From a virus (Duplodnaviria > Caudoviricetes): a stretch of 64,000 nt of DNA. Shown here piece after piece: positions 1 to 64,000 of this stretch. A model generated the notes under the pieces. It saw nothing but the letters and a program-made list of their open reading frames with translations. It was not told the origin of the DNA and did not search any database. The position numbers were made by a program, and so were the translations under genes. The DNA is taken from IMG/VR virus record IMGVR_UViG_3300014732_000001, positions 26,461-90,460 of that record; one strand, 5' to 3'. How positions within the stretch are numbered: position 1 is the stretch's first letter; each line of letters begins with the position of its first letter.

Positions 1-43
1 CTCTTGAAGCTCTTTACTGCTGTATTGGCGATAATTCTTAACA

Positions 44-334
44 TCAATCATCATTCTGTGTGCCCTCCAGTGTTGCAACGCTGCTGGCTACGATCCTCTG
101 CACTTTATTCATCTCTTTGATCAAGAATTCATTCAGAGGTTCTTGCTCCTCCTCTCCAATCCAATCTCGATAATCGTTTTCAGAATCCCACAAGTAACAG
201 CCCATATACTTGACATAATCGCCGATGGGAGTTTCTACTAATTCAAGGTATTGAAAGTAATCATGTTCATAAGCATCACTTCCAAACAACTTATCATTGA
301 GGTTCTTTACGATTTCACGGATATTCTCACTCAT
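44..334 (-). CDS. hypothetical phage protein (start moved to MSENI)
   Basis: ORF in a tightly packed minus-strand operon; no recognisable motif. Confidence 0.7.
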   Translation of the reverse strand: MSENIREIVKNLNDKLFGSDAYEHDYFQYLELVETPIGDYVKYMGCYLWDSENDYRDWIGEEEQEPLNEFLIKEMNKVQRIVASSVATLEGTQNDD

Positions 335-546
335 CAATAAATCTCCAATCGTGCATTCACTTCCGTAAACACATCGCCACAATGATCTTCTTTACAAGAC
401 AAGTCACCACTAACTAAACAGACGTTGTAGAGATCGACTGTCCGCATCATATACTTCAGCATACGACTGCTGATGTAAACCTTCCCTGCTTCAAGATCAT
501 CAAATTTAAGCTCTTTGCTCACAAATCGTAGGTCATTGACTTCCAT
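334..546 (-). CDS. hypothetical protein
   Basis: 70 aa ORF abutting its neighbours, GGAG RBS upstream. Confidence 0.7.
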   Translation of the reverse strand: MEVNDLRFVSKELKFDDLEAGKVYISSRMLKYMMRTVDLYNVCLVSGDLSCKEDHCGDVFTEVNARLEIY

Positions 547-548
547 AA

Positions 549-911
549 TTATTCCTCCAAATCCAATGCAGTAAGAATATACTCTTCCGACTTTCCAACC
601 TCGTAAAAGGTCGGTGAAGGAAGTTCCTTAGACCACTTATCTAGCAATTCTTTAAGAGATTTACTGTGGTGCTCTACAACGTCGCCCATCCAATCCTCGG
701 ACCATTCACCTCCGATATCGTAAGCTCGCTCTGCCATCTGTTCAATAATATCGTCTACATCGATCATTGCACTAATCTTTGGTCGCTTAGTTGTGGCTTT
801 CCAGACTATATCGCCCGGCTTAAGATCAGGATTATCATTGATTAGATCGGAAAGCTCAACACAATTAAAGTCTTCATCGTTGGCAGACCAAGCAATTTCA
901 TATACTTCCAT
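549..911 (-). CDS. hypothetical acidic protein (start MEVYE)
   Basis: GGAGG RBS before ATG at 911; packed operon. Confidence 0.75.
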   Translation of the reverse strand: MEVYEIAWSANDEDFNCVELSDLINDNPDLKPGDIVWKATTKRPKISAMIDVDDIIEQMAERAYDIGGEWSEDWMGDVVEHHSKSLKELLDKWSKELPSPTFYEVGKSEEYILTALDLEE

Positions 912-913
912 AA

Positions 914-1186
914 TTATTCCTCCCATTCTCCACGTTGTACACAGAATTTAGCTGGCTGCATCATCTTCGTAGCAACATTGTACATCATTTGTGTTTGCCA
1001 TTCAATGCATGGACCCTGTTTAGATTCTTCCATTCCAGCGTAGAGCAGAAAGAATACACCCACTGCACACCAGAACACAAAGCCAACCATTGCAATCTTG
1101 TTATCATACAGTGATTGCGACAGCAAGAAAAAGAACACCACAAAATAGCCAACAACAATCAACGTAATCAAGAGGGCTTCAAACAT
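914..1186 (-). CDS. small membrane protein
   Basis: two hydrophobic segments in the N-terminal half. Confidence 0.75.
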   Translation of the reverse strand: MFEALLITLIVVGYFVVFFFLLSQSLYDNKIAMVGFVFWCAVGVFFLLYAGMEESKQGPCIEWQTQMMYNVATKMMQPAKFCVQRGEWEE

Positions 1187-1370
1187 AGCCTTCGTCCTCT
1201 AGATCGATTTGTTCCACCATCTTAACAACAAATGGACGAGAAAACAAATAACCTGCAACTCCTTTCTCATCCTCTGAAATACACACAGCAATCTGTGTCC
1301 CTCCGTTCTTCAAATAAATATCAATCTCACGAAGAAGAGAGGATTTTGATTTATGGAATGTCTGTTGCAC
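1179..1370 (-). CDS. hypothetical protein
   Basis: 63 aa ORF overlapping the next gene, AGGAG RBS. Confidence 0.65.
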   Translation of the reverse strand: MQQTFHKSKSSLLREIDIYLKNGGTQIAVCISEDEKGVAGYLFSRPFVVKMVEQIDLEDEGYV

Positions 1371-1382
1371 TATTTGTTCTCC

Positions 1383-1781
1383 TTAATAGGAACGATATGC
1401 TTGCTTTAGCTCTTCTACAAGACGTTGATTCTGCTCCTCAAGCTCTTTGATTCGTTCCTTAAGGATTGTCTCTCCCATGCTAGGAAGCAGAGCAACAGCC
1501 AGTTGCTTCATATCCATTCGCCAACCTTGTACACTAATCAGATGCTCTGCGCCATATGTATCACTTACAGTGAACGATTGCTCACTCACTCGTGTAATTT
1601 TCCCTTGCAAGATGTTTTCAATGCAACCAGCAACACGATAGGAAATATTGCATTCTGTGTCTGTCTCTACATATGGAAGATAATCAGTGTAAAGACGAGA
1701 CATAATGTCTTCAAGCACATCACCAGCTTTTTGCTTAAGCTCCTCAAGAGCGTCTTGTAGAATCTTTTCTTTTGTGTTCAC
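1383..1781 (-). CDS. hypothetical protein with C-terminal coiled coil
   Basis: GTG start with GGAGG RBS; heptad-like C-terminus. Confidence 0.75.
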   Translation of the reverse strand: MNTKEKILQDALEELKQKAGDVLEDIMSRLYTDYLPYVETDTECNISYRVAGCIENILQGKITRVSEQSFTVSDTYGAEHLISVQGWRMDMKQLAVALLPSMGETILKERIKELEEQNQRLVEELKQAYRSY

Positions 1782-2011
1782 TTCACCACCTCCAATTTCA
1801 CCTTCTTTTCTTTAGTGCAGGCATTATAATCCCCATTTCCACTACAGGTCAACGAATTTTCGGCATTTTGTTGCTCATCTCCGTTGTAGAAGGATGCTTG
1901 TCGCATTGCAATCTCAGCTTCAATAATATCTTTGAATGTATACAGGCCAGACAAAGAAATATTCTTTAGATGCTCTGCTACAGGAAGCCAGATGGATATA
2001 TCATCATTCAT
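1778..2011 (-). CDS. hypothetical protein
   Basis: 77 aa ORF, coupled to neighbours. Confidence 0.65.
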   Translation of the reverse strand: MNDDISIWLPVAEHLKNISLSGLYTFKDIIEAEIAMRQASFYNGDEQQNAENSLTCSGNGDYNACTKEKKVKLEVVK

Positions 2012-2012
2012 T

Positions 2013-2633
2013 CTACTTCTCTCCTACAGCACTTAAAGCTTTTCTAAGGATGATTGAGTTTACTTGGTCCTCACTACTAGCGCAACCAAATTTACCCTCA
2101 AATCGTTGTTTCATTTTCTGGGGGTGAGGATCGCTCCATTGATAACCTTCACTTAGAAACATACTTTTAGAGGCAAGAGTCTTCTTGAATGCCTCTGTGA
2201 GTCGAATATTCATATTAGCATCTACCCAAATTTTACAGACAGAAACATCCATATACCCTAGCACTTTAAACTGGTCGCCCGGCTGTGCAAGCTGGATAAA
2301 CTGAACACTCATTCCGGCAATATTACACTGCCAGACGCGCACCAGAGCAGGCATTTTTCTGTAGAGATTGCTCATCTCTCGCACACCATTCGAACTACTC
2401 TCATGAATTTCTGAGAGGGTCTTGATTTCTACACCTCTGAAGGCTTTCTGTAATTGATTCCTACATGCGTCGATTGTCCTTGCTGTGGACACATAATAAA
2501 AATCCAGATCATTACATTCATTGCCAAAGTACCAGTCACGGGGTGCCCCGCCTGCCAGAATACAGTGGGGGTCAATAACCTTTAGCTTCTCGTATACGGT
2601 CTGTGCTATAGCTTTCTGCTGTTCAATTGTCAT
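2013..2633 (-). CDS. nucleotidyltransferase, CCA-adding/poly(A) polymerase head-domain-like (copy 1)
   Basis: LAGGAPRD...NDLDF, matching the class II NTase signature GGxxRD...DxD. Confidence 0.8.
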   Translation of the reverse strand: MTIEQQKAIAQTVYEKLKVIDPHCILAGGAPRDWYFGNECNDLDFYYVSTARTIDACRNQLQKAFRGVEIKTLSEIHESSSNGVREMSNLYRKMPALVRVWQCNIAGMSVQFIQLAQPGDQFKVLGYMDVSVCKIWVDANMNIRLTEAFKKTLASKSMFLSEGYQWSDPHPQKMKQRFEGKFGCASSEDQVNSIILRKALSAVGEK

Positions 2634-3334
2634 TCCACTCCCTCCTCCACAAAACGAAGACCTGACTCATAAAGGTGTGCAGCCACATCAGTATAGCTGG
2701 ACATACGTTCGGTTTCAATCAACACGTCTGAGATAGCGTCAATAACCTTCTTTCGCTCTTGTGCTGCAATCTGCTCAGGTGTTTGGATTGGACGAATCTT
2801 AGTATGTTTATCCAACACCAAAAGCTGTTCAAATCCTAGATGCGGACAAGCAATAACAACCTCATCCTCATCACCATCTGGAATATCCAGCACGTATTTC
2901 ACCGTAGCCTCAAACCAAGGACCAGCACCAAGCTTATATTCGATATTAGCTCCGACAGGAGGAAGATCCCCATTTTCATACCACGAATTGTCTTGAGCTT
3001 TTGGCTCATTGTCAGAAGTGTTTACAGCAGAAGACACAACGTCGTTTTCTACACTGATTTTCTGCACTAAATAGCCACTTTCGTTTGATGTTTGAAGACC
3101 TTCTACAAGTTGCAAAGCCTCCCCACCAATAAAACCATCCTCACCCGGCACATATTCAAAGCGATTTAAGAGGCTTGGTTTAAGAAGATAACCGTCTTCG
3201 CCAAAGTAGCCGTCTGGTAGGTAGCTAATAATTTCAAAGACCTCCCCACTCAAAGACTCTACGTCGCTGTAAGAAATACCCCATCCGCCCTCAACAACAT
3301 GCACACGATCACCCACTTTGTATTTAAGACTCAT
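2630..3334 (-). CDS. hypothetical phage protein (start MSLKY)
   Basis: N-terminal YKVGDRV (SH3/KOW-like) and internal W..GDLPPVG segment typical of phage hypotheticals. Confidence 0.75.
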   Translation of the reverse strand: MSLKYKVGDRVHVVEGGWGISYSDVESLSGEVFEIISYLPDGYFGEDGYLLKPSLLNRFEYVPGEDGFIGGEALQLVEGLQTSNESGYLVQKISVENDVVSSAVNTSDNEPKAQDNSWYENGDLPPVGANIEYKLGAGPWFEATVKYVLDIPDGDEDEVVIACPHLGFEQLLVLDKHTKIRPIQTPEQIAAQERKKVIDAISDVLIETERMSSYTDVAAHLYESGLRFVEEGVE

Positions 3335-3471
3335 TCTTCTTCCTCCCAATATTTACCTTGCTTACCACCATTCTTACGGCTTTCCTTCTTCTTGTCAAGC
3401 TCAATTTTAGGCTTGTTGAAGGAGAATGTGTGTTTCTTGACAATGTTACGTTGCTTAGGCTTCTTTTTCAT
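3331..3471 (-). CDS. small basic protein, 46 aa (not in ORF track)
   Basis: MKKKPKQRNIVKKHTFSFNKPKIELDKKKESRKNGGKQGKYWEEEE; exactly fills the gap, overlapping both neighbours by 4 nt. Confidence 0.7.
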   Translation of the reverse strand: MKKKPKQRNIVKKHTFSFNKPKIELDKKKESRKNGGKQGKYWEEEE

Positions 3472-3791
3472 TTGCAAGCCTCCTGATAAATTGCATGGAT
3501 TACGCTACCCGATGGTATATCATCTGTTGGGGGTGTGTCAAATCCATACGTATCGTCACTACAATCAAAGTATACCTCTACTGAGAGGGCTGTACGCCCA
3601 ATTGGGTCTGTGATGATCCAGTGTGTTCCTTTATATTTGTAACCATCGGCTTTCGTCCCGTAGCTGTAGAATTTCTTCTCAATCTGATGCGTATTCCCCA
3701 GAGCGTCTGTTCCAAAGAAACGCATCTCCAGGATTTCTGCTTGCACTGACATAGAGGCTAGGGTCATTGATGCTACGATTAGAGCTTTCAT
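3468..3791 (-). CDS. putative secreted/periplasmic protein
   Basis: signal peptide MKALIVASMTLASMSVQA|E; two Cys; first gene of the leftward operon. Confidence 0.75.
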   Translation of the reverse strand: MKALIVASMTLASMSVQAEILEMRFFGTDALGNTHQIEKKFYSYGTKADGYKYKGTHWIITDPIGRTALSVEVYFDCSDDTYGFDTPPTDDIPSGSVIHAIYQEACK

Positions 3792-3823
3792 TTCTTGTCC
3801 CTCGTTTTGTTTGTGTTGGGTAT

Positions 3824-3829
3824 ATTCTA
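3824..3829 (-). promoter_or_regulatory. -10 box of leftward promoter
   Basis: TAGAAT followed by ATACCCAAC, matching the early-promoter downstream motif; -35 weak. Confidence 0.5.
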
Positions 3830-3910
3830 CATCAACATCTCAGAAAGCATAATTGTAAATTTCTATCGAGAGAGCAGAAGATGATAGAGGAAATTGTAGA
3901 GGGTGGTGTG

Positions 3911-3939
3911 TTGACATTTAGAGGAGGAGGGTGGAGAAT
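3911..3939 (+). promoter_or_regulatory. sigma70-type promoter of control cassette A
   Basis: TTGACA-17-GAGAAT; GTGTGTTGACA context shared with cassette B (33831-33841). Confidence 0.6.
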
Positions 3940-3961
3940 TGGTGGTAGGGAAGAAAAGGTA

Positions 3962-4208
3962 TGGGACTGAAAATCTCCCTATATAGGATCAAAAATCCTA
4001 CACGTATGGGATCAGAAGTCTCTTTATCAAGATAGAGTAATAAGATAGAAAGAACAAAAACGAATAAATAATGAAAGCATCGTGCAAGCACGACAGGTCG
4101 TAGACCAAATGAAAGCTTGTGTATCTGGCTTTTATCTTTTATTATTTTTGTGTGCAAAGAGCGTAAGCGAAGAAAAGAAATACGAAAGGTATAGGATCGT
4201 AAGTCCCA
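3962..4208. repeat. four 17-bp semi-palindromic boxes (cassette A), iteron/operator-like
   Basis: TGGGACTGAAAATCTCC (3962), TAGGATCAAAAATCCTA (3984), TGGGATCAGAAGTCTCT (4007), TAGGATCGTAAGTCCCA (4192); first three spaced 22 and 23 bp. Confidence 0.75.
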
Positions 4209-4236
4209 TACTGTAACCCCAAAGGAGATAGCTTTT

Positions 4237-4362
4237 ATGACAAACCTAATTGTACCCCGTGACCTTCTGCGTTGGATCGATGAAAATCGTGGAAGCCTGA
4301 GTCGTCAGAGCTATATTATAAAATGCCTGTTCAAACTCAAGGAGGTTAGCGAGATGAAGTAG
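4237..4362 (+). CDS. small CopG/Arc-like ribbon-helix-helix protein, 41 aa (not in ORF track)
   Basis: MTNLIVPRDLLRWIDENRGSLSRQSYIIKCLFKLKEVSEMK; AAGGAG RBS; paralog at 34170-34292. Confidence 0.7.
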   Translation: MTNLIVPRDLLRWIDENRGSLSRQSYIIKCLFKLKEVSEMK

Positions 4363-4417
4363 ATTTCTATCAGAAACTCGAAAGCAATAAATTACTTAAA
4401 TAACTGAGGACTTAACT

Positions 4418-4894
4418 ATGAAAGAGGAAACATTTTACAAAATACCAAAATCTCTGATGAAAGCAACTGGATACTACAGCTTAGAGAACGGGAATCCTGT
4501 TATCCTTACGATAGCAGCGAAGCTTGTCTACACCTATATGCTGGACAGGCTTGTGTTTTTCGTAGATAAGCAGAAAGGGCAACATTTTGAGTCACAGCAA
4601 ACAATTGCTGATGCTTGTGGTTTGGAATATAAGGTGGTAGGTAAAATCCTGCGTCAATTTATGGATAATGGGGTTGTTTTTGGTAAGAAGCTGCGTCCGA
4701 ATGGCAGAGGTCAGTGGCGTTGGCATTACACTAAAATCGAAACAGGTCTTGACTTCTGGCAAGGTTCTTCAGAAAATCCTGTCAGGGTTGGGAAAGATTT
4801 TGTTGAACACAAAGCTACTATTCCAGTACAAACAAAGAAAAATCTTGACAGCCCACCATCTTGGGTGGATGATGAAGAAGGATTACCATTTTAG
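4418..4894 (+). CDS. winged-HTH DNA-binding protein (DUF6945-like, from recall), possible replication initiator A
   Basis: FYKIPK N-terminus; HTH-like SQQTIADACGLEYKVVGKILRQFMDNG; acidic tail DDEEGLPF; paralog at 34341-34835. Confidence 0.75.
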   Translation: MKEETFYKIPKSLMKATGYYSLENGNPVILTIAAKLVYTYMLDRLVFFVDKQKGQHFESQQTIADACGLEYKVVGKILRQFMDNGVVFGKKLRPNGRGQWRWHYTKIETGLDFWQGSSENPVRVGKDFVEHKATIPVQTKKNLDSPPSWVDDEEGLPF

Positions 4895-4907
4895 GAGGAT
4901 TTTACCT

Positions 4908-5669
4908 ATGAACTTGAAAGAATATATGCAAATGAAGTACCCAAATAGCAAGAAAAAGCACCTGAACTCTATTGAATTCGATATATTCGGTATCTTAGAT
5001 CACAGTAAGGGTTGGTTCAAACGCAACGAGGGGTTGGAACTTACACAAGAGCAAATTAATAAAGTCTATTTCCGTACAAGCAGTTTACGAGGAAGTAAGA
5101 AAAGCAAAACTCTCGCCCGAATTGCAAACGCCGTAAAAGATTATGAAGTTACAGACAATAAATACGTTTACCTAATGAAAAACGCTAACGAGATGCTTAA
5201 AATTGGGATTTCCGTGGACCCAATCAGACGAGCCAGGAACATTTCAACATCCTCTGGTGTTCCTACGCATCTTGTGGCGTTCTGGAAAGTTGATCGTAGA
5301 GCGGTAGAGGTTGAATCAAAGCTTCTGAAACATTTCAAGCGGCGTTCAACCCTTGGTGAATGGTTCAGTCCAAATTCGTTCTCAATACAAGAAATCGAGG
5401 CTCAGATTGGGTGCAATTTTGAAAGAAAGTTTTTATTGGAGGATGTATATAAAAAGGTTGAGCGGAGCACAGAAAAACACAGCTATGAGCGGGTGAAATT
5501 TCAAACAACTAAGGCAAAGCTTTTTGTAATCCAAGGAATTGATGTATGGGTTCCAAAAGCTGTGATCGAGGTTGAGAAAGACGGTGAACTTGAAACTTCT
5601 GGAACATTCTTGTCCGAGAAGATTTCAGGCTTACTGAAATGTCAAGATTATTTTAGTCAGGGTGTGTAG
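4908..5669 (+). mobile_element. T5orf172/GIY-YIG-superfamily putative homing endonuclease (start moved to 4908)
   Basis: YVYLMKN...LKIGIS.DP..R...I...VESKLLKHF...GEWF motif; GGAGG RBS before ATG 4908. Confidence 0.8.
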
Positions 5670-5678
5670 CAAGTATCC

Positions 5679-5708
5679 TTGACGACGATAAGAATCGTAT
5701 TGTAAAGT
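5679..5708 (+). promoter_or_regulatory. sigma70-type early promoter
   Basis: TTGACG-18-TAAAGT. Confidence 0.55.
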
Positions 5709-5740
5709 ATGCCAAACAACTGATGCTCTTGGAGGAATAA

Positions 5741-6019
5741 ATGAAAGTCACATTTTATAAAGCGCCAAATGGCCACAAAGAAATTCTTAATATTACGAAG
5801 ATCAATAAAGAAGATGAGGAGTTCTTTATTGCTAACGGTGTTAAAATCAGCATGGAAGAGATTGGAGGTGATTTTGTTGTCTATGCTGACACAGGCTTAG
5901 AAAATGAAGATGGAAACCCGGAAGAGTTTATTGAGATTGCACAAGGTCGGAGCTGCGAGGATGTGCTGAAAGCCCTGCGTATTTGCTGTGAAGAATTCTT
6001 GAAAAGCTTGGAGAAATAG
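5741..6019 (+). CDS. hypothetical early protein
   Basis: GGAGG RBS; 92 aa acidic ORF. Confidence 0.8.
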   Translation: MKVTFYKAPNGHKEILNITKINKEDEEFFIANGVKISMEEIGGDFVVYADTGLENEDGNPEEFIEIAQGRSCEDVLKALRICCEEFLKSLEK

Positions 6020-6020
6020 A

Positions 6021-6551
6021 ATGAAAGATGGTGATGTGTTCCACTGGTACTACAAGAACGACATTGAATACCGAGCAAAACATGCTGGCTCTGGCACGGC
6101 ATACTGGTGTTTAGACAATCAGTGTGTATACTGGGAGGGTGTTGGTCTTGTAGACACCTATTGGTCTGGTCTTACTGGTCAATACCTGTCATCCCATGCA
6201 AAAATTCTAGACGAAGAAGAAATTGACCTTGAGTTTGTTTGCAATCTTGACGATGTTGAATTTATTCACAAATCAGATGCAGACGAGTACGACAAAGTAT
6301 ACGATTTGAGCCACCAGCACCGCTGTTACCCGCATTTTGCTGTAGATAAGGGCGTATGTAAAAGTAAGAAAGCCATTCTCACAAAGAAAGAACGGGAACT
6401 CGCAGACGTAAAAAGTGAACTTGAATACTTACAACGTAAGGAGGTGTGGCTCACAGAAGAAATTGCTGAACTATTGATAGAAAGAGACCTTTCATCCACA
6501 AGGATTCTGTGTAAAATAGGGACAAATCAAAGCAATTCCGCAACAACGTGA
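6021..6551 (+). CDS. hypothetical early protein
   Basis: 176 aa ORF, GGAG RBS, C-terminal coiled coil. Confidence 0.8.
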   Translation: MKDGDVFHWYYKNDIEYRAKHAGSGTAYWCLDNQCVYWEGVGLVDTYWSGLTGQYLSSHAKILDEEEIDLEFVCNLDDVEFIHKSDADEYDKVYDLSHQHRCYPHFAVDKGVCKSKKAILTKKERELADVKSELEYLQRKEVWLTEEIAELLIERDLSSTRILCKIGTNQSNSATT

Positions 6552-6561
6552 GGATTTAAAG

Positions 6562-6903
6562 ATGAAAGTTCTAGAAGACAAAGGCTATAAATGCTGGAAG
6601 ACAGACAACGAAAGCTATGGTGTAATTAAGCATTACCAAAGGCGCTTACAAGAGGATGAAATCCTAAAATTCTCCATCCCACTTTGTCAATGCAATGACA
6701 AGACCCTGTTGAATGTCGTGCATTCAGATTTACTGATTCATGGATATAAGAGCGAATCATTTGAAGTGAGTTTGTGCCATGAGAACAAAGACGGTGAGTG
6801 GTGCGACCTTAAAATCTACTGCCTGACACGAAAACAGGTTGAGGATTCTCTTGACAGGTTGGAGCAAAAGGTGTTGAATATGTGGAAAGCATTCAACGAC
6901 TGA
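6562..6903 (+). CDS. hypothetical early protein
   Basis: 113 aa ORF with GAGG RBS. Confidence 0.75.
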   Translation: MKVLEDKGYKCWKTDNESYGVIKHYQRRLQEDEILKFSIPLCQCNDKTLLNVVHSDLLIHGYKSESFEVSLCHENKDGEWCDLKIYCLTRKQVEDSLDRLEQKVLNMWKAFND

Positions 6904-6914
6904 GGAGAATAGAA

Positions 6915-7106
6915 ATGACCATTAAATACCGTGTAAATTATTACGAGTCTGAGTGTGGATGGGGTAGTGATTCTTGGAATACTGACTACGACACAGAGCA
7001 AGAAGCCCGAGCCGCATACCAAGAGTGCTTTGATCATTATATGCGTCAAAACAGCACACCAAGTTATTACATCCATCCTACCTATATTGGCGAAGTAAAA
7101 GTTTAA
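6915..7106 (+). CDS. small conserved-type phage protein (YESExGWG motif)
   Basis: GAGGAG RBS; YYESECGWG resembles a widespread small phage family (recall). Confidence 0.7.
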   Translation: MTIKYRVNYYESECGWGSDSWNTDYDTEQEARAAYQECFDHYMRQNSTPSYYIHPTYIGEVKV

Positions 7107-7282
7107 TGAACACATATTCATCTAAGCTATACAATATTCTTATTGAAGCAGGGTTTTCCATAGAAAAGATTGATAGGCTCTGGACAATCTTTAGCTTGAC
7201 ATCTGATAAGAAAGAGCCTATTCTTTGGTCGGCTTCATTGGGAAGCCTTCTAAAACAAGCTGAAATTGAATTAGGAATGTGA
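7106..7282 (+). CDS. hypothetical protein, 58 aa (not in ORF track)
   Basis: MNTYSSKLYNILIEAG...; fills the gap, TAATG coupling. Confidence 0.55.
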   Translation: MNTYSSKLYNILIEAGFSIEKIDRLWTIFSLTSDKKEPILWSASLGSLLKQAEIELGM

Positions 7283-7283
7283 T

Positions 7284-7481
7284 ATGAACACATCTACAGA
7301 ATATAACGAAGGTTATCGCCTGGGAGCCGAGGATTGTGAATATGCAATAAAGCTTGGGTATAGTGTTCTTGTGCAGCATTTAAAGCACTGGGAAAGCTAT
7401 ACAGCGCAAGATGATGAGGATAAGGGATATCTCCAAGCCCTTAAAGATTTCGAAGATAAATTGTTTACAGTGGGAGAATAG
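7284..7481 (+). CDS. hypothetical early protein
   Basis: 65 aa ORF in packed operon. Confidence 0.7.
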   Translation: MNTSTEYNEGYRLGAEDCEYAIKLGYSVLVQHLKHWESYTAQDDEDKGYLQALKDFEDKLFTVGE

Positions 7482-7483
7482 CT

Positions 7484-7735
7484 ATGCTAGGTTACAACCA
7501 ACACTTATCAGCAGCTTGGAACGTATACAAAAATCTACAATACGTTTCTAAAGCCATCAACGCTTATGACCTTGGCTATTGGCGAGCATGGGCTACAGCT
7601 CAGCTTTCTTATGACGCCAGAGACATGTTCAAAGATGAAGAAAAAGCTAAGAAAGCTGTTGACAAGGGCTTAATCCTGATTCAGAATATCTCAACTGCCC
7701 GAGAAAAGCAGCTTAAACAGACGAAAATGTGTTGA
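7484..7735 (+). CDS. hypothetical early protein
   Basis: 83 aa ORF, GGAG RBS. Confidence 0.7.
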   Translation: MLGYNQHLSAAWNVYKNLQYVSKAINAYDLGYWRAWATAQLSYDARDMFKDEEKAKKAVDKGLILIQNISTAREKQLKQTKMC

Positions 7736-7746
7736 GGAGAAACAAG

Positions 7747-7971
7747 ATGAAAATTGAAAAGAAAGAAGCAGCTTTTGAACCTGTAACAATCACGCTGCAA
7801 TCACAAGACGAACTCGACTTGTTTTATCAAGTATTTCGTCAACTGGGTGGTGGCATCCCGGCAAGTTTGTGGGGCACTGCATCTCACGCAGCCGCTAAGC
7901 TTCGTGAGCAAGGTGCAGAGGTTCGGGACGATTGGGATTTGACTGGCGACATCTACATTCGAGAACTGTAA
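7747..7971 (+). CDS. hypothetical early protein (start MKIEKK)
   Basis: GAGGAG RBS; FEPVTITLQSQDEL resembles a common small phage family (recall). Confidence 0.7.
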   Translation: MKIEKKEAAFEPVTITLQSQDELDLFYQVFRQLGGGIPASLWGTASHAAAKLREQGAEVRDDWDLTGDIYIREL

Positions 7972-8010
7972 GCACAACACACAACAAAGAGCTTTTAAGG
8001 AATTATAGAA

Positions 8011-8136
8011 ATGAAAATCCGTATGAATGCACAAGAGCAACACAACGAATACAGCAAGCAAAAAGAGCGCAAAGCCCATAAAGAGCTGCGTAATCTGCGC
8101 AAGAATCGTAATAACCGCTGGCAATCGGCCGATTAG
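8011..8136 (+). CDS. small basic protein, 41 aa (not in ORF track)
   Basis: MKIRMNAQEQHNEYSKQKERKAHKELRNLRKNRNNRWQSAD; AAGGA RBS. Confidence 0.6.
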   Translation: MKIRMNAQEQHNEYSKQKERKAHKELRNLRKNRNNRWQSAD

Positions 8137-8151
8137 TTAGGGAGAAGGATA

Positions 8152-8406
8152 ATGCGTTCAATTGACGTGCGTAGCACTAAAGAAGAAGTGGTAACTATAA
8201 TCAAGTTTGCAGATGGTGAAGACTATGAGTCCGTGGTGGAGCTACAGCTCATCCCTGAAAACGAGTGTGTTTACCTAAACTCCTCTGGGGAGGCCCGTCA
8301 ACGTGACGGGGATTGCACGAACGTTATCTTGGATTCTAAAGAGGATGCACAAAACCTAATCAAAGCCCTGCAGAAAGCTATTGAGCTTGGTTGGTGGGAT
8401 CGTTGA
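8152..8406 (+). CDS. hypothetical early protein
   Basis: 84 aa ORF with RBS. Confidence 0.7.
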   Translation: MRSIDVRSTKEEVVTIIKFADGEDYESVVELQLIPENECVYLNSSGEARQRDGDCTNVILDSKEDAQNLIKALQKAIELGWWDR

Positions 8407-8442
8407 TCGGGCAGTATTCTAAATAATTAAGGGGAAATAAAT

Positions 8443-8856
8443 ATGTCTTTGGCTCTTATCGTATATCTGGTGTTCACTGCCCTACCTGCAATTTCTAAAC
8501 TAACGTTTATTGCATTTCTGGCTTGGCTGGTTATTACACTGATTGCACTTTTCATTGGCGGCATGATGCGTGATGTTTACAGTAACCGAGAGACTTGGGA
8601 TTGGGCTGTAAATGTAGCAGTGAAAAAGTGGGCTAAGGTGGCTATTGCTTGTTTGGTAGTGGCAAGTTTTGTACCAACAAAAGAAGTGACAGCCTATATG
8701 CTCGGGGCTTATGGTGTTCAAACGATTGCAGAGAATGAGAAAGTGCAAGAGCTTGGAGCGGAAGGCTTGGATATTCTGCAAAGCCTGATGAAGAAAGCTA
8801 AAGCTGAGATTGAGGAAGTCGATCCATCAGCAACACCGACAGAAAAAGCTAATTAA
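8443..8856 (+). CDS. membrane protein
   Basis: two to three hydrophobic helices; PTKE..AYM motif typical of a phage membrane family (recall). Confidence 0.8.
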   Translation: MSLALIVYLVFTALPAISKLTFIAFLAWLVITLIALFIGGMMRDVYSNRETWDWAVNVAVKKWAKVAIACLVVASFVPTKEVTAYMLGAYGVQTIAENEKVQELGAEGLDILQSLMKKAKAEIEEVDPSATPTEKAN

Positions 8857-8884
8857 AAACACAGCACCAATAGATTCTTTTCAT

Positions 8885-8919
8885 AAGCTCCTTGGTTGAC
8901 TCCTAGGGGCTTTTCTTTT
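8885..8919 (+). terminator. intrinsic terminator
   Basis: AAGCTCCTTGG/CCTAGGGGCTT stem followed by T tract. Confidence 0.65.
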
Positions 8920-8963
8920 ATTCTTCTCTTAACAAATCAATTTAGCTGTAAGAGGAAAAGAAA

Positions 8964-9710
8964 ATGATCAGCATCCCAAGGGGTTACGGGTTCAGGTCTG
9001 GCGTTGGTGCTACGTGTGAAGATGGGACACAAGAAGATTGGACGGGCATCTCACCTAACGGGAGACAGTATCGTTCTGCTATCACTGGTCAGATAAATGA
9101 CTTACAAGGGTCAGACTATTGGGCTATGCGTAAAGAATTGCCGAACAAGCTTTCTGTAGCAGGTGAGCTTCCTACCGATAACGTCTGGACAGCAGATGGT
9201 AAAGCTAATATTAAAGCTTTTAGTGATGAAGCTTTGGGTCTTACTCAAAAGAAAACGCCAGCTAAGAAAACAACTCCTATTGCACATCAAATTGTTCCAC
9301 AAGAGAAAACATTGGATCGTCTGGACAAACAAGAGGCTGAGCTTTACAAAGCTTTTGAGAATGAAGAGATAAGCGAGGAAGAATTTAAACAACTCATCTT
9401 TGCTTTGGAGCAAAAGAGGTATAGAGCGTGGAAATCTCGTTGTAAAGCTCTCGGGGTTGATCCTGACGCAGAAGAAGAAGACGAAGAAATGCTGCCAGAG
9501 TGGCAAGACAGGGCAGAGATAGTAGGGAAAAACAGAGAAGAAAAGCGCGAATGGTGGGAATGTGGAAACGTTTTCATCCTTACACACAAGAAGCTAAAAG
9601 ACGCAGTAAAATCAGCACTAAATAAGAAATTGTCTGTTGACAAAGAAAAGCTTAGCCCCTACATTGGGGGCGTTGTCCTAAGCTTTATAACGTTTGTAAT
9701 TTTGTTTTGA
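8964..9710 (+). CDS. hypothetical protein with C-terminal membrane anchor
   Basis: 248 aa; charged helical middle; hydrophobic C-terminus IGGVVLSFITFVILF. Confidence 0.8.
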   Translation: MISIPRGYGFRSGVGATCEDGTQEDWTGISPNGRQYRSAITGQINDLQGSDYWAMRKELPNKLSVAGELPTDNVWTADGKANIKAFSDEALGLTQKKTPAKKTTPIAHQIVPQEKTLDRLDKQEAELYKAFENEEISEEEFKQLIFALEQKRYRAWKSRCKALGVDPDAEEEDEEMLPEWQDRAEIVGKNREEKREWWECGNVFILTHKKLKDAVKSALNKKLSVDKEKLSPYIGGVVLSFITFVILF

Positions 9711-9722
9711 GGAGAGTACATA

Positions 9723-9938
9723 ATGAAGTCTACATGGCACATCCTGCATATCCTGATGATCTTCCTAACGGGTGGATTGTGGATCATCATCTACATTTGG
9801 CGCCTATTGGCTAATGCTCATAGCAATAGGCAGCTTGAATATGCACAACAGCAACGCCAGCTAGAAGCTATGGAGCGCTTAGTGGCACATACAGAGGCTG
9901 CCGATAAGCTTAAGCTATTGAAGGGCCAAGACCAATAG
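9723..9938 (+). CDS. small membrane protein
   Basis: HILHILMIFLTGGLWIIIYIW transmembrane segment. Confidence 0.75.
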   Translation: MKSTWHILHILMIFLTGGLWIIIYIWRLLANAHSNRQLEYAQQQRQLEAMERLVAHTEAADKLKLLKGQDQ

Positions 9939-9970
9939 AATCTTTTGTCTAATTTCCTTGAAGAAACATC

Positions 9971-9999
9971 TTGACGACATAGGTGTATTGGGTCAGAAT
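9971..9999 (+). promoter_or_regulatory. sigma70-type early promoter
   Basis: TTGACG-17-CAGAAT, then AGCTCCAAC. Confidence 0.6.
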
Positions 10000-10037
10000 A
10001 GCTCCAACAGAAACGAAAACCTATAAAGGAAACACAC

Positions 10038-10289
10038 ATGAAATTCGCCGGAACTGAAATCACACAAGAAAGCATTCTGAAAGCCCGTGAGTGGTTCGCT
10101 GATAACTGTGATGCCTGCATTGCGGAAGCTGCTAGTGGTGCTGTTTTTGTAAACGACCTCCAGTCTTATATCATATGGCGAGAAAAAGAGAAATCGGAAG
10201 TGCTGGCAGGAAAGCATGACCACACGTTCACCTTCATGCAAAAGGCCCACTACATTCAAACAGGCGAGTCTGTTGCACTACTTCCATAA
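10038..10289 (+). CDS. hypothetical early protein
   Basis: 83 aa ORF, AAGGA RBS, downstream of promoter. Confidence 0.8.
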   Translation: MKFAGTEITQESILKAREWFADNCDACIAEAASGAVFVNDLQSYIIWREKEKSEVLAGKHDHTFTFMQKAHYIQTGESVALLP

Positions 10290-10306
10290 TTATGGAATAT
10301 TAGATC

Positions 10307-10462
10307 ATGAAAAAGCCACTATCTTTCCGCCAACGTCTAATGCTTTCTGTAAACAAAGCGGCTACAATGGAAACACAGACAAGCTTTCCTTATGGGATGG
10401 CAGCATATGTAAAGGCTGCTGCAATTACACAAAACAAGCGCCTTTCTTACGATTGGCGGTAG
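10307..10462 (+). CDS. hypothetical protein, 51 aa (not in ORF track)
   Basis: MKKPLSFRQRLMLSVNKAA...; fills the gap. Confidence 0.5.
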   Translation: MKKPLSFRQRLMLSVNKAATMETQTSFPYGMAAYVKAAAITQNKRLSYDWR

Positions 10463-10502
10463 TCAGGTAAACTGACCGGTAAACTGACAAAGGAGAATTA
10501 AC

Positions 10503-10628
10503 ATGGGCTTTCTAATGCTTGGGTGGGCTGTTATGCAACATCCTGTATTGGCTTTGGTTCCTTTGCTTCTTGTAGCTTGGAGCCTTGCTGTAATCGAAAC
10601 ACAAAACGAAGAATATGGGATTGTTTGA
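10503..10628 (+). CDS. small membrane peptide, 41 aa (not in ORF track)
   Basis: AAGGAG RBS; hydrophobic MGFLMLGWAVMQHPVLALVPLLLVAWSLAV. Confidence 0.55.
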   Translation: MGFLMLGWAVMQHPVLALVPLLLVAWSLAVIETQNEEYGIV

Positions 10629-10630
10629 TA

Positions 10631-10819
10631 ATGATTCTCTATGCTCTTGTGGTGAGTGTATGCCTGTCTAATGGGCAATGCCACGAACTCAGTCCCGAGA
10701 TTTATGAAGATATGACAGCTTGCATTATTGAAGCTTCACACCAACGAGCACAAGGAATGCACAGTTATTGCGATGAAATGAAAGAGGAATCATTAGAAGA
10801 AGCTATCGCAAAGCATTGA
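10631..10819 (+). CDS. small exported Cys-containing protein (YebW/DUF1482-like, from recall)
   Basis: MILYALVVSVCLSNGQC...C...C pattern; true start at 10631. Confidence 0.6.
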   Translation: MILYALVVSVCLSNGQCHELSPEIYEDMTACIIEASHQRAQGMHSYCDEMKEESLEEAIAKH

Positions 10820-10838
10820 AGCTATAGGAACAATCAAT

Positions 10839-10866
10839 TTGTAAAGGTTTTAGATTTCAGTATACT
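10839..10866 (+). promoter_or_regulatory. sigma70-type early promoter
   Basis: TTGTAA-16-TATACT, then GAGCACAAC. Confidence 0.6.
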
Positions 10867-10900
10867 GAGCACAACAGAAACAAACACGGAGCAACACGAA

Positions 10901-11056
10901 ATGACCTATCAAGAAGCTTGCAAAGCAGCTAAAGCAAATAAAGGCATCTTTTACACATACGATGCAGGAAATGACAAGATTGGCGGAGTCTACTGGTGCA
11001 ATCAACGTGCTCGACTCATCAAACAATGGTCTAATGATGGCAAGGTGTGGTACTGA
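10901..11056 (+). CDS. hypothetical protein, 51 aa (not in ORF track)
   Basis: MTYQEACKAAKANKGIFYTYDAG...; GGAG RBS, first gene after promoter. Confidence 0.65.
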   Translation: MTYQEACKAAKANKGIFYTYDAGNDKIGGVYWCNQRARLIKQWSNDGKVWY

Positions 11057-11057
11057 T

Positions 11058-11252
11058 ATGGACAGGACGCTTTGCCATCACTGGAACCCCGTAGAATCTT
11101 GTGCTAAGTGTGAACAGGAGCCGACGATTTTTGAAGACTTGTTAGAACTTCTAGAGCAATATGGGTGGACCAGCTACGAACAGACGTCAAAAGAGCTAAT
11201 CGGTGAGCTGGAGCAAAGAATCTTAGACAGAAACAAGAATCGAGGCGGGTAG
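11058..11252 (+). CDS. hypothetical protein (start MDRTLC)
   Basis: ATG 1 nt after the upstream stop; Cys/His-rich N-terminus. Confidence 0.6.
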   Translation: MDRTLCHHWNPVESCAKCEQEPTIFEDLLELLEQYGWTSYEQTSKELIGELEQRILDRNKNRGG

Positions 11253-11254
11253 TT

Positions 11255-11422
11255 ATGAAAGAGTCTAGGTGGTATAAGATCGAAAACGGTCAAGCATTCA
11301 TTTTTGATAGTGGTTATGAGAACATGAGTGAAACTGTGAGCATTGTTCACGTTAGTGATTTGTCATACTACAGACAAAATTTTAAACTCCGTAAGTCATG
11401 GGGAATTTATCAGAAAGGGTGA
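11255..11422 (+). CDS. hypothetical protein, 55 aa (not in ORF track)
   Basis: MKESRWYKIENGQAFIFDSG...; GAGG RBS. Confidence 0.55.
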   Translation: MKESRWYKIENGQAFIFDSGYENMSETVSIVHVSDLSYYRQNFKLRKSWGIYQKG

Positions 11423-11470
11423 GACGATTAAACGATATTAAAAGTGTATCAATAAATCAGAAAACTTGTC

Positions 11471-11506
11471 AAAACTACCCAGCACAATCTGGGTAGTTTT
11501 GTTTTT
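11471..11506 (+). terminator. intrinsic terminator
   Basis: AAAACTACCCAG/CTGGGTAGTTTT perfect 12-bp stem plus T tract. Confidence 0.75.
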
Positions 11507-11535
11507 ATTGATTGAAATTATATAAGGAGAGTATT

Positions 11536-12096
11536 ATGGAGATAATATCAAGAAAAGAAGCAAAATCTAGAGGTCTTTCTCTTTATTATACGGGAGAGAC
11601 TTGTAAGCACGGTCACATAGATCAGAGAAGAGTCGATAGCTGCGCATGCTTAACGTGCCTCAAGTTGAAGAGGGAGGAATACTTTCCTCAGTACTATGAG
11701 GACAACAAAGAAAAGTTACAACAAGCGAACCGAGACCGCTACAGAGAAAATTCAGAATACCATCATAATTATAGGAAAGACAACATGGAGAGGTATAAAG
11801 AGTATCGGAGAGCATACGCTAAAGAAAACCCGGACATTTTTCGGGCGGCAAATCATAAAAGAAGAGCACTGATAAAACAGGCCGAAGGGAGTTTCACGAA
11901 AGCGGACATAGATAGAATGAAAGAAATACAAAACAACCTTTGTAATATGTGTTCAATTGATTTATTGACAACAGGGTATCATATAGACCACATCGTACCA
12001 CTAAGTCGTTGCGGTAATAACTGGCCCGAGAATTTGCAATTATTGTGCCCTACTTGCAATTTACGTAAAGGTACAAAGCTACCAGAAGAGCTATAG
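11536..12096 (+). mobile_element. HNH endonuclease (McrA-like HNH), putative homing endonuclease
   Basis: C..C...HIDHIVPLSRCGNNWPENLQLLCPTCNLRKG; N-terminal YYTGETCKHGH; AAGGAG RBS before 11536. Confidence 0.85.
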
Positions 12097-12137
12097 ATAA
12101 AATCTATTAAAATTGGGTTTAAAAAAGAAACAATCAA

Positions 12138-12166
12138 TTAGCCATCAAAGCTGTATGTTGTAGAAT
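12138..12166 (+). promoter_or_regulatory. sigma70-type early promoter
   Basis: TTAGCC-17-TAGAAT, then GAACACAAC. Confidence 0.55.
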
Positions 12167-12201
12167 GAACACAACAAACAGCAAAAACCGAGGGTTTAAA
12201 C

Positions 12202-12396
12202 ATGCTTACTTCAGAACAAATGCTCAGCGTGAATAAGTGGTGGTTACTTGAATACCGAGACTTCGCAGGGGTGTGGGTTGTCTTTGACAGGGAAGGGGAT
12301 GTTCTCCGGCTTGTTGAGGCAAACTCAGAATATCCTGACAACACGTGGGCTTATGTAGATGATGAAAAACTGTCCGTTTATCAAATAAAAGCTTGA
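12202..12396 (+). CDS. hypothetical early protein
   Basis: 64 aa ORF after promoter, GAGG RBS. Confidence 0.7.
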   Translation: MLTSEQMLSVNKWWLLEYRDFAGVWVVFDREGDVLRLVEANSEYPDNTWAYVDDEKLSVYQIKA

Positions 12397-12420
12397 CTAC
12401 CTAATTCGATCTGATAGAAT
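12393..12420 (+). promoter_or_regulatory. sigma70-type early promoter
   Basis: TTGACT-16-TAGAAT, then GAACACAAC. Confidence 0.7.
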
Positions 12421-12472
12421 GAACACAACAGAGAAGGCATAGGGTCTTCTAGCTAGAACAGGAATCGCAGAC

Positions 12473-12712
12473 ATGACCACTAAATCCTACAACGGCCACA
12501 AGAACCACGCTCAATGGAATCAATCGCTTTGGCTTAACAACGATTACGGCCTGTATCAGATGATGCTGGAGCATGTAAATAATTGCTCCGGCACAAAGGA
12601 CAAAGCCGCCCAGAATGTTCTTGACGAGTTGCACAGCATGGATATCACTCACACGCCCGATGGCGTGAAGTGGTCCAAGGCCGGAATCCGTGCTGCAATG
12701 GTTGGGCTGTGA
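12473..12712 (+). CDS. conserved-type small phage protein (YNG..N...WN..LW..ND..LY)
   Basis: YNGHKNHAQWNQSLWLNNDYGLY resembles a widespread early phage family (recall). Confidence 0.8.
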   Translation: MTTKSYNGHKNHAQWNQSLWLNNDYGLYQMMLEHVNNCSGTKDKAAQNVLDELHSMDITHTPDGVKWSKAGIRAAMVGL

Positions 12713-12713
12713 T

Positions 12714-12947
12714 ATGAACAATTTTACGAAATTCTATGACCCAGAAAACCAAACACACGAAGAAAACACGAACAGGCTTTACTCTACTTATTTAGAACTC
12801 TACCCTTGGCACGGGACAGAGGAGGCTAAGTCTTATGATTACCCGAGCTTTCACGATGCTGTTTCAGAGTGGGCTGACGATGACTTCTACATTCAGCACT
12901 TAACAGCAAAAGTTTTTCTAGATATGGAGCGGTGGGTGAATGACTAA
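12714..12947 (+). CDS. hypothetical early protein (start MNNFT)
   Basis: ATG 1 nt after the upstream stop; acidic and aromatic. Confidence 0.7.
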   Translation: MNNFTKFYDPENQTHEENTNRLYSTYLELYPWHGTEEAKSYDYPSFHDAVSEWADDDFYIQHLTAKVFLDMERWVND

Positions 12948-13092
12948 CTGGACCCCCAACAGCACACAAATGGCAGCTATGGAAGCTTTCGCAAGCTGTC
13001 TAGGCTTCCTGATGGGGCTTGCTGGTGGACTCACAGCCCTTACAGTCTTCTGCATGATCCTTGGAAAAATAAGTGAAATTCTTTTGAAATAG
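12940..13092 (+). CDS. small membrane peptide, 50 aa (not in ORF track)
   Basis: hydrophobic CLGFLMGLAGGLTALTVFCMILG. Confidence 0.55.
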   Translation: MTNWTPNSTQMAAMEAFASCLGFLMGLAGGLTALTVFCMILGKISEILLK

Positions 13093-13095
13093 GGG

Positions 13096-13124
13096 TTGAC
13101 GTGCTGGTCTAGCGGGTCTAAGAT
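13096..13124 (+). promoter_or_regulatory. sigma70-type early promoter
   Basis: TTGACG-17-TAAGAT, then TACACACAAC. Confidence 0.7.
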
Positions 13125-13171
13125 TACACACAACAGCAAATGAAAAGCCCCTTGGGGCTAAGGAAGACACC

Positions 13172-13384
13172 ATGAAAGCCATGTTCGATAGCGTCCAAGA
13201 CCTCGCCAAGTTCTACAATGCCCGCGCTGGTGTAGAGTGGACCTCCGATCCCTATGAATGGATTGGAAGCATCTGTGTAGACTTCAAGCTAGACATCCTC
13301 ACAGCCGAAGAAGTAGAAGAAAAGATTCGCAAAGCAGGCGGCGTGATGGTGTTCGACTATGACGAGCACGGAAATCAGATTTAA
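13172..13384 (+). CDS. hypothetical early protein
   Basis: 70 aa ORF between promoter and terminator. Confidence 0.75.
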   Translation: MKAMFDSVQDLAKFYNARAGVEWTSDPYEWIGSICVDFKLDILTAEEVEEKIRKAGGVMVFDYDEHGNQI

Positions 13385-13394
13385 CAAATAACAA

Positions 13395-13425
13395 AAAGCC
13401 CTGCTGGTTGGTGGGGCTTTCTTAT
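13395..13425 (+). terminator. intrinsic terminator
   Basis: AAAGCCC/GGGCTTT stem followed by CTTATT. Confidence 0.6.
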
Positions 13426-13440
13426 TGGGTGGATTATAAG

Positions 13441-13584
13441 ATGGTCGTTTATCTTCTATTTGTTCGCGGTACGCTTTACGGGGTGTTTAAGACAGCCGAT
13501 GCTGCATACGAATATGTTGGCAACATGGAAGACGAAGAAGACAAGCGAGATGCATGGATCGTACCCGAGGGTGTCAGGGGATGA
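13441..13584 (+). CDS. hypothetical protein, 47 aa (not in ORF track)
   Basis: MVVYLLFVRGTLYGVFKTADAAYEY...; ATGA coupling to the next gene. Confidence 0.55.
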   Translation: MVVYLLFVRGTLYGVFKTADAAYEYVGNMEDEEDKRDAWIVPEGVRG

Positions 13585-13787
13585 CATGGCAGAAAACAAA
13601 CCTCCACACATGGACACACGGTCGAGGTTGGAAGATTAGCAGACACTGGACGTTGACAAAGCCGAAGATTGTCTACTTCCTTACCTACGCCTCACAGGAC
13701 GACTACTGGCAAGGAATCAACATGGGCAGCTTTAGCAGCCTAAAGGAAGCTAAAAATTCTTTTGAAAATCTTCTAGAAAAGGCTTGA
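13581..13787 (+). CDS. hypothetical Trp-rich early protein (start MTWQK)
   Basis: ATGA overlap; ends G.FSSLKEAK. Confidence 0.65.
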   Translation: MTWQKTNLHTWTHGRGWKISRHWTLTKPKIVYFLTYASQDDYWQGINMGSFSSLKEAKNSFENLLEKA

Positions 13788-13812
13788 CTACAGGCCGCCA
13801 AACCCATACACT
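13784..13812 (+). promoter_or_regulatory. sigma70-type early promoter
   Basis: TTGACT-17-TACACT, then GACCACAAG. Confidence 0.7.
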
Positions 13813-13881
13813 GACCACAAGCCAGCACAGGATGCAAGCTTTTTCTTTCTAAAATTTCTCAATTTATTTTCACTTTCCCTG

Positions 13882-13909
13882 TTGACTCCCTTTCTCAAAA
13901 TGCTAATAT
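13882..13909 (+). promoter_or_regulatory. sigma70-type early promoter (tandem with 13784)
   Basis: TTGACT-16-TAATAT, then ATCTCCAAC; AT-rich UP-like sequence upstream. Confidence 0.65.
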
Positions 13910-13963
13910 ATCTCCAACGAAGCGAAACAAGCTTCCAACCAAAGACAGACAGGAATCAGAGCC

Positions 13964-14323
13964 ATGAAAACTACCAGTCAATTCACCATCAACGGCTCCA
14001 CTCAAATCGTTAAGCTGACTGAGAAAGCTAAAGGGATTAAAGCTTTCAGCATCAAGGGTAATCGTTGGTTCCAGAAGTCCTATGGTAACACCTATCACGT
14101 CGCCTACATCGGTGCAATGATTAACGGCAAGTGGGTGGAGCTAGGAGCTACTGATATGCAATACGGCTACGGCGACCACTTCCTTGTAAGCGCTGGAGCT
14201 TGGCTCATCGAGAACGGCTTTGTAGAGTGTGAAAACGAGTATTTCCTTTCCGACTACAACGTCCGGGAAGACTTTGCAATCGAGTATTATTCTCAGGATG
14301 TCACCCGCAAGCGTGACCTGTAA
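13964..14323 (+). CDS. hypothetical early protein
   Basis: 119 aa ORF, AGGA RBS; codon usage typical of highly expressed genes. Confidence 0.8.
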   Translation: MKTTSQFTINGSTQIVKLTEKAKGIKAFSIKGNRWFQKSYGNTYHVAYIGAMINGKWVELGATDMQYGYGDHFLVSAGAWLIENGFVECENEYFLSDYNVREDFAIEYYSQDVTRKRDL

Positions 14324-14340
14324 CAGCAAATAATCTCCTA

Positions 14341-14376
14341 AAAGCCCTTGACAGCATACGTTGAGGGCTTTATTAT
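14341..14376 (+). promoter_or_regulatory. promoter overlapping a terminator-like hairpin
   Basis: TTGACA(14348)-17-TATTAT inside AAAGCCCT/AGGGCTTT inverted repeat. Confidence 0.7.
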
Positions 14377-14406
14377 TTGCACATCAACCAAGCAACGGAT
14401 CACATC

Positions 14407-14646
14407 ATGTACACAACAGAACACTACGTCGCCCTGGTGACCAATCTTTCTAACGAACGTCAGCGCCTTGAGCAGTCAGCATCAGAATCCGAATATGCTT
14501 TGCGTTCTGTATGGGTGAAGCAACTGGAAAGAGAAGTAGAAGCCGAAGTGGAGTTTCTGTCTAGCAAAGGTGTGAACGTCTACGCTGAAACGACTGAAGT
14601 AGACAGCATGTCGGACGATGACCTTCTAAACGAACTGATGAGCTAA
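14407..14646 (+). CDS. hypothetical helical early protein (start MYTTE)
   Basis: H.VAL...LSNERQRL...R.VWV.QLE.E...E..FL resembles a common phage family (recall). Confidence 0.75.
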   Translation: MYTTEHYVALVTNLSNERQRLEQSASESEYALRSVWVKQLEREVEAEVEFLSSKGVNVYAETTEVDSMSDDDLLNELMS

Positions 14647-14650
14647 GAGC

Positions 14651-14827
14651 ATGAACGTTAACGAACTGGCAGTGAACAAGCGTACAGCTCTTCGCATGTT
14701 CTGGGATGCTGGACACACAACAGAGCAGCAATTGATTGCAGCCAGTAATAAGCTGGAGAGCATGAAACAACCATCTAAAGGCTATTGGTATGCGTCTGAC
14801 GTTTCTAGAGCTATCGGAAAAGTATAA
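14651..14827 (+). CDS. hypothetical protein, 58 aa (not in ORF track)
   Basis: MNVNELAVNKRTALRMFWDAG... Confidence 0.55.
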   Translation: MNVNELAVNKRTALRMFWDAGHTTEQQLIAASNKLESMKQPSKGYWYASDVSRAIGKV

Positions 14828-14896
14828 GGAACGCTATCAGGCAATTAGACGTAATAGAAACAATACATCACACACAAGAAAGGATAAGGAAACACA

Positions 14897-15004
14897 ATGT
14901 CCATCGAATCCCTGGCTATGCAAGCATTAGCCATCGTCGCAAGCATTCTCCTGGCTTGCTCAGTCATCGAAAATAAATTCAAAAAGAATGCAAAAGATGG
15001 TTGA
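14897..15004 (+). CDS. small membrane peptide, 35 aa (not in ORF track)
   Basis: AAGGA RBS; hydrophobic core then basic tail. Confidence 0.45.
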   Translation: MSIESLAMQALAIVASILLACSVIENKFKKNAKDG

Positions 15005-15029
15005 CGTGCCAGGAAGAAACCACTAATCT
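15001..15029 (+). promoter_or_regulatory. sigma70-type early promoter
   Basis: TTGACG-17-TAATCT, then ACACACATC. Confidence 0.7.
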
Positions 15030-15093
15030 ACACACATCGGAGGCAATCAAGCCCCACCTGAGCAGACCAGGGCACAGTCTGAAGGAGCTTCAC

Positions 15094-15312
15094 ATGAAAC
15101 AATTCAACCTCACTTCTGTTTCCGATGCTGCTATCCGTGCTGCCGTGGCACAGGCTAAAGCCCATCACAAAGCCACGGCAGCACGTCCAGGTGATGAAGG
15201 CAGGTCTGTGCTACTTCGTACAGAAAGAGAATCGCTTGCATGGCATGTCTCTCGGAGACGCCATAAAGGCCACCTTCGCATAAGAGCGAAGGAAACAACA
15301 AAGCCCCAATGA
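15094..15312 (+). CDS. small basic early protein (start MKQFN)
   Basis: AAGGAG RBS before 15094; His/Arg-rich. Confidence 0.7.
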   Translation: MKQFNLTSVSDAAIRAAVAQAKAHHKATAARPGDEGRSVLLRTERESLAWHVSRRRHKGHLRIRAKETTKPQ

Positions 15313-15326
15313 AGGGGCTTTTCTTT
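15301..15326 (+). terminator. intrinsic terminator
   Basis: AAGCCCC/GGGGCTT plus TTCTTT. Confidence 0.7.
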
Positions 15327-15349
15327 GCCCAGGTTTTGACAAAAGTTGC

Positions 15350-15378
15350 TTGACGTGATGTTGGGATGCGCTTAGAAT
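15350..15378 (+). promoter_or_regulatory. sigma70-type early promoter
   Basis: TTGACG-17-TAGAAT, then GAACCCATC. Confidence 0.7.
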
Positions 15379-15421
15379 GAACCCATCAAGAGCAGAAACA
15401 CCAACCAAAGGAAACACAGTA

Positions 15422-15628
15422 ATGAAAAAGCTTTTCGTATCTATCGTCGGAACACGTGACTGGCAGACCAAGCACAAGTCTTTTGACACAATCTCTGACT
15501 TCGAAGACTATTGCGAATTGTACAACCCCAACAAGAAAGCTTTGATTGAGAACTATGGAACGCTTAAAGAGCTTTGCGAAGGTATGTCGGACGGCCTTGT
15601 GACTTTTCACTATGCTTGGCAAAAGTAA
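15422..15628 (+). CDS. hypothetical protein, last gene of the early region (start MKKLF)
   Basis: AAGGA RBS; followed by a terminator. Confidence 0.75.
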   Translation: MKKLFVSIVGTRDWQTKHKSFDTISDFEDYCELYNPNKKALIENYGTLKELCEGMSDGLVTFHYAWQK

Positions 15629-15635
15629 TATTAAT

Positions 15636-15664
15636 AAGCCCCCTTCACAAGGGGCTTTCTCTTA
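15636..15664 (+). terminator. intrinsic terminator closing the early region
   Basis: AAGCCCC/GGGGCTT plus TCTCTT. Confidence 0.65.
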
Positions 15665-16543
15665 TCTATCACATAAACATCTAAAAACCTTCATACACTC
15701 GCCTCTAAACCCCAATACACTCTCCTTAATCCATCCTCTAACCCCTTCCTACCATCACCAGGTACCACCTACTACTATCCCCTACACTGACCATTCATGC
15801 GATAGCATGAGAAAACACACAAGCCAGCGCCTACGCTGTCTGTAAGCACCTCTCTAACACACTTCCCCCTTCAAAATATCATTCTAAATATCCCCTCTAA
15901 TACACTTGGAGTGAATGCGAGACATCGAATGATGTTAAGCATGAACGATTCCAAATAGCCACCTCTAGCACGTCAGTGCCCCTATATCCATCCCTTAACG
16001 TCAGTTAAAAACTGTCTCCTACTCGATAGCGTCAGCTATCCCTGGTAAATATCATTCCAATTGGAACAATTGAATTATTAATATTCCCTATGGTGAGTTG
16101 AGAAAGTCATTTAACAAAAATCGGATTATGCGAAGTCACCTTTACATACACCATTTTCAATAGTTCTAAACTATGGATGTTCTTTAGTAAAGAGTATGTC
16201 AATGTGAGGCTATACAGCGGTATAGTGAGAGTCTATTAGATATTTCTGGAATATAGATTTAGTTTATGGTAGGGTGGGTAGCAGTGTTAAACCCCTCAGA
16301 CATAGAGCTGGGATTTATTGAAAAGGTTTGACTTGATGTGGGGATATTTTCTACAGACAAAGAAAAGGGACTGCCCTAAAAAGAGCAGTCCCAAAAATAG
16401 AGGGGGTTGGTGTTCTCAGATATGTTTCCAATTATCTTCTGCTTCATTCACCTTAAATACTTACTATATTATGTAGGCCCATCTGCTCTACACCGAAATA
16501 CAAGGGATACAGAGCATCGGATGGACATTTGATGTCCCATCAG
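15665..16543. other. non-coding convergence zone, candidate genome terminus or direct terminal repeat
   Basis: about 880 bp with no credible ORF, between convergent operons; C-rich then G-rich skew; array of short hairpins. Confidence 0.5.
16367..16397. terminator. bidirectional-type terminator hairpin
   Basis: GGGACTGC/GCAGTCCC stem flanked by A runs. Confidence 0.55.
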
Positions 16544-17161
16544 CTATGTAAACAAGTCTGGACCATATTCGTAGCTGTTAGCAATAGCAGCCATGAATGC
16601 ACTATATCTACCTTTCCAGAACAACTTGGGATGAACCTTTATCAAGTGAGACCAACCGTCTTCATCCTCAAACTTTGTAGTTAGCTCAATCATCAACCCT
16701 TTACTCAATAAAGACAGGTACACCCTTCGTGTTTGCTTGTCCCCTGTATTCATTCCTTTCTTTATCTGTAGCCAAGATATCACACTGTAATTCCACACCA
16801 CCACATTGTCGCATACAAGCTTTAACATCTTACTTTCTGTTATGGTGCAAGAGTCCAGCAGCATGAAGTCTAGGAGGTATCCGTTGTCTCCTCTGCCGGT
16901 TCGTGAGCTGTCCGAACACAGAGACTTAAGTTCCTTTATGTTTGTAGCTGTGTCCGGTGTAGGCTTTGGGAAAAACAGCCCCTTCTCGTAGTATTTTCTG
17001 ACCACTTCGTTAGTCCGATATTCGTTTAGCCAGAAGTCACAATAGTCTAAGACTGACAGGGATTGTAATATTTCCCCTGTATGCTTGTTAACGACAAAAA
17101 CCCGCTCACCATCTCTGATGAACAGGTTGTCATATTTCGGTATGTCATCTACTCTATACAT
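16544..17161 (-). CDS. protein with RepL-like C-terminal winged helix (start MYRVDD)
   Basis: C-terminal QIKKGM...TRRVYLSLLSKGLM...KVHPKLFWKG resembles the wHTH ending NP.l.fkG; AGGAG RBS. Confidence 0.65.
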   Translation of the reverse strand: MYRVDDIPKYDNLFIRDGERVFVVNKHTGEILQSLSVLDYCDFWLNEYRTNEVVRKYYEKGLFFPKPTPDTATNIKELKSLCSDSSRTGRGDNGYLLDFMLLDSCTITESKMLKLVCDNVVVWNYSVISWLQIKKGMNTGDKQTRRVYLSLLSKGLMIELTTKFEDEDGWSHLIKVHPKLFWKGRYSAFMAAIANSYEYGPDLFT

Positions 17162-17162
17162 G

Positions 17163-17342
17163 TCAACTTTCCATGCTCCTAATAAGCTCTTGTATTCGCT
17201 TCCACTCCTTACCTGACTCCTCGTATTCCTTATATCGTCGCTGGTGTCCAGAATCACATCTGGAACAGCTTACATAGTAATTTCCATTTACCTCGTAGCT
17301 AACAGGCTTCCCGCCACAGCTACCACAATCGTCTAATTTCAT
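17163..17342 (-). CDS. Lar-like (restriction alleviation family) zinc-ribbon protein, 59 aa (not in ORF track)
   Basis: MKLDDCGSCGGKP...YYVSCSRCDSG...KEW: CxxCGG...V.CxxC...W pattern. Confidence 0.6.
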   Translation of the reverse strand: MKLDDCGSCGGKPVSYEVNGNYYVSCSRCDSGHQRRYKEYEESGKEWKRIQELIRSMES

Positions 17343-17533
17343 CTACACCCTCCTTCTCGATATTTCTGTGGAAACAAACACTTCTTCCCATACGCCTTAC
17401 AACAGTCACAAATGTAGGAGTCTTCCACTCCTAGTTGCTCGTAGAAATAGAATGTTCCTCGTGCTAACTCTTGCCCCATCCACTCTTCTGCATATTCAGG
17501 GTCAGTCAAGAGCTTACATTCGTCGTCTTTCAT
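17339..17533 (-). CDS. small Cys-rich hypothetical protein
   Basis: 64 aa ORF with 4-nt overlaps on both sides. Confidence 0.65.
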   Translation of the reverse strand: MKDDECKLLTDPEYAEEWMGQELARGTFYFYEQLGVEDSYICDCCKAYGKKCLFPQKYREGGCR

Positions 17534-17700
17534 TTTCTCATCTCCTTGAATTGTCGGAACGCTTCAGAGAACACCCCTTGTAGTTGATATTCTGGGTCAC
17601 TATCTAGTTGCTGCATCTGATATTTCACCCACTGTCTGGAGTGCTCTAAGACTTGCTTATGTGTTTTTTCTAGTTGGTTTATGTATTCATTATCTCCCAA
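17530..17700 (-). CDS. hypothetical protein, 56 aa, TTG start (not in ORF track)
   Basis: GGAGGAGG RBS; MGDNEYINQLEKTHKQVLEHS... Confidence 0.55.
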   Translation of the reverse strand: MGDNEYINQLEKTHKQVLEHSRQWVKYQMQQLDSDPEYQLQGVFSEAFRQFKEMRK

Positions 17701-17723
17701 ACTCTATCCTCCTCCAATAAAAG

Positions 17724-17743
17724 AAGCCCCTTAATTGGGGCTT
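17724..17743 (-). terminator. intrinsic terminator after nucleotidyltransferase 2
   Basis: AAGCCCC/GGGGCTT stem with T tract on the minus strand. Confidence 0.6.
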
Positions 17744-17747
17744 TGTT

Positions 17748-18365
17748 TCAGTCAACGTACAAGGTATCGTTCTCAGGATCATATGATCCACCCATCTGTG
17801 CAATGCGTGCTACAATCTCTTTAATCACATGTCCTGTGTAATATCCCTTGTTACGATATTTGTAGATGCGATTTAGTGTGCTGGATGGATATTCCAGATT
17901 CACCAAAGATAGTTGTTTCTTACGGACATCCTTGATGGCTCGATGATCTGTGTACACTTCAAACTGGGTTTCATCGTCATTCCAAAGCATAGCAAAATAT
18001 GTAGCTGAGAAATCAAAGCTATTAATCAAATCTGCGACATCTGAATAACGGCGTTTACAAATGATTTGCACTTTCACACATTCTTCTGGTTTCTTGAAAT
18101 CTTCTCCTTTCATGTATGTGAATAGGTGCCCAAGAGGACAAGCAAAGACAAGACCAAATCCTTGACCTACAAAGTGTTCAGAGATAGATGTAAGGTCAGC
18201 CTTGTGTGTCAGGAAAAGATCGTAATCAGAAATCTCTGTACCAAACAGACTGTCTCGTACAGCCCCGCCAGCCAAGATAAGACCATCAAAGGAAAGCAGA
18301 GCATCCTCCACGTCAGAATCAATAGCAGAGAATCGAGAGTCTTTCAGGTTTGTCAGTTTAAGCAT
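17748..18365 (-). CDS. nucleotidyltransferase, CCA-adding/poly(A) polymerase head-domain-like (copy 2)
   Basis: LAGGAVRD...SDYDLF and later FDFS (RRDFT-like). Confidence 0.8.
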   Translation of the reverse strand: MLKLTNLKDSRFSAIDSDVEDALLSFDGLILAGGAVRDSLFGTEISDYDLFLTHKADLTSISEHFVGQGFGLVFACPLGHLFTYMKGEDFKKPEECVKVQIICKRRYSDVADLINSFDFSATYFAMLWNDDETQFEVYTDHRAIKDVRKKQLSLVNLEYPSSTLNRIYKYRNKGYYTGHVIKEIVARIAQMGGSYDPENDTLYVD

Positions 18366-18394
18366 TTGTGTTCCTCCTTGTTTGTGATGTGTCG

Positions 18395-18423
18395 ATGATA
18401 GGCTCCTTCGAACCCTGTGTCAA
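18395..18423 (-). promoter_or_regulatory. sigma70-type promoter for nucleotidyltransferase 2
   Basis: TTGACA-17-TATCAT, then CGACACATC (early-type motif). Confidence 0.7.
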
Positions 18424-18611
18424 CTACTTTTGTCTTTAGTCATCAAATGAAACAACACCAAGCAAGATGACACCACTGTCCCAAGGATAATCACTGCTGG
18501 GTGCATTATCAGGAATACAACAGCTATCAGCATTCCAAATCCTGCAAGGCACACAAACAGAGTAAACCCCATCAGTAGCAAAACTGCAATACCAATAAGC
18601 CTTTTAATCAC
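18420..18611 (-). CDS. small membrane protein
   Basis: almost entirely hydrophobic, two TM helices. Confidence 0.7.
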   Translation of the reverse strand: MIKRLIGIAVLLLMGFTLFVCLAGFGMLIAVVFLIMHPAVIILGTVVSSCLVLFHLMTKDKSS

Positions 18612-18823
18612 ATGAAATCCCTCAACTCAAAGTACGCATCCCTAAGCTCTTCTTCTGTGTAAGGCTCCCACCACTTATCCCTCCACGCCCAAAAAGTCAC
18701 TAGCCCATATTCCTCACACCACCTCCCATTCTTCCGATACAGTGGATGCTCGTCCGTATTCCAAGGTTCACCAAGACCCTGAACCATGTTTGCTAAATCA
18801 ACTTTAGTAATTTCTAGTTTCAC
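18608..18823 (-). CDS. hypothetical Trp-rich protein
   Basis: GTG start; packed operon. Confidence 0.6.
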   Translation of the reverse strand: MKLEITKVDLANMVQGLGEPWNTDEHPLYRKNGRWCEEYGLVTFWAWRDKWWEPYTEEELRDAYFELRDFM

Positions 18824-19550
18824 TGGTACTTACCTCCATCTTCTTCAGTTGCTCTTGGAGAGTGTTCATCTGCTTTTCAAGATACCCTTTCACCCTATCA
18901 ACAGCTTCTTGCTTATTTAAATGAACCTTGTGGTATGTAAATCCAGTGTAAAGCTCCCCTTGATTATTGATACGAAGATTGAGGTCTTCAGCTCCATCTA
19001 TTTCCAAATCAGCCTGATAATACAAAGTATTTTTATCATCGTATGAAAGGAAATACTCCAGATTTTTAACCTTTCCTGCGTACACACCAACTTCTAAGTG
19101 GTTGTTTTGTGTCACTGAAACGTAAACAGTTTGTCCCTCATCAAGCTTCGGTGCTGCCAGTTTGTAGTCATCTCGGCTCAATGCTTGTGGTTTAAGTTGA
19201 TAGAGGCGTTCTGTTTCTGCATTCAGCCGAGTAGCTGCCTTTGCATGTGTTTGTTTTATAATAGAGTTGAGTTCCCACCCGTTCTTGAACACAAAATACC
19301 AAGCTTTAGTGTACCAAGGTCTTTCTGAAAGGGTTCTAACAATCCCGTCTACTCGTTTAACCTCCTTTCGATAATCTTCTTGGGCTTTTTCTAGGAGTGC
19401 GTGCAGGGCTTGCTTAGGTGTTTCATAGTATGTGGCGTCAATGTGGTAACGGTTATCTGCTCCAACGAATACTTCAGTTATTCCTGTGTAGCTGGCCACC
19501 CAACCCACTCCAAACATTTCTTTCATCTCTTCAAATGTATATGCTTTCAC
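18804..19550 (-). CDS. hypothetical protein
   Basis: 248 aa ORF, GGAGG RBS. Confidence 0.8.
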   Translation of the reverse strand: MKAYTFEEMKEMFGVGWVASYTGITEVFVGADNRYHIDATYYETPKQALHALLEKAQEDYRKEVKRVDGIVRTLSERPWYTKAWYFVFKNGWELNSIIKQTHAKAATRLNAETERLYQLKPQALSRDDYKLAAPKLDEGQTVYVSVTQNNHLEVGVYAGKVKNLEYFLSYDDKNTLYYQADLEIDGAEDLNLRINNQGELYTGFTYHKVHLNKQEAVDRVKGYLEKQMNTLQEQLKKMEVSTSETRNY

Positions 19551-19778
19551 TTATCCCTCCTGCATCTGTGCAATCAAAAACTTGTTCTCCTGTTCAAGCA
19601 TTCCTTTCTCTTGTGTAAGCGTTATCACCTCACGTTGGAGATTGGATATTTGATTGTAATAGTCTTTAATCAGCTCTGCAACATCTGGACCCTCTTTCGG
19701 ATGTATTGGTTTACGCACCATAATCCCATAAAGGCGTAATAGCAGCTCTGCGGGATATGGATTAGTTTTCAAATTCAT
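19551..19778 (-). CDS. hypothetical coiled-coil protein (start MNLKT)
   Basis: GGAGAGGA RBS. Confidence 0.65.
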   Translation of the reverse strand: MNLKTNPYPAELLLRLYGIMVRKPIHPKEGPDVAELIKDYYNQISNLQREVITLTQEKGMLEQENKFLIAQMQEG

Positions 19779-19962
19779 CTTTCCTCTCCTCCCCAATGAG
19801 AGACTCTTTTCGTAGTTCAAATATTTTATCAAGCTCTCGTGAGCATTTGTACAAGTAGTGCTCCGCCGTGTTTACATCTTTGCGGTACAAAGCAACACGA
19901 ACCAAACCAAGATAGCTCTCTGTAATATGGTGGTGTGCTTCCATATACTCATCTCTTGTCAT
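19762..19962 (-). CDS. hypothetical protein
   Basis: 66 aa ORF in operon. Confidence 0.65.
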   Translation of the reverse strand: MTRDEYMEAHHHITESYLGLVRVALYRKDVNTAEHYLYKCSRELDKIFELRKESLIGEERKDEFEN

Positions 19963-20135
19963 CAGACTTGCAGTCCTTTTTCATAAAATCTTCAATATTT
20001 GTTGTAGGAAACTGAGAAAACCACTTATCTAATTCCTCACGACGTTTCTTTAGTTTCTCCTTTTCTTCTTGGCTACCAAAAACTTGAATATACTCTTCGT
20101 AGATATTTTTTGAACAGGACACTGTTTAAATCCCC

Positions 20136-20348
20136 TTAATAGCTGTCTCGATCATAATCATTATCTCCGTGCTGAGTAGAATATGGACTTCCACCCTTGA
20201 AGCTAGCACCACTACACAGGAAATATTCTTGTTTGGATGTTGCAGTATAATTATTACCTATTACGGTATTAGCCACTTCCTTTTCAAAGCTGTTGCCATA
20301 CAGCATGCACAGATTACAAAGACGTTTTATCTTTTCCGTTGACTTCAT
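20136..20348 (-). CDS. hypothetical protein
   Basis: 70 aa ORF, GAGGAG RBS. Confidence 0.6.
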   Translation of the reverse strand: MKSTEKIKRLCNLCMLYGNSFEKEVANTVIGNNYTATSKQEYFLCSGASFKGGSPYSTQHGDNDYDRDSY

Positions 20349-20351
20349 CTT

Positions 20352-20672
20352 CTACTCCTCGTAAAGATCATCTAAATTATTCAACAATGTCCGTTCGTAT
20401 TCAGCGCCAATCTCTTTTTGTTGTAGAAGCTGATTAATCTTCATCCAAACTACATACTCATTCTGAGGGTCAACACGCTCTTGAAGATATAGAAGCAGCT
20501 CCCTTGGAATAGAAACTGCATCCTCTTCTTCCAAACGTAACTCATTGAAAGTTTCAACATAATCCGCGTATGTTTTGTGCTGTCTAACCTTCTCACCACC
20601 ATAATAGCGCACTTCAAGGAACTGGTCACTTCCCTTGTACAGATTAAACTCTTCTTCAGTCCACATTCTCAT
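20352..20672 (-). CDS. hypothetical protein
   Basis: 106 aa acidic ORF. Confidence 0.7.
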   Translation of the reverse strand: MRMWTEEEFNLYKGSDQFLEVRYYGGEKVRQHKTYADYVETFNELRLEEEDAVSIPRELLLYLQERVDPQNEYVVWMKINQLLQQKEIGAEYERTLLNNLDDLYEE

Positions 20673-20878
20673 TCAAACAACTCCTTCTCTGTGATATACA
20701 TTCTCAATTCATCATAGCTATTTGGTTGAACGTAGCGGCAAAGCTCCCAATTCTTGTATTGACATGCCATAATGTATTTCAAAGCCCCTTTACGTGTCAA
20801 ATGATAACTGCTTTCCCATGAATCATAGCCATCACAAGACACTGTGTTTACTATGTAGAGCTTAGCTGGGAAATTCAT
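20669..20878 (-). CDS. hypothetical protein
   Basis: 69 aa ORF, GGAGG RBS. Confidence 0.7.
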   Translation of the reverse strand: MNFPAKLYIVNTVSCDGYDSWESSYHLTRKGALKYIMACQYKNWELCRYVQPNSYDELRMYITEKELFE

Positions 20879-21113
20879 TCAACACATCCTCCATATTCTT
20901 CTGCATTCTTTCTATTGTGCAAGCAAGCACACTCTTCGATCAGACATTGTGTTGTCCGAACAAGGGCTTTATTTTGTCTGTGCATCAAATAACAAGCTAC
21001 GCATAAGTAAATCACTAATACCCAAACAAGAGCTATCATTCTTCAATCATCTCCCTAATGTATTCTCTCATAAACAAAAATAGCCCAACATCTTTCAATG
21101 TCAGGCCATGTTA

Positions 21114-21377
21114 TCACCTCTTTTTCTTTGGTGCAAGCTTTTTGAAGGTGTAGTCAATGATGCTTTCCAACACCCAAATTCCCCACCATACAGGGAATAT
21201 AATGACTACAGCAATGTGGAAATACACATACACTTCCTTTACAGAAAGCTTTGTATTGCGATATTCCTCACGATAGAGCTGATACACTCCTTGCTCCCCA
21301 AGAAACTTCCATGTTGCTAACAGAAGCAGGGTAGAGAGGATGAGGCCGATAACGTAGTATGTAATTAGGAATGTCAT
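21114..21377 (-). CDS. membrane protein
   Basis: two hydrophobic helices; GGAG RBS. Confidence 0.75.
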   Translation of the reverse strand: MTFLITYYVIGLILSTLLLLATWKFLGEQGVYQLYREEYRNTKLSVKEVYVYFHIAVVIIFPVWWGIWVLESIIDYTFKKLAPKKKR

Positions 21378-21388
21378 TTAGATTTCTC

Positions 21389-21655
21389 CTAGTAGATAAT
21401 AACCAAGCCTTGCAGGGCACAAGCAACATCGTTTACGTCTTCACCCAATTGTTCAGCCATCTCATCAATGTTGTCGTAACTGCTTAGAAAGTGAAATTCA
21501 TCGTCTTCAAACTCCAGGCGGAAGTCTTCATCCGCTCCTCGGATACTACGATAGAAGTTACCCTCATCGTCACCTTGAAGAACAACTTCAGCGTCTTCTT
21601 CATAATTTTTCAACAGCTCGATCAAGTCTTTAACTTTCATCCTATCTCTCCTCAA
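21389..21655 (-). CDS. hypothetical protein (MKVKDLIELL type)
   Basis: MKV.DLIELL...DAEVVLQGDDEGN motif common in phage hypotheticals. Confidence 0.75.
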   Translation of the reverse strand: MRRDRMKVKDLIELLKNYEEDAEVVLQGDDEGNFYRSIRGADEDFRLEFEDDEFHFLSSYDNIDEMAEQLGEDVNDVACALQGLVIIY

Positions 21656-21990
21656 TGAATCGTTGCTTTTGAATATGGAACATCAAAGAGCGAAGCTCTT
21701 TCCTCTTGGAACACTTCTTCTCCCTCTTGTTCTTCCTGATAGCCTACAGACATCATCTCCTCATAATACAAATCAACACAGGAGATGAGGACATCCAATT
21801 GTGTAAAGGGATGGGTAATCTCTCCCCCTGTCAAGCGAGAATAAGCTGTCTGGACACTCTTGAATAGAATTGCGTAGTCATGTAGTTCTCGGCGTACAGA
21901 GTCAACATCGAGAGAGCCATCAGGATTCTCCAGAATATCTTTCCAGATGCTATTCCACACACTGTCAATCTTCTCTTTTGGGGACATCAT
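21652..21990 (-). CDS. hypothetical protein
   Basis: 112 aa ORF, 4-nt overlaps. Confidence 0.75.
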   Translation of the reverse strand: MMSPKEKIDSVWNSIWKDILENPDGSLDVDSVRRELHDYAILFKSVQTAYSRLTGGEITHPFTQLDVLISCVDLYYEEMMSVGYQEEQEGEEVFQEERASLFDVPYSKATIH

Positions 21991-22283
21991 TCCACCTCCA
22001 CTGTCTCAATAAATAGCGTATGTGTATATTCTAGCAGATCATCTTCTGTAATGCCAAGCTCTTTTAGTTTATCTTCTCGCCATTTCTCGTAAAAGCCTGT
22101 GTCTGTCCACACATTCTGTAGGCGTTCATCCATAAGAGCATCGAACATCTCTTTATCAGCAAATTCAAACTGGGCACAACGCCCCACTTTGTTATTGTGT
22201 TCACTGACAAGCTCAAGAGCATCCACCCAATTGTGAAATGCTCTCACCCCTTTCCCCTTGTTTACGACAACATAGATTTCCAT
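21987..22283 (-). CDS. hypothetical protein
   Basis: 98 aa ORF. Confidence 0.75.
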   Translation of the reverse strand: MEIYVVVNKGKGVRAFHNWVDALELVSEHNNKVGRCAQFEFADKEMFDALMDERLQNVWTDTGFYEKWREDKLKELGITEDDLLEYTHTLFIETVEVE

Positions 22284-22287
22284 GATC

Positions 22288-22530
22288 CTAGCTCACCAAA
22301 TATACAGACAAGCTATAACGATTGATGGCTTGCTCTAGTGTGCAATGAATGTTCTTCCCATTGATAGGGGCTTGAGTGTAGAACGTCCCGTCTCGTTTTA
22401 CAACAGTGAAAGCTGGGGCATCATCAGCTACGCTGTATTTGACGAAACGGATGTTATCGAGAATTACGCCTGTGTCAAGGTAGAAGGTAGGCTTCCCATT
22501 TGGAACACGTACACGAATTTTATTGCTCAT
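22288..22530 (-). CDS. hypothetical protein (start MSNKIR)
   Basis: upstream part of the track ORF overlaps 22520-22840 out of frame; ATG 22530 has an RBS. Confidence 0.65.
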   Translation of the reverse strand: MSNKIRVRVPNGKPTFYLDTGVILDNIRFVKYSVADDAPAFTVVKRDGTFYTQAPINGKNIHCTLEQAINRYSLSVYLVS

Positions 22531-22840
22531 CTTCTTTCTCCATTTCAATTTGTTCAATAAGCCATGCTTCAAGATAATCTGTATCAACATTGAAGCGTTC
22601 TTCACAATATTCTTTTGAGGGATTGAACACAACCTCATCCAGCTCGTCGGTATTATCATCGAAAATATCAGCTCGTGCAACATTCCATTCAATTTGTGTG
22701 TATCCGTAGAAATCATCAGGATTATCAGCAGAGAAATCAGCCTCTTGTTTATGATAATACACCACATCAAGCACAAGCCCCGCATAAAGCTCTTTTGTAT
22801 TCTCTTGAAATGCTACAACATAACAAAATTCTTTAGACAT
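22520..22840 (-). CDS. hypothetical acidic protein
   Basis: 106 aa, AAGGAG RBS. Confidence 0.75.
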   Translation of the reverse strand: MSKEFCYVVAFQENTKELYAGLVLDVVYYHKQEADFSADNPDDFYGYTQIEWNVARADIFDDNTDELDEVVFNPSKEYCEERFNVDTDYLEAWLIEQIEMEKEDEQ

Positions 22841-23098
22841 TTAGCACTCCTTTGGTTTTTCTTTCTGTAGATTAGCCTCATCAGACCACTCTACGTTCGC
22901 TCTTCCGGTGAAGCAGTCTACAAAGGCCACCTTGTACCGAGGATTGCAAAATGACTCAAAATAATCTCGCTCCGTTAGGAAATTCAAATATGGGTAACTG
23001 AACTCTACTCCGACAATCTTACCTTTATTATAGCGACCGTCTATTTTCTTGCTGTTAAGCAGCCAAACCATTTGATTAATTCTAAACTTCGCCTTCAT
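22841..23098 (-). CDS. hypothetical SH3-like protein
   Basis: KFRINQMVW N-terminus typical of beta-barrel phage proteins. Confidence 0.65.
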   Translation of the reverse strand: MKAKFRINQMVWLLNSKKIDGRYNKGKIVGVEFSYPYLNFLTERDYFESFCNPRYKVAFVDCFTGRANVEWSDEANLQKEKPKEC

Positions 23099-23232
23099 CT
23101 AATCTTCCTCATATCCACGATCTTGCATCTCAGCCCAAATATTAAAGCTCAGACGTTCCAGTGCATCATCTGTGCATTCCTCAATATTTTCAATAATCAG
23201 GAATACAGCATCTTGGATTTCTTTCTGTGTAA

Positions 23233-23412
23233 TCAACTCTCTTCCTCCATTTGTCGAAGCATAAGCTCCCCTTTCATTGAATACATGATGTCTACGAGCA
23301 TTTGCTCTGTAAGCTCATCACTACGGAACATAATAACATCTGCTGCTGTCTTTGTGTCACACATATTCAAAAGAAACTTGTAATTCTCTGTAATTTCTAA
23401 GCAGTCAGTCAT
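23233..23412 (-). CDS. hypothetical protein, 59 aa (not in ORF track)
   Basis: MTDCLEITENYKFLLNMCD...; GGAG RBS. Confidence 0.55.
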   Translation of the reverse strand: MTDCLEITENYKFLLNMCDTKTAADVIMFRSDELTEQMLVDIMYSMKGELMLRQMEEES

Positions 23413-23413
23413 C

Positions 23414-23650
23414 TTATTTCTCCCATATAGCAGACAAAATTTTATCTTTCTGCTCTACACTGAGGTATTCAGCAGCGAGGATAATCCTGTTCATCCGACG
23501 ATTGTTTGTAGCCCAGGCGGCATCAAGACTTTGTTTAAGCGCCGCTATCTCATCCATCAAAGCTCTACGCTCTGAATTCAAGAGAATGTTTTCTTGTTTT
23601 TGTTCTGGCATTTTATATTCTCCTATTGTTCGTTGTGAATCCCAAGACAA
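23414..23650 (-). CDS. hypothetical helical protein
   Basis: 78 aa ORF; start may be the internal MPEQK. Confidence 0.6.
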   Translation of the reverse strand: MSWDSQRTIGEYKMPEQKQENILLNSERRALMDEIAALKQSLDAAWATNNRRMNRIILAAEYLSVEQKDKILSAIWEK

Positions 23651-23868
23651 GCATTTCCTTCAAACAATGCTTCAAATTCTGCCTCCATCATAGCAAGCTC
23701 TTCAGCCTGTTGCAACAGCTTTTTAGTGAGCTGTATGCTGATGAGCAGGTCTTTCTGCCGTACATGCCTTACACACCCTTCAGATTCTTTAGCTGAAGAT
23801 TCTACGAGAGTGTTAAGAACGTAGCTCAGAGCTTCCACTTGAGAAGCTGCATTGTAGTGTGTGTTCAT
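23623..23868 (-). CDS. hypothetical protein (start MNTHY)
   Basis: GAGG RBS. Confidence 0.6.
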   Translation of the reverse strand: MNTHYNAASQVEALSYVLNTLVESSAKESEGCVRHVRQKDLLISIQLTKKLLQQAEELAMMEAEFEALFEGNACLGIHNEQ

Positions 23869-23872
23869 CTCT

Positions 23873-24073
23873 TTATCCTCGATTTTGTGTATGATAGACA
23901 ATTTGCCAGACAGCCTTACCATCCTCATCTGCACCAGATTGTGCAGTGAAAGCAGCAGGACGTGCATATTTTGCAAAGTCAAGCAGTGCGTCTAGGTTGG
24001 TGAACAGTCGTGCAATTTGAGAAGGAGTTTGCACTTGCCCTTCTATAATATTTTCTTCAATTTGTTCTGTCAT
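23873..24073 (-). CDS. hypothetical protein
   Basis: 66 aa, AAGGAG RBS. Confidence 0.7.
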   Translation of the reverse strand: MTEQIEENIIEGQVQTPSQIARLFTNLDALLDFAKYARPAAFTAQSGADEDGKAVWQIVYHTQNRG

Positions 24074-24074
24074 A

Positions 24075-24293
24075 TTACTCTCCTTTTAGCTCTGTAATGG
24101 CTACTCGGCGCGTGTCAATTAGCTGCTTAAGTTCTTTATCGTGAGCCTGCCACTCAATAGCTATCTCATCTTTCTCGACAGCAATACCAAAAGAACCTTT
24201 CCCTCGCTGACGTTCACAATTTTTCATCCACCGCAACAACTCGTGCTCTCGTTCCACATTCATCAACACTTCCAATAACTCTTGTGTTTTCAT
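24075..24293 (-). CDS. hypothetical protein
   Basis: 72 aa ORF. Confidence 0.7.
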   Translation of the reverse strand: MKTQELLEVLMNVEREHELLRWMKNCERQRGKGSFGIAVEKDEIAIEWQAHDKELKQLIDTRRVAITELKGE

Positions 24294-24643
24294 TTTAGTT
24301 GATTCTCTCCATTCAGGTTGTTCCAGATTTCTAAATCTCTTGCAAGACCTTCAGCACTCACCTTCACCCTCAGCGGATAATCATCTTCCTTGATATGGAA
24401 GGCTGTTCCCGCCTTTAATGCGTCTTTGTCGATTAGATTATGATTTGGGTGCTCAAGCTTGTCAATATTTTCAAGCAACCACATCGACAAACGGTCATAT
24501 GTGTTGTCAGATAGGATTGAGATGTCTCTGTGGTAATATAGGTAGCTGGCCGCAAGGTAAAAGCTTATCGCTGAGGCAGGATTAATCTTGAAAGCTTTCC
24601 TCGCGGCCTCATCATAATTCCCACCAACAATTTCAAGCTTCAC
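24290..24643 (-). CDS. stand-alone NAD-dependent DNA ligase N-terminal (Ia) subdomain-like protein
   Basis: YLYYHRDISILSDNTYDRL matches the LigA Ia motif YY..D.P.ISD.EYD.L; no adenylation domain follows. Confidence 0.65.
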   Translation of the reverse strand: MKLEIVGGNYDEAARKAFKINPASAISFYLAASYLYYHRDISILSDNTYDRLSMWLLENIDKLEHPNHNLIDKDALKAGTAFHIKEDDYPLRVKVSAEGLARDLEIWNNLNGENQLK

Positions 24644-24784
24644 TTCTTCACATCCATTTGAACAGGAATCTGTTTTGTGCTAGATGCTGTATTCTCTTCA
24701 TACAGCCTTGTCAGCCAAATGTCCAAGAAGAACAGAAGTCCTCCGAGGACGATGGAGAGGCAGATGAAGTCAATTGTTGATAGA

Positions 24785-24970
24785 TTATTTTTCATTGTCG
24801 TCATTCCACACAACATCGTAGCTACCGATCACTTCGTGAAGAGGTCTAATGTTGGTGTAAAAATCAAATTGCACCAAGAAGAACAACCCCTCACTGTTCA
24901 TAACAATCATACCGCCTTTGGCGGGTTTGTATTTGCCTGCACTCGTGTAGATTTTGAATTTCTTTCTCAT
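24785..24970 (-). CDS. hypothetical protein (start MRKKF)
   Basis: GGAGG RBS. Confidence 0.6.
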   Translation of the reverse strand: MRKKFKIYTSAGKYKPAKGGMIVMNSEGLFFLVQFDFYTNIRPLHEVIGSYDVVWNDDNEK

Positions 24971-25069
24971 ATTTTCATCCTCCATAAACAAGAAAAGGTG
25001 TTCTTCAGAATGAAGAAAAGCCACTAACCGACCTCTATGTAAAGAGAATAAGCTAGTGGCTTCTGTGTG

Positions 25070-25483
25070 TCAATCATTGTCTTCATTGAATTTGCTAATC
25101 TCAACACCGTATTTGATGAGATATTCCAATCCTTGCTTGCAGCGATATTCCTCTTTGTACACAACACGCTTCACTTTAGCTCGGACAAGCAGCTTTGAAC
25201 AGTCGATACAGGGTTGCATTGAGACGTAGACTGTTGCTCCTTTTGCACTAACCCCTTGCTCAAGGAGTTTGCCCAAAGCGTTTAGCTCAGAGTGAGTTAC
25301 TAGGGGGTTACTTACCTCCCCATCTGTCCATATCTCTTCTTGTCCTGCTGGAAACCCATTAATTCCTGTGGCCAACAGACCAGATTCAAGGAGGATGCAA
25401 CACCCCACTTGCTTTCGAGGGCATTTGCTCTCCTTGGCAACGCGGAGGGCTATATCCATATACATTTTATCCCATTTGCTCAA
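25070..25483 (-). CDS. dCMP deaminase (cytidine/deoxycytidylate deaminase family)
   Basis: SKC.RKQVGC, HSELNAL and PCIDCSK zinc motifs. Confidence 0.9.
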   Translation of the reverse strand: MSKWDKMYMDIALRVAKESKCPRKQVGCCILLESGLLATGINGFPAGQEEIWTDGEVSNPLVTHSELNALGKLLEQGVSAKGATVYVSMQPCIDCSKLLVRAKVKRVVYKEEYRCKQGLEYLIKYGVEISKFNEDND

Positions 25484-25806
25484 AACTTATCTCCATGATA
25501 GGGGCATTTCTTATTAATCACCAAATAACCTGTACCAGCCCGATCTTTGTTGTCTAAGTATGGACAAAGGCATTCGGGAAGACGAAACTGCGTAAGATGC
25601 CAATTCTTATCCATTGGAAAGTTCCAGAGCCACTGGAGAGAATATTCGACTCCTTGAAGCACTTCCAATACTTTCTCTTTGTCATCGAAGAACATATCTG
25701 GACGTGAGACAATCTGTTCACGCATCTTATGAAGCACGTCAATTGCAATACAATCTTCTTCAGACAGCCCTTGTTTCTTTGCCAGTTCTTTACTGTGCGC
25801 CATCAC
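25480..25806 (-). CDS. conserved-type phage protein (C.CP.LDN motif)
   Basis: LQWLWNFP.D.NWH...CLCPYLDN...CPYHG resembles a known myovirus family (recall). Confidence 0.75.
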   Translation of the reverse strand: MMAHSKELAKKQGLSEEDCIAIDVLHKMREQIVSRPDMFFDDKEKVLEVLQGVEYSLQWLWNFPMDKNWHLTQFRLPECLCPYLDNKDRAGTGYLVINKKCPYHGDKF

Positions 25807-25812
25807 CTTCTC

Positions 25813-26094
25813 CTATTCAAAATCATCCTGTTGAATAACATCATTCTTCAATACATCCATAAGCTCATGGAATGTCATATAGCTTTCACTGTAATTCTTT
25901 TTAAGACTTGAAGAAGGCCACCAGATTCCTCCTGTGTTAATAAGAGGCTTTCCTGTAACAGCCCCAACGAGAGAATAATAACGTGTTACTACGCCAGATG
26001 GAAGAGATTTTGTCTTACGAGAAGAAACAATGTAAAGACCATCAATCCCATCTACACGAACAGTTTCTTGGTAGTCATAAATGTAGTTGCTCAT
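25813..26094 (-). CDS. hypothetical protein
   Basis: 93 aa ORF. Confidence 0.7.
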   Translation of the reverse strand: MSNYIYDYQETVRVDGIDGLYIVSSRKTKSLPSGVVTRYYSLVGAVTGKPLINTGGIWWPSSSLKKNYSESYMTFHELMDVLKNDVIQQDDFE

Positions 26095-26405
26095 TATTTA
26101 AGCCCTTTCAATCGTGGTGCGAAACCTCTGCGCGTGTTGCTTCCTCGTACACTAACCTCTCCACTCTCTGTTCTATACTTCGTCTTAGAATCCTTTACTG
26201 TTCGAATAGTGTATTTACTGTCATAGTCCTCATTGGCCTCCTTCTGTGCAATAGCTCGATCACGGGTTAGGTAGAAGACTTTCTCACCGAGAGCATTGAT
26301 TATGTAGAAGTTTGATGGAGAGTTAATCACGAACTTCTGTTCGTCTTCCGACCAAATCTCGTACTCGTTTTCACTAACAACTACCCGCTGAATTTCTTTA
26401 TTCAT
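26094..26405 (-). CDS. hypothetical conserved-type protein
   Basis: 103 aa; FYIINALGEKVFYLTRDRAIAQ; basic C-terminus. Confidence 0.75.
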   Translation of the reverse strand: MNKEIQRVVVSENEYEIWSEDEQKFVINSPSNFYIINALGEKVFYLTRDRAIAQKEANEDYDSKYTIRTVKDSKTKYRTESGEVSVRGSNTRRGFAPRLKGLK

Positions 26406-26411
26406 TGATGG

Positions 26412-27068
26412 CTACTCCTTAATAAAACCGTAGTGGGTTAGTTCAGCTTCTTCTCTTATAAAACATGCCAACTCAAAATCACTTGTTCTGAAAATCCTCT
26501 TACCTTTAATGTGTACGTCAAAAACCCCCGGTTTGACTTCATATACACCAGTCCTGCCTGATTTGTTCGTAGAGCGTATTGTCTGATTAAAGGTTTGAAG
26601 GCTCCAATCATCTGTCCATATGCAATTATCTTTACAATAATCCCCGTTAACATCTACACGTTCAAGGGTGTGTTCATTACTCGGCTTTGGGCCCATATCT
26701 GAATAGAAGTTTTCAAAACTATCTATCCAATCTTGACACACTTTGATACCTCTCCCTCCATAGTTATTATAGTGAGCACTCTTTGGATTGTTGCAACGTG
26801 TTTTACAAGCCATCCACGACCTATATTCTGGGGAGCCACACATTCCATGCGTGGTTGGGATTGTTTTAGACATTTCTATTTTAAGACACCCACAACTTTT
26901 GGTACAACCATTCCTAAGGTTACCTCTATGTACTAAAACAGTGTTTCCGCAATCGCAAAGACATTCCCAGAACACTCTAACTGTTCCATTAGACTGTGGT
27001 AAACTCTTTGACTCAATGCAGGTCAACCTTCCAAATCTGACACCAGTTAAATTAAGCTTAGCTACCAT
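26412..27068 (-). mobile_element. HNH-type homing endonuclease with AP2-like C-terminus (own start MVAKL)
   Basis: LTGVRFGRL...CDCGN...TKSCGC, YGGRGIKVC, TLERVDVNGDYCKDNCIW, N.SGRTGV; GGGAG RBS before 27068. Confidence 0.85.
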
Positions 27069-27188
27069 TAAAATCTCCCATAGTTCTGTAGGCAGTCCAT
27101 AATATAGAAGGTCGCTGGGGGGATTAAACTCGTAGTCGCTGAAATCCTCAAAGGATACTACCGTGACCTTAACTTCTTTTTTAGTCAT
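27069..27188 (-). pseudogene. N-terminal remnant of a resident gene, in frame with the HNH
   Basis: own AAGGAG RBS and MTKKEVKVTVVSFEDFSDYEFNPPSD, unrelated to the nuclease; FNPPSD resembles INSPSN of the 26094-26405 protein. Confidence 0.4.
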
Positions 27189-27202
27189 ACTTCGACTCCT
27201 TA

Positions 27203-27496
27203 TTACAGAACAGTGTTGTCTTCAACAAAGCAAGTGAAGAGATTGTCATAGCCCGTAGACCTATCTACACGAATGCAAACAGTCTTAAGGCGATTCTCTG
27301 GCTGCTTCTTACATTTAATCTTCATGTAAAGAAATGGACAGATGTAGAAAGCTTCAAGAGCCACTTCTGATTTATATTGGAACACTCCCTTTGGTGTATA
27401 GTGTGCCACACCCACTACAGCATCGTCACGTTCTTTAAGACGACTGAATTTGTGAGGGCTTAGGTTGCAGATAAGTCCTTTCTTAATGCTTGTCAT
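27203..27496 (-). CDS. hypothetical protein (start MTSIK)
   Basis: ORF in operon; GGGGA RBS. Confidence 0.6.
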   Translation of the reverse strand: MTSIKKGLICNLSPHKFSRLKERDDAVVGVAHYTPKGVFQYKSEVALEAFYICPFLYMKIKCKKQPENRLKTVCIRVDRSTGYDNLFTCFVEDNTVL

Positions 27497-27510
27497 TTTA
27501 TATCCCCCAT

Positions 27511-27780
27511 TCACCACTTAACTAGAGTGTACATGTTTACAAACTGACGCTCCTCATAGAAAAATTCTACATCAAACCCTAAATCCGTTAGCTTCTTACA
27601 AGCAAGCTTCCATGCTTCCGTACGGCTGTATCCTCCTCTTGTCCAGAAATCAGAATGTAGCGCTGCCGTATGTTGCTTCTTCTCTGCTTGTTCTTTGATT
27701 ACCTTCAAAGCTTCTTCAACATGATCGTCTACAGATAGGCCTGCTAATTTTCGAGCATCTTCGGCTGTGAATTTATTCAT
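27511..27780 (-). CDS. hypothetical conserved-type protein
   Basis: 89 aa, GGAGGAGG RBS. Confidence 0.8.
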   Translation of the reverse strand: MNKFTAEDARKLAGLSVDDHVEEALKVIKEQAEKKQHTAALHSDFWTRGGYSRTEAWKLACKKLTDLGFDVEFFYEERQFVNMYTLVKW

Positions 27781-27796
27781 TTAATCCTCCTCCTAT

Positions 27797-28444
27797 CTAG
27801 TCCCACCAACTCTGTGATTTACGGGCAAACATCTTACCAATCAATTCTAAGTCATTCTTCTTATTGGATGCAATAATTTTATAAAAACTTTTACTTTTGT
27901 AAGCTGGCAGGGTGTTTGGTTTTTGTTCAAAACCGTATCCACCAAACAATCCACGTTCGCTGGTCTTCTTAAGCTCAATCTTGTCATCCGTATAATTGTC
28001 TTCGTTGACACGATGCAAGAGTTCAGCAAAAACTTTAAGCTCTTTTGCAGTTTCCTCTGAACGCATAAGGTGTCCATACTCTTTGTGACAACGCGACATA
28101 TCCCTTGCACAAGTTTCCATGAACTGAAACATTCCATGATAGTCCCAAGAACGATATCCCCACAGGGCTTTTCGGAAAAGCCACAGGTTACGCAGAAACT
28201 TCCAGATGGTTGCTGTTTTAAAAGACCACCACAGATCGCTCGGAAAGAGAATGATATTCTGAAATTTATCAAATCCGGTATCCGTTAGCCAATGGATGAT
28301 TGGTGCTTTCTGCTTACAAATTTCTTCGTGGTCGTCCCACCCTTCCCAAGTAAGTGCTCGTGGATTGGTCAATCCGAAATATTCACGAATTTTTAGTGAC
28401 AGCTTGCTGCTACTCCAATAGTTTGCTCTGGTACGCCGAATCAT
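27797..28444 (-). CDS. hypothetical aromatic-rich protein
   Basis: 215 aa, AAGGAG RBS, own promoter. Confidence 0.8.
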   Translation of the reverse strand: MIRRTRANYWSSSKLSLKIREYFGLTNPRALTWEGWDDHEEICKQKAPIIHWLTDTGFDKFQNIILFPSDLWWSFKTATIWKFLRNLWLFRKALWGYRSWDYHGMFQFMETCARDMSRCHKEYGHLMRSEETAKELKVFAELLHRVNEDNYTDDKIELKKTSERGLFGGYGFEQKPNTLPAYKSKSFYKIIASNKKNDLELIGKMFARKSQSWWD

Positions 28445-28470
28445 TATTTAGTCTCCTTGTTTGTGTTGAT

Positions 28471-28505
28471 GGGGCTAGAATAAATCAGGCTAGCCCCTGT
28501 GTCAA
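28471..28505 (-). promoter_or_regulatory. promoter overlapping a terminator-like hairpin
   Basis: TTGACA-17-TATTCT, then AGCCCCATC, containing GGGGCTAG/CTAGCCCC inverted repeat. Confidence 0.7.
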
Positions 28506-28512
28506 CAATATT

Positions 28513-29265
28513 TTACCCAACATCTTCCGGTTTTTGATTGGAAGGTGTGTCCTTTGGTTTACGTTCAGCAGCTTTCCGAGCCTTAGCTTCTTTCTTAGCT
28601 TTCTCTGCTTCGTGAGCAGCGAGAGCTTTTTTGGCAGCTTCGAACATCATGTTTTCAATGGATGGTGGTGGCTCGTAACCTTCCATTTCTTCGTTCTCAC
28701 GCTCGGTACGCACCTTGTCAAAGTTTTCCAACCGCTCCATCACCTCGTCTGAATCAAGATAGATGTCGGTCCCGGTCAGAATAGCTTCGATTTCTTCTGG
28801 GTGCAAGAAGTTTGCATACTCTTCCCTGATACGTTTATGAGTTTGCTTACGAAGAAACTGAGCAGCCTCATACGTCTCGCATTCTTTTCCGTAGTTTCCC
28901 CCAGAAACTGTGTGGCTAAACCACTCAGCGTACTTACTCACACCCCAAGTGTCGCACGCCAGAAATACGAACGTTGCCATACTCCCGCAATCATGTTCAA
29001 TAAACCCAACCACACACGCTTCGCTTTCTTGAATAGCGTTGATGATTTGGTTGCCGCTTCTCACTTGACCGCCGCCCGAATTAATACGAATAACGAAGTG
29101 ATCTTCCTGACGAGCAGCACGGAGTGCATGACACAACTCAATATATTCATCGGGGTTGCCTATAGAACCAACAAGATAGTATTCGTACAGAACATGGTCA
29201 CCACAATCTGTTGAGATTAGTTTGTTGGGTTGCATCAACGGAAACATCTTGATTTCATCTTCCAT
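28513..29265 (-). CDS. ClpP-like serine protease (Clp protease proteolytic subunit family)
   Basis: IRINSGGG, DCGSMAT (catalytic Ser), FSH (catalytic His), TDIYL. Confidence 0.85.
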   Translation of the reverse strand: MEDEIKMFPLMQPNKLISTDCGDHVLYEYYLVGSIGNPDEYIELCHALRAARQEDHFVIRINSGGGQVRSGNQIINAIQESEACVVGFIEHDCGSMATFVFLACDTWGVSKYAEWFSHTVSGGNYGKECETYEAAQFLRKQTHKRIREEYANFLHPEEIEAILTGTDIYLDSDEVMERLENFDKVRTERENEEMEGYEPPPSIENMMFEAAKKALAAHEAEKAKKEAKARKAAERKPKDTPSNQKPEDVG

Positions 29266-29268
29266 TCT

Positions 29269-30087
29269 TTACTCCTTAATGTGTGAGCGGTATTTTTGCT
29301 CTGCGTCTTCTCTTGCCTTAACTGCATCGTCGAAATTCTCAAACAGACCGAGGTATATAGCAGTATTATCCACATATATAGTAGATACCCATTTTTGGTG
29401 CTTACTGTTGAAGCTTACACCAGCTCTCCCGGATGTATTGTTTGAGAACAATCCCTTGTTTATCGCTTGTAACGGAGGGCTTGCCCACCTACAATTCTCC
29501 TTGCAGTAGTCTCCATCTGGGTCTGTTCGATCAATGGAATAACCCTCTGGACACGGACCCATATCTTCGTAGAACTTTACAAATGAAGACCTCCACTCGG
29601 AACTTACATCAATCCCTTTGTCATAATACCACTTCCTGGTGCTCTCATATGGACTAGACGTTCTGGCAATAATTCCCGCCCATACCTTGTACTCCTTAGA
29701 ATTACTAAGTCCGTGATCTTCCCTGCGACTTCCCCTCTTGTTTTCCAAAGAGCAACCACAACTTTTCGTACTCCCGTTTCGGAGATGGCCTGCTTCTACA
29801 TCTTTTATCTCTCCGCAAGAACATCTTACTGTATAAAAAGCAGATTTACCCCTACTGGGAGCTTTATCTATCACAGTTAACTTACCAAACACATCACCAT
29901 TAGATAATGGCTTACCAAGAGGTTTCTTCGTGCATGAACAAGTAACTTTTGCTATATAGTCCGACCTAACTTTTTCCAGAAAGTCTCCACAAACTTTACA
30001 CTCAGCAGAGAAAAACTTCCTACCTTTCTCTGTGAAAGTGCTTTGTATTTCCCACTTACCTATCTGCTTGATAGTCATTATCACCAA
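29269..30087 (-). mobile_element. HNH-type homing endonuclease with AP2-like C-terminus
   Basis: VFGKLTV...CSCG...TKSCGC, YSIDRTDPDGDYCKENCRWA, NNTSGRAGV...YLGLFENFDDAVKAR. Confidence 0.85.
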
Positions 30088-30854
30088 GTACCTTGTTGTT
30101 CAAACACGTTCGCCAAGTGCCCCGCAATACCACTTCGGCAGTTATCTTTCGGAGTAAATCTAATAATTTCTGCATCCTCGTGTGGGTAAGCAGAGAGAAC
30201 GTTTTCCAACACCTGCAAACCATTCTCGCCTTTCAGTGGGCTCTGGGTTTTGTCTCCTGCACATATCAGCAAAGCGCCCTCCTCAGCCCTCGTAACAAGA
30301 GCTTTGACTTGAGCAGGAGTACACCCCTGTACTTCATCAGCCAGAATAATTGTTCGGTCGTCGAAAGACAACCCCTGTATCTTCTCCACCGGGACAATAC
30401 TAATTCCACTTACTTCATTGAAGAGGCTTTCCATAATCTCCATACGGAAGTTATTTTTAAGGATACCGGAACCTAAATACTTCTTAAACTTCATCATCAT
30501 ACTCATGCAGAAGGGCAGAAGCTTCAACGTGTCATTCCCAGTGACCGCACCATAGTCGTTACCGAGGTGTTGGTGTGGGCGAGTGATTACGATGTTGTCA
30601 ATCTTACCTTCAAGCCAAAGTTTGCTAGCATACCAGCACATGATTTCTGACTTCCCGGCACCTGCACTGCCACTAAGAACCACCAGTTGCTTCTCTTCAA
30701 AAGCTTTTAGTGCCCTCCGCTGAGCATCATTTTTTGCAACGAGCGGGATAATCCGCCGTGACTCTTCAAACTTCCCCTCAATGACACGACCAGTCTCTTC
30801 TTTCTTAGTGTTCCGTGCCTCTCGCACTGCCGCTTGATTTCGCTTCGCCATCAC
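30081..30854 (-). CDS. phoH: PhoH-like ATPase
   Basis: N.AQ...L..., LSGSAGAGKS Walker A, ITRP, ILADEVQ, GD..Q, DNCRSGI. Confidence 0.9.
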   Translation of the reverse strand: MMAKRNQAAVREARNTKKEETGRVIEGKFEESRRIIPLVAKNDAQRRALKAFEEKQLVVLSGSAGAGKSEIMCWYASKLWLEGKIDNIVITRPHQHLGNDYGAVTGNDTLKLLPFCMSMMMKFKKYLGSGILKNNFRMEIMESLFNEVSGISIVPVEKIQGLSFDDRTIILADEVQGCTPAQVKALVTRAEEGALLICAGDKTQSPLKGENGLQVLENVLSAYPHEDAEIIRFTPKDNCRSGIAGHLANVFEQQGTW

Positions 30855-31045
30855 ATTTCCCCTTCTGTATGAAAAACAGCATCAAATGTTTCTTCTACGG
30901 ACAAGCCAGAAATGAATGTCTGTAAGACATCACTACGCATACGTGACACATCAGAGAAATCTAGTCCTTGAAGATATGCATAATTTTCCACTTCTTTGTA
31001 GAAGTCAACAAAATGTGATTCTTTATAAATATTTTTATTGCTCAA
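30851..31045 (-). CDS. hypothetical protein
   Basis: 64 aa, AAGGAG RBS. Confidence 0.65.
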   Translation of the reverse strand: MSNKNIYKESHFVDFYKEVENYAYLQGLDFSDVSRMRSDVLQTFISGLSVEETFDAVFHTEGEM

Positions 31046-31057
31046 TTCTTTTTCTCC

Positions 31058-31192
31058 TTACACAAAACTAATACTAATATGACTAAACACCCAAATCAAA
31101 CTTTCAATGACTCCCCAACCAACGATGGCTGAAATGATGCAAGCCACGATAATAAAAGCTCCCGCAGCATCTGCTATGCCTTTTCCCCACAT
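31058..31192 (-). CDS. small membrane peptide, 44 aa (not in ORF track)
   Basis: hydrophobic AFIIVACIISAIVGWGVIESLIWVF; GGAGGAG RBS. Confidence 0.6.
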   Translation of the reverse strand: MWGKGIADAAGAFIIVACIISAIVGWGVIESLIWVFSHISISFV

Positions 31193-31193
31193 A

Positions 31194-31427
31194 TTAGTTC
31201 TCCTCCAAAATCAAATGATACAAATTCCTATCTTTGAGAATCTTACTAAGCTTCATATTCTCTTCGATTAGCATTTTACGCTCTCCAATCGTAACTTGCA
31301 ACAAAAACTCCAAGGTTTTTGTGTAGTTGCACATATTTAAATCATCACGTAGAAGGATGCTCTGAATCGTACCAGACTGAGAGTGTGGGTCAAGCTGTTT
31401 GATGAAGTCAATCTGCTGCGTGTTCAA
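31194..31427 (-). CDS. hypothetical protein
   Basis: 77 aa ORF. Confidence 0.65.
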   Translation of the reverse strand: MNTQQIDFIKQLDPHSQSGTIQSILLRDDLNMCNYTKTLEFLLQVTIGERKMLIEENMKLSKILKDRNLYHLILEEN

Positions 31428-31672
31428 GAGTCTTTTCCTCGCCTGTATTCAAATTTAGCACCGTTGTTACAATAGGCAATTGCTTCCCCAGTAATATCAA
31501 AAGAATACCGCTTCATTCCGCCATTATATTTGCACTTTTCAACAGCAATCACCAGTTCTTTTTCATCTATATCTGCATTCAGATTAAGTGCCATCATCAG
31601 ACCGATGACAGGTCCAATAACCAACCCTGCGAAAAAGTCACTCATCCTTCTCATCTCCTCTCTTAATTTCAT
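31424..31672 (-). CDS. small membrane-anchored protein with C..NGG motif
   Basis: N-terminal TM helix, then CKYNGG...YCNNGA. Confidence 0.65.
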   Translation of the reverse strand: MKLREEMRRMSDFFAGLVIGPVIGLMMALNLNADIDEKELVIAVEKCKYNGGMKRYSFDITGEAIAYCNNGAKFEYRRGKDS

Positions 31673-31774
31673 AAAGAAGCTTTATAAGCTCATCATCACG
31701 CCTTGTTCGTATTTCAATATGTCCATATAGCTTTAAGACAGCTTCAACTACAATTGCAAGCTTTTCCTCTTGTG

Positions 31775-32131
31775 TCAATTTACAAATTCTCCTGTTTTAA
31801 TGGCTAACCACTTCGGTGTTGCACTAAACTCTAGTGCTTTTACAGTGAATAGGTGTTCAACAAAGCAAAAATCATCTGAGTAGTGAGCTTTAACATCTTC
31901 TGCTGACTTAAAGAACCCATCGAGCATCTTCACTACTTGACAGTAGCACGTTTCCTGATTATTAATCAACACCCAACGATAGTATAGCGTGTTGTTCTCA
32001 TGCAACCAACCAACGCCATCGCACAAACTGCAACGAATAGGCCCGATTGCATCATATCCGTGCTCTGCAAAGCCGTGATTGTAGAACCCCTCAATACCAG
32101 TACCAGAGCATTTGTAACACTCAATGTTCAT
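31775..32131 (-). CDS. hypothetical protein with DnaJ-type zinc-finger repeats
   Basis: CYKCSGTG and CSLCDGVG (CxxCxGxG). Confidence 0.7.
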   Translation of the reverse strand: MNIECYKCSGTGIEGFYNHGFAEHGYDAIGPIRCSLCDGVGWLHENNTLYYRWVLINNQETCYCQVVKMLDGFFKSAEDVKAHYSDDFCFVEHLFTVKALEFSATPKWLAIKTGEFVN

Positions 32132-32505
32132 TTCTTCTCCTTGTAATGTTCCAAGAACAACCCTACTTCTTCGACAGCACTCATCTGTGGGTTCATATTA
32201 GCAAGTTGTTTCAGTGTTGTGCAACCACAATCTGCAAGATATTCCTTGATATCCACTCCAAGATGCTTAGCAGCTCGCTTCAAATATTTAGTATCAGTGT
32301 TAGGAATATAACTGGCGGGCATACGCAGGCCATATTCTTTTGCCAATGAGCGATGGTAATTCTCATCTGCATAATTCTGACGAAGAGATTCACCAGCTTT
32401 CTTTTTCTCTTCACGTTTAGCTTTGGCCTTCTCAAGCATCAAAGCTCTGTCTTCTTGACTTATGTTTTTAAGGTAGTCTTTGTTCATATTCTCCTCCGTT
32501 CGCAA
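32128..32505 (-). CDS. hypothetical basic protein
   Basis: 125 aa, GGAGGAG RBS. Confidence 0.75.
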   Translation of the reverse strand: MRTEENMNKDYLKNISQEDRALMLEKAKAKREEKKKAGESLRQNYADENYHRSLAKEYGLRMPASYIPNTDTKYLKRAAKHLGVDIKEYLADCGCTTLKQLANMNPQMSAVEEVGLFLEHYKEKK

Positions 32506-32578
32506 GTGTTTCGGGGTGAAACCGTAGCGTTGATTTACACCCCTATTTTTAACGCTAAAGATGGCCTTTCAGGTTATC

Positions 32579-33016
32579 TCAGACCCAATCTACAGACGTA
32601 ATTGTATCGGCTACAGCAGGAACAATATCTTTTGTCTCTACATCTCCAGAAACAGGGTCTGTTACAGTGACACGGAAGAAATCTGCACCACCGTAGCTGC
32701 TTCCGTATCCTGTCCCATCTAGACGCTCCAGCACAGCAGAGTATTTATCAAAGACAGCCTTAAGTTCATTCAGAAACAAGCGCATCGCATTTAGCTCTGG
32801 TTCCTCCGTTCCATCTGTAATAGCTTGCAGAGCTTGCTCGACCCAACTGAGGACAGTACCCAGATTAACAAGAATTGCATCCATGGCGACATCCACATCG
32901 TCTGGAATTACAACACCCTCATCTTCTACCAAGCTGACTTTATCCATCATATCAAGCAGACCAGTACGCAGTGCTGTAGCATCAGCTTTAATTGAATTCA
33001 GTGTTTCAATTGTCAT
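32579..33016 (-). CDS. hypothetical acidic helical protein
   Basis: 145 aa, AAGGAG RBS. Confidence 0.75.
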   Translation of the reverse strand: MTIETLNSIKADATALRTGLLDMMDKVSLVEDEGVVIPDDVDVAMDAILVNLGTVLSWVEQALQAITDGTEEPELNAMRLFLNELKAVFDKYSAVLERLDGTGYGSSYGGADFFRVTVTDPVSGDVETKDIVPAVADTITSVDWV

Positions 33017-33224
33017 TCGTTTTCTCCTTTACTCGTTCTTCTATCATAGACCAAACCTTTTCATATTCTGGCCAATCATTCTCGACTACTACACAGTCTA
33101 TAGTCGGTAATGCGTAACCATCTGGTCCGCTCACGTTCAGCAGCTCATTAAGCCTGCTCAATTGTTTGTCGTCCAGCTTCGATATCTTAAATACTACATA
33201 CCGCATTTCTCGTTTAAAACTCAT
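33006..33224 (-). CDS. hypothetical conserved-type protein
   Basis: FKRE.RY.VFK...C.VVE.DWPEYE.VW.MIE resembles a common Pseudomonas-phage family (recall). Confidence 0.75.
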   Translation of the reverse strand: MSFKREMRYVVFKISKLDDKQLSRLNELLNVSGPDGYALPTIDCVVVENDWPEYEKVWSMIEERVKEKTNDN

Positions 33225-33376
33225 TTCAATTCCTCCAATGTCTTTTCAACAGGTGTTCCAACGATGTAGAGCCTCATTATGTCTGAGTATTCTTTCTGCG
33301 TCAAGGGGCGTTCAAGCTTTTCTTTTAGCTGCCTCAGATACCACTCCCACCCGCCTTCTGTGAGATGTTCTTTCAT
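33221..33376 (-). CDS. hypothetical protein (start MKEHL)
   Basis: ATGA overlap with the upstream gene. Confidence 0.6.
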   Translation of the reverse strand: MKEHLTEGGWEWYLRQLKEKLERPLTQKEYSDIMRLYIVGTPVEKTLEELK

Positions 33377-33555
33377 TGGATAAACACCTCGTAAACACAT
33401 TGATCCGTGTAAGGGTCCCACCGAATAATGTCTTGTTCTACACTGGAACAGACACTCCACTTATCACCAAAATACGGATCATAACCATCGTAACAATTCA
33501 CAACAGCTTCTTGATCCATCTCTTGCAGCTTTTCAATCAGTTCTTTCACTTTCAT
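33373..33555 (-). CDS. hypothetical protein (MKVKELIEKL type)
   Basis: 60 aa, common N-terminal motif. Confidence 0.7.
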   Translation of the reverse strand: MKVKELIEKLQEMDQEAVVNCYDGYDPYFGDKWSVCSSVEQDIIRWDPYTDQCVYEVFIQ

Positions 33556-33737
33556 TTCAACCCACTCCTCTCCAGAAGGACTGCAATTGTCTCTTTCGTA
33601 AATTCACTGTCTGAATGGTGTCCAAACCATTCACAAGCGTTTACAACACCGAACTCACGAATCATATTCTCAAACACATCAGCAAAGCACTTAACCTCTA
33701 CAGGAGGAATTGCTTTGGGTAGTCCGTAATCTTTCAT
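33552..33737 (-). CDS. hypothetical protein, first gene of the leftward operon (start MKDYG)
   Basis: GAGGAG RBS; promoter upstream. Confidence 0.65.
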   Translation of the reverse strand: MKDYGLPKAIPPVEVKCFADVFENMIREFGVVNACEWFGHHSDSEFTKETIAVLLERSGLK

Positions 33738-33770
33738 TTCAACTCTCCTCTTTATTGAACAGCTAGGAGA

Positions 33771-33800
33771 AGAATACATCCCCTTACTCCTGCACGTCAA
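33771..33800 (-). promoter_or_regulatory. leftward sigma70-type promoter
   Basis: TTGACG-18-TATTCT. Confidence 0.65.
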
Positions 33801-33835
33801 GCAATTTCTTTAAGAAAATTTATTTGTTTTGTGTG

Positions 33836-33865
33836 TTGACAGGAGGGGAGAGGTGGGGTTACTAT
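33836..33865 (+). promoter_or_regulatory. rightward sigma70-type promoter of control cassette B
   Basis: TTGACA-18-TACTAT; G-rich spacer like cassette A. Confidence 0.65.
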
Positions 33866-33882
33866 TGGTCATCACTAGGTGA

Positions 33883-34159
33883 TGTGAAAATCTTTCCTAC
33901 ACCATGTGAACAACGTTCCTACATTTATAGGAACAAATGACACAGTAGTAAGATAGAAAGAGAAAGATAGATTTAAGAAAGAGCTTTACTTATAGGAACA
34001 AAATTCCTATTCTTTTCTTTCTTGTATTTGGTTGTATCGGTGCTAGGCTTTTAGAGGTCGAAGACCGATATACATTTTGTTGGTGCAAGAAGCGAGAGCG
34101 AATTAGAAGAAAGATTGTTGTAGGAACAATTTTCCTATATTGTGTGAACAATGATCATA
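33883..34159. repeat. six 17-bp semi-palindromic boxes (cassette B), iteron/operator-like
   Basis: TGTGAAAATCTTTCCTA (33883), TGTGAACAACGTTCCTA (33905), TAGGAACAAATGACACA (33928), TAGGAACAAAATTCCTA (33993), TAGGAACAATTTTCCTA (34121), TGTGAACAATGATCATA (34143). Confidence 0.8.
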
Positions 34160-34169
34160 CGGAGGTGTT

Positions 34170-34292
34170 ATGAACCTAAAGCTACCATTCTTGGTACTAC
34201 AGTGGATTGATGACAATAGAGGGGGTAAGACACGCAAAGCATTTATCGTAGATTGTTTAGTGATGTTGGTAAAAGAAAACAGGAAGCCTTAA
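34170..34292 (+). CDS. small CopG/Arc-like ribbon-helix-helix protein, 40 aa (not in ORF track)
   Basis: MNLKLPFLVLQWIDDNRGGKTRKAFIVDCLVMLVKENRKP; GGAGG RBS; paralog of 4237-4362 (WID.NRG). Confidence 0.7.
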   Translation: MNLKLPFLVLQWIDDNRGGKTRKAFIVDCLVMLVKENRKP

Positions 34293-34340
34293 AACTTTAA
34301 TACTCAGGCTTACCGTAGAAAATCTAGTATGGAGGTAAGT

Positions 34341-34835
34341 ATGCAAGAAATAGATGAACAGTTTTACAAATTCCCTAAAATGCTGATGATGGCAGATGCT
34401 TATGTGAGCAGGAAAACGGGAGAGATTGTTAGGTTGACAGACGCAGATAAGAATGTGTATGTTGTGATGAAAGCTCGTAACGAGTTCTTTGACAACCATT
34501 ACGACAAGCAATCGGACATTGCAGAGATGTGTAACCTTACAGTCAGGAAGGCCGGAGGGGCCATCCGTGAATTTACAAAACACGGTATCATTGAGAGCAG
34601 TAAGGTTTATTCAGGCGGAGAGCACAAGAATCTCAAGTACACCAAGATTCATTGCTTGGAGCTTCTAAGGGGCGAGGGTGAAGGAGGTAAACGGAAACAC
34701 ATACCAATAGGCGTTCTCCCAGAGACAATCTGGCAGAAGGTTGAGAAGAGGGCTGTTATGCCTAAGGTAGTACAACAGAAGAGTATTTATACACCAGCAC
34801 CAAACTGGGACGACGAAGAAGGATTACCATTTTAG
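34341..34835 (+). CDS. winged-HTH DNA-binding protein (DUF6945-like, from recall), possible replication initiator B
   Basis: FYKFPK N-terminus; KQSDIAEMCNLTVRKAGGAIREFTKHG HTH; tail DDEEGLPF. Confidence 0.75.
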   Translation: MQEIDEQFYKFPKMLMMADAYVSRKTGEIVRLTDADKNVYVVMKARNEFFDNHYDKQSDIAEMCNLTVRKAGGAIREFTKHGIIESSKVYSGGEHKNLKYTKIHCLELLRGEGEGGKRKHIPIGVLPETIWQKVEKRAVMPKVVQQKSIYTPAPNWDDEEGLPF

Positions 34836-34843
34836 GAGGATTT

Positions 34844-35140
34844 ATGAGTTTTGATGTAGGAGATACAGTTTATGCCCTTAGGGTATTGGGTAGGTCTGCT
34901 TGCTGTGAGGCCCCGTCTATGCTTTTTGCCATGCGTGGGGATGAGCTAGAAATTTTGAAAGTGCATGAACCAAAACCTTATGATAAAACCACATGGTATG
35001 AAGTTAGATTGAAGCGAGGGTCTGGTGAATTCTCTGTCACATTTGGCGACATCACAAAGATGAGGCATTTTGAATTTAACTACAGCGAGTTTCAAAAAGA
35101 ACTTGACAAAGAAAGGGCAAGAGACTATGGAGGCTGGTAA
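34844..35140 (+). CDS. hypothetical SH3-like protein
   Basis: FDVGDTV N-terminus; GGAGG RBS. Confidence 0.7.
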   Translation: MSFDVGDTVYALRVLGRSACCEAPSMLFAMRGDELEILKVHEPKPYDKTTWYEVRLKRGSGEFSVTFGDITKMRHFEFNYSEFQKELDKERARDYGGW

Positions 35141-35278
35141 AATAATGTGTTTCAGGAAGCGTTTTAATTGGCAAGGAGTTGTTCCCGTTGGTTTGAAATA
35201 TTTTAATTGTGGAGAGCTTGTCAAAGAGAAGATTTGTGTGTAGGATGTAGTCATCAAATTGTTCTGGAGGTTTTTAGC

Positions 35279-35812
35279 GTGAAACAGAAGATTTACTTGA
35301 TGAAGAATGACTTTGGTTTGCATAAAATCGGTATCAGTTTGAATCCGAAAAAGCGTGCTATGGAGAGGAAGATTAGGAAGAGCTACAAACCACTTCGCAA
35401 TCTTGCAAAGCTAGCAGTATTGATTGCTATGAACAGTCCCGACTATCCAAACGCAATGTCAGCTTTGACAAACAAGATTAATGAGGACCGCAAGCGGCCA
35501 GAGAAGCAGCAGAAGTTTTATGGGATTGATGGTGTTGTCCCCGTTGGTAAGGTGTTCGAGGCATTACAGAACCACAACGACTTGATCCGTGAAGTTTTCT
35601 TTTCAGACAAAGGTGTTGTGTTGCAAAAGTACGATAGTGATATTATGATGCGTGTAATCGAGATTGTTCTTCAGACAGGGAACAGTATTTTGTGCTACCA
35701 TGACTCAGCCTTGGTGAAAGAATCAGCCAAAGAGATTCTGAGGGACGCTATGCGAGTGGCATGGAAAGAGATTCTTGGGGATGATACATTTTGCAGAATT
35801 GAGGAGAAGTAA
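35279..35812 (+). pseudogene. chimeric ORF: T5orf172 N-terminal remnant fused to a family-A/T7-like polymerase palm fragment
   Basis: GTG with GGAGG RBS; KIYLMKNDFGLHKIGISLNPKKRA, then unrelated sequence ending LQKYDSDIM...ILCYHDSALV. Confidence 0.5.
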
Positions 35813-36037
35813 ATGAAACCAATTTCAGAAATGACAGACAACGAGTTTGATAAATATTTGAAGACGATCAAACCAACACTGCCTCCGTGGTGCAAGGATG
35901 GTGCAAAATGCTCACATTACTCTTCTGAGGGATTTGTTGATCGTAATGGAAATCGAGCTGTTGTGACAATTGCCCATTGGGTGGATAAGAAGGGGGAGAA
36001 GAAAGAGTCTGTTTCAACAGTAAAATGGGAGAAATAA
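35813..36037 (+). CDS. hypothetical protein
   Basis: 74 aa, GAGGAG RBS. Confidence 0.7.
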   Translation: MKPISEMTDNEFDKYLKTIKPTLPPWCKDGAKCSHYSSEGFVDRNGNRAVVTIAHWVDKKGEKKESVSTVKWEK

Positions 36038-36038
36038 A

Positions 36039-36242
36039 ATGATTTTCAAAAAGAAATATAAGCGGACTGAGTGGATGAATGGGCTTTTGGAAGCTGAGGA
36101 ACTAATAAAAGAAAAGCCAACATTCGTTGGAGGGGTTTCACATATACTCAGAGGCTGCACTGAATATGAGGATGGTGTGTACGATTATCTTGAGCATTAC
36201 GAAGAAAATAAAGAAATTCTATCAAATGGGCTTGACAAATAG
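36039..36242 (+). CDS. hypothetical protein
   Basis: 67 aa, GGAG RBS. Confidence 0.7.
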   Translation: MIFKKKYKRTEWMNGLLEAEELIKEKPTFVGGVSHILRGCTEYEDGVYDYLEHYEENKEILSNGLDK

Positions 36243-36259
36243 AATTTTCATGCTACTAT
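36232..36259 (+). promoter_or_regulatory. sigma70-type promoter
   Basis: TTGACA-16-TACTAT. Confidence 0.65.
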
Positions 36260-36291
36260 CTCCCACATAACCAACAAAGAAGGAGGTCGCC

Positions 36292-36471
36292 ATGAGCGAT
36301 GATGTATGCCACGTTTGTGGCGATTTAAAAGACGAAGAAGGAAATTGCTACACTTGCTCTGATGAGCATATTGATTTGCGTAAAGATTTTGTGTGGGAAT
36401 ACGGACACGAGTCGATAACTCAAAAAGATACACAATTTAGGAAAATATTGCCATTTTATGAAGATTTTTAA
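36292..36471 (+). CDS. small zinc-finger protein, 59 aa (not in ORF track)
   Basis: AAGGAGG RBS; CHVC...CYTC. Confidence 0.65.
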   Translation: MSDDVCHVCGDLKDEEGNCYTCSDEHIDLRKDFVWEYGHESITQKDTQFRKILPFYEDF

Positions 36472-36490
36472 CATTTAAGTTAAATAATGC

Positions 36491-36520
36491 TTGACAATGA
36501 GCAATAATGTGATCTATAAT
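36491..36520 (+). promoter_or_regulatory. consensus sigma70 promoter for the HNH/terS unit
   Basis: TTGACA-18-TATAAT. Confidence 0.75.
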
Positions 36521-36676
36521 GAACCCGAGTAAGACAGAAAACTTTCTGTACTTATCACGGCTGCGCAACAGCCGATAAAAACACGCAATAGAGACTCTTA
36601 TAGCAAGTTACCTTTTAGCAGGGCTTGCGTGTCCCTGTTGCGGCTAACTGGTGACTTGACTATAGGAGTTTTAAAA
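36521..36676 (+). ncRNA. structured 5' leader or sRNA candidate
   Basis: three hairpins, including a 76-nt irregular stem (36594-36669) that pairs the AGGAG RBS. Confidence 0.5.
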
Positions 36677-37372
36677 TTGCTAGCTTATACATCTACAGGA
36701 TTACCCAAAATTATCGGAACAGGCGGTGAAGCGGAAGCTATTCTTCTCCACAGCGTGGAGAATTCTATGGGTTGTTGGTTATGGACGGGCCGCCGACACA
36801 ACTGTGGCTACGGTCAGATAAAAGTAGATTTGAGAGATAAGATGGTTCATAGGGTTTCTTATGAAGCTTTTATTGGACCAATCCCAGAAGGTCTCTTGAT
36901 TCGACATCGTTGTCACGAAAAGCTTTGCTGTAACCCTCTTCACCTCGAACCGGGCACAGACCGCGATAATTGGTTGGACATGCTCGTAGATGGCCACACA
37001 AGACTTATTGAACAAAATGGTTCTGATAATCTTATGGCTAAGCTTACAGAAGAGCAAGTTTACGAGATCAGGGAAAGATTTAAGACTGGTAAAATATTAA
37101 GCAAAGAGCTTGCAGAGGAATACGGTGTAGCACGTCGAGCTATAGAACGGACAATATGCGGAACAGCATATTCTTGTTACACCAAAATTCCTCCTTACGA
37201 TTGGCGAGATTTGGATGTTGAAATGTTCCATGATCGGCTTACAAGGAAAGGCAAAGCCGTTATTGAGAAAATGCTTCTTGATGGACTCTCCAGAAAAGAG
37301 ATTCTGAACAAGACAAATTTCACACCTAAAATGATTTACAAAGTTGCTAATCAAGATTATAAGGATTTATAA
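36677..37372 (+). mobile_element. HNH homing endonuclease (TTG start)
   Basis: CWLWTG...GYGQI...HRVSYE..IGPIP.G..IRHRC...CCNP.HL..GT...N..DM; C-terminal HTH (AKLTEEQVYEIR). Confidence 0.85.
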
Positions 37373-37752
37373 TGACTAATGAAGTAAACTCTAGAGATAT
37401 CCCAGATAAGTTGGGCAGGACCGGAGCAGCGAAAGGTGGGAGAAAACCTGGGACAAAATCGAGCCGTACACCACGCCAGCGCAAGCTCGCAGAGGTGTTG
37501 AATAAACTCTCTCCTGTAGTAGCTAAAGCCCTTGCCAAAGCTGAAGCAATTCTGGATGCTGATCTTGAAAAGAGTGGTGTAAGCGCTACAGTGCAGTTGC
37601 AAGCAGCTAAGCTCGTTATTGATAAAGCTATCGAGCTTACAAACGAATGCTACAAGCCTGACACAGCTTCAGGTGAAGCTCCACAAGATGACGATGGTGA
37701 AGAAGAGACAGGAGCTGTTTTGAGTTTCACTGTTGTTGATGGGAAGAAGTGA
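37372..37752 (+). CDS. terS: terminase small subunit (putative)
   Basis: N-terminal GGRKPGTKS motif, helical core, acidic linker and C-terminal beta strand (VLSFTVV); upstream of terL. Confidence 0.65.
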   Translation: MTNEVNSRDIPDKLGRTGAAKGGRKPGTKSSRTPRQRKLAEVLNKLSPVVAKALAKAEAILDADLEKSGVSATVQLQAAKLVIDKAIELTNECYKPDTASGEAPQDDDGEEETGAVLSFTVVDGKK

Positions 37753-38043
37753 TTCTTAGCAGAATCCTTTCCTGAAGAAATAAAAGATTCCTAAGCTTGG
37801 TTGGAAACAAGCCGATTTGATTTCTCGTTATTGAAATTAGTGTGTGCTAAATGCCGACCCGCACTTTAAATCCAGACTCGGCGTGGCGTATGGCGCTAGT
37901 GAAAGCTACTTTAGTGCTTGTGAAGGGTGCGCAACTACCTTGCCCACTTTAGATGTATGGTTGAGGGACTGTAGTATGACGGCTCGGGAATGACGCATAG
38001 GCTCTGGTGGCGATCATTCCAATTTATTCTTAGTAGGTGAGAC
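37753..38043 (+). ncRNA. structured intergenic RNA candidate
   Basis: ORF-free; several stems with G-U pairs and GAAA loops on the plus strand. Confidence 0.45.
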
Positions 38044-38295
38044 ATGGAAGACCCAATAGATTATTGCACAATGTTCCCAGATAAAATCTTCTCTTGGGAT
38101 ATTTCTTATTGCTGTAAAGCACATGATCTTGCCTACACCCTTCAAGCTCCAAGACGCGAAGCCGATCTTGAGCTATTCAAATGTGTTTCTGACAGCCAGC
38201 CATATCTTGCATTCCCAGCTTTGATGTTGGGGTGTATTATGTACCTCGGTGTCCGAGCATTTGGAAAGTATTTTTATAACAAAGCTGCAAACTAA
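38044..38295 (+). CDS. phospholipase A2-like small protein
   Basis: YCT...CCKAHDLAY...R..ADLELFKC: CCxxHDxxY catalytic motif plus second Asp helix. Confidence 0.7.
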   Translation: MEDPIDYCTMFPDKIFSWDISYCCKAHDLAYTLQAPRREADLELFKCVSDSQPYLAFPALMLGCIMYLGVRAFGKYFYNKAAN

Positions 38296-38300
38296 TTTCT

Positions 38301-38505
38301 CCTAGCAACCTTCCTCCTCATTCGGTTGCTTCTCCTCCCCACAAAGAGTGTCTGGAACTTTTCCTGTCAGACATTCCAGTGGGTCTTCACATGAGCTTGG
38401 CATGGCATCGAAAGATGCTCCTCCTCCGACGAGCTTGCAGCCCTCGTTCCAAGCAGGCTGCTCCCTAACATTTTCTAATACGTTTCTACAGGAGGAGCGT
38501 ATCAA
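38301..38505 (+). ncRNA. structured, CCUCC-rich intergenic RNA candidate
   Basis: four local hairpins plus a 10-bp long-range helix; four CCTCC motifs. Confidence 0.45.
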
Positions 38506-38547
38506 AAAGTGTTAAACTAAACACACTTATTTTTAGGAGATACGAAT

Positions 38548-39069
38548 ATGACAAAGAAAAAAGAAGAGAATGTTGAAAACAACATTGTCAATGAATATGA
38601 AATCCAGCTTGGCCCTGTAGACCATCTCGGACACAAGTGGGCAGAGAATCTTATTAAATACACCAAGCTTGGTGCTGAAGTTAAAAAAGGTTCTTTGATT
38701 AAAGCTACATTCCCCCATCACGTATGGCTCACTATCTCTACAAGCGAAGTGCTGAAGAATGAGCCGGGTGTTCAAGTGTTTCGTATCAATGAGACATTTA
38801 CTAAAGAACAGCTTGAGGTGATGGAGTGGTCGGAATTTCGGGATGCTTGTCAATCTAAGAAGATTCGCGGGCGTAAGCGTGACGATATGATGCGTGCTTA
38901 TCTGAAAGCTACAGGTCAAGACCCAGACGCTATTTCTAAGAACAAGCTTGTCCCTAAGGGTGGGTTTGTTGAAGAGGAAGAAGCCGCAGAAGTAGTTACA
39001 GAAGAAGAAAAACAAGAGACAACCTCTCCTGAAGAATCTTCTACAGAAGAAAAGAAAGAAGACGAATAA
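38548..39069 (+). CDS. hypothetical protein with SAP/Rho-N-like helical motif and acidic tail
   Basis: TKEQLEVMEWSEFRDAC...IRGRKRDDMMRAYL; Glu-rich C-terminus. Confidence 0.8.
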   Translation: MTKKKEENVENNIVNEYEIQLGPVDHLGHKWAENLIKYTKLGAEVKKGSLIKATFPHHVWLTISTSEVLKNEPGVQVFRINETFTKEQLEVMEWSEFRDACQSKKIRGRKRDDMMRAYLKATGQDPDAISKNKLVPKGGFVEEEEAAEVVTEEEKQETTSPEESSTEEKKEDE

Positions 39070-39097
39070 ATATTTTCTCCCCTCAAGGTAGACGCCC

Positions 39098-40942
39098 ATG
39101 ATTATATCAGGAAAACTTCTTACACCTACAGGGGAGCCTCTTGCAGGCGCAAGACTTCGCCTGACAGCAACAGCAACATTCCCAGAAGTTCTCAAGTTCT
39201 CAACACAAGAAGTAGTGGTTGACCAGCTTGGTGAATATAGCATTGATGTCCCCGTTGGTCGATATCGTGTAGATGTGTGGGAAAAGTCAAGTCGTGGCTT
39301 TGTAAACGTTGGAATCATTGAAGTTAGTAGCTCCACTACAGCCTCCGATATCAACACCCTTCTTATGGTGAATCAGACAAGCATTCCTCGTGATCCTCTG
39401 TTGGGTGTTATTGAAGGATTAGTTGAGTCTGCACAAGAAGCCGCTTCCGAAGTATCCTCTGCAATGCAAGAGCTTGATACACGGGTTAATACAGAAATTA
39501 CAGAAGCTCTAGATGGATTTACTCCTCGTGACGGCGTAGATGGCATCAACGGCACTGATGGACGTGATGGTGCTGATGGCATTACCCCTGTTCTCTCTAT
39601 TGGCACTGTTGTAGAAGGTGAGACAGCAAGCGCCACACTCACAGGAACCACTGAACAGCCAGTAATCAACTTGGTTCTTCCAAGGGGTCCGAAAGGTGAT
39701 GTTGGTGAACAGGGTATTCAGGGACCACAAGGACTCCCCGGAGAAGCTGGTACGGGCGTTGCTAAAGCCCGTACAAACATCCTCACGAAGGGTTTGTTTG
39801 GACGTTACAATGGCTTTACAACAAGCTCTGATTGGACAACAAACATTGTCATGGAGCTTGAATCAGATTTTACAGCCTTGCGAATCGGCATTCCTAATGC
39901 ATTGCCTACGCAGGTGAATGGTATTCGAGTGAGCGTAGGAGTTCTTGCAGCAGCTGTCCCTCAGGCTTGGTTGGTAGATATCAACCCCACTGGTGGATGG
40001 GTGGATGCTACATTCGAGGGGGCCTCCTCTCTGAATGCTCCAGCTCGTATTGCAGCAGATAGATATAGTCTTCCTCTTACAGATTGGCTGAACATCAGAA
40101 GCATTCCTCGTACAGACGGCGGTATTCGTCCTCTGATCATTATGCGGATCGAATATCCAAATGGAAGCTTGCCCTCTGTTCCCTATCTTGGAACAAGCAA
40201 CTGGCGGCAAGCCACAACACCACGAGTAATGAAGACATCTGTTCAGACAGTGCTTGGTGTTACTAACAAAGCTGCATACACTCAGACAACAAACACAGAA
40301 GGCTCTGTCGTTGTCCCTGTAGTGCAATACATTAGTAAGAAGAAAGGTCGTCAGGGATTTATTAGCGGAGACTCCACGAAAGAGGGAGTTGGTGGCAACC
40401 CTAACGGTTATGGCGCTGTTCAGATGGCTTCCTATGAACTGTCCACACCCGACAATCCAATTGAGTATTTCAACGCAGGATTGCACGCACAAGGCCCAGC
40501 AGTTTATAGCAAACGTCTTGCTGATATGGGAAGCTTTGTAAAACCAACGTTCGTTACATATTCCCCTTACAGCGTTAACGATACTGCTGTTGGTGGTCTT
40601 ACGGACGACCAGATTGGACGCATTTATACAAGCCTTGCAGACTTTATGAACGAAATGCGTAATCATCCCAATGCCACATTGATCCTTACAGAGCCTCTTC
40701 CCAATAACCCTGCTTTCAGGGATACAGGAGCTGGAGATCAGAAGCGTAGGGATTTGATTGCAGATTTGGCTACATTTGATGTGATTGTTGCAGAGGGCTA
40801 TGCCGCTGCTTTGAGTGGGGCACAAGATACTGATGGACAAACTTTGATTGCCTCTGGGCTAACTACAGATAATGTCCATCCTAATTTGGCAGGATATCAA
40901 GCCCTCGCACAAATAATTAAGCCAATTGTAGAAAATCTTTAA
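39098..40942 (+). CDS. tail spike/fibre-like protein: tail-fibre N-terminal domain, collagen repeats, SGNH/GDSL esterase
   Basis: ISGKLLTPTGEP...GEYSIDVPVGRYRV (lambda Stf-like N-terminus); Gly-X-Y runs; SGDSTKEG, NAG, VND, DNVHPN..GY SGNH blocks. Confidence 0.8.
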   Translation: MIISGKLLTPTGEPLAGARLRLTATATFPEVLKFSTQEVVVDQLGEYSIDVPVGRYRVDVWEKSSRGFVNVGIIEVSSSTTASDINTLLMVNQTSIPRDPLLGVIEGLVESAQEAASEVSSAMQELDTRVNTEITEALDGFTPRDGVDGINGTDGRDGADGITPVLSIGTVVEGETASATLTGTTEQPVINLVLPRGPKGDVGEQGIQGPQGLPGEAGTGVAKARTNILTKGLFGRYNGFTTSSDWTTNIVMELESDFTALRIGIPNALPTQVNGIRVSVGVLAAAVPQAWLVDINPTGGWVDATFEGASSLNAPARIAADRYSLPLTDWLNIRSIPRTDGGIRPLIIMRIEYPNGSLPSVPYLGTSNWRQATTPRVMKTSVQTVLGVTNKAAYTQTTNTEGSVVVPVVQYISKKKGRQGFISGDSTKEGVGGNPNGYGAVQMASYELSTPDNPIEYFNAGLHAQGPAVYSKRLADMGSFVKPTFVTYSPYSVNDTAVGGLTDDQIGRIYTSLADFMNEMRNHPNATLILTEPLPNNPAFRDTGAGDQKRRDLIADLATFDVIVAEGYAAALSGAQDTDGQTLIASGLTTDNVHPNLAGYQALAQIIKPIVENL

Positions 40943-40950
40943 AATAACAG

Positions 40951-40980
40951 TTGACGTAGAGAGAAGCTACAGCTTATAAT
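40951..40980 (+). promoter_or_regulatory. near-consensus sigma70 promoter for the HNH/terL/structural operon
   Basis: TTGACG-18-TATAAT, then TAGCACAT. Confidence 0.75.
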
Positions 40981-40984
40981 TAGC

Positions 40985-41176
40985 ACATAGCTTGAAAGAA
41001 AGCTTTCGGGGCTTGTCGGGAGACATTCCCCATTTTATTTAAGTATGCTCCAACAATACGCTGTTCAATGAACGGCCTCTGTTGTAATAATCTTGACGAT
41101 CCGTAAGGCTGGCTATAGAGTTGTAGAAATACGGCTACGCCAGCAGGGCGTCATCTTTATTTAGGAGATTTGTTTT
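40985..41176 (+). ncRNA. structured 5' leader or sRNA candidate
   Basis: stems capped by GGGA, GTAA and GAAA (GNRA) loops; multibranch 41094-41153. Confidence 0.5.
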
Positions 41177-42241
41177 ATGGATTATAGAAAGATTTACGAC
41201 GCCTTGGTAGAAAAGGCTAAACCTCGTGGCTTAGACAAAAGCCAGCATGAAGGCTATTTTGAAATTCACCACATCGTGCCTCGTTGTATGGGCGGCTCTA
41301 ACGCCAAAGAGAACCTTGTGATGTTTACAGCTAGGGAGCACTTTATTGCTCACATGCTTCTATGGAAGGCTTTTCCCCAAGAACCTAGTTTGCAACGCGC
41401 TGCTTGGATTATGAGTGCTCGTGGTATATGTAAGGTAAATTCTAAGTTATATGCTTCCGTCAAAGCTGCTCAAAGTCTCACCGTGTCCGAGCAGATGAAA
41501 GGTAAGCTTTTCAAAGATTTGACAGGTAATAGATACGAACGTCTTGTAGTAGTAAACATAGCCACTCCTTATGTAAGCCCTCAGGGATTATCTTATACAC
41601 GATGGGAGTGTGAGTGTGATTGCGGGAATAAAACTGTTGTTCACGCCAGTTCACTCTCGTCCGGAACTACTAGAAGCTGCGGGTGTTTGGCTTATGAGGT
41701 TCGTAAGTCGTATGCCGGGAAGACTTATGACGAAGAAACTAAGAAACGTTTCCGATATCTATGTGGTGCAGAACATCCGTCGTATGGTAAGAAGTATAGC
41801 CCCGAACGTGTAGAGAAAGCACGCTTAGGGCGGTTAGGGTATAAACCAACAGAAGAAACCCTTAGACGTATAAGTGAGTCTAAGAGCGGGGAAAGACACC
41901 CTAACTTCGGAAAAAAGTTACCAGAAGCAACTTGCTTGAAAATCTCAAAAGCAAACAAAGCAAAAAATCTTCAGCCTTGGGAAGTATCTCGAAATCTATC
42001 AGACAATGGACAGTCGAAGTGGTTTCTTGCCGATTACTACCACAGTATTTGGGAATTCTTTGATAAACCTTCTGCAAAGAAGTTTACAAAAATTTATAAT
42101 GAAATTCACAACGACGACATTCGATATGGCTCAATAGCTGCAATGATATATAAATTTGCAGATGGATGGGTTCCTACTCACGACCCCAAGTGGGTAGATT
42201 TCAGTGAAAAATTTTTGGAGGGGGGATGTCTAAGACAATAA
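41177..42241 (+). mobile_element. HNH homing endonuclease with NUMOD3-like repeats
   Basis: EIHHIVPRCMGGSNAKENLV.FTAREHFIAH; DLTG.RY.RL..CDCGN..SCGC; HP.YGKK...S.ET repeats; overlaps terL start by 16 nt. Confidence 0.85.
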
Positions 42242-43818
42242 TCTCTCCCTGTAGTAAACCTCAAGAGCTGTTCTTGACGCTTAGAGATGGGACAGGGAAG
42301 AGAAGTAAGTATGCAACAGAGGATGGTGAAGAAGTAGATATCATCTTTTACGGGGGTCAGGCTGGCGGTGGAAAGTCATTCGCTAGCCTTATGCACCACC
42401 TAAAATATATTCACATTCCTTATTATAAAGGTTTGACTATTCGTCGGACAACCCCGATGTTGACCAAACCCGGAGCAATTTGGGATGAAGCCAAGGCTCT
42501 TTATAAAGAAGTAGATCGTTCTGCTAAGATTCGATTGAAAGATATGAAGATTACTCTTGGTCCTGTCAAAGAAGTAGAGAGAAAGGCAGAGATTTCTTTT
42601 ACACACTTTGAACGTGTAGATGATACGGACAATTTTCAAGGCTCACAAATTTCCTCGTGTGTCCTAGATGAGTTGTGCCAGTTCGAGGAGTCTCAGTTCC
42701 TCTATATTCTCTCTCGTTTGCGTACAAAGGCCGACATGAAGCCCGTCGCCCGTGCGACGATGAACCCCCTTCCTGACTCGTGGGTTAGGAAATGGATAGA
42801 CTGGTATCTGTACCCGGCCGGGCATGAGTTCTTTGGTCGTCCTGATCCAGACAAGCAGGGTAAAGTTCGTTGGTTCATTCGTATTGATAACGAAATGATT
42901 TGGGCTGACACACGAGACGAACTTTTCGAGAAGTACGGAAGAAAAGATGAAGATGGAAATCTTCTTCCTGACTCACACCAGAAGCAAATCAAACCACTTT
43001 CGTTTGCGATGATTTCTGCCTCGGTATATGACAACCCATACATCGAAGACAGTTATATTGCTTTTCTTGAAGGGCTTGGTCGCATCGAGAAAGAAATCCT
43101 CCTTTACGGCAACTGGGAGGCCCGAGCCGCTGGTGAAGGTCTTGTCAGACGCGAAGCATTTAAAGAAGCTGACAGCCCCCCGCCGTGGAACGAGATTGTA
43201 AAGACAGTTAGAGCATATGACTTTGCTTCTACTAAGAAGACAAAGGATATGACTTACGACCCCGACTACTTTGCATCTATTAAAATGAGTAAGTTGAAAA
43301 ATGGTGATTATTTCATTCACGACGTTCAACGAACTCGGATTGGTGTTGAAGAATGGGCTAAGTTCATTCTTGAAAACGCAGAGCGTGATGGTAGAAGCGT
43401 TGACATTATCATTCCTCTTGACCCCGGAGCTAGTGCAAGATTTGCAAACTCTCAAATCAAGAAAGAAATTATCAGTCAAGGATACGTTGTTCGTGAAATG
43501 AAGGCAAGCGGGGACAAGCTTAATCGCTTCCGTCCTGTTGCTGCTTTTATTAATAACGGGTTTATGCATATTCTCAAAGACTGCGGCACTGATTTTGAGA
43601 ATGGGGTATATGACGATCTGACATTCTTCTACAACGAAGTGGAGAACTTCACGGGACAGCGCAAGTCGGGTAAAAACGGCCACGATGATGTCGTCGATAC
43701 GCTAAGCGACTGTTTCGCTGCCCTAGCGTCTAGGATACATATACCAAACTTCTCAGCAGGACTTCTATCTACAAACCTCAAATCTAACAACCCATTTTCC
43801 AACATACAAGGAGGCTAA
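42226..43818 (+). CDS. terL: terminase large subunit
   Basis: YGGQAGGGKS Walker A, VLDE Walker B, MNP coupling motif, YDFAS and HDD.VD nuclease motifs. Confidence 0.95.
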   Translation: MSKTIISPCSKPQELFLTLRDGTGKRSKYATEDGEEVDIIFYGGQAGGGKSFASLMHHLKYIHIPYYKGLTIRRTTPMLTKPGAIWDEAKALYKEVDRSAKIRLKDMKITLGPVKEVERKAEISFTHFERVDDTDNFQGSQISSCVLDELCQFEESQFLYILSRLRTKADMKPVARATMNPLPDSWVRKWIDWYLYPAGHEFFGRPDPDKQGKVRWFIRIDNEMIWADTRDELFEKYGRKDEDGNLLPDSHQKQIKPLSFAMISASVYDNPYIEDSYIAFLEGLGRIEKEILLYGNWEARAAGEGLVRREAFKEADSPPPWNEIVKTVRAYDFASTKKTKDMTYDPDYFASIKMSKLKNGDYFIHDVQRTRIGVEEWAKFILENAERDGRSVDIIIPLDPGASARFANSQIKKEIISQGYVVREMKASGDKLNRFRPVAAFINNGFMHILKDCGTDFENGVYDDLTFFYNEVENFTGQRKSGKNGHDDVVDTLSDCFAALASRIHIPNFSAGLLSTNLKSNNPFSNIQGG

Positions 43819-43821
43819 TGA

Positions 43822-45351
43822 ATGGCTGACGAACAAGATGCCTCCGTTGCGGAGAGTGTTGAAGATGTGCAGCTTGAGCAAGGGGATAATGAGATTCCAA
43901 GCATCTCTTTCAGAGAGACAGGTTATAATGGAATCCTGAGTCTTAACGGACAAATCATGGAAGATTGCAGCCATGAACTTCGTTGGCCTCAAGCGATAGA
44001 AACATACAAGAAGATGGCTAAGGATGCTGCTATCAGTCCTGCTCTTGAACTTGTTGAAACCATGATTGCACGAGTTCCTTGGGATGTCAAGATTCCTGAA
44101 GGATATGAGGAGGAACTTGCCGATAAAGCCAATTATCTCAAGCAAGTGATGGTGGACATGGATCATGACTGGCAAAGCATGATTAAACAAGCTGCCACGT
44201 TTAACCGATATGGTTTCTCTGTTCTTGAGATTGTTCTTCGATATCGCCGTAAAGAAAATGGTTCTAAGTTTAACGATGGTCTTGTAGGGGTCAAGAAACT
44301 TCCTATTCGCGCTCAAGACACTATTGACGGTTGGTATTGGAAGAACAGTGGACGAGAGCTTGCAGGACTTGTCCAACGAGTTGTAGTTCCAGACGGAGCA
44401 AACCCCTCGCATGGATGGGACTTTGTAAATGCTTCTGCTGAGAATGTACAGGGCGGAGTTAAACGAATCCCTCGTAAAAAGTTCCTTTTGTTCCGCAATA
44501 ATCCGCTGAAAGATTCACCCTGCGGAGTTAGTAGTTTGAATGGGGCATGGTTGGCTTGGAAGTTTAAGACAGCTTTTCAGGAATCAGAGGCCTTGTCCTG
44601 TGCCCAAGATGTGAATGGCTTTAAGGTGTTGTATCTGCCACCTCAGTATATGGCATCCGATGCTTCTGACGAGAACAAAGCTGTCTTTGCTGAGTATCAG
44701 AAGGCAATGGCTAATATGCACCAAGCTAAGCAATCCGGGTTGATTCTTCCTTTGTTGCTAGATGAAACTGGCAAGCGGATGTTTGATTTTGAAGTAATGA
44801 GTATTACGGGGCAAAAGGCCCATGATACAGACAAAATCATCAATCGCTACACCCGAGAGATTCTGACTTGTTTGTTTGCTGACTTCTTGGCTCTTGGTCA
44901 ACAAGGTGGTGGCTCATTCGCCCTTGGTGAAACAAAAGTTAGCATCATTGAGATGGGTATTCAAGCCAAGCTTGACGAAATCAAGAATCAGCTCAATCAC
45001 CAACTTGTACGAACCTTGTTTGAACAGAATGGCTGGGATACAACCATCATGCCAGAATTCACTTACGGAAATGTAAGTAAAGAATCTCTGGATGAGGTGA
45101 GTAAGTTTATTCAACGTACTGCTGCTGTTTCTACATTCCCACGTAATCGAGACACAATCAACTGGGTGATGAAGCAAGCCGACATCCCTTATCGTGTTCC
45201 AGATACTATGAGTCAAGAAGAGCTTGATGAAGCCCTTGGGAACATGACTTCAAGAAGTGGTGATGGGCTTGAGTCTGGAATGCCGGGGGGTACTGGAGAC
45301 GCAAGCGGTGGTTCGGGTGATAGTTCGATTTCTAATGCGGAGAATACCTAG
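43822..45351 (+). CDS. portal protein
   Basis: 509 aa directly after terL; Mu gp29-like features (ALGQQGGGSFALG); synteny. Confidence 0.85.
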   Translation: MADEQDASVAESVEDVQLEQGDNEIPSISFRETGYNGILSLNGQIMEDCSHELRWPQAIETYKKMAKDAAISPALELVETMIARVPWDVKIPEGYEEELADKANYLKQVMVDMDHDWQSMIKQAATFNRYGFSVLEIVLRYRRKENGSKFNDGLVGVKKLPIRAQDTIDGWYWKNSGRELAGLVQRVVVPDGANPSHGWDFVNASAENVQGGVKRIPRKKFLLFRNNPLKDSPCGVSSLNGAWLAWKFKTAFQESEALSCAQDVNGFKVLYLPPQYMASDASDENKAVFAEYQKAMANMHQAKQSGLILPLLLDETGKRMFDFEVMSITGQKAHDTDKIINRYTREILTCLFADFLALGQQGGGSFALGETKVSIIEMGIQAKLDEIKNQLNHQLVRTLFEQNGWDTTIMPEFTYGNVSKESLDEVSKFIQRTAAVSTFPRNRDTINWVMKQADIPYRVPDTMSQEELDEALGNMTSRSGDGLESGMPGGTGDASGGSGDSSISNAENT

Positions 45352-46334
45352 TGGAGATTCCAGAAGATATAGATATTTGTCTTCCTTTGCAGTCTTCACT
45401 GGCGGTTCCGTATATAAGGTATAGATACTACGTATACGCATTATTTAAGAAGGAAGATGTCAATCCATTCTATGTTGGTAAAGGGATAAACAACCGCATA
45501 AACCAACATTTTATGGAGTCTTCCCTTAAGAGGGAGACGAATCGTAAAAGCAAGACAATTAGGAAACATGCTAATTCTATTCGGAGGGAAATACTCTGCT
45601 ACTTCGACACCGAGTCCGCAGCGTTTGATTTTGAAGAGTATCTAATATCTTACTACAAACTTGTAGGTGACGGCGGTTGCTTATTTAATGTAGCTAAGTC
45701 TAGACATGACATTCCTGAAACGTCTAAGAAAGCTATCTCAGAAAAGAAAACGTCTAGGCAGATTGTTTACTCTGAGGAAGACGTGTTGACACTATACCGA
45801 AACTACTTTGAAAAGAGACAAACTCTGAGGGAATGTGTACAAGGTACAAGAATTCCCAGACGATACTCTTCTGCAATATCTCGTGGAGAGAGGTTCAAAG
45901 GTCTTTATCGTAAATATATAGAGCCGGGGTTGGTGAAAAACCTAAGGAAGCCGGAAGATAATCTAATCAGAAAAGACCCTGAAAATCAGAAAGTCTCGGA
46001 TGAAGAGATTATTGAAATTTTTGACTTAGTTTGCAGCCAAAAGCTCACTCTCAAAGAAGTCTGCGAAGAACGAGACTACTCTGCTACTTGGTTGGGTAAG
46101 GTCTTCATAGGCCTCGACCGTAAGTATCTTAAATTGGACTATGACCTCTACAAGTCTCTTCCGAAAGGAAGACACGTTGCGAGGGAGAGGGCTTATTTGC
46201 TGTTTAAAGAGCATTACCCTGAAAAGACAACAGACCCTGCTGAGTTAGTGGGGGTGGTTGGAAGGTCCAAATCTGTAATTAATAGGTATATTCTGCGATA
46301 TAAACAAGAGAAGGAGGCCTCAGATGGCTCGTGA
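45351..46334 (+). mobile_element. GIY-YIG (LEM-3-like) homing endonuclease
   Basis: YYVYAL...PFYVGKG...R...H...E..LI..Y...L.N; C-terminal HTH repeats; GTG start. Confidence 0.8.
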
Positions 46335-47688
46335 AATCTTGAGGCTTGCACAGTCTCTTTACAATAAACCACACCTTGTTACAGGCGGCTATCTAAATAG
46401 CGTGGTTGAATACCTAGAAGATCGTAACAGCGGTAAGGTTGAGCTTGCTGTTAATGAGACCTTAACTGGAAGAGTCAGGGAGCTTAATTACAACCCAGAC
46501 ACTAAGATTGGATGGGTTAGCATGGAAGGCCCACTCACTTACATCCAGTATGAGGGGCTTTGTGGTCCTTCTGGTCCCAGTTATCAAACCATCCGCGATG
46601 AAGTTAAGCAGATGCTTTCCTCTGGCGCTAAGTTTATTGTTCTAGACCAAGACTCGCCCGGTGGTGAAGCATACCAAGCTTTTGAGACTGCGAAGTTTGT
46701 TCGTCAAGAAGCTGACAAATATGGTGCAAAAGTTATTGCATATGTTGACGGGCTGTCGGCATCGGCCTCATACGTCTTCAGCTCTATTGCTGATGAAGTG
46801 ATTATGAACCCCCAAGCTGAGGTTGGAAGTATTGGTGTGGTTGTAAAGCTTCGTAATATGAATGAAGCCATGAAAAAAGCCGGTGTAGAAGATACCTACA
46901 TCTATGCGGGTGATTCAAAAGTGCCGTTTGATGCTGACGGTAAATTTACCCCAGAATTTCTTGATGATATTCAAGAAAAAGTGAACGCTCTCTACGTTGA
47001 GTTTGCTCAGCATGTCTCGACAATGAGAGGTATTAGTTATGAGTCTGTTGTGGCCACTCAAGCTAAAACCTTTATGGCTGACCAAGCTATCCAACTTGGT
47101 TTGGCTGATAAGAAAATGACTCTCTCTGAATTTGCCGAGTATTTGGCAGATATCTCTCAATCAGGAGGCAACATGCCGATTGGCAACCTTTTCAAGCAAA
47201 CTAAAAACGAGGTGAATCCTACTATGTCTGTAAATATGGCAAAACTGGAAGAGCTGCAAACTCAGCTTTCCCAATATGAAGCACAACTCTCCACCCTGCA
47301 AGCATCCCTTGAAGAAATGGGCGGTGTTAAGGCTGCTCTTGAAGCTGCTCTGGGTGAAAAAGAAACCGCTCTGGCTGATGCTCAAGCTCTGGTTGCAAAA
47401 CTGGAAGAAGAGAAAGTAGAGCAGAAATTGCAAGCTCGTAAAGACAAGCTGGCTGCTGTCACTTCCGCTGACCAAGTAGAAGCTCTGGTTGCTTCCCTGT
47501 CTTCTCTGGACGACGCTGCATTCTCCACTGTTGTAGGCGCTATGGCTGTTCAAGCTAAAGCTGTTGAAAACAGTGAGATGTTCACCGAGGTCGGTGACCA
47601 AGGCGTAGAGGCTTCTGTTGAAGATGTCGCTGCTCCGAAAACTTCCACCACTGATGCGCTGATTCAAGCCCGTCTTCAAAACCGTTAA
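46324..47688 (+). CDS. prohead protease (S49 family) with C-terminal scaffold domain
   Basis: LDQDSPGGE, SASASY, VGSIGVV, YAGDSK; coiled-coil Ala/Glu-rich C-terminus. Confidence 0.9.
   Translation: MAREILRLAQSLYNKPHLVTGGYLNSVVEYLEDRNSGKVELAVNETLTGRVRELNYNPDTKIGWVSMEGPLTYIQYEGLCGPSGPSYQTIRDEVKQMLSSGAKFIVLDQDSPGGEAYQAFETAKFVRQEADKYGAKVIAYVDGLSASASYVFSSIADEVIMNPQAEVGSIGVVVKLRNMNEAMKKAGVEDTYIYAGDSKVPFDADGKFTPEFLDDIQEKVNALYVEFAQHVSTMRGISYESVVATQAKTFMADQAIQLGLADKKMTLSEFAEYLADISQSGGNMPIGNLFKQTKNEVNPTMSVNMAKLEELQTQLSQYEAQLSTLQASLEEMGGVKAALEAALGEKETALADAQALVAKLEEEKVEQKLQARKDKLAAVTSADQVEALVASLSSLDDAAFSTVVGAMAVQAKAVENSEMFTEVGDQGVEASVEDVAAPKTSTTDALIQARLQNR
47173..47688 (+). CDS. nested in-frame scaffold protein (alternative start 47224)
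   Basis: internal GGAGG RBS before ATG 47173 and GAGGTG before ATG 47224; codon usage shifts to highly expressed type. Confidence 0.6.
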   Translation: MPIGNLFKQTKNEVNPTMSVNMAKLEELQTQLSQYEAQLSTLQASLEEMGGVKAALEAALGEKETALADAQALVAKLEEEKVEQKLQARKDKLAAVTSADQVEALVASLSSLDDAAFSTVVGAMAVQAKAVENSEMFTEVGDQGVEASVEDVAAPKTSTTDALIQARLQNR

Positions 47689-47706
47689 TTTAAAGGAAAT
47701 ATAAAT

Positions 47707-48165
47707 ATGCCTTTCGTAGATATGCCGTACTCCAAGCGCCTGTCCGACCTCGTTGTTCACGAAATTGATCCGAGTGTTGGTTATGGCCGTAAATGTGTAA
47801 ACGTCACTCCTCCTGCTGGTGGCGCTGCTGTTGAAATCGGCACCGTTGTTTACCGTGCCAAGGGCACTGACCCTGAAGGCGCTTATGCCGTTCTGAGTGC
47901 TGCTGCTCAAATCGCAGAGACCAATGAGTTTGCTGTTATTTACGGCGACCATTACAGCTTTAACCCTTCGTTCGTTCCGCGTGCTATTGCTGCTGGTCAG
48001 TACAACGCTGTTGGTTTTGTTGGTCATTCTGGTGGCCTGCAACTGAAAGAATACTACATTCGCCAGTTCGCTGACACCCTCGGAACCCCGCTTACCGATG
48101 CTCAGTTTGCTTCCCTGAAAGAAGTGCTGGAAAAGCAAGGTATCGTGGTTCTGGAAACCAAGTAA
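47707..48165 (+). CDS. head decoration protein
   Basis: between protease and MCP; 152 aa; highly expressed codon usage. Confidence 0.75.
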   Translation: MPFVDMPYSKRLSDLVVHEIDPSVGYGRKCVNVTPPAGGAAVEIGTVVYRAKGTDPEGAYAVLSAAAQIAETNEFAVIYGDHYSFNPSFVPRAIAAGQYNAVGFVGHSGGLQLKEYYIRQFADTLGTPLTDAQFASLKEVLEKQGIVVLETK

Positions 48166-48212
48166 TCGGCATATTTTGCCACGTTATTAATTAAATAAAG
48201 GAAAGTTAAAAT

Positions 48213-49277
48213 ATGCCTCTCGTAATTAACCCGAATGACCGCACTAAGGTAGTTGACCGTACCGACAGCCTGATTCAAATCCCGAACACTGTAGGTATCA
48301 CCAACGCCCTTGGTCTGTTCACTCCGACCTTCTCCAGCCAGAAGACTGTTGAAATCACCCGCACCAAGCGTGGCTCCACTCTGCTGGAAGACCGCAACTG
48401 GGATGAGCGTAACCAAACTATCGCTGGTCGTCAACGCGACTCGCTGCTGCTCAAGATTCCGCACTTCCCGGCAGATGACGCTATCACCCCGAACGACATC
48501 GACGGTATTGTTTCTGCTAACTCTATGGCTGAAGCCGCTGAGCTGGAAAGCGTTGCTAATGTCCGTGCTGACAAGATGTTTGACCTGCGTGAAGCTCATG
48601 GCCTGACCCTTGAAGCCGCTCGTATGCAGCTTATCACTGCCGGTACTGTTTATGCTCCGAACGGCACTGTATCGACCAACTACTACACTGAGTTTGGTAT
48701 TACTCGTGAAGAGATTGGTGTTGATCTGGCAGCTTCGGTTGACCCGCGTGCTGACTTCGCTGATGCCAAGAAAGCTGTTCGTGCTGGTCTGACTGGCGGT
48801 CAAGCTGGTACCATCCGTCGCTTCGTTGTTCTAGCCTCGGACAGCTTCTTTAACGCCCTGCTGCTGAACCCCTATGTTACCGATGCAATGAAGTCGGAGC
48901 GTAGCACTCAGTCTCTGGACGTTCTGCTTGGTGCTCCGCAAGCTCTGGCTCAGGATGCTCGCTTTGAGTATGTTGACCTGTTCGGTATCACCTTCATCAA
49001 CGCTGGCGCTGCTGGCTATGAAGATGCTGATGGCGACTTCGTTCCGTTCGTACCGGAAGGTGACGCATACATGATGCCGGTTGGTGTTCGTGATATGTTC
49101 AAAACCTACTTCGCTCCTGCTAACCGTTTTGGCACTATCAACCGCCGTGCTCAGGGTAGCTACTGGTTCGAGTACATGAACGAGAAAGATGACATCATCG
49201 AGATTATGACTGAGCAAAACTTCCTGAACGCTCTGCTGAATCCGGGTGCTATCGTTCGTCTGTTCCTCAGCGTATAA
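48213..49277 (+). CDS. major capsid protein (lambda E-like family)
   Basis: 354 aa, strongest codon bias, synteny, followed by terminator. Confidence 0.9.
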   Translation: MPLVINPNDRTKVVDRTDSLIQIPNTVGITNALGLFTPTFSSQKTVEITRTKRGSTLLEDRNWDERNQTIAGRQRDSLLLKIPHFPADDAITPNDIDGIVSANSMAEAAELESVANVRADKMFDLREAHGLTLEAARMQLITAGTVYAPNGTVSTNYYTEFGITREEIGVDLAASVDPRADFADAKKAVRAGLTGGQAGTIRRFVVLASDSFFNALLLNPYVTDAMKSERSTQSLDVLLGAPQALAQDARFEYVDLFGITFINAGAAGYEDADGDFVPFVPEGDAYMMPVGVRDMFKTYFAPANRFGTINRRAQGSYWFEYMNEKDDIIEIMTEQNFLNALLNPGAIVRLFLSV

Positions 49278-49290
49278 GCATAATAAATAA

Positions 49291-49319
49291 GGAGGCTTGA
49301 AATATAGCCTCCTATATTT
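49291..49319 (+). terminator. intrinsic terminator after MCP
   Basis: GGAGGCT-TGAAATAT-AGCCTCC, then TATATTT. Confidence 0.7.
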
Positions 49320-49330
49320 AGGAGATTCCT

Positions 49331-49507
49331 ATGGATGTTGAAATTAAAGCCGGTTGGATTTATGCAGTTCGCCAGCTTGCTGCTGGTCTGGATGTATCCA
49401 CTAAGGCAGAAGTAGTTGCTCTTGAGCCTATTGCTGATCCGGCTACGGCCACTGCTGAAGATGTTGCTACCCTTCTGAACGAAGTAGTTGCTGCTCTCAA
49501 GGCTTAA
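49331..49507 (+). CDS. small head-fibre-like virion protein, 58 aa (not in ORF track)
   Basis: AGGAG RBS; IADPATATAEDVATLLNEVVAALKA resembles the head-fibre trimerisation motif. Confidence 0.7.
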   Translation: MDVEIKAGWIYAVRQLAAGLDVSTKAEVVALEPIADPATATAEDVATLLNEVVAALKA

Positions 49508-49516
49508 AGATTACAG

Positions 49517-49541
49517 GGCAAGCCAATAGGTTTTGCCCCTT
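49517..49541 (+). terminator. terminator-like hairpin
   Basis: GGGCAAG...TTTGCCC stem. Confidence 0.5.
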
Positions 49542-49600
49542 GCTAAATCTCTTAGTTGTCGGGTAAAATAGTAAGATCAATTAAACATGAGGAGATTATT

Positions 49601-50464
49601 ATGCAACACCCAATCTACGAGACTTGGCCCTATAAGAAAGTTCTTCCTGAACACGTACCAGAGTTGATAGCTAGGTATGAGGGAGGAGAATCGGCAAGAA
49701 AGATTTCTCTAGATATGCCATTTGCCGAAGATGTTGCTTTGAAAGTTCTCAGGGATTTTGGCGTGGTTATCAAAACCCGTAAAGAGGTTCGTTTCTCAGA
49801 AGGCTGCACACTCAACCGAGAGGCATTCTGCGACTTCAACGACCCGGCAACCGCTTACTTTGTTGGATGGTTGCTGACGGACGGTAATATCAAAAAGACC
49901 AAATATGGTATGTCTGTCTCTCTGGAATTAAGCACAAAAGATCGTAAAGTCTTAGAGAGCCTTGCAAGCTATTTGAATCTAGGTGAAGGTCGTATTCGTG
50001 ATCGTTCTAGATTTGATAGCAGAACAGGTAATACATACTACACAAGCAGTATTGCATTTTCTTATGACCCTATTAACGAGAGGTTAATTTCTTTAGGTAT
50101 ATCTGAGAGAAAATCTACAAAAGAAATCGCCCCAGATGCACTTCTGCACAATCGGGATTTTTGGCGCGGTGTGTTGGAGGGTGATGGATACCTCTCAAAG
50201 CTAGATTCTTGTACAAAAATGCAAATCTGTGGAAGTGAAACTCTCTGTCACCAGTGGTTTGACTACTGTAAGAGTGTTGTTCCAGACATGCACATGACTA
50301 TTAGTCATGGTCGTAACGGATTATTTCACACATATTCCGGACGATTTGAAGAATGTAAATCTGTTCTTGATAGTTTATACCTCGGAGTACCAGAACACTT
50401 GAGGTTAGAAAGAAAATATAATCTTTACGTAGGAAGGTATTACGATGGCATTGACCCCAATTGA
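49601..50464 (+). mobile_element. double-motif LAGLIDADG homing endonuclease
   Basis: AYFVGWLLTDGNI and RDFWRGVLEGDGYL motifs; overlaps the next gene by 20 nt. Confidence 0.85.
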
Positions 50465-50849
50465 ACAAGTGAGGTTTTTAATAGGCTTAGGGCCTAATTC
50501 CCCATTTGATGATTTTGTCACCGATGAGGAAATTGAATGGGCGCTGGAAACTAAGAATGGAGACATTCTTCAGGCTGCTAAGATTGTTGCAATTTCCCTT
50601 TCGATGCAACTCTCAGGTGTACCGACGCGAGAGAGGACTGCCGACATTGAAGTGTGGAACTCTATCTCCACCAGTTACCTGAAAGCACTCGATTACTTCA
50701 TTAAGAACCCAGACATCTCCATCCCCGGTGGTTTGTTCCCTTGGTTTGGGAGTAAAGATTCTTGTTCCAAGCTCCTCAACATTTCTGTCTGTGACCATGA
50801 AGACTCCTGTGGTTGTCAAGGTTGTAACGCAAAAGGTTCGGTCTTCTAA
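50445..50849 (+). CDS. head-tail adaptor
   Basis: EQVRFLIG...VTDEEIEWAL; synteny. Confidence 0.7.
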   Translation: MALTPIEQVRFLIGLGPNSPFDDFVTDEEIEWALETKNGDILQAAKIVAISLSMQLSGVPTRERTADIEVWNSISTSYLKALDYFIKNPDISIPGGLFPWFGSKDSCSKLLNISVCDHEDSCGCQGCNAKGSVF

Positions 50850-50858
50850 GGAGAGATT

Positions 50859-51227
50859 ATGCTACGCCCTCAGTTTCTCCTTACAAAGAAAATTCCTTTG
50901 ACAATCTACAGAAAAGAAAAAGGTTCTTACGTTCGTGGTGTTTGGGTTGATGGTTCTGAGGTTGAAGTGGTTGTTGAAGTAAATATTCAACCCGTCAAGC
51001 CTTCTGAAGTTCAAATGATGCCTGAATCTGATCGCACTCGTGAGTGGTACAAAGTGTATTCCGCTGATCTTCTTCGCACTAAACAAGAAGGAGATAATGG
51101 GTGGGATGCCGACCAATTTGAGTGGCAAGGTCATCGCTACGAAGTGATGAAAGTCCAGAATTATGCGATGGGTACGTTGGACCACTGGAAAGCGTGGGCG
51201 GCTAGGATTTCTGTAACTCCAAATTGA
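50859..51227 (+). CDS. head closure (stopper) protein
   Basis: GSYVRGVW...NIQP...D.FEWQG.RYEV; synteny. Confidence 0.7.
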   Translation: MLRPQFLLTKKIPLTIYRKEKGSYVRGVWVDGSEVEVVVEVNIQPVKPSEVQMMPESDRTREWYKVYSADLLRTKQEGDNGWDADQFEWQGHRYEVMKVQNYAMGTLDHWKAWAARISVTPN

Positions 51228-51228
51228 G

Positions 51229-51741
51229 GTGTGTATGATTAAGACTGGTTATACCGCCGATACAAAAGAGTGGAAACGAATCAAAAGACAGCTTCTTGCT
51301 TCAAACAAAAAGAGTTTGCAGATTGGCTGGTTTAATGGAGATTTGCATTCTCAGGCTGAAGAGAGTGGTCCACCAATCCCACTAGCTCAATTAGCTTTGT
51401 GGTTACACAACGGAACAGTGAATATGAGAGGGGCTACAATCCCGCCTCGTATGTTCATCACTGAAGGCTTCATGGTGTACTTAAAGAATAGACCAATCTT
51501 TGAGAACGCTTTGAAAAGACGCCTTCCTTTGGTTATTGAAGGGAGGATGAGTTGGGAACAGCTTTATGCTTCTCTTGGTGACGAGATGGTTGAGTTGCTT
51601 CAGATGGTGATGGACTCATGGTCATACCCACCGAATGCTCCTCTTACTATTGACCTCAAAGGTCGTGATGACCCTCTAGACAAAACAGGAGAACTTATCT
51701 CCAAAGTTAAATGGCGTATCGGAGATAAGGAGTTTGTTTAA
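51229..51741 (+). CDS. neck/tail completion protein (HK97 gp10-like)
   Basis: LH.GT...IPPR.F...PPNAP.TI..KG.DDPL.KTG.L motif. Confidence 0.75.
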   Translation: MCMIKTGYTADTKEWKRIKRQLLASNKKSLQIGWFNGDLHSQAEESGPPIPLAQLALWLHNGTVNMRGATIPPRMFITEGFMVYLKNRPIFENALKRRLPLVIEGRMSWEQLYASLGDEMVELLQMVMDSWSYPPNAPLTIDLKGRDDPLDKTGELISKVKWRIGDKEFV

Positions 51742-52277
51742 TGTCTGTCTACAGTCAAGTCAGAGACGCATTGTTCGATGGCTCTGATGCTCTAATAAAA
51801 AGAACAGAATACACCCCACAGATTATCTTTAGTCACGGTAATGGCTTAGAACCAACTAATGACTACATCGTGATTAACATTCTTGGACTTGAACAAACGG
51901 GAAGAGTTTACAACTCATCTTTGACAGATGGGATTGTGGGGCCGACAGGTCTTAAGTCACACTTCCAAAGCTTCCACGAAGCTCGTGTTCAGTTCAGTTT
52001 TTACGGTAGCAACTCTGGAGATATTGCTGATGTATTCCATCGGTATATCACCAACTACACAATGACTCGTGATGACTGGTGTAGGTTTGGGTTGGCCCCT
52101 AATAGAAAAACACAAGTCGTATACAACCCTCAGTTGAGGGACACACAGTGGGTTGATGCTTTTAACTTCACTGTTACCTTTGCTTATGGCGTGCATGAAT
52201 CTAAAGAAGTTGATTGGGTTGAGCATGTTACAATCAATACAAATGGTAGGTCTTCTACTATTCCACCAGTGGCTTAA
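51741..52277 (+). CDS. tail terminator/neck protein
   Basis: synteny immediately before the sheath. Confidence 0.65.
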   Translation: MSVYSQVRDALFDGSDALIKRTEYTPQIIFSHGNGLEPTNDYIVINILGLEQTGRVYNSSLTDGIVGPTGLKSHFQSFHEARVQFSFYGSNSGDIADVFHRYITNYTMTRDDWCRFGLAPNRKTQVVYNPQLRDTQWVDAFNFTVTFAYGVHESKEVDWVEHVTINTNGRSSTIPPVA

Positions 52278-52311
52278 ATCGCCTTATTAAATAACACAAG
52301 AGGATACGCAA

Positions 52312-53586
52312 TTGGCAGCAATTGACTCTTTTGTTGAAGTGTTTATTACTAAGAACACTCAACAGATTGATATTACATCTTTCAGTATTCCAATGATTCT
52401 TTCTGCCCACGGCCAGTTCCCAGAGCGTGCTCGTGTGTACAATAGCCTCACTGGTGTAGCTGAAGATTTTGGAACTACTTCCACCACCTACATTATGGCT
52501 CAACGTCTGTTTGGTCAAGAGCTTGTTTTCCCGCAGATTGTTATTGGCCGTAAAGATGTTGACCATGACACTGTTACCGTTATTGCAGAAGATGCAACTG
52601 TTTACTCCCTGACCATTGATGGTGAGACTTACAGCTACACTTCTGGTCCAGCAGATACTGAAATTACTATCCTCACTGCATTGCGTGATCTGCTTGCAGA
52701 AGATGGCGTTGTTGCTGTTCTGAATGCAGATGGTGATGAGCTTGCCGTTTACTCCGAAGCTGTAGTAACTGGTAACTCCGATGTAGCTGTTGTTTCCACC
52801 GCAGCAACTGAATCTTACAGCGACGCACTCTTTGCTGTTCAAGAAGAGAATGACGATTTCTACGCTGTTGTAATTGACAGTCACGATGCAGCCGAAGTTC
52901 TTGCCTTTGCTCAGACTATTGAAGGCATGACCAAAATCTTTGGTACTTCTACTTCTGACCGTCAAGTGCTTTCTGCTGCTTCCACCACTGACATTGGTTT
53001 TCAGCTTTATGATCTGAATCTTGACCGAACCTTTGTTATTTGGTCTGCTACTGCTGATACTCAATATCCAGAAGCTGCTTGGTTGCACCAGATGCTTGAA
53101 GTTCCGGGTAGCAATACTTGGGCACTGAAAGAACTTGCTCTTGTCACTGTTAGTCGTCTCTCTGAGACTGAAGTTAACGTACTCAACAGTAAGAATGTCA
53201 ACTACTTCCGCCGTGTTAAAGGTGCTGCCATTATTATGAATGGTCAGATGGCGGGAGGTGAGTTCATTGACGCGACGGTATTCCTCGACTGGTGGAAGGC
53301 TCGTGTTCAGGAAGCGGTGTTCTTCCGCATGATTAACAGCCGCAAGATTCCGTATACCCAGCAAGGTGCAACTTTGATCGAGGCAGAGATTCGTAACATC
53401 AACGCCCAAGGTATTGCTAACGGCGGTATTGCTGACACTCCTGCACCAACTGTTCAATCCCCGAATGTTCTGGCAATTCCAGAAATGATTCGTGCTACTC
53501 GCGTGATGGGCGATTTCATTGTCACGTTTCGTTTGGCAGGTGCTGTCCATAAGGTCAGTGCTATTCGTGCAACCGTTTCTGTTTAA
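52312..53586 (+). CDS. tail sheath protein (DUF3383-like), TTG start
   Basis: 424 aa; TWALK, N..N.NY, FID...DW...Q motifs; synteny. Confidence 0.85.
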   Translation: MAAIDSFVEVFITKNTQQIDITSFSIPMILSAHGQFPERARVYNSLTGVAEDFGTTSTTYIMAQRLFGQELVFPQIVIGRKDVDHDTVTVIAEDATVYSLTIDGETYSYTSGPADTEITILTALRDLLAEDGVVAVLNADGDELAVYSEAVVTGNSDVAVVSTAATESYSDALFAVQEENDDFYAVVIDSHDAAEVLAFAQTIEGMTKIFGTSTSDRQVLSAASTTDIGFQLYDLNLDRTFVIWSATADTQYPEAAWLHQMLEVPGSNTWALKELALVTVSRLSETEVNVLNSKNVNYFRRVKGAAIIMNGQMAGGEFIDATVFLDWWKARVQEAVFFRMINSRKIPYTQQGATLIEAEIRNINAQGIANGGIADTPAPTVQSPNVLAIPEMIRATRVMGDFIVTFRLAGAVHKVSAIRATVSV

Positions 53587-53596
53587 GGAGAAGTAA

Positions 53597-54121
53597 ATGT
53601 CTGCAAATATTCTTTCTACCTACTTCCCTGAAGCAGTTAGTATTGTTCTTGGTAATGATAACTTCAGTCATGTCGTAAGTGGCGTTGCTGAAGGCACTTT
53701 CATTACTATTGCTCGTGAAACCCCGGCTACCCAGTTGGTGATTGGTGGTGACATGAGCGCCATGCGTGTTCGTCGTAAGAACCGTGCCTCTACTGTCACT
53801 GTCACCCTGATGCAAGGTAGTGACTCGAATGACGTTTTCAGTCAGATTCTGAAGAACGATGAAGATGCAATGAACAACGATTGGCTGTTCCATCTTACCA
53901 TCAAAGATGGCTCTGGTCGTTCTGTATTCTTCAGCCCACAAGCATACATCGCCAACATGCCAGACATTTCGTTTGGTACTGAAGGTGATAACCGTGATTG
54001 GGTTATCCAGTGTATTGACCTCGACTCTCACGTTGGTGGCGGTGGTCTGCTGGATGCTGCTAGCGTCAACACTCTTGAAGATGTTGGCTACGATGTAGCT
54101 GAAGACTGGAAGACTTCTTAA
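53597..54121 (+). CDS. tail tube protein (DUF3277-like)
   Basis: follows the sheath; TY.PEAVSIVLG...VTLMQGSDSND. Confidence 0.8.
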   Translation: MSANILSTYFPEAVSIVLGNDNFSHVVSGVAEGTFITIARETPATQLVIGGDMSAMRVRRKNRASTVTVTLMQGSDSNDVFSQILKNDEDAMNNDWLFHLTIKDGSGRSVFFSPQAYIANMPDISFGTEGDNRDWVIQCIDLDSHVGGGGLLDAASVNTLEDVGYDVAEDWKTS

Positions 54122-54124
54122 TTG

Positions 54125-54148
54125 AAGGGGAGAAATCCCCTTCCTTCC
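54125..54148 (+). terminator. terminator-like hairpin
   Basis: AAGGGG-AGAAAT-CCCCTT. Confidence 0.55.
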
Positions 54149-54163
54149 TAACAAGGAGTTAAT

Positions 54164-54652
54164 ATGGACCTTTGGACATATAGCCCAGAAGAGGTGACGA
54201 TTCTTGTAATGGGAGTTCCGTTGGAAGGTGTTGTTGATGGTACATTTGTTTCTGTAACAAGACAAGCACCCGTCTTTACATCATCTTCCACGGCAGATGG
54301 TCGTGTAACCAGAACTTACAATGCTGCCGATATTTGGGATATTCAGTTTACGCTGATGAATACAAGCCCTTCAAATGGATTCCTTGATAAGCTAGTTCTT
54401 CTTGATCGTGTGACGAAGCGTGGTAAGTTCCCATTAATGATTAAAGATGGTTTTGGTGGGACATTGATTTTCTCCACAACCACTTGGATTGAAGAGCTTC
54501 CATCTATTACTTATGGTGTTGAGATGACAGAGCGTGTATGGACACTCAAGAGCGCAAATGCTGTTGTTAATATCAATGGAAACGAAAGTCCAAGCTCTAT
54601 GGCTGAAGATATTCTTGGTACTGTAGCATCTGCTCTACCCGGCATCCTATAG
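54164..54652 (+). CDS. tail tube-like protein 2
   Basis: TYSPEEVTILVMG; paralogous to the tube protein. Confidence 0.7.
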   Translation: MDLWTYSPEEVTILVMGVPLEGVVDGTFVSVTRQAPVFTSSSTADGRVTRTYNAADIWDIQFTLMNTSPSNGFLDKLVLLDRVTKRGKFPLMIKDGFGGTLIFSTTTWIEELPSITYGVEMTERVWTLKSANAVVNINGNESPSSMAEDILGTVASALPGIL

Positions 54653-54660
54653 GTGATTAA

Positions 54661-55182
54661 ATGGCAGCAGATATCCTTACATACAGCCCAGACCAAGTAG
54701 CTCTTATCTTTGGTGGATACAGAGTTAGTGGTTGGAATAGAATTGCCATTCAACGTAATACAGAGTTTGTAAAACAGATTCGTGGTATTCGTGGTAAGCA
54801 CGCAAAAGAAATCAGTCGTGATACATCTTGTACCATCCTACTCACTATTCCACAAAGTACAGAAGTCAATACAATTCTCGGAAAAGTGCTTGAGCTTGAA
54901 CAAACCTCGAAGGGAAAAGTTAGGCTTGAAATAATGCTTAAAGATGAGGCTGGTGGTTCTGTATTTACATCGGTTGAGTGTTACATTGGTGGATGGCCCA
55001 ATATTGTGTATGGGGCCGAGTTAAACGAAATTGAGTGGAAGTTCCTTTGTGACTCATCTGAGTGGACACTTAAAGGTAACGAAGCTAACAAGAATGCAAT
55101 TACTGACATGATTAGCGGAGCTTTGGGGAGTGCAGGTAGTGCAATCTCTGGAGCTGTTAGCAGTGTCGGTAATCTGTTTTAA
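54661..55182 (+). CDS. tail tube-like protein 3
   Basis: TYSPDQVALIFGG; paralogous to the tube protein. Confidence 0.7.
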   Translation: MAADILTYSPDQVALIFGGYRVSGWNRIAIQRNTEFVKQIRGIRGKHAKEISRDTSCTILLTIPQSTEVNTILGKVLELEQTSKGKVRLEIMLKDEAGGSVFTSVECYIGGWPNIVYGAELNEIEWKFLCDSSEWTLKGNEANKNAITDMISGALGSAGSAISGAVSSVGNLF

Positions 55183-55203
55183 ATAAAACCGGAGGAAACA
55201 ATT

Positions 55204-55503
55204 ATGCAAGAAACTAAAGAAATCACTATTGACGAACAAACTTATATTATCAAGCTGCTCCCTACTATGGATGGTCTTGATTTTATCTCCCGTCTGAACA
55301 AAGAAGGCATGTCGGCTCGTGTAGTATTTGATGCTGTAAGCCGTTGTGTGCAGATTGGTAGTGCATCGTTTAGTGAAAAGAAATTCAACTCTCATTTCCG
55401 TGGACGTTATGGCCACTTGATGAAGCTGGTTGATGCTGTAGTAGAGTTTAACTTCCCCGACCTGAACGAGGGAAACGCCGAAAGCGATACAGAAGACCTG
55501 TAA
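55204..55503 (+). CDS. tail assembly chaperone (gpG-like)
   Basis: position before the TMP; slippery GGGAAAC near the end. Confidence 0.75.
   Translation: MQETKEITIDEQTYIIKLLPTMDGLDFISRLNKEGMSARVVFDAVSRCVQIGSASFSEKKFNSHFRGRYGHLMKLVDAVVEFNFPDLNEGNAESDTEDL
55470..55476 (+). promoter_or_regulatory. -1 programmed ribosomal frameshift site
   Basis: G GGA AAC heptamer; -1 frame is open into 55536-55754. Confidence 0.8.
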
Positions 55504-55754
55504 AGGCTGTATCGCAACAATCTCAAAACCCGAGAATGAATAACATTAGAGACAACTTCTCGGGTGATTACGATGTCATGCGTGTCATCTTCTCTACAGA
55601 CAATCCAATAGAAACTTTATACAACCTTCACCACAAATATTCTACTCCTTTGTTTAATGAGTATCTTGAATATTTAGATGTGCATGAAGAGCTTAAAGCT
55701 ATTGCAAGAACTGAACAAGAGAAAGAGATAAAGTCCAAACAATCAAAACGATAG
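55476..55754 (+). CDS. tail assembly chaperone frameshift extension (gpT-like)
   Basis: in the -1 frame continuous from the slippery site; contains the track ORF 55536-55754. Confidence 0.7.
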   Translation, partial: RRKRYRRPVKAVSQQSQNPRMNNIRDNFSGDYDVMRVIFSTDNPIETLYNLHHKYSTPLFNEYLEYLDVHEELKAIARTEQEKEIKSKQSKR

Positions 55755-55766
55755 AGAAGGTGGAGC

Positions 55767-57851
55767 ATGGCTGGACCGATTTCATCCTTTTACGCTCAGG
55801 TGGGGATTAGCACTCGCATTCAAGATTTGCGAAAAGTTGATCGCTACCTGAAGCATGTAGAGACTAAACTAAAGAGATTTGAGAAGCTTTTCAGCAAGAA
55901 TTTCTCTCTCGGTATTTCCTCATTCTTTGTTAATGAAAGAAGCTTAAAGCGTACTCTTGGAAATGCTCTCGACAAAGCAAGCAAAGATGTAGTATTTGAG
56001 GTTAGCCGTTTTGCTGTAAATGAAAGAAACCTACGTGCGGCAATGCTTCGTGCTGGGCGTTCCTTTGCAAGAGAGGCTGTTCCTTATCAATCAAGCTTGC
56101 ACAGAGCTAACACCACAGTTACTAGAAACGAACGCCCTCAACTTGCAGACAGGTCCGGTCGTAATTTCATGTATGGCGGTGGAACGGCAGGTGCTTTAGC
56201 GCGTTATGGTGTTGGAAGCGTTCCGTTTATTGGCGGTGCTTATGGTTTGATGCAGCTAAATACTGCTAACCAAGAAGCAATCTCAACCCGATTGACCACA
56301 CAAGCTGTTCTGCAATCTCAGGGTTATACTGAGCAACAAGGAGAGCAAGCTTTTGATTGGTTGAGGAAGCTTGCGAAACTTAATGGTTTCAACTATATGC
56401 AAGCAGCGCCTGACTATAACCAGTTCTTGTCTAACGCACTGGGTGCTGGGATGAGCTTAGGGGGAAGTCAGGACATCTTCAAAGGTTTCAGCGAATATCA
56501 GACCGCGATGGGTGTAACTCCTGCACGTCGTAAGTTGGTTAACAACGCCCTTAGTCAGATGCTCGGTAAAGGCACTATCAGTATGGAAGAACTGCGTCGT
56601 CAAATGGCTGAAAGTATGCCGGGGACGATGAGTATCTTTGCTGAAGCTTTGGCACAGAAGACAGGTAGTGGTCTTACTGGTCAAGCGGCTCTTGCTGCCC
56701 TGTATGAAGCAGTTCCTACAGGGAAACTAAAGGCTGCTGATCTGCTCCCTATCGTCTCTCAAGTTATGTCCCAAAGAGCTGCACCTAAAATTGAAGCTCT
56801 TCGTAAAACCTCGATGGCTGAACAAGGCCGTGGTGGTAGTGTAATTCAAGACCTTTTGTATGCGTTCTCCCGTTCAGGTGGTGAGGAGGGTTTTGCTCGG
56901 TTCTTCAGAACTGTTACAGCAGCCGCTGAAAAATTAACCCCGGTTGTTGAGGGATTGGGACGAGCTTTTAACTGGATGAGTAAGCAGATTGAAGCACCTC
57001 TTCTCGTTCTTGGAGATTTAGGTACACACTTTAAAAATCTCCAGACTACAATGAATGCTCTGCATCCAGACGCAATGAAATTTGCCGCTGTTGGAACTCT
57101 GTTGATGACATCTTGGGGCAGATTGGCTGCTGTATTTAGTGGTGTCTTCCTTGTGCTCGAAGATATCTCTGCTGGTATTCTTGGTTATGACAGTTATACG
57201 AAAGACTTCTTCACCTTCCTAGAAAAATTCGTAGAATTTGATAAGGGTATTATGGGTGTTGCAATGGCGTTTCTCGCTGTGGCAGCGGCCCTAAAGATTG
57301 CTTCTGCTGTAGCAAAAGGCTCTATGTTGGGTAGTGTTCTTAAAGACACAATTCCGGGAGGCTCTGATGGTAAATCTGGATCAAAGGGTGGTGGCTGGAA
57401 GGGTGGCCTAGCCTTCTTAGGAAGCCTCGCCCCAGGCGCTGCCGCTGTTTTTGGTGCAGAATGGTTAGCCGAGTATGCAGGGTTCTATGAGCGCATGGAT
57501 GCTTATAGGGAAGCCCAGAGCACACCAGAAAAGAAAGCTGCTTTTATGCAAAGCAAAGCTGCTGGTCAGTGGAATGGGATTGATGATTATCTTGCTTTCC
57601 AAGCCGACAAGCGTGCTGCTCTGGAAGAAGATATCAAAGCTGGAATCATTACACCAGAACAAGCTATGTCTCAAATGGGTATGACTAACAGCACATCTAA
57701 TACTATCACCAACACCTTTGAAATCAAAATTGATGGTGTGATTGATCCTGCAAATATGGAGAACATCTTTAATCAAGAGATTCTTCCTCAGATTGAAGGG
57801 TGGTGGACGAACCAGCTTGGTGAAGTTGATATATCTTACGGGAGTAAATAA
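55767..57851 (+). CDS. tape measure protein
   Basis: 694 aa helical; ALSQMLGKG.ISMEELRRQMAE..PG tape-measure motif. Confidence 0.9.
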   Translation: MAGPISSFYAQVGISTRIQDLRKVDRYLKHVETKLKRFEKLFSKNFSLGISSFFVNERSLKRTLGNALDKASKDVVFEVSRFAVNERNLRAAMLRAGRSFAREAVPYQSSLHRANTTVTRNERPQLADRSGRNFMYGGGTAGALARYGVGSVPFIGGAYGLMQLNTANQEAISTRLTTQAVLQSQGYTEQQGEQAFDWLRKLAKLNGFNYMQAAPDYNQFLSNALGAGMSLGGSQDIFKGFSEYQTAMGVTPARRKLVNNALSQMLGKGTISMEELRRQMAESMPGTMSIFAEALAQKTGSGLTGQAALAALYEAVPTGKLKAADLLPIVSQVMSQRAAPKIEALRKTSMAEQGRGGSVIQDLLYAFSRSGGEEGFARFFRTVTAAAEKLTPVVEGLGRAFNWMSKQIEAPLLVLGDLGTHFKNLQTTMNALHPDAMKFAAVGTLLMTSWGRLAAVFSGVFLVLEDISAGILGYDSYTKDFFTFLEKFVEFDKGIMGVAMAFLAVAAALKIASAVAKGSMLGSVLKDTIPGGSDGKSGSKGGGWKGGLAFLGSLAPGAAAVFGAEWLAEYAGFYERMDAYREAQSTPEKKAAFMQSKAAGQWNGIDDYLAFQADKRAALEEDIKAGIITPEQAMSQMGMTNSTSNTITNTFEIKIDGVIDPANMENIFNQEILPQIEGWWTNQLGEVDISYGSK

Positions 57852-58676
57852 ATGTCGTTAGTTTTACAGTTTGGAAACAACGGTGGTCCTGAAGATATTA
57901 GCGCTGTCTACTACATCAACGCTGTAGAGTCCTATACAAAGACGGTGAACGGTAAGCTATCCAAGCATCCTTTGGACTCTGGCGTAAGCATATCAGACCA
58001 CTTCATTTCAGAAAATATGACGTTCAATATCCGTGGAGTTATTACCTCTGCGGATATTACATTCGCAGCATATACCACAAATTTTGCTGCTGTTGGTGCA
58101 AACAATATTCAAATGGGTGAACCACCGATTGCCGTTACGGTGGATGATGGTAAGACTCTTTTGAATAAGTTCCTGCCAGATGTGATTGGTCAATTCCTTT
58201 CACCTGTCGAACCAGAAGTGTTTGGTGACGAATCTCCTGTTGCAGAAGCAGGTCCATCTTTCTCAGAATTTATCGAGAAAATGATTCTGGATGTCATTTA
58301 CAATCCTGTATCACAGACATACAGAAATAGTATTGTCCCTGTATCTTTGTATGAGATGGAGGGCAACCAATATAGTAAAGCGCCCTACACCAACCTTGTC
58401 GTAACAGATTTTAGGGTAAACGAAACCCCTGACACCGGAAATGGCTGTCATTTTGATATGACTCTTGAACAAGCTCGCTTTGTTGAGATTCGCAAAGAGG
58501 AGCTTCCAGAGGATGTATCTGAAGACATTCAGAAACAAGCCGCTGCCACTTCGAACAAAGGAAAGGCTGACTCTACAGAAAAGCCTGTGCCTGAATCTGA
58601 TGAGGATAAGAGTGACCCAAACGCTCCAGCACGTCGGAGCATCTTAAAGAACAAATTTGAACCTACGGAGGGTTAA
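57852..58676 (+). CDS. distal tail/tube initiator (Dit-like) protein
   Basis: HPLDSGVSISDH motif; follows the TMP. Confidence 0.7.
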   Translation: MSLVLQFGNNGGPEDISAVYYINAVESYTKTVNGKLSKHPLDSGVSISDHFISENMTFNIRGVITSADITFAAYTTNFAAVGANNIQMGEPPIAVTVDDGKTLLNKFLPDVIGQFLSPVEPEVFGDESPVAEAGPSFSEFIEKMILDVIYNPVSQTYRNSIVPVSLYEMEGNQYSKAPYTNLVVTDFRVNETPDTGNGCHFDMTLEQARFVEIRKEELPEDVSEDIQKQAAATSNKGKADSTEKPVPESDEDKSDPNAPARRSILKNKFEPTEG

Positions 58677-59000
58677 ATGAATTACGTTAGTTTACCTCTG
58701 TATCAGGAACAAGATTACTTTTACTCTGTTGTGCTAGACGAAGTGGCTTGTGTCTTTCGACTCTACTATAACCAACGAGTAGATGGATGGTTCTTTGATC
58801 TAAGAGAAGAAGGTTCAACTGATTATTTTGTTCAAGGAGAAAGATTGGTTCCGCTTTACCCAATCCTTCTTGACTACACACATCTGCCATTCTCAGGCTT
58901 TCTTTGGTTGGAACCTGTTGGTGATAGTGTTGAGAAGTTTAGAACTGACTCTTTCAGCTTGTATAAATGGTTCCGTTTGTTCTTTATTACTGATCTTTAA
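58677..59000 (+). CDS. baseplate component
   Basis: V.LD...C.FRLYYN.R.D.WFFD; synteny. Confidence 0.7.
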   Translation: MNYVSLPLYQEQDYFYSVVLDEVACVFRLYYNQRVDGWFFDLREEGSTDYFVQGERLVPLYPILLDYTHLPFSGFLWLEPVGDSVEKFRTDSFSLYKWFRLFFITDL

Positions 59001-59016
59001 ATTAATAGGAGGGTGG

Positions 59017-59892
59017 ATGCCTTTACAGACTAATAGGATTTACTCTCTTATTGTTGGTGATGTCAAAACAGGAGATGGATGGGAAATCACTGATCTTCAC
59101 ATCACCTTCGATATCAGCAAAATGAGTGACAACAAACAAAAGAACAACAGTGCGACGATTGAAATATACAACCTATCCAAAGAGAAACAAAGATTCCTTG
59201 AAAGAAAATACATTGGTCTTGTTCTTAGTGTAGGTTGGTTGGACACCGGACTTAAGCGTCTTTTTGCAGGCCAAGTTACAGAAGCATCTACGAGAAAATC
59301 TGGTGCTGATGTGATCACCATTCTTAATGTTGGTGTTGACTACGTTGAACTTAATCATCAAACAATCAGTAAGCTTGTCCCAGAGGGAAGAACTTACGAA
59401 GACGTCATTGAAGAGATTGCCAAAGAAATTGGCACAAGTCGTAACGTAATCACAGGTGTTAACTGCAAGAATCCTGTTATTGACGGATATCCGCTCTCAG
59501 GCACTCCGCGTCAAATGCTTGATGAAGTGTGTAGAGCTAATCAAATGGATTGGTCGATTGACGATAAAGTGCTGTATGTAAGCGACACCACCGAAAGTCA
59601 CACAACTGATATTAATTCTGTTGTTGTAATTAGCCAGTCTTCAGGCTTGCTGGACCGCCCCTATCTTACAACAGGGGATGTGAACAGGTCTGTAAAAGAT
59701 AAAAAGAAAAAAAGAGGATTACAGTTCCGTTGCCTCATTATCCCAGAGTTGGTTGCTGGCTCTCTAATCAAACTTGAGTACGAAGAGCTTACCGGCTACT
59801 ACCGCATTGACTCCATGAGAATTAAAGGTGGTTGGCGTGTAGATGATTGGTCTATGGATATTAAACTTACAGAGAAGATCGGGAGCGTATAA
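59017..59892 (+). CDS. baseplate hub protein (start MPLQT)
   Basis: ITFDI.K...N.ATIEIYNLS...LFAG motif; GGAGG RBS. Confidence 0.8.
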   Translation: MPLQTNRIYSLIVGDVKTGDGWEITDLHITFDISKMSDNKQKNNSATIEIYNLSKEKQRFLERKYIGLVLSVGWLDTGLKRLFAGQVTEASTRKSGADVITILNVGVDYVELNHQTISKLVPEGRTYEDVIEEIAKEIGTSRNVITGVNCKNPVIDGYPLSGTPRQMLDEVCRANQMDWSIDDKVLYVSDTTESHTTDINSVVVISQSSGLLDRPYLTTGDVNRSVKDKKKKRGLQFRCLIIPELVAGSLIKLEYEELTGYYRIDSMRIKGGWRVDDWSMDIKLTEKIGSV

Positions 59893-60608
59893 TGGCACAA
59901 GAAAAATCTCTGCAAGGGACATTGACTAAGAATTTCTGGAGCGGAATGGAGAATGTTTACACATCTATCCCCGGTATTGTTGTTCGAGTAAGAGACAATC
60001 TTCAAAACCTTGCTATTGATGTTCAGCCTGCAATCAACATCAAGAAAGAAGACGGCACTGTACAAGATCGTCCAGTAATCCTGAATGTCCCAGTGCAAAT
60101 GCCGTCTGGACGTGAGGGTGGGCTGACTCACAACATCTCTGTTGGTGATCCTGTTTGGCTAATGTTTTCAATGGTGGGTATTGACCTTTGGAAACGTGGT
60201 AACGGTATGCCCACAACTTCCTCCGACTTTAGGAAATTTGATAAAAGAGATTGTGTTGCCATTCCCTCTCCATTCCCGTTTAGTGAAAGTGTAAACAACC
60301 CAGAGAAGCATTTGTGGGAACACAATCCTAACGATGTGGTTCTATACCATGGATTGGGCAGTGCTGAAGAGACAGAGATTCGTTTACATCGTGGTGGTGG
60401 TGTAACTATTAACACAAACCAAGAAGTAACTGTTAATGCTGATGTAGCCCAAGTGAATGTTAAAACTTTGCTTGTAGATGCTGCTCACACGGATTGGGTT
60501 GGTAATATCAACTATGTCGGAACTCTGACTATCAATGGTGTCCCTTACCAATCTCATATTCACAGCGGAGTTCAATCTGGCCCAAGTAACACCGGAGGAG
60601 TTGTTTAA
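59892..60608 (+). CDS. baseplate central spike (gp138/gpV-like)
   Basis: DVQPAI...VPV.MPSG...VGD.VWLMFS; C-terminal HIH metal-binding tip (SHIHSGV). Confidence 0.85.
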   Translation: MAQEKSLQGTLTKNFWSGMENVYTSIPGIVVRVRDNLQNLAIDVQPAINIKKEDGTVQDRPVILNVPVQMPSGREGGLTHNISVGDPVWLMFSMVGIDLWKRGNGMPTTSSDFRKFDKRDCVAIPSPFPFSESVNNPEKHLWEHNPNDVVLYHGLGSAEETEIRLHRGGGVTINTNQEVTVNADVAQVNVKTLLVDAAHTDWVGNINYVGTLTINGVPYQSHIHSGVQSGPSNTGGVV

Positions 60609-60979
60609 TGGACCTATTAATGGATATTAACGGCACTGGAGATATGGTGTTCGTTAACGGTGCAGCTCCACGTACCTACATTGAAGCAGATGTTGTAGCT
60701 CAAAGACTTGCCATCCACCTCAGAACCTTTCGAGCCGAGTGGTTCCTAGATGAACCTTACGGCGTTCCATGGTTTGAGATTCTTGGCACTAAGAAAACAA
60801 AACAACAAGTGGATGCAATCTTACAACGAGAAGTGTTGTCTGTTCAAGGGGTCAGAGAGATTGTCTCTTGGGCGAGCGAGATTGATAACGTCAACAGAAA
60901 CTATAGCTGTAAATTCACAGTTAAAACAACAAACGGTGGTTTGACCAATCAAATCATTGTCAATTCACCAACTACTTAA
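60608..60979 (+). CDS. baseplate wedge protein (gp25-like)
   Basis: VAQRL...LRTF..EWFLD..YGVPW. Confidence 0.8.
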   Translation: MDLLMDINGTGDMVFVNGAAPRTYIEADVVAQRLAIHLRTFRAEWFLDEPYGVPWFEILGTKKTKQQVDAILQREVLSVQGVREIVSWASEIDNVNRNYSCKFTVKTTNGGLTNQIIVNSPTT

Positions 60980-60994
60980 AGGTAATTAAATTTT

Positions 60995-62443
60995 ATGGCT
61001 GGATTGACTGACTCTGGGTTGGACATTAAAAGGCTAGTTGAAGTAATCACAGACCTTCGTCAAGAAGCCGTTCCAATCTTTCAAGATTTGCTTGAAGACC
61101 CGAATGACATTGTAGATACATCTGAGGATTCTACGCTTGGTCGATTGATTGGTCTTATTTCCCCCTCGCTGGCTGATCTTTGGGAGGCTGTACAAGAAGT
61201 ATACTCAGCTTTTGATCCAAACTCAGCAACAGGCATTGCTCTTGATAATCTCGTAGCTCTTGGTGGAATCACTCGCTTCTCTAACACTTACACTACAGCT
61301 CAAGCTCTTTTCACCGGCAATAACGGTACTTTGATCCCTGCTGGAAGTGTTGTTTCTAGTGCCACGACTGGACAAAGTTTTAATGTTGTAGCGAGTGTAG
61401 CATTATCCCCGTCTCTTGTTTCTGGTGTCACTGTTACAGTACCAACTGTTGCCAGCAGCACACTATACACTATCACTTACTCGCGGATTACCAGTTCAAA
61501 CACTGTCAGCTACACAAGTGGTGTTGGAGCCACAGCAGCGAGCATTCTTGCGGGACTGAAAGCCGAGATTGATGCTAATCATCCACAATTGATTGCTACT
61601 GTTGTTGGAACGACTCTGGAAATTGATCTTGACGATATTTTCCAAGTAACTTCTTTCAGCACATCAGCTAATCTTGGTATCACTAAGGTTGATAAGATCG
61701 GGGACTTGATTGCTCAAGAATATGGTCCGATTGAGCAAGCTCCCAATACAATCACTTCTATTTCCACTCCTGTACTAGGTTGGGATAGCGTTTATAATCC
61801 AGTTAGTGCTGTTGGTGGTCGCTTCATTGAAACAGATGAAGAGCTTCGTGAACGTTTCCGTGTAAGTAAGTTTGAACGTGCCTCCAACATTCTTGAAGCA
61901 TTGTATTCTGCTCTGATCAATCTTGACACTGTAGAACAAGTGGTTATTTATGAGAACGATACAGACGTTGTAGATGCCAATGGTCTACCTCCCCATAGCT
62001 TTATGCCGATTGTTCTTGGTGGTATTTCCACGAACATTGCACAAAGTATTTGGGGAAATAAACCTCTTGGTATTCGTAGTTATGGTAACACTTCCGTAAC
62101 GATCTACGACAGTCAGGGCTTTCCGCACGACATTGGTTTTGAGCGTCCAAACCCTGTCACCATCTATATTGACTTGGATATTACCACCAACTCCGAGTTT
62201 CCTCAAGATGGCGAGCAAGCAATTAAAGATGCAATTGCTGCATACATGGAAGCACAGTTTGGTATTGGTGAAGATGTTGTTTACAGCCGTCTGTACACGC
62301 CGATTAACAGTATTCAAGGACACTTTGTAAACAGCTTAACTATCGGAACATCTCCATCGCCCACTGGAGTTGCAAACATCCCTATTGGTTTCAATGAATT
62401 GTTCTCTCTTGATCCTAGCAATATCACAATCACAACGTCTTAA
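60995..62443 (+). CDS. baseplate J-like wedge protein
   Basis: ATGIALDNLVALGGITR; ETDEELRER; VVIYEN...PPHS. Confidence 0.85.
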   Translation: MAGLTDSGLDIKRLVEVITDLRQEAVPIFQDLLEDPNDIVDTSEDSTLGRLIGLISPSLADLWEAVQEVYSAFDPNSATGIALDNLVALGGITRFSNTYTTAQALFTGNNGTLIPAGSVVSSATTGQSFNVVASVALSPSLVSGVTVTVPTVASSTLYTITYSRITSSNTVSYTSGVGATAASILAGLKAEIDANHPQLIATVVGTTLEIDLDDIFQVTSFSTSANLGITKVDKIGDLIAQEYGPIEQAPNTITSISTPVLGWDSVYNPVSAVGGRFIETDEELRERFRVSKFERASNILEALYSALINLDTVEQVVIYENDTDVVDANGLPPHSFMPIVLGGISTNIAQSIWGNKPLGIRSYGNTSVTIYDSQGFPHDIGFERPNPVTIYIDLDITTNSEFPQDGEQAIKDAIAAYMEAQFGIGEDVVYSRLYTPINSIQGHFVNSLTIGTSPSPTGVANIPIGFNELFSLDPSNITITTS

Positions 62444-62453
62444 GGAGGATTAA

Positions 62454-63245
62454 ATGCGCAATGAGTTTGACACAGCACCCTACCTTGAGGAAGCCCGTGA
62501 TCGAGTAACCTACCAATTCACCGACAAACCTATCTTCGACAAGTATTTGCAGTTGTTGATTCTTGGTCAGGTTGAGATTCAAGAAGCTTTAAAACAAGTG
62601 ATGCAGCTTCGTAGCATTGATACGGCAGAGGGCGAGCAACTTAATGTGATTGGTAGGATTGTAGGACAACCAAGAGAGCTTCTGGAAGCAGACCTATATG
62701 AATACTTCGGTTTGCAAGGTGCAACTAATGCACAAAGCTTTGGTGAGCTTGGGAACGTTAGTGTCGGGGGTCTGTTCTACAACTACGGAACACCCTTGGG
62801 TGGTAACGTCTTGCTGGACGATGCGACATATCGTAAGTTTATCAAAGCTAAGATTTTCAAGAACGTAACAGCATCTACACCAGAAGAATTTATCACCGTT
62901 GTGAACACGATTTTTGACCTTCCGATATCGATCACATCTGAAGGTGACGCCCAAGTTACATTGATGTTTGGGCGTATTCTAACAGCTTTTGAGAAAGCTC
63001 TTCTGAACTATGTGAGCACATCTCAAGGTTACCCATCAAGATTGGTTCCCAAGACTGTTGGTGTACGCATCAATTATGGCGAGTTTGAAGGTGGAAACTA
63101 CTTCGGCTTTCAAGGTGCGCCGGGTGCTAAAGGCTTTGGTGAGTACACAGGCACTTACGGTTATGGTCTTGGTTACGGTCTTGAATATGGCGACTCAGAT
63201 TTCGAGCTTACTGGAGACGGCGGGCTATTTGCTACGCTTTACTAA
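62454..63245 (+). CDS. baseplate wedge protein (DUF2612-like)
   Basis: IDTAEGEQLNVIGRIVG; LDDATYR..IKAKI. Confidence 0.8.
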   Translation: MRNEFDTAPYLEEARDRVTYQFTDKPIFDKYLQLLILGQVEIQEALKQVMQLRSIDTAEGEQLNVIGRIVGQPRELLEADLYEYFGLQGATNAQSFGELGNVSVGGLFYNYGTPLGGNVLLDDATYRKFIKAKIFKNVTASTPEEFITVVNTIFDLPISITSEGDAQVTLMFGRILTAFEKALLNYVSTSQGYPSRLVPKTVGVRINYGEFEGGNYFGFQGAPGAKGFGEYTGTYGYGLGYGLEYGDSDFELTGDGGLFATLY

Positions 63246-63261
63246 TTAAGAGAGGAAACAA

Positions 63262-64000
63262 ATGACACAATTTTTGAAGCCTAGCAATCTAAACAATGTG
63301 TGGGCTAGTGGTGGGGATCGGATTTATCCCGGTGATACTAAATACGCAACTGGTTGGCAAGTAGAGATTCCACCCCGTCAGTATTTTAACGAGATTGACT
63401 ATAAGCAAGATCAAATGCTTGCTCACCTTAACCAACACGGTATTCCTGTTTGGGATAGTGAGACAGAGTATCAAGAGAACCAAAGCTATGTACAAGGCTC
63501 CACAGGCACTGTTTATCGTTGTGTTTTGACTCACACTAACCAGAACCCCGACCTAGACGTAAGCAACACCTACTGGATTATTGCTTTCGCTTCTGCTGGC
63601 GATTTTTATACCGCTGATGAAAGCGATTCTCGTTATGCACAGCTATCCAATAATGGTAGTGACTACAACGTTGCAACTTTTCGTACAAATATCAGTGTAT
63701 ACAGCAAAGCTGAGACTTATACTAAAACAGAGGTTGATGGAAAGACTACAGTTGCTTCCGCACTACAGGCACAACAACAAAGTAGTAATGCAGTCTTACT
63801 CTCCCCACTCCGACTAGCAGAAGCCTTCAAGGGAAGTAATCAGTCGCTTTCTGGTTCCGGTAGGCAATCTTTTCCTGGGGGGATGGTAATTCAGTGGATG
63901 AGCGTTGAAATGCCATCCCATTCGTCTACAAACAATACTATAAATGTAGTGTTCCCGACACCATTCCAAAATGCTGCCGTTTCTATATCCCACATGGAGG
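63262..64000 (+). CDS. tail fibre protein (partial, runs off window; not in ORF track)
   Basis: MTQFLKPSNLNNVWASGG...GWQVEIPPRQYFN; later GGMVIQW...FPTPFQNA (gp53-like). Confidence 0.85.
   Translation, partial: MTQFLKPSNLNNVWASGGDRIYPGDTKYATGWQVEIPPRQYFNEIDYKQDQMLAHLNQHGIPVWDSETEYQENQSYVQGSTGTVYRCVLTHTNQNPDLDVSNTYWIIAFASAGDFYTADESDSRYAQLSNNGSDYNVATFRTNISVYSKAETYTKTEVDGKTTVASALQAQQQSSNAVLLSPLRLAEAFKGSNQSLSGSGRQSFPGGMVIQWMSVEMPSHSSTNNTINVVFPTPFQNAAVSISHME

Follow-up and report, generated by a model that had tools for sequence, protein, structure and literature searches.

In phage lambda, the winged helix-turn-helix (wHTH) N-terminal domains of the O protein bind as dimers to phased, dyad-symmetric iterons of about 19 bp, beside a strand-asymmetric AT-rich region. 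A folded C-terminal domain of O recruits the helicase complex via P-DnaB, and the origin lies inside the O gene. Plasmid pMV158 relies on RepB, a rolling-circle HUH nuclease that nicks the double-strand origin. [quoted passage not shown] To our knowledge, origins and initiators are unknown for the Felix-O1-related phages and for most other large lytic phages.

The closest described relatives of the locus reported here are the RepA_N initiators. RepA of the Vibrio cholerae satellite PLE, whose N-terminal domain is the structure 4RO3, has been proven to initiate replication: it recognizes semi-palindromic iterons that converge on a poly-A tract, and it needs the T7-like replisome of phage ICP1 to drive replication (PMC7145576). 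By definition, RepA_N iterons are semi-palindromes present in several copies, with inverted sub-repeats that meet at an A tract, and the way in which these initiators recruit a replisome is an open question for PLE and ICP1 (PMC7145576). ICP1 itself encodes Odn, an origin-directed nuclease that joins a RepA_N DNA-binding domain to a T5orf172 domain (PMC8263062).

The window analysed here, a stretch of 64,000 nucleotides from a lytic phage genome of 90,460 bp (G000), carries two cassettes, A and B, that can be compared with these systems. The kind of module is known from plasmids and from the cholera-phage satellite, but not in this form.

Organization and distribution of the cassettes

Both cassettes present the same parts in the same order: a sigma-70 promoter, three phased imperfect dyads, a purine tract, small GNA/GNRA hairpins, a T-rich GTGCAA core, one or more proximal dyads, a gene for 40–41 amino acids and a gene for 158–168 amino acids with a DDEEGLPF C-terminus. 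This shared layout is far beyond chance. A preliminary description of the window had listed these elements, with a spacing of 22 then 23 bp between boxes and DDEEGLPF ends on both larger proteins, and all were found in their places. The boxes, described there as plain 17-bp sequences, are actually imperfect 17–19-bp dyads with an A-rich spacer (TAGGAT-N5-ATCCTA in A, TAGGAA-N5-TTCCTA in B), and the supposed twin pair has a third member: cassette C lies outside the window, at about 5502–6450 on the minus strand of G000:C1, and not at a divergent switch. Coordinates are those of the window for A and B and those of contig C1 of G000 for C; in A and B, all features other than the iterons, which are given without orientation, are on the plus strand.

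In cassette A, the early promoter (TTGACA-17-GAGAAT, 3911–3939) is context and lies outside the mobile module. Distal iterons 1–3 (3959–4027), recovered by repeat and half-site searches with the half-site TA(T)RGGA[TC], have an A-rich 5-nt spacer, stand 22 and 23 bp apart and include a perfect copy, TAGGATCAAAAATCCTA, at 3984–4000. They are followed by a purine-rich, AT-rich tract with AAGATAGA / AAGAAAGA motifs (4028–4078), by small hairpins (4078–4106; CGTGC-AA-GCACG at 4078–4095 and GGTC-GTA-GACC at 4096–4106) and by a core (4128–4168) that comprises a T-rich run, GTGCAA (4152–4157) and the mini-hairpin GCGTAAGC of the GCGNNAGC type (4161–4168). The proximal iteron (4190–4211), found in the direct and inverted repeat families, is inverted with respect to the distal ones and lies about 25 nt 5' of the start codon of the small gene (4237–4362, 41 amino acids). 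The larger gene (4418–4894, 158 amino acids) ends in a tail-coding sequence; the stretch formed by this sequence and the ribosome-binding site (RBS) of the next gene (4870–4899; GAAGAAGGATTACCRTTTTAGGAGG) is identical in A, B and C, while the gene bodies are about 50% identical. Directly 3' of the cassette, a gene with family-profile matches to T5orf172/MUG113 of the GIY-YIG superfamily (4908–5669) lies at the module boundary and is probably of the homing-endonuclease type.

Cassette B starts from the early promoter TTGACA-18-TACTAT (33836–33865); in the whole 90,460-bp genome, TGTGTTGACA is found at the A and B promoter sites only. Distal iterons 1–3 (33883–33944; TGTGAA..TTCCTACA, TGTGAAC..TTCCTACA and TATAGGAAC..), again 22 and 23 bp apart, lead to a purine-rich tract (AGTAGTAAGATAGAAAGAGAAAGATAGA..., 33945–33984) and to a fourth iteron, the perfect dyad TAGGAACAAAATTCCTA (33993–34009), detected by the palindrome search. 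The core (34056–34099) holds the GGTC-GAA-GACC hairpin (34056–34066), a T-rich run, GTGCAA (34083–34088) and the mini-hairpin GCGAGAGC (34092–34099). Proximal iterons 5 and 6 (34121–34160) consist of the perfect dyad TAGGAACAATTTTCCTA (34121–34137) and a degenerate copy (34142–34160). The small gene (34170–34292, 40 amino acids) is a paralogue of that of A. The larger gene (34329–34835) encodes 168 amino acids from its first ATG and 164 from its second, so that the length of 158–164 previously given is right for A and is reached in B only from the second ATG.

At least one cassette occurs in all five related records searched. Four related genomes rated 96–100% complete by CheckV carry one or two each, and the present genome carries three; the cassettes are discrete modules, either present or absent. 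In the related genome G004 the early promoter corresponding to that of B is kept and the cassette is absent; by this comparison, the cassette is a discrete module inserted just 3' of a pre-existing early promoter. Cassette C and several cassettes of relatives lie inside same-strand gene blocks, and at three loci (L007, L011 and L033) the full non-coding architecture is kept without a promoter of its own. The link to divergent strand switches made in the preliminary description is incidental. Among cultured phages, phiPMW of Pseudomonas putida has three GGACAAAATGTCC dyads and a purine tract directly 5' of the homologue gp115. A 6 kb megablast against isolate phages returned no match, and a search of bacterial genomes for the family returned one 466-bp Pseudomonas contig only.

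Nuclease genes adjoin the cassettes, with T5orf172 after A, HNH after C and a T5orf172-like remnant after B. The related genome G005 has, at the C site, a fusion of a GIY-YIG/T5orf172 domain with a tailed C-type wHTH; the origin-like DNA and the small gene are missing there. The fusion recalls ICP1 Odn, and its wHTH part is 47% identical to the protein of cassette C; it differs from Odn by a reversed domain order, the nuclease being N-terminal, and the wHTH proteins of the window have no nuclease domain. The phage also encodes PolA, a DnaB-like helicase of 559 amino acids and a gp2.5-like SSB. A 614-amino-acid open reading frame at 39098–40942 of the window, considered as a terminase candidate, was rejected as such and matches SGNH/GDSL hydrolase tail proteins.

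The two encoded proteins

The larger proteins of A and B share 36% identity (E 8e-25). The AlphaFold2 (AF2) model (pLDDT 79) predicts strands at residues 18–20 and 27–29, then a helix, a helix-turn-helix and a wing, and includes before the winged helix a beta-hairpin extension like that of the DnaD N-terminal domain. In A, the folded domain spans about residues 1–125 and is followed by a disordered linker and DDEEGLPF; a folded host-specific C-terminal domain is absent from the model, in which residues 128–147 have pLDDT values below 50. The family profile matches 4RO3 at E 3e-13, and the same entry is the best structural match of the model (Z 11.0, rmsd 3.0 Å, 107 residues), ahead of the N-terminal domains of staphylococcal plasmid RepA (4PQL and 4PT7, Z 8.8), the Rep–DNA complex 5KBJ and the DnaD N-terminal domains; the Foldseek probability for the fold match is 1.0. 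Profile and model thus assign the larger protein to the winged-helix domains of RepA_N/DUF6945 type, with the N-terminal domain of PLE RepA as its nearest relative.

PHROG 8102, annotated as replication initiation protein, matches at 6e-10. The Pfam scores of the two window proteins stay below the curated cut-offs, at 22.9 and 21.8 bits for DUF6945 (cut-off 28) and 16.4 and 16.7 bits for RepA_N (cut-off 30); many homologues carry a precomputed PF22182 match, and the G005 fusion scores above the DUF6945 cut-off with 29.8 bits. Most of the 178 family members fetched have 100–200 amino acids; a single longer homologue, of 314 amino acids, was found. Pfam, PHROG and structural searches gave no match to a nuclease or HUH family.

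These results place the described systems at different distances. PLE RepA is the closest relative of the DNA-binding domain by both sequence profile and structure (PMC7145576, 4RO3). At the PLE origin, too, about three semi-palindromic iterons centred on an A tract occupy non-coding DNA beside the gene; PLE RepA works with a T7-like phage replisome and forms an exchangeable, mutually specific module with its origin, and the same would apply to the cassettes. However, PLE RepA has a folded C-terminal domain where the phage protein has a disordered linker and an acidic-PF tip only. PLE is a satellite, whereas the cassettes reside in a lytic phage genome in one to three diverged copies, with an RHH (ribbon-helix-helix) gene preceding the wHTH gene and a conserved purine tract and mini-hairpin core. 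The staphylococcal RepA_N initiators (pSK41, pTZ2162; 4PT7, 4PQL, 4PTA, 5KBJ) and the DnaD N-terminal domain share the winged helix with its N-terminal beta-hairpin extension (Z 8.8 over 112 residues), and the staphylococcal iterons are also inverted sub-repeats around an A tract; they differ by an identity of about 19%, a plasmid origin within the rep gene, a folded host-specific C-terminal domain and Gram-positive hosts. Lambda O and its origin would be a functional analogue, with phased dyads, an AT-rich region and a wHTH protein, but Pfam listed no Phage_rep_O match at E up to 1 and the O-like family PHROG 678 matches only weakly (E 0.01 and 0.08). The copG-rep operon of pMV158, to which the cassettes had been likened, is a poor analogy: the gene order is similar, with a repressor gene of about 45 amino acids and RHH type before the replication gene, but RepB is an HUH nuclease and the phage protein a RepA_N-type wHTH without a nuclease domain. 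The RepA_N replicons of PLE and pSK41/pTZ2162 and the lambda O/ori system are closer.

The small proteins of A and B are 47% identical over 32 residues (E 2e-11). The AF2 model (pLDDT 93) has an extended segment at residues 1–7 and helices at 8–17 and 23–40, and the pattern of the RHH superfamily is present, in which a strand at the N-terminus comes first and a G-x-S/T turn then joins helices A and B, all within about 40–45 residues. In a structural search against 48,161 PDB chains, almost all top matches of the model were RHH proteins: NikR (Z 6.1, rmsd 1.3 Å, 41 residues), PutA, AmrZ, Arc (4.9), omega and ParG, the low Z values being due to the small size of the domain. On the strength of the model, the small protein has the RHH fold. 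It also matches phrog_31326, and the ESM-Atlas look-up gave one lead at 0.89; PDB sequence search and Foldseek gave no significant match, and hhalign did not connect the small proteins of A/B type with those of C type.

The C-terminus of the wHTH protein resembles the SSB tip: after a disordered linker come an acidic stretch, a hydrophobic residue and a terminal Pro-Phe. Here, however, this tip is carried by a predicted sequence-specific binder of double-stranded DNA, not by a binder of single strands. All three wHTH proteins end in DDEEGLPF and the gp2.5-like SSB of the phage in FDDSIPF, and an acidic-PF end is found in 80 of the 178 family members (about 45%). SSB-like and wHTH PF tails are both present in four genomes and both absent in one (G002). 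The C-type tail is identical across genomes whose helicase and polymerase share only 22–32% identity, which argues against a phage-specific partner. A search for this partner by presence and absence of G000 genes over four relatives yielded only structural genes and small genes of unknown function.

Iterons and origin-like DNA

The boxes of A and B were recovered by the repeat search as direct and inverted families. They have the RepA_N iteron form (TAGGAT-CAAAA-ATCCTA and TAGGAA-CAAAA-TTCCTA), with four to six copies per cassette phased at 22/23 bp, a phase found again in most cassettes scanned. The half-site T[AG]T[AG]GGA has 51 matches on both strands of the whole genome, six of them in each 280–300-nt leader where about 0.16 are expected. 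A simple count of palindromes with at most one mismatch reaches significance in B but, owing to the degeneracy of its boxes, not in A; whether the boxes cluster was decided by the half-site count. As for the different box consensus ascribed to the two cassettes, the variant GGA[TC] is indeed clustered in A only (6 of 22 matches) and TAGGAA in B only (6 of 12), but the half-sites differ by one base, so that cross-binding is possible. The orthogonality of A and B would rest on this one base per half-site and is a prediction.

Comparison of 15 related cassettes showed that the dyad half-site varies together with helix 3 of the wHTH protein, the same helix 3 going with a shared half-site and a different helix 3 with a different one. 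Such co-variation of boxes and HTH upholds, together with the RepA_N homology and the iteron form, the proposal that these are candidate origin/initiator modules with their own boxes. Between the C-type cassettes of G000 and G003, identity is 94.6% for the wHTH proteins, about 99% for the proximal non-coding DNA and only 38% for the RHH gene; a different RHH gene has thus been swapped in next to an unchanged wHTH gene and unchanged repeats, which indicates that the repeats go with the wHTH protein.

The cassette leaders have several origin-like traits. Some of the most AT-rich 60-nt windows of the genome fall within them, C at rank 1, A at rank 9 and B at the 99.6th percentile. A purine tract occupies a conserved position in all A/B-type cassettes and in phiPMW, and its purine content is not a compositional outlier. 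Hairpin stems vary among relatives while the GNA/GNRA loop stays, and GCGNAGC and GCGNNAGC mini-hairpins hold a conserved position in the cassettes; G4 oric and ssiA are among the priming sites for which this motif class has been reported (PMC13037366). GCGN(N)AGC is not enriched genome-wide (26 and 25 matches against 22.7 expected per strand), as single strands, the three cores do not fold clearly more stably than shuffled sequences (z -0.1 to -2.0), and Rfam has no family in the window. GC-skew minima fall at the cassettes, with the cumulative minimum exactly at B, and coincide with changes of transcription direction; since skew follows transcription direction, the minimum is not independent evidence for an origin and was rejected as such.

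Possible functions of the cassettes

From these comparisons we consider it fairly probable that the cassettes are orthogonal-looking origin-plus-initiator modules of the RepA_N kind, and we infer as follows how the wHTH protein would bind DNA, how the origin would fire and what the tail and the RHH protein would do. The wHTH protein, probably as a dimer, would bind the phased A-tract-centred dyads flanking the AT-rich and purine-rich region, which holds the GNA/GNRA mini-hairpins and the conserved T-rich GTGCAA core. Binding, helped by transcription from the early promoter through the purine tract, would open this region. In place of a helicase-recruiting C-terminal domain, the protein has a linker of about 35 residues, predicted to be disordered, with an acidic-PF tip of SSB-tail type, and through this tip a protein whose usual docking site is the SSB tail could be brought to the opened origin; candidates are the T7-like primase-helicase of the phage, its polymerase or a host protein that interacts with SSB. 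Autoregulation of the two-gene operon is the most likely role of the RHH protein. The three cassettes could act as separate origins because their half-sites and recognition helices differ. Counted against the origin reading are the Pfam scores below the cut-offs, the results on core folding, mini-hairpin enrichment and purine content, the C-type tail shared by genomes with diverged helicases and polymerases, and the possible cross-binding of A and B. Further points against it are that the boxes occupy the stretch from a strong early promoter to the first genes, which is also where an autoregulated operon would have its operators, and that three origins with three initiators are unusual for a 90-kb genome when relatives manage with one.

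The cassettes might instead be early-operon transcription switches only, the RHH or wHTH protein, or both, binding the dyads as operators and acting as a roadblock 3' of the early promoter to set the level and timing of the operon, with no role in replication initiation. The position of A and B directly after strong sigma-70 promoters would suit this, as would their 300-nt dyad-filled leaders with some dyads at the RBS, but the module is kept without its own promoter at L007, L011 and L033, and G004 retains the promoter but lacks the module. Autorepression is typical of RHH proteins, and the repressors MarR, Fur and LexA, general wHTH proteins, also match the larger model, at Z 7–8; the sequence-level relative of that protein is nevertheless an experimentally shown initiator, whose match stands clearly above these generic ones. 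Pure switches would leave unexplained both the conserved AT-rich core with its mini-hairpins and the SSB-like tail, and we regard this explanation as unlikely.

The varying presence of the cassettes and their copy number of one to three could also betray conflict or selfish modules: captured or competing replicons spreading with neighbouring homing-endonuclease genes, or origin-binding decoys by which the origins of relatives or satellites in the same cell are blocked or hijacked while the tail soaks up replisome partners. The nuclease genes beside A, B and C fit such a history, as do the tail and RBS homogenised among paralogues of one genome and, in G005, the fusion at the C site that resembles Odn, the cutter of PLE origins (PMC8263062). 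At least one intact cassette is nonetheless found in all five related records searched, which would suit an essential function, and the architecture is conserved at 30–60% protein identity, which points to long-term selection on the non-coding part. With the family almost absent from bacterial genomes (the single 466-bp contig), a satellite or plasmid source is not evident, and we find a selfish nature improbable.

Within the origin-plus-initiator reading, a broader proposal is put forward only tentatively and may well prove wrong: these would be minimal RepA_N initiators in which an SSB-tail-mimicking peptide replaces the recruiting domain, and lytic phages of this clade would keep mutually specific modules that are swapped, multiplied or lost under pressure from origin-directed nucleases of the same domain. 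The cassettes offer a simple and testable answer to the question of replisome recruitment by RepA_N initiators, namely a docking peptide like the SSB tail. If this mimicry is true, the origin-bound protein would plug straight into whatever docks on SSB. The cassettes are also a likely phage-side reservoir of the replicon modules seen in satellites, and they provide a natural set of closely matched initiator and iteron pairs whose differences amount to a few residues of helix 3 and one or two bases. A simpler version is present in phiPMW, which grows on Pseudomonas putida and opens these ideas to bench testing.

Architecture and modularity of the cassettes

The claim that two loci carry one architecture was borne out, every listed element being found in the described order at both cassettes, A and B. 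In each, a sigma-70-type promoter (TTGACA-17-GAGAAT at 3911-3939 in A, TTGACA-18-TACTAT at 33836-33865 in B) is followed by three repeats, a purine-rich and AT-rich tract, small hairpins, a T-rich run, one or two extra repeats immediately 5' of the RBS, and two genes. The first three repeats keep a 22-bp and then a 23-bp phase, the A hairpin reads GGTC-GTA-GACC and the B hairpin GGTC-GAA-GACC, and GTGCAA closes the T-rich run in both, after which A has GCGTAAGC and B has GCGAGAGC. The decamer TGTGTTGACA occurs at only two sites genome-wide, one in each cassette. The small gene encodes 41 aa in A and 40 aa in B, and the wHTH gene 158 and 168 aa, respectively, with a C-terminal DDEEGLPF in both. 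A perfect palindrome, CATCAC-TAG-GTGATG (33870-33884), coincides with the start site predicted for promoter B and has a counterpart, CATCAC-CTG-GTGATG, in the related locus L010; it may be an operator in its own right, for instance for the RHH protein.

The twin pair of the preliminary description stands as far as A and B are concerned, but a third paralogous cassette, C, is present elsewhere in the source genome G000 (90,460 bp, complete per CheckV, the window being bases 26461-90460). Cassette C also departs from the proposed location at divergent strand switches, as it is embedded in a block of minus-strand genes, following one that is glutaredoxin-like. It lies outside the window (G000:C1:5502-6450, minus strand, locus L004) and encodes a wHTH paralogue (bases 5502-6002, minus strand, 33% identity, E 3e-13) also ending in DDEEGLPF, preceded by its own small RHH-type gene, unlike that of A and B, and by a leader of ~300 nt with candidate repeats GGGTAWWTGGGTTAC on both sides of its core.

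Related cassettes were taken from IMG/VR and metagenome assemblies. In 15 A/B-type cassettes, whose wHTH proteins are mostly 30-60% identical to that of A, two near-identical pairs aside, the non-coding parts follow one conserved order, and the 22/23-bp phase is retained in most cassettes scanned. At least one cassette is found in each of G000 and four related viral genomes, with three in G000 (completeness 100%), two in G002 (96%) and G003 (100%), and one in G001 and G004 (both 100%). At the B site of G004, the promoter and left flank are conserved as far as TACTATTGGT and the cassette is missing beyond; since this genome keeps both without the cassette, the latter is a discrete module set behind a pre-existing promoter. 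In some relatives, the cassette lies within a same-strand gene block without a promoter of its own. The first gene at each of the A and B sites of G004, both of which are without their cassette, is a full-length phrog_4756 (L045:1692-3050 and L046:12854-14119, both minus strand, 453 and 422 aa) with no function or fold match, which may be an alternative occupant or a functional analogue of the cassette. An element behind an early promoter, AGCCTTAGTGCCACGGGGCTT, is common to the G004 B site (reverse complement of G004:2100-3350) and locus L030, where it lies ~560 nt upstream of the wHTH gene.

Cassette proteins and the reading of the repeats

The wHTH proteins of A and B are 36% identical. Pfam gave sub-threshold matches only (DUF6945, RepA_N and HTH_36), and the N-terminal part matches phrog_8102, a 'replication initiation protein' (6e-10). 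The AlphaFold model (26 homologues, pLDDT 79) shows a winged-helix domain, extended N-terminally by a beta-hairpin, up to about residue 125, and then a disordered linker (pLDDT <50 at residues 128-147). The family profile matched a single PDB entry, 4RO3 (3e-13), which is also the top structural match (Z 11.0, rmsd 3.0 Å, 107 residues), ahead of the N-terminal domains of RepA from staphylococcal plasmids (4PQL and 4PT7, Z 8.8), the complex of Rep with DNA in 5KBJ, and the N-terminal domains of DnaD proteins; Z values of ~7.5-8 are reached by generic winged-helix regulators. The small protein is modelled (pLDDT 93) as two helices after an extended N-terminus, and almost all its matches among 48,161 chains are ribbon-helix-helix domains, led by NikR (Z 6.1, rmsd 1.3 Å over the full length of 41 residues), with PutA, AmrZ, Arc, omega and ParG behind it.

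Each repeat is an imperfect dyad of 17-19 bp around an A-rich spacer, of the form TAGGAT-N5-ATCCTA in cassette A and TAGGAA-N5-TTCCTA in cassette B. The half-site T[AG]T[AG]GGA has 51 matches on both strands of the 90,460-bp genome, with six in each of the A and B leaders against ~0.16 expected; the variant GGA[TC] is clustered in A only and TAGGAA in B only. The half-sites of A and B differ by one base, and the two cassettes may be orthogonal. Across relatives, each leader was searched automatically for its best 6-N5-6 dyad, the half-site being TAGGAT for A and L005, TAGGAC for L027, AGGGAC for L028, TAGGTC for L030, TA[GT]GAA for B, L010 and L033, TAGGCA for L011, L031 and L032, T[AG]GGAC for L007 and L022, and AAGAGA for L009.

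Half-sites co-vary with the wHTH recognition helix (helix 3), identical helices going with the same half-site even in cassettes from separate samples. Between A and L028, the RHH ribbon is nearly alike whereas helix 3 and half-site both differ. The C-type wHTH proteins of G000 and G003 are 94.6% identical and their proximal leaders ~99%, while the RHH gene between them has been swapped with sharp borders (38% protein identity). Together, these three observations favour, in a small sample, the wHTH protein as the putative reader of the repeats.

The leader core and the acidic-PF tail

Core hairpins in relatives vary in their stems (GGTC/GACC, GGC/GCC, GGCT/GCC) and retain GNA/GNRA loops. The second core element conforms to the GCGNAGC/GCGNNAGC mini-hairpin class, with GCGAAGC proper in three relatives and AC-GAA-GT in L024; motifs of the GCGNAGC class have been reported from priming sites, among them G4 oric and ssiA (PMC13037366). 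The core of cassette C is inverted with respect to its genes, and the GNA-loop strand is the same absolute strand in all three cores of G000, so that a DNA-level element fits better than an RNA-level one. Leaders also figure among the most AT-rich 60-nt windows genome-wide (C first, A ninth). The folding energies of the cores are not exceptional, the mini-hairpin motif is not enriched genome-wide, and it is only through positional conservation that the core finds support.

Besides the wHTH proteins, the sole G000 protein with an acidic run and a PF end is the gp2.5-like SSB (phrog_112, 6e-12), which ends in FDDSIPF. An acidic-PF end was found in 80 of 178 fetched wHTH family members, the majority of the others having different acidic/aromatic C-terminal motifs. 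PF-tailed wHTH proteins co-occur with a 220-246-aa acidic-PF-ended protein in G000, G001, G003 and G004; the G000 and G001 proteins are homologous, and those of G003 and G004 were selected solely on size, tail and position. In G002, both an SSB-like PF-ended protein and a PF-tailed wHTH are missing. The last 26 nt, covering the tail and the RBS of the next gene, are identical in A, B and C, in gene bodies ~50% identical. As the C-type tail is unchanged between genomes whose helicase and polymerase are just 22-32% identical, its partner may be a host protein or a conserved pocket.

Possible roles: replication modules, switches or selfish elements

We consider it rather probable that each cassette pairs an iteron origin with its cognate, minimal RepA_N initiator. 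The wHTH protein would bind and fire the iteron origin of its own cassette and recruit through its SSB-tail-like peptide, and the RHH protein would be the autoregulator. What the comparisons establish is the homology, the anatomy, the co-variation and the modularity. The 4RO3 structure is that of the N-terminal domain of PLE RepA, PLE being a Vibrio cholerae satellite. This RepA_N initiator binds semi-palindromic iterons, with inverted sub-repeats converging on a poly-A tract, and replicates PLE only when the cell is infected by the phage ICP1, whose replisome is T7-like (PMC7145576). In the cultured Pseudomonas phage phiPMW (L001:3850-3965), the region directly 5' of gp115 contains three dyads, GGACAAAATGTCC, together with a purine tract, AGAGAGATAGACAGATAGAGATAGAAAA, that has an annotated 'phage specific promoter' inside; gp115 is a 40% identical wHTH homologue without an adjacent RHH gene, which RefSeq annotates as a replication initiation protein.

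That the cassettes act as transcription switches only seems unlikely. Still less probable is a conflict or selfish role, with the cassettes acting as decoys, for example, or as captured replicons travelling with homing endonucleases. Nuclease genes do adjoin them: T5orf172 after A, an HNH endonuclease (phrog_953, E 1e-94) directly after C, and after B (35207-35812) a T5orf172-like N-terminus joined to what is only a 3' remnant of a phrog_4756 gene. At the C site of the related G005 (L023:1453-2190, minus strand), one gene joins a GIY-YIG/T5orf172 domain to a C-type DUF6945 wHTH (47% identical, tail NDEEGLPF retained), and the RHH gene and origin-like leader DNA are absent. This fusion parallels in architecture, with reversed domain order, the RepA_N-domain nuclease Odn of ICP1, which cleaves PLE origins and has been proposed to promote replicon swapping (PMC8263062).

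Read as replication modules, the cassettes are of a kind already known from the RepA_N replicons of Gram-positive plasmids and PLE. New are their occurrence in the genomes of lytic phages, each with one to three diverged copies, and, in contrast to those replicons, the SSB-type tip replacing the lost C-terminal domain, the linked RHH gene, and the conserved purine tract and mini-hairpin core. A literature search found no paper on RepA_N-type modules of this form in lytic phages.

G000 also encodes PolA, ribonucleotide reductase, the gp2.5-like SSB and a DnaB-like helicase of 559 aa whose relatives include phage 'primase/helicase' proteins. The PolA gene (G000:C1:21496-24516, minus strand, outside the window) carries a ~330-aa insert, probably an intein; its PHROG matches are to unrelated enzymes (thymidylate synthase, RNR, PhoH). 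The large subunit of ribonucleotide reductase is encoded by two separate ORFs (G000:C1:7267-10163, also on the minus strand and outside the window) with a 349-aa ORF in between that matches no known family, which may reflect an intron or homing-endonuclease insertion. Within the window, the 614-aa ORF at 39098-40942 is not the terminase; at 37-49% identity, it matches tail proteins of the SGNH/GDSL hydrolase type from Pseudomonas and Providencia phages.
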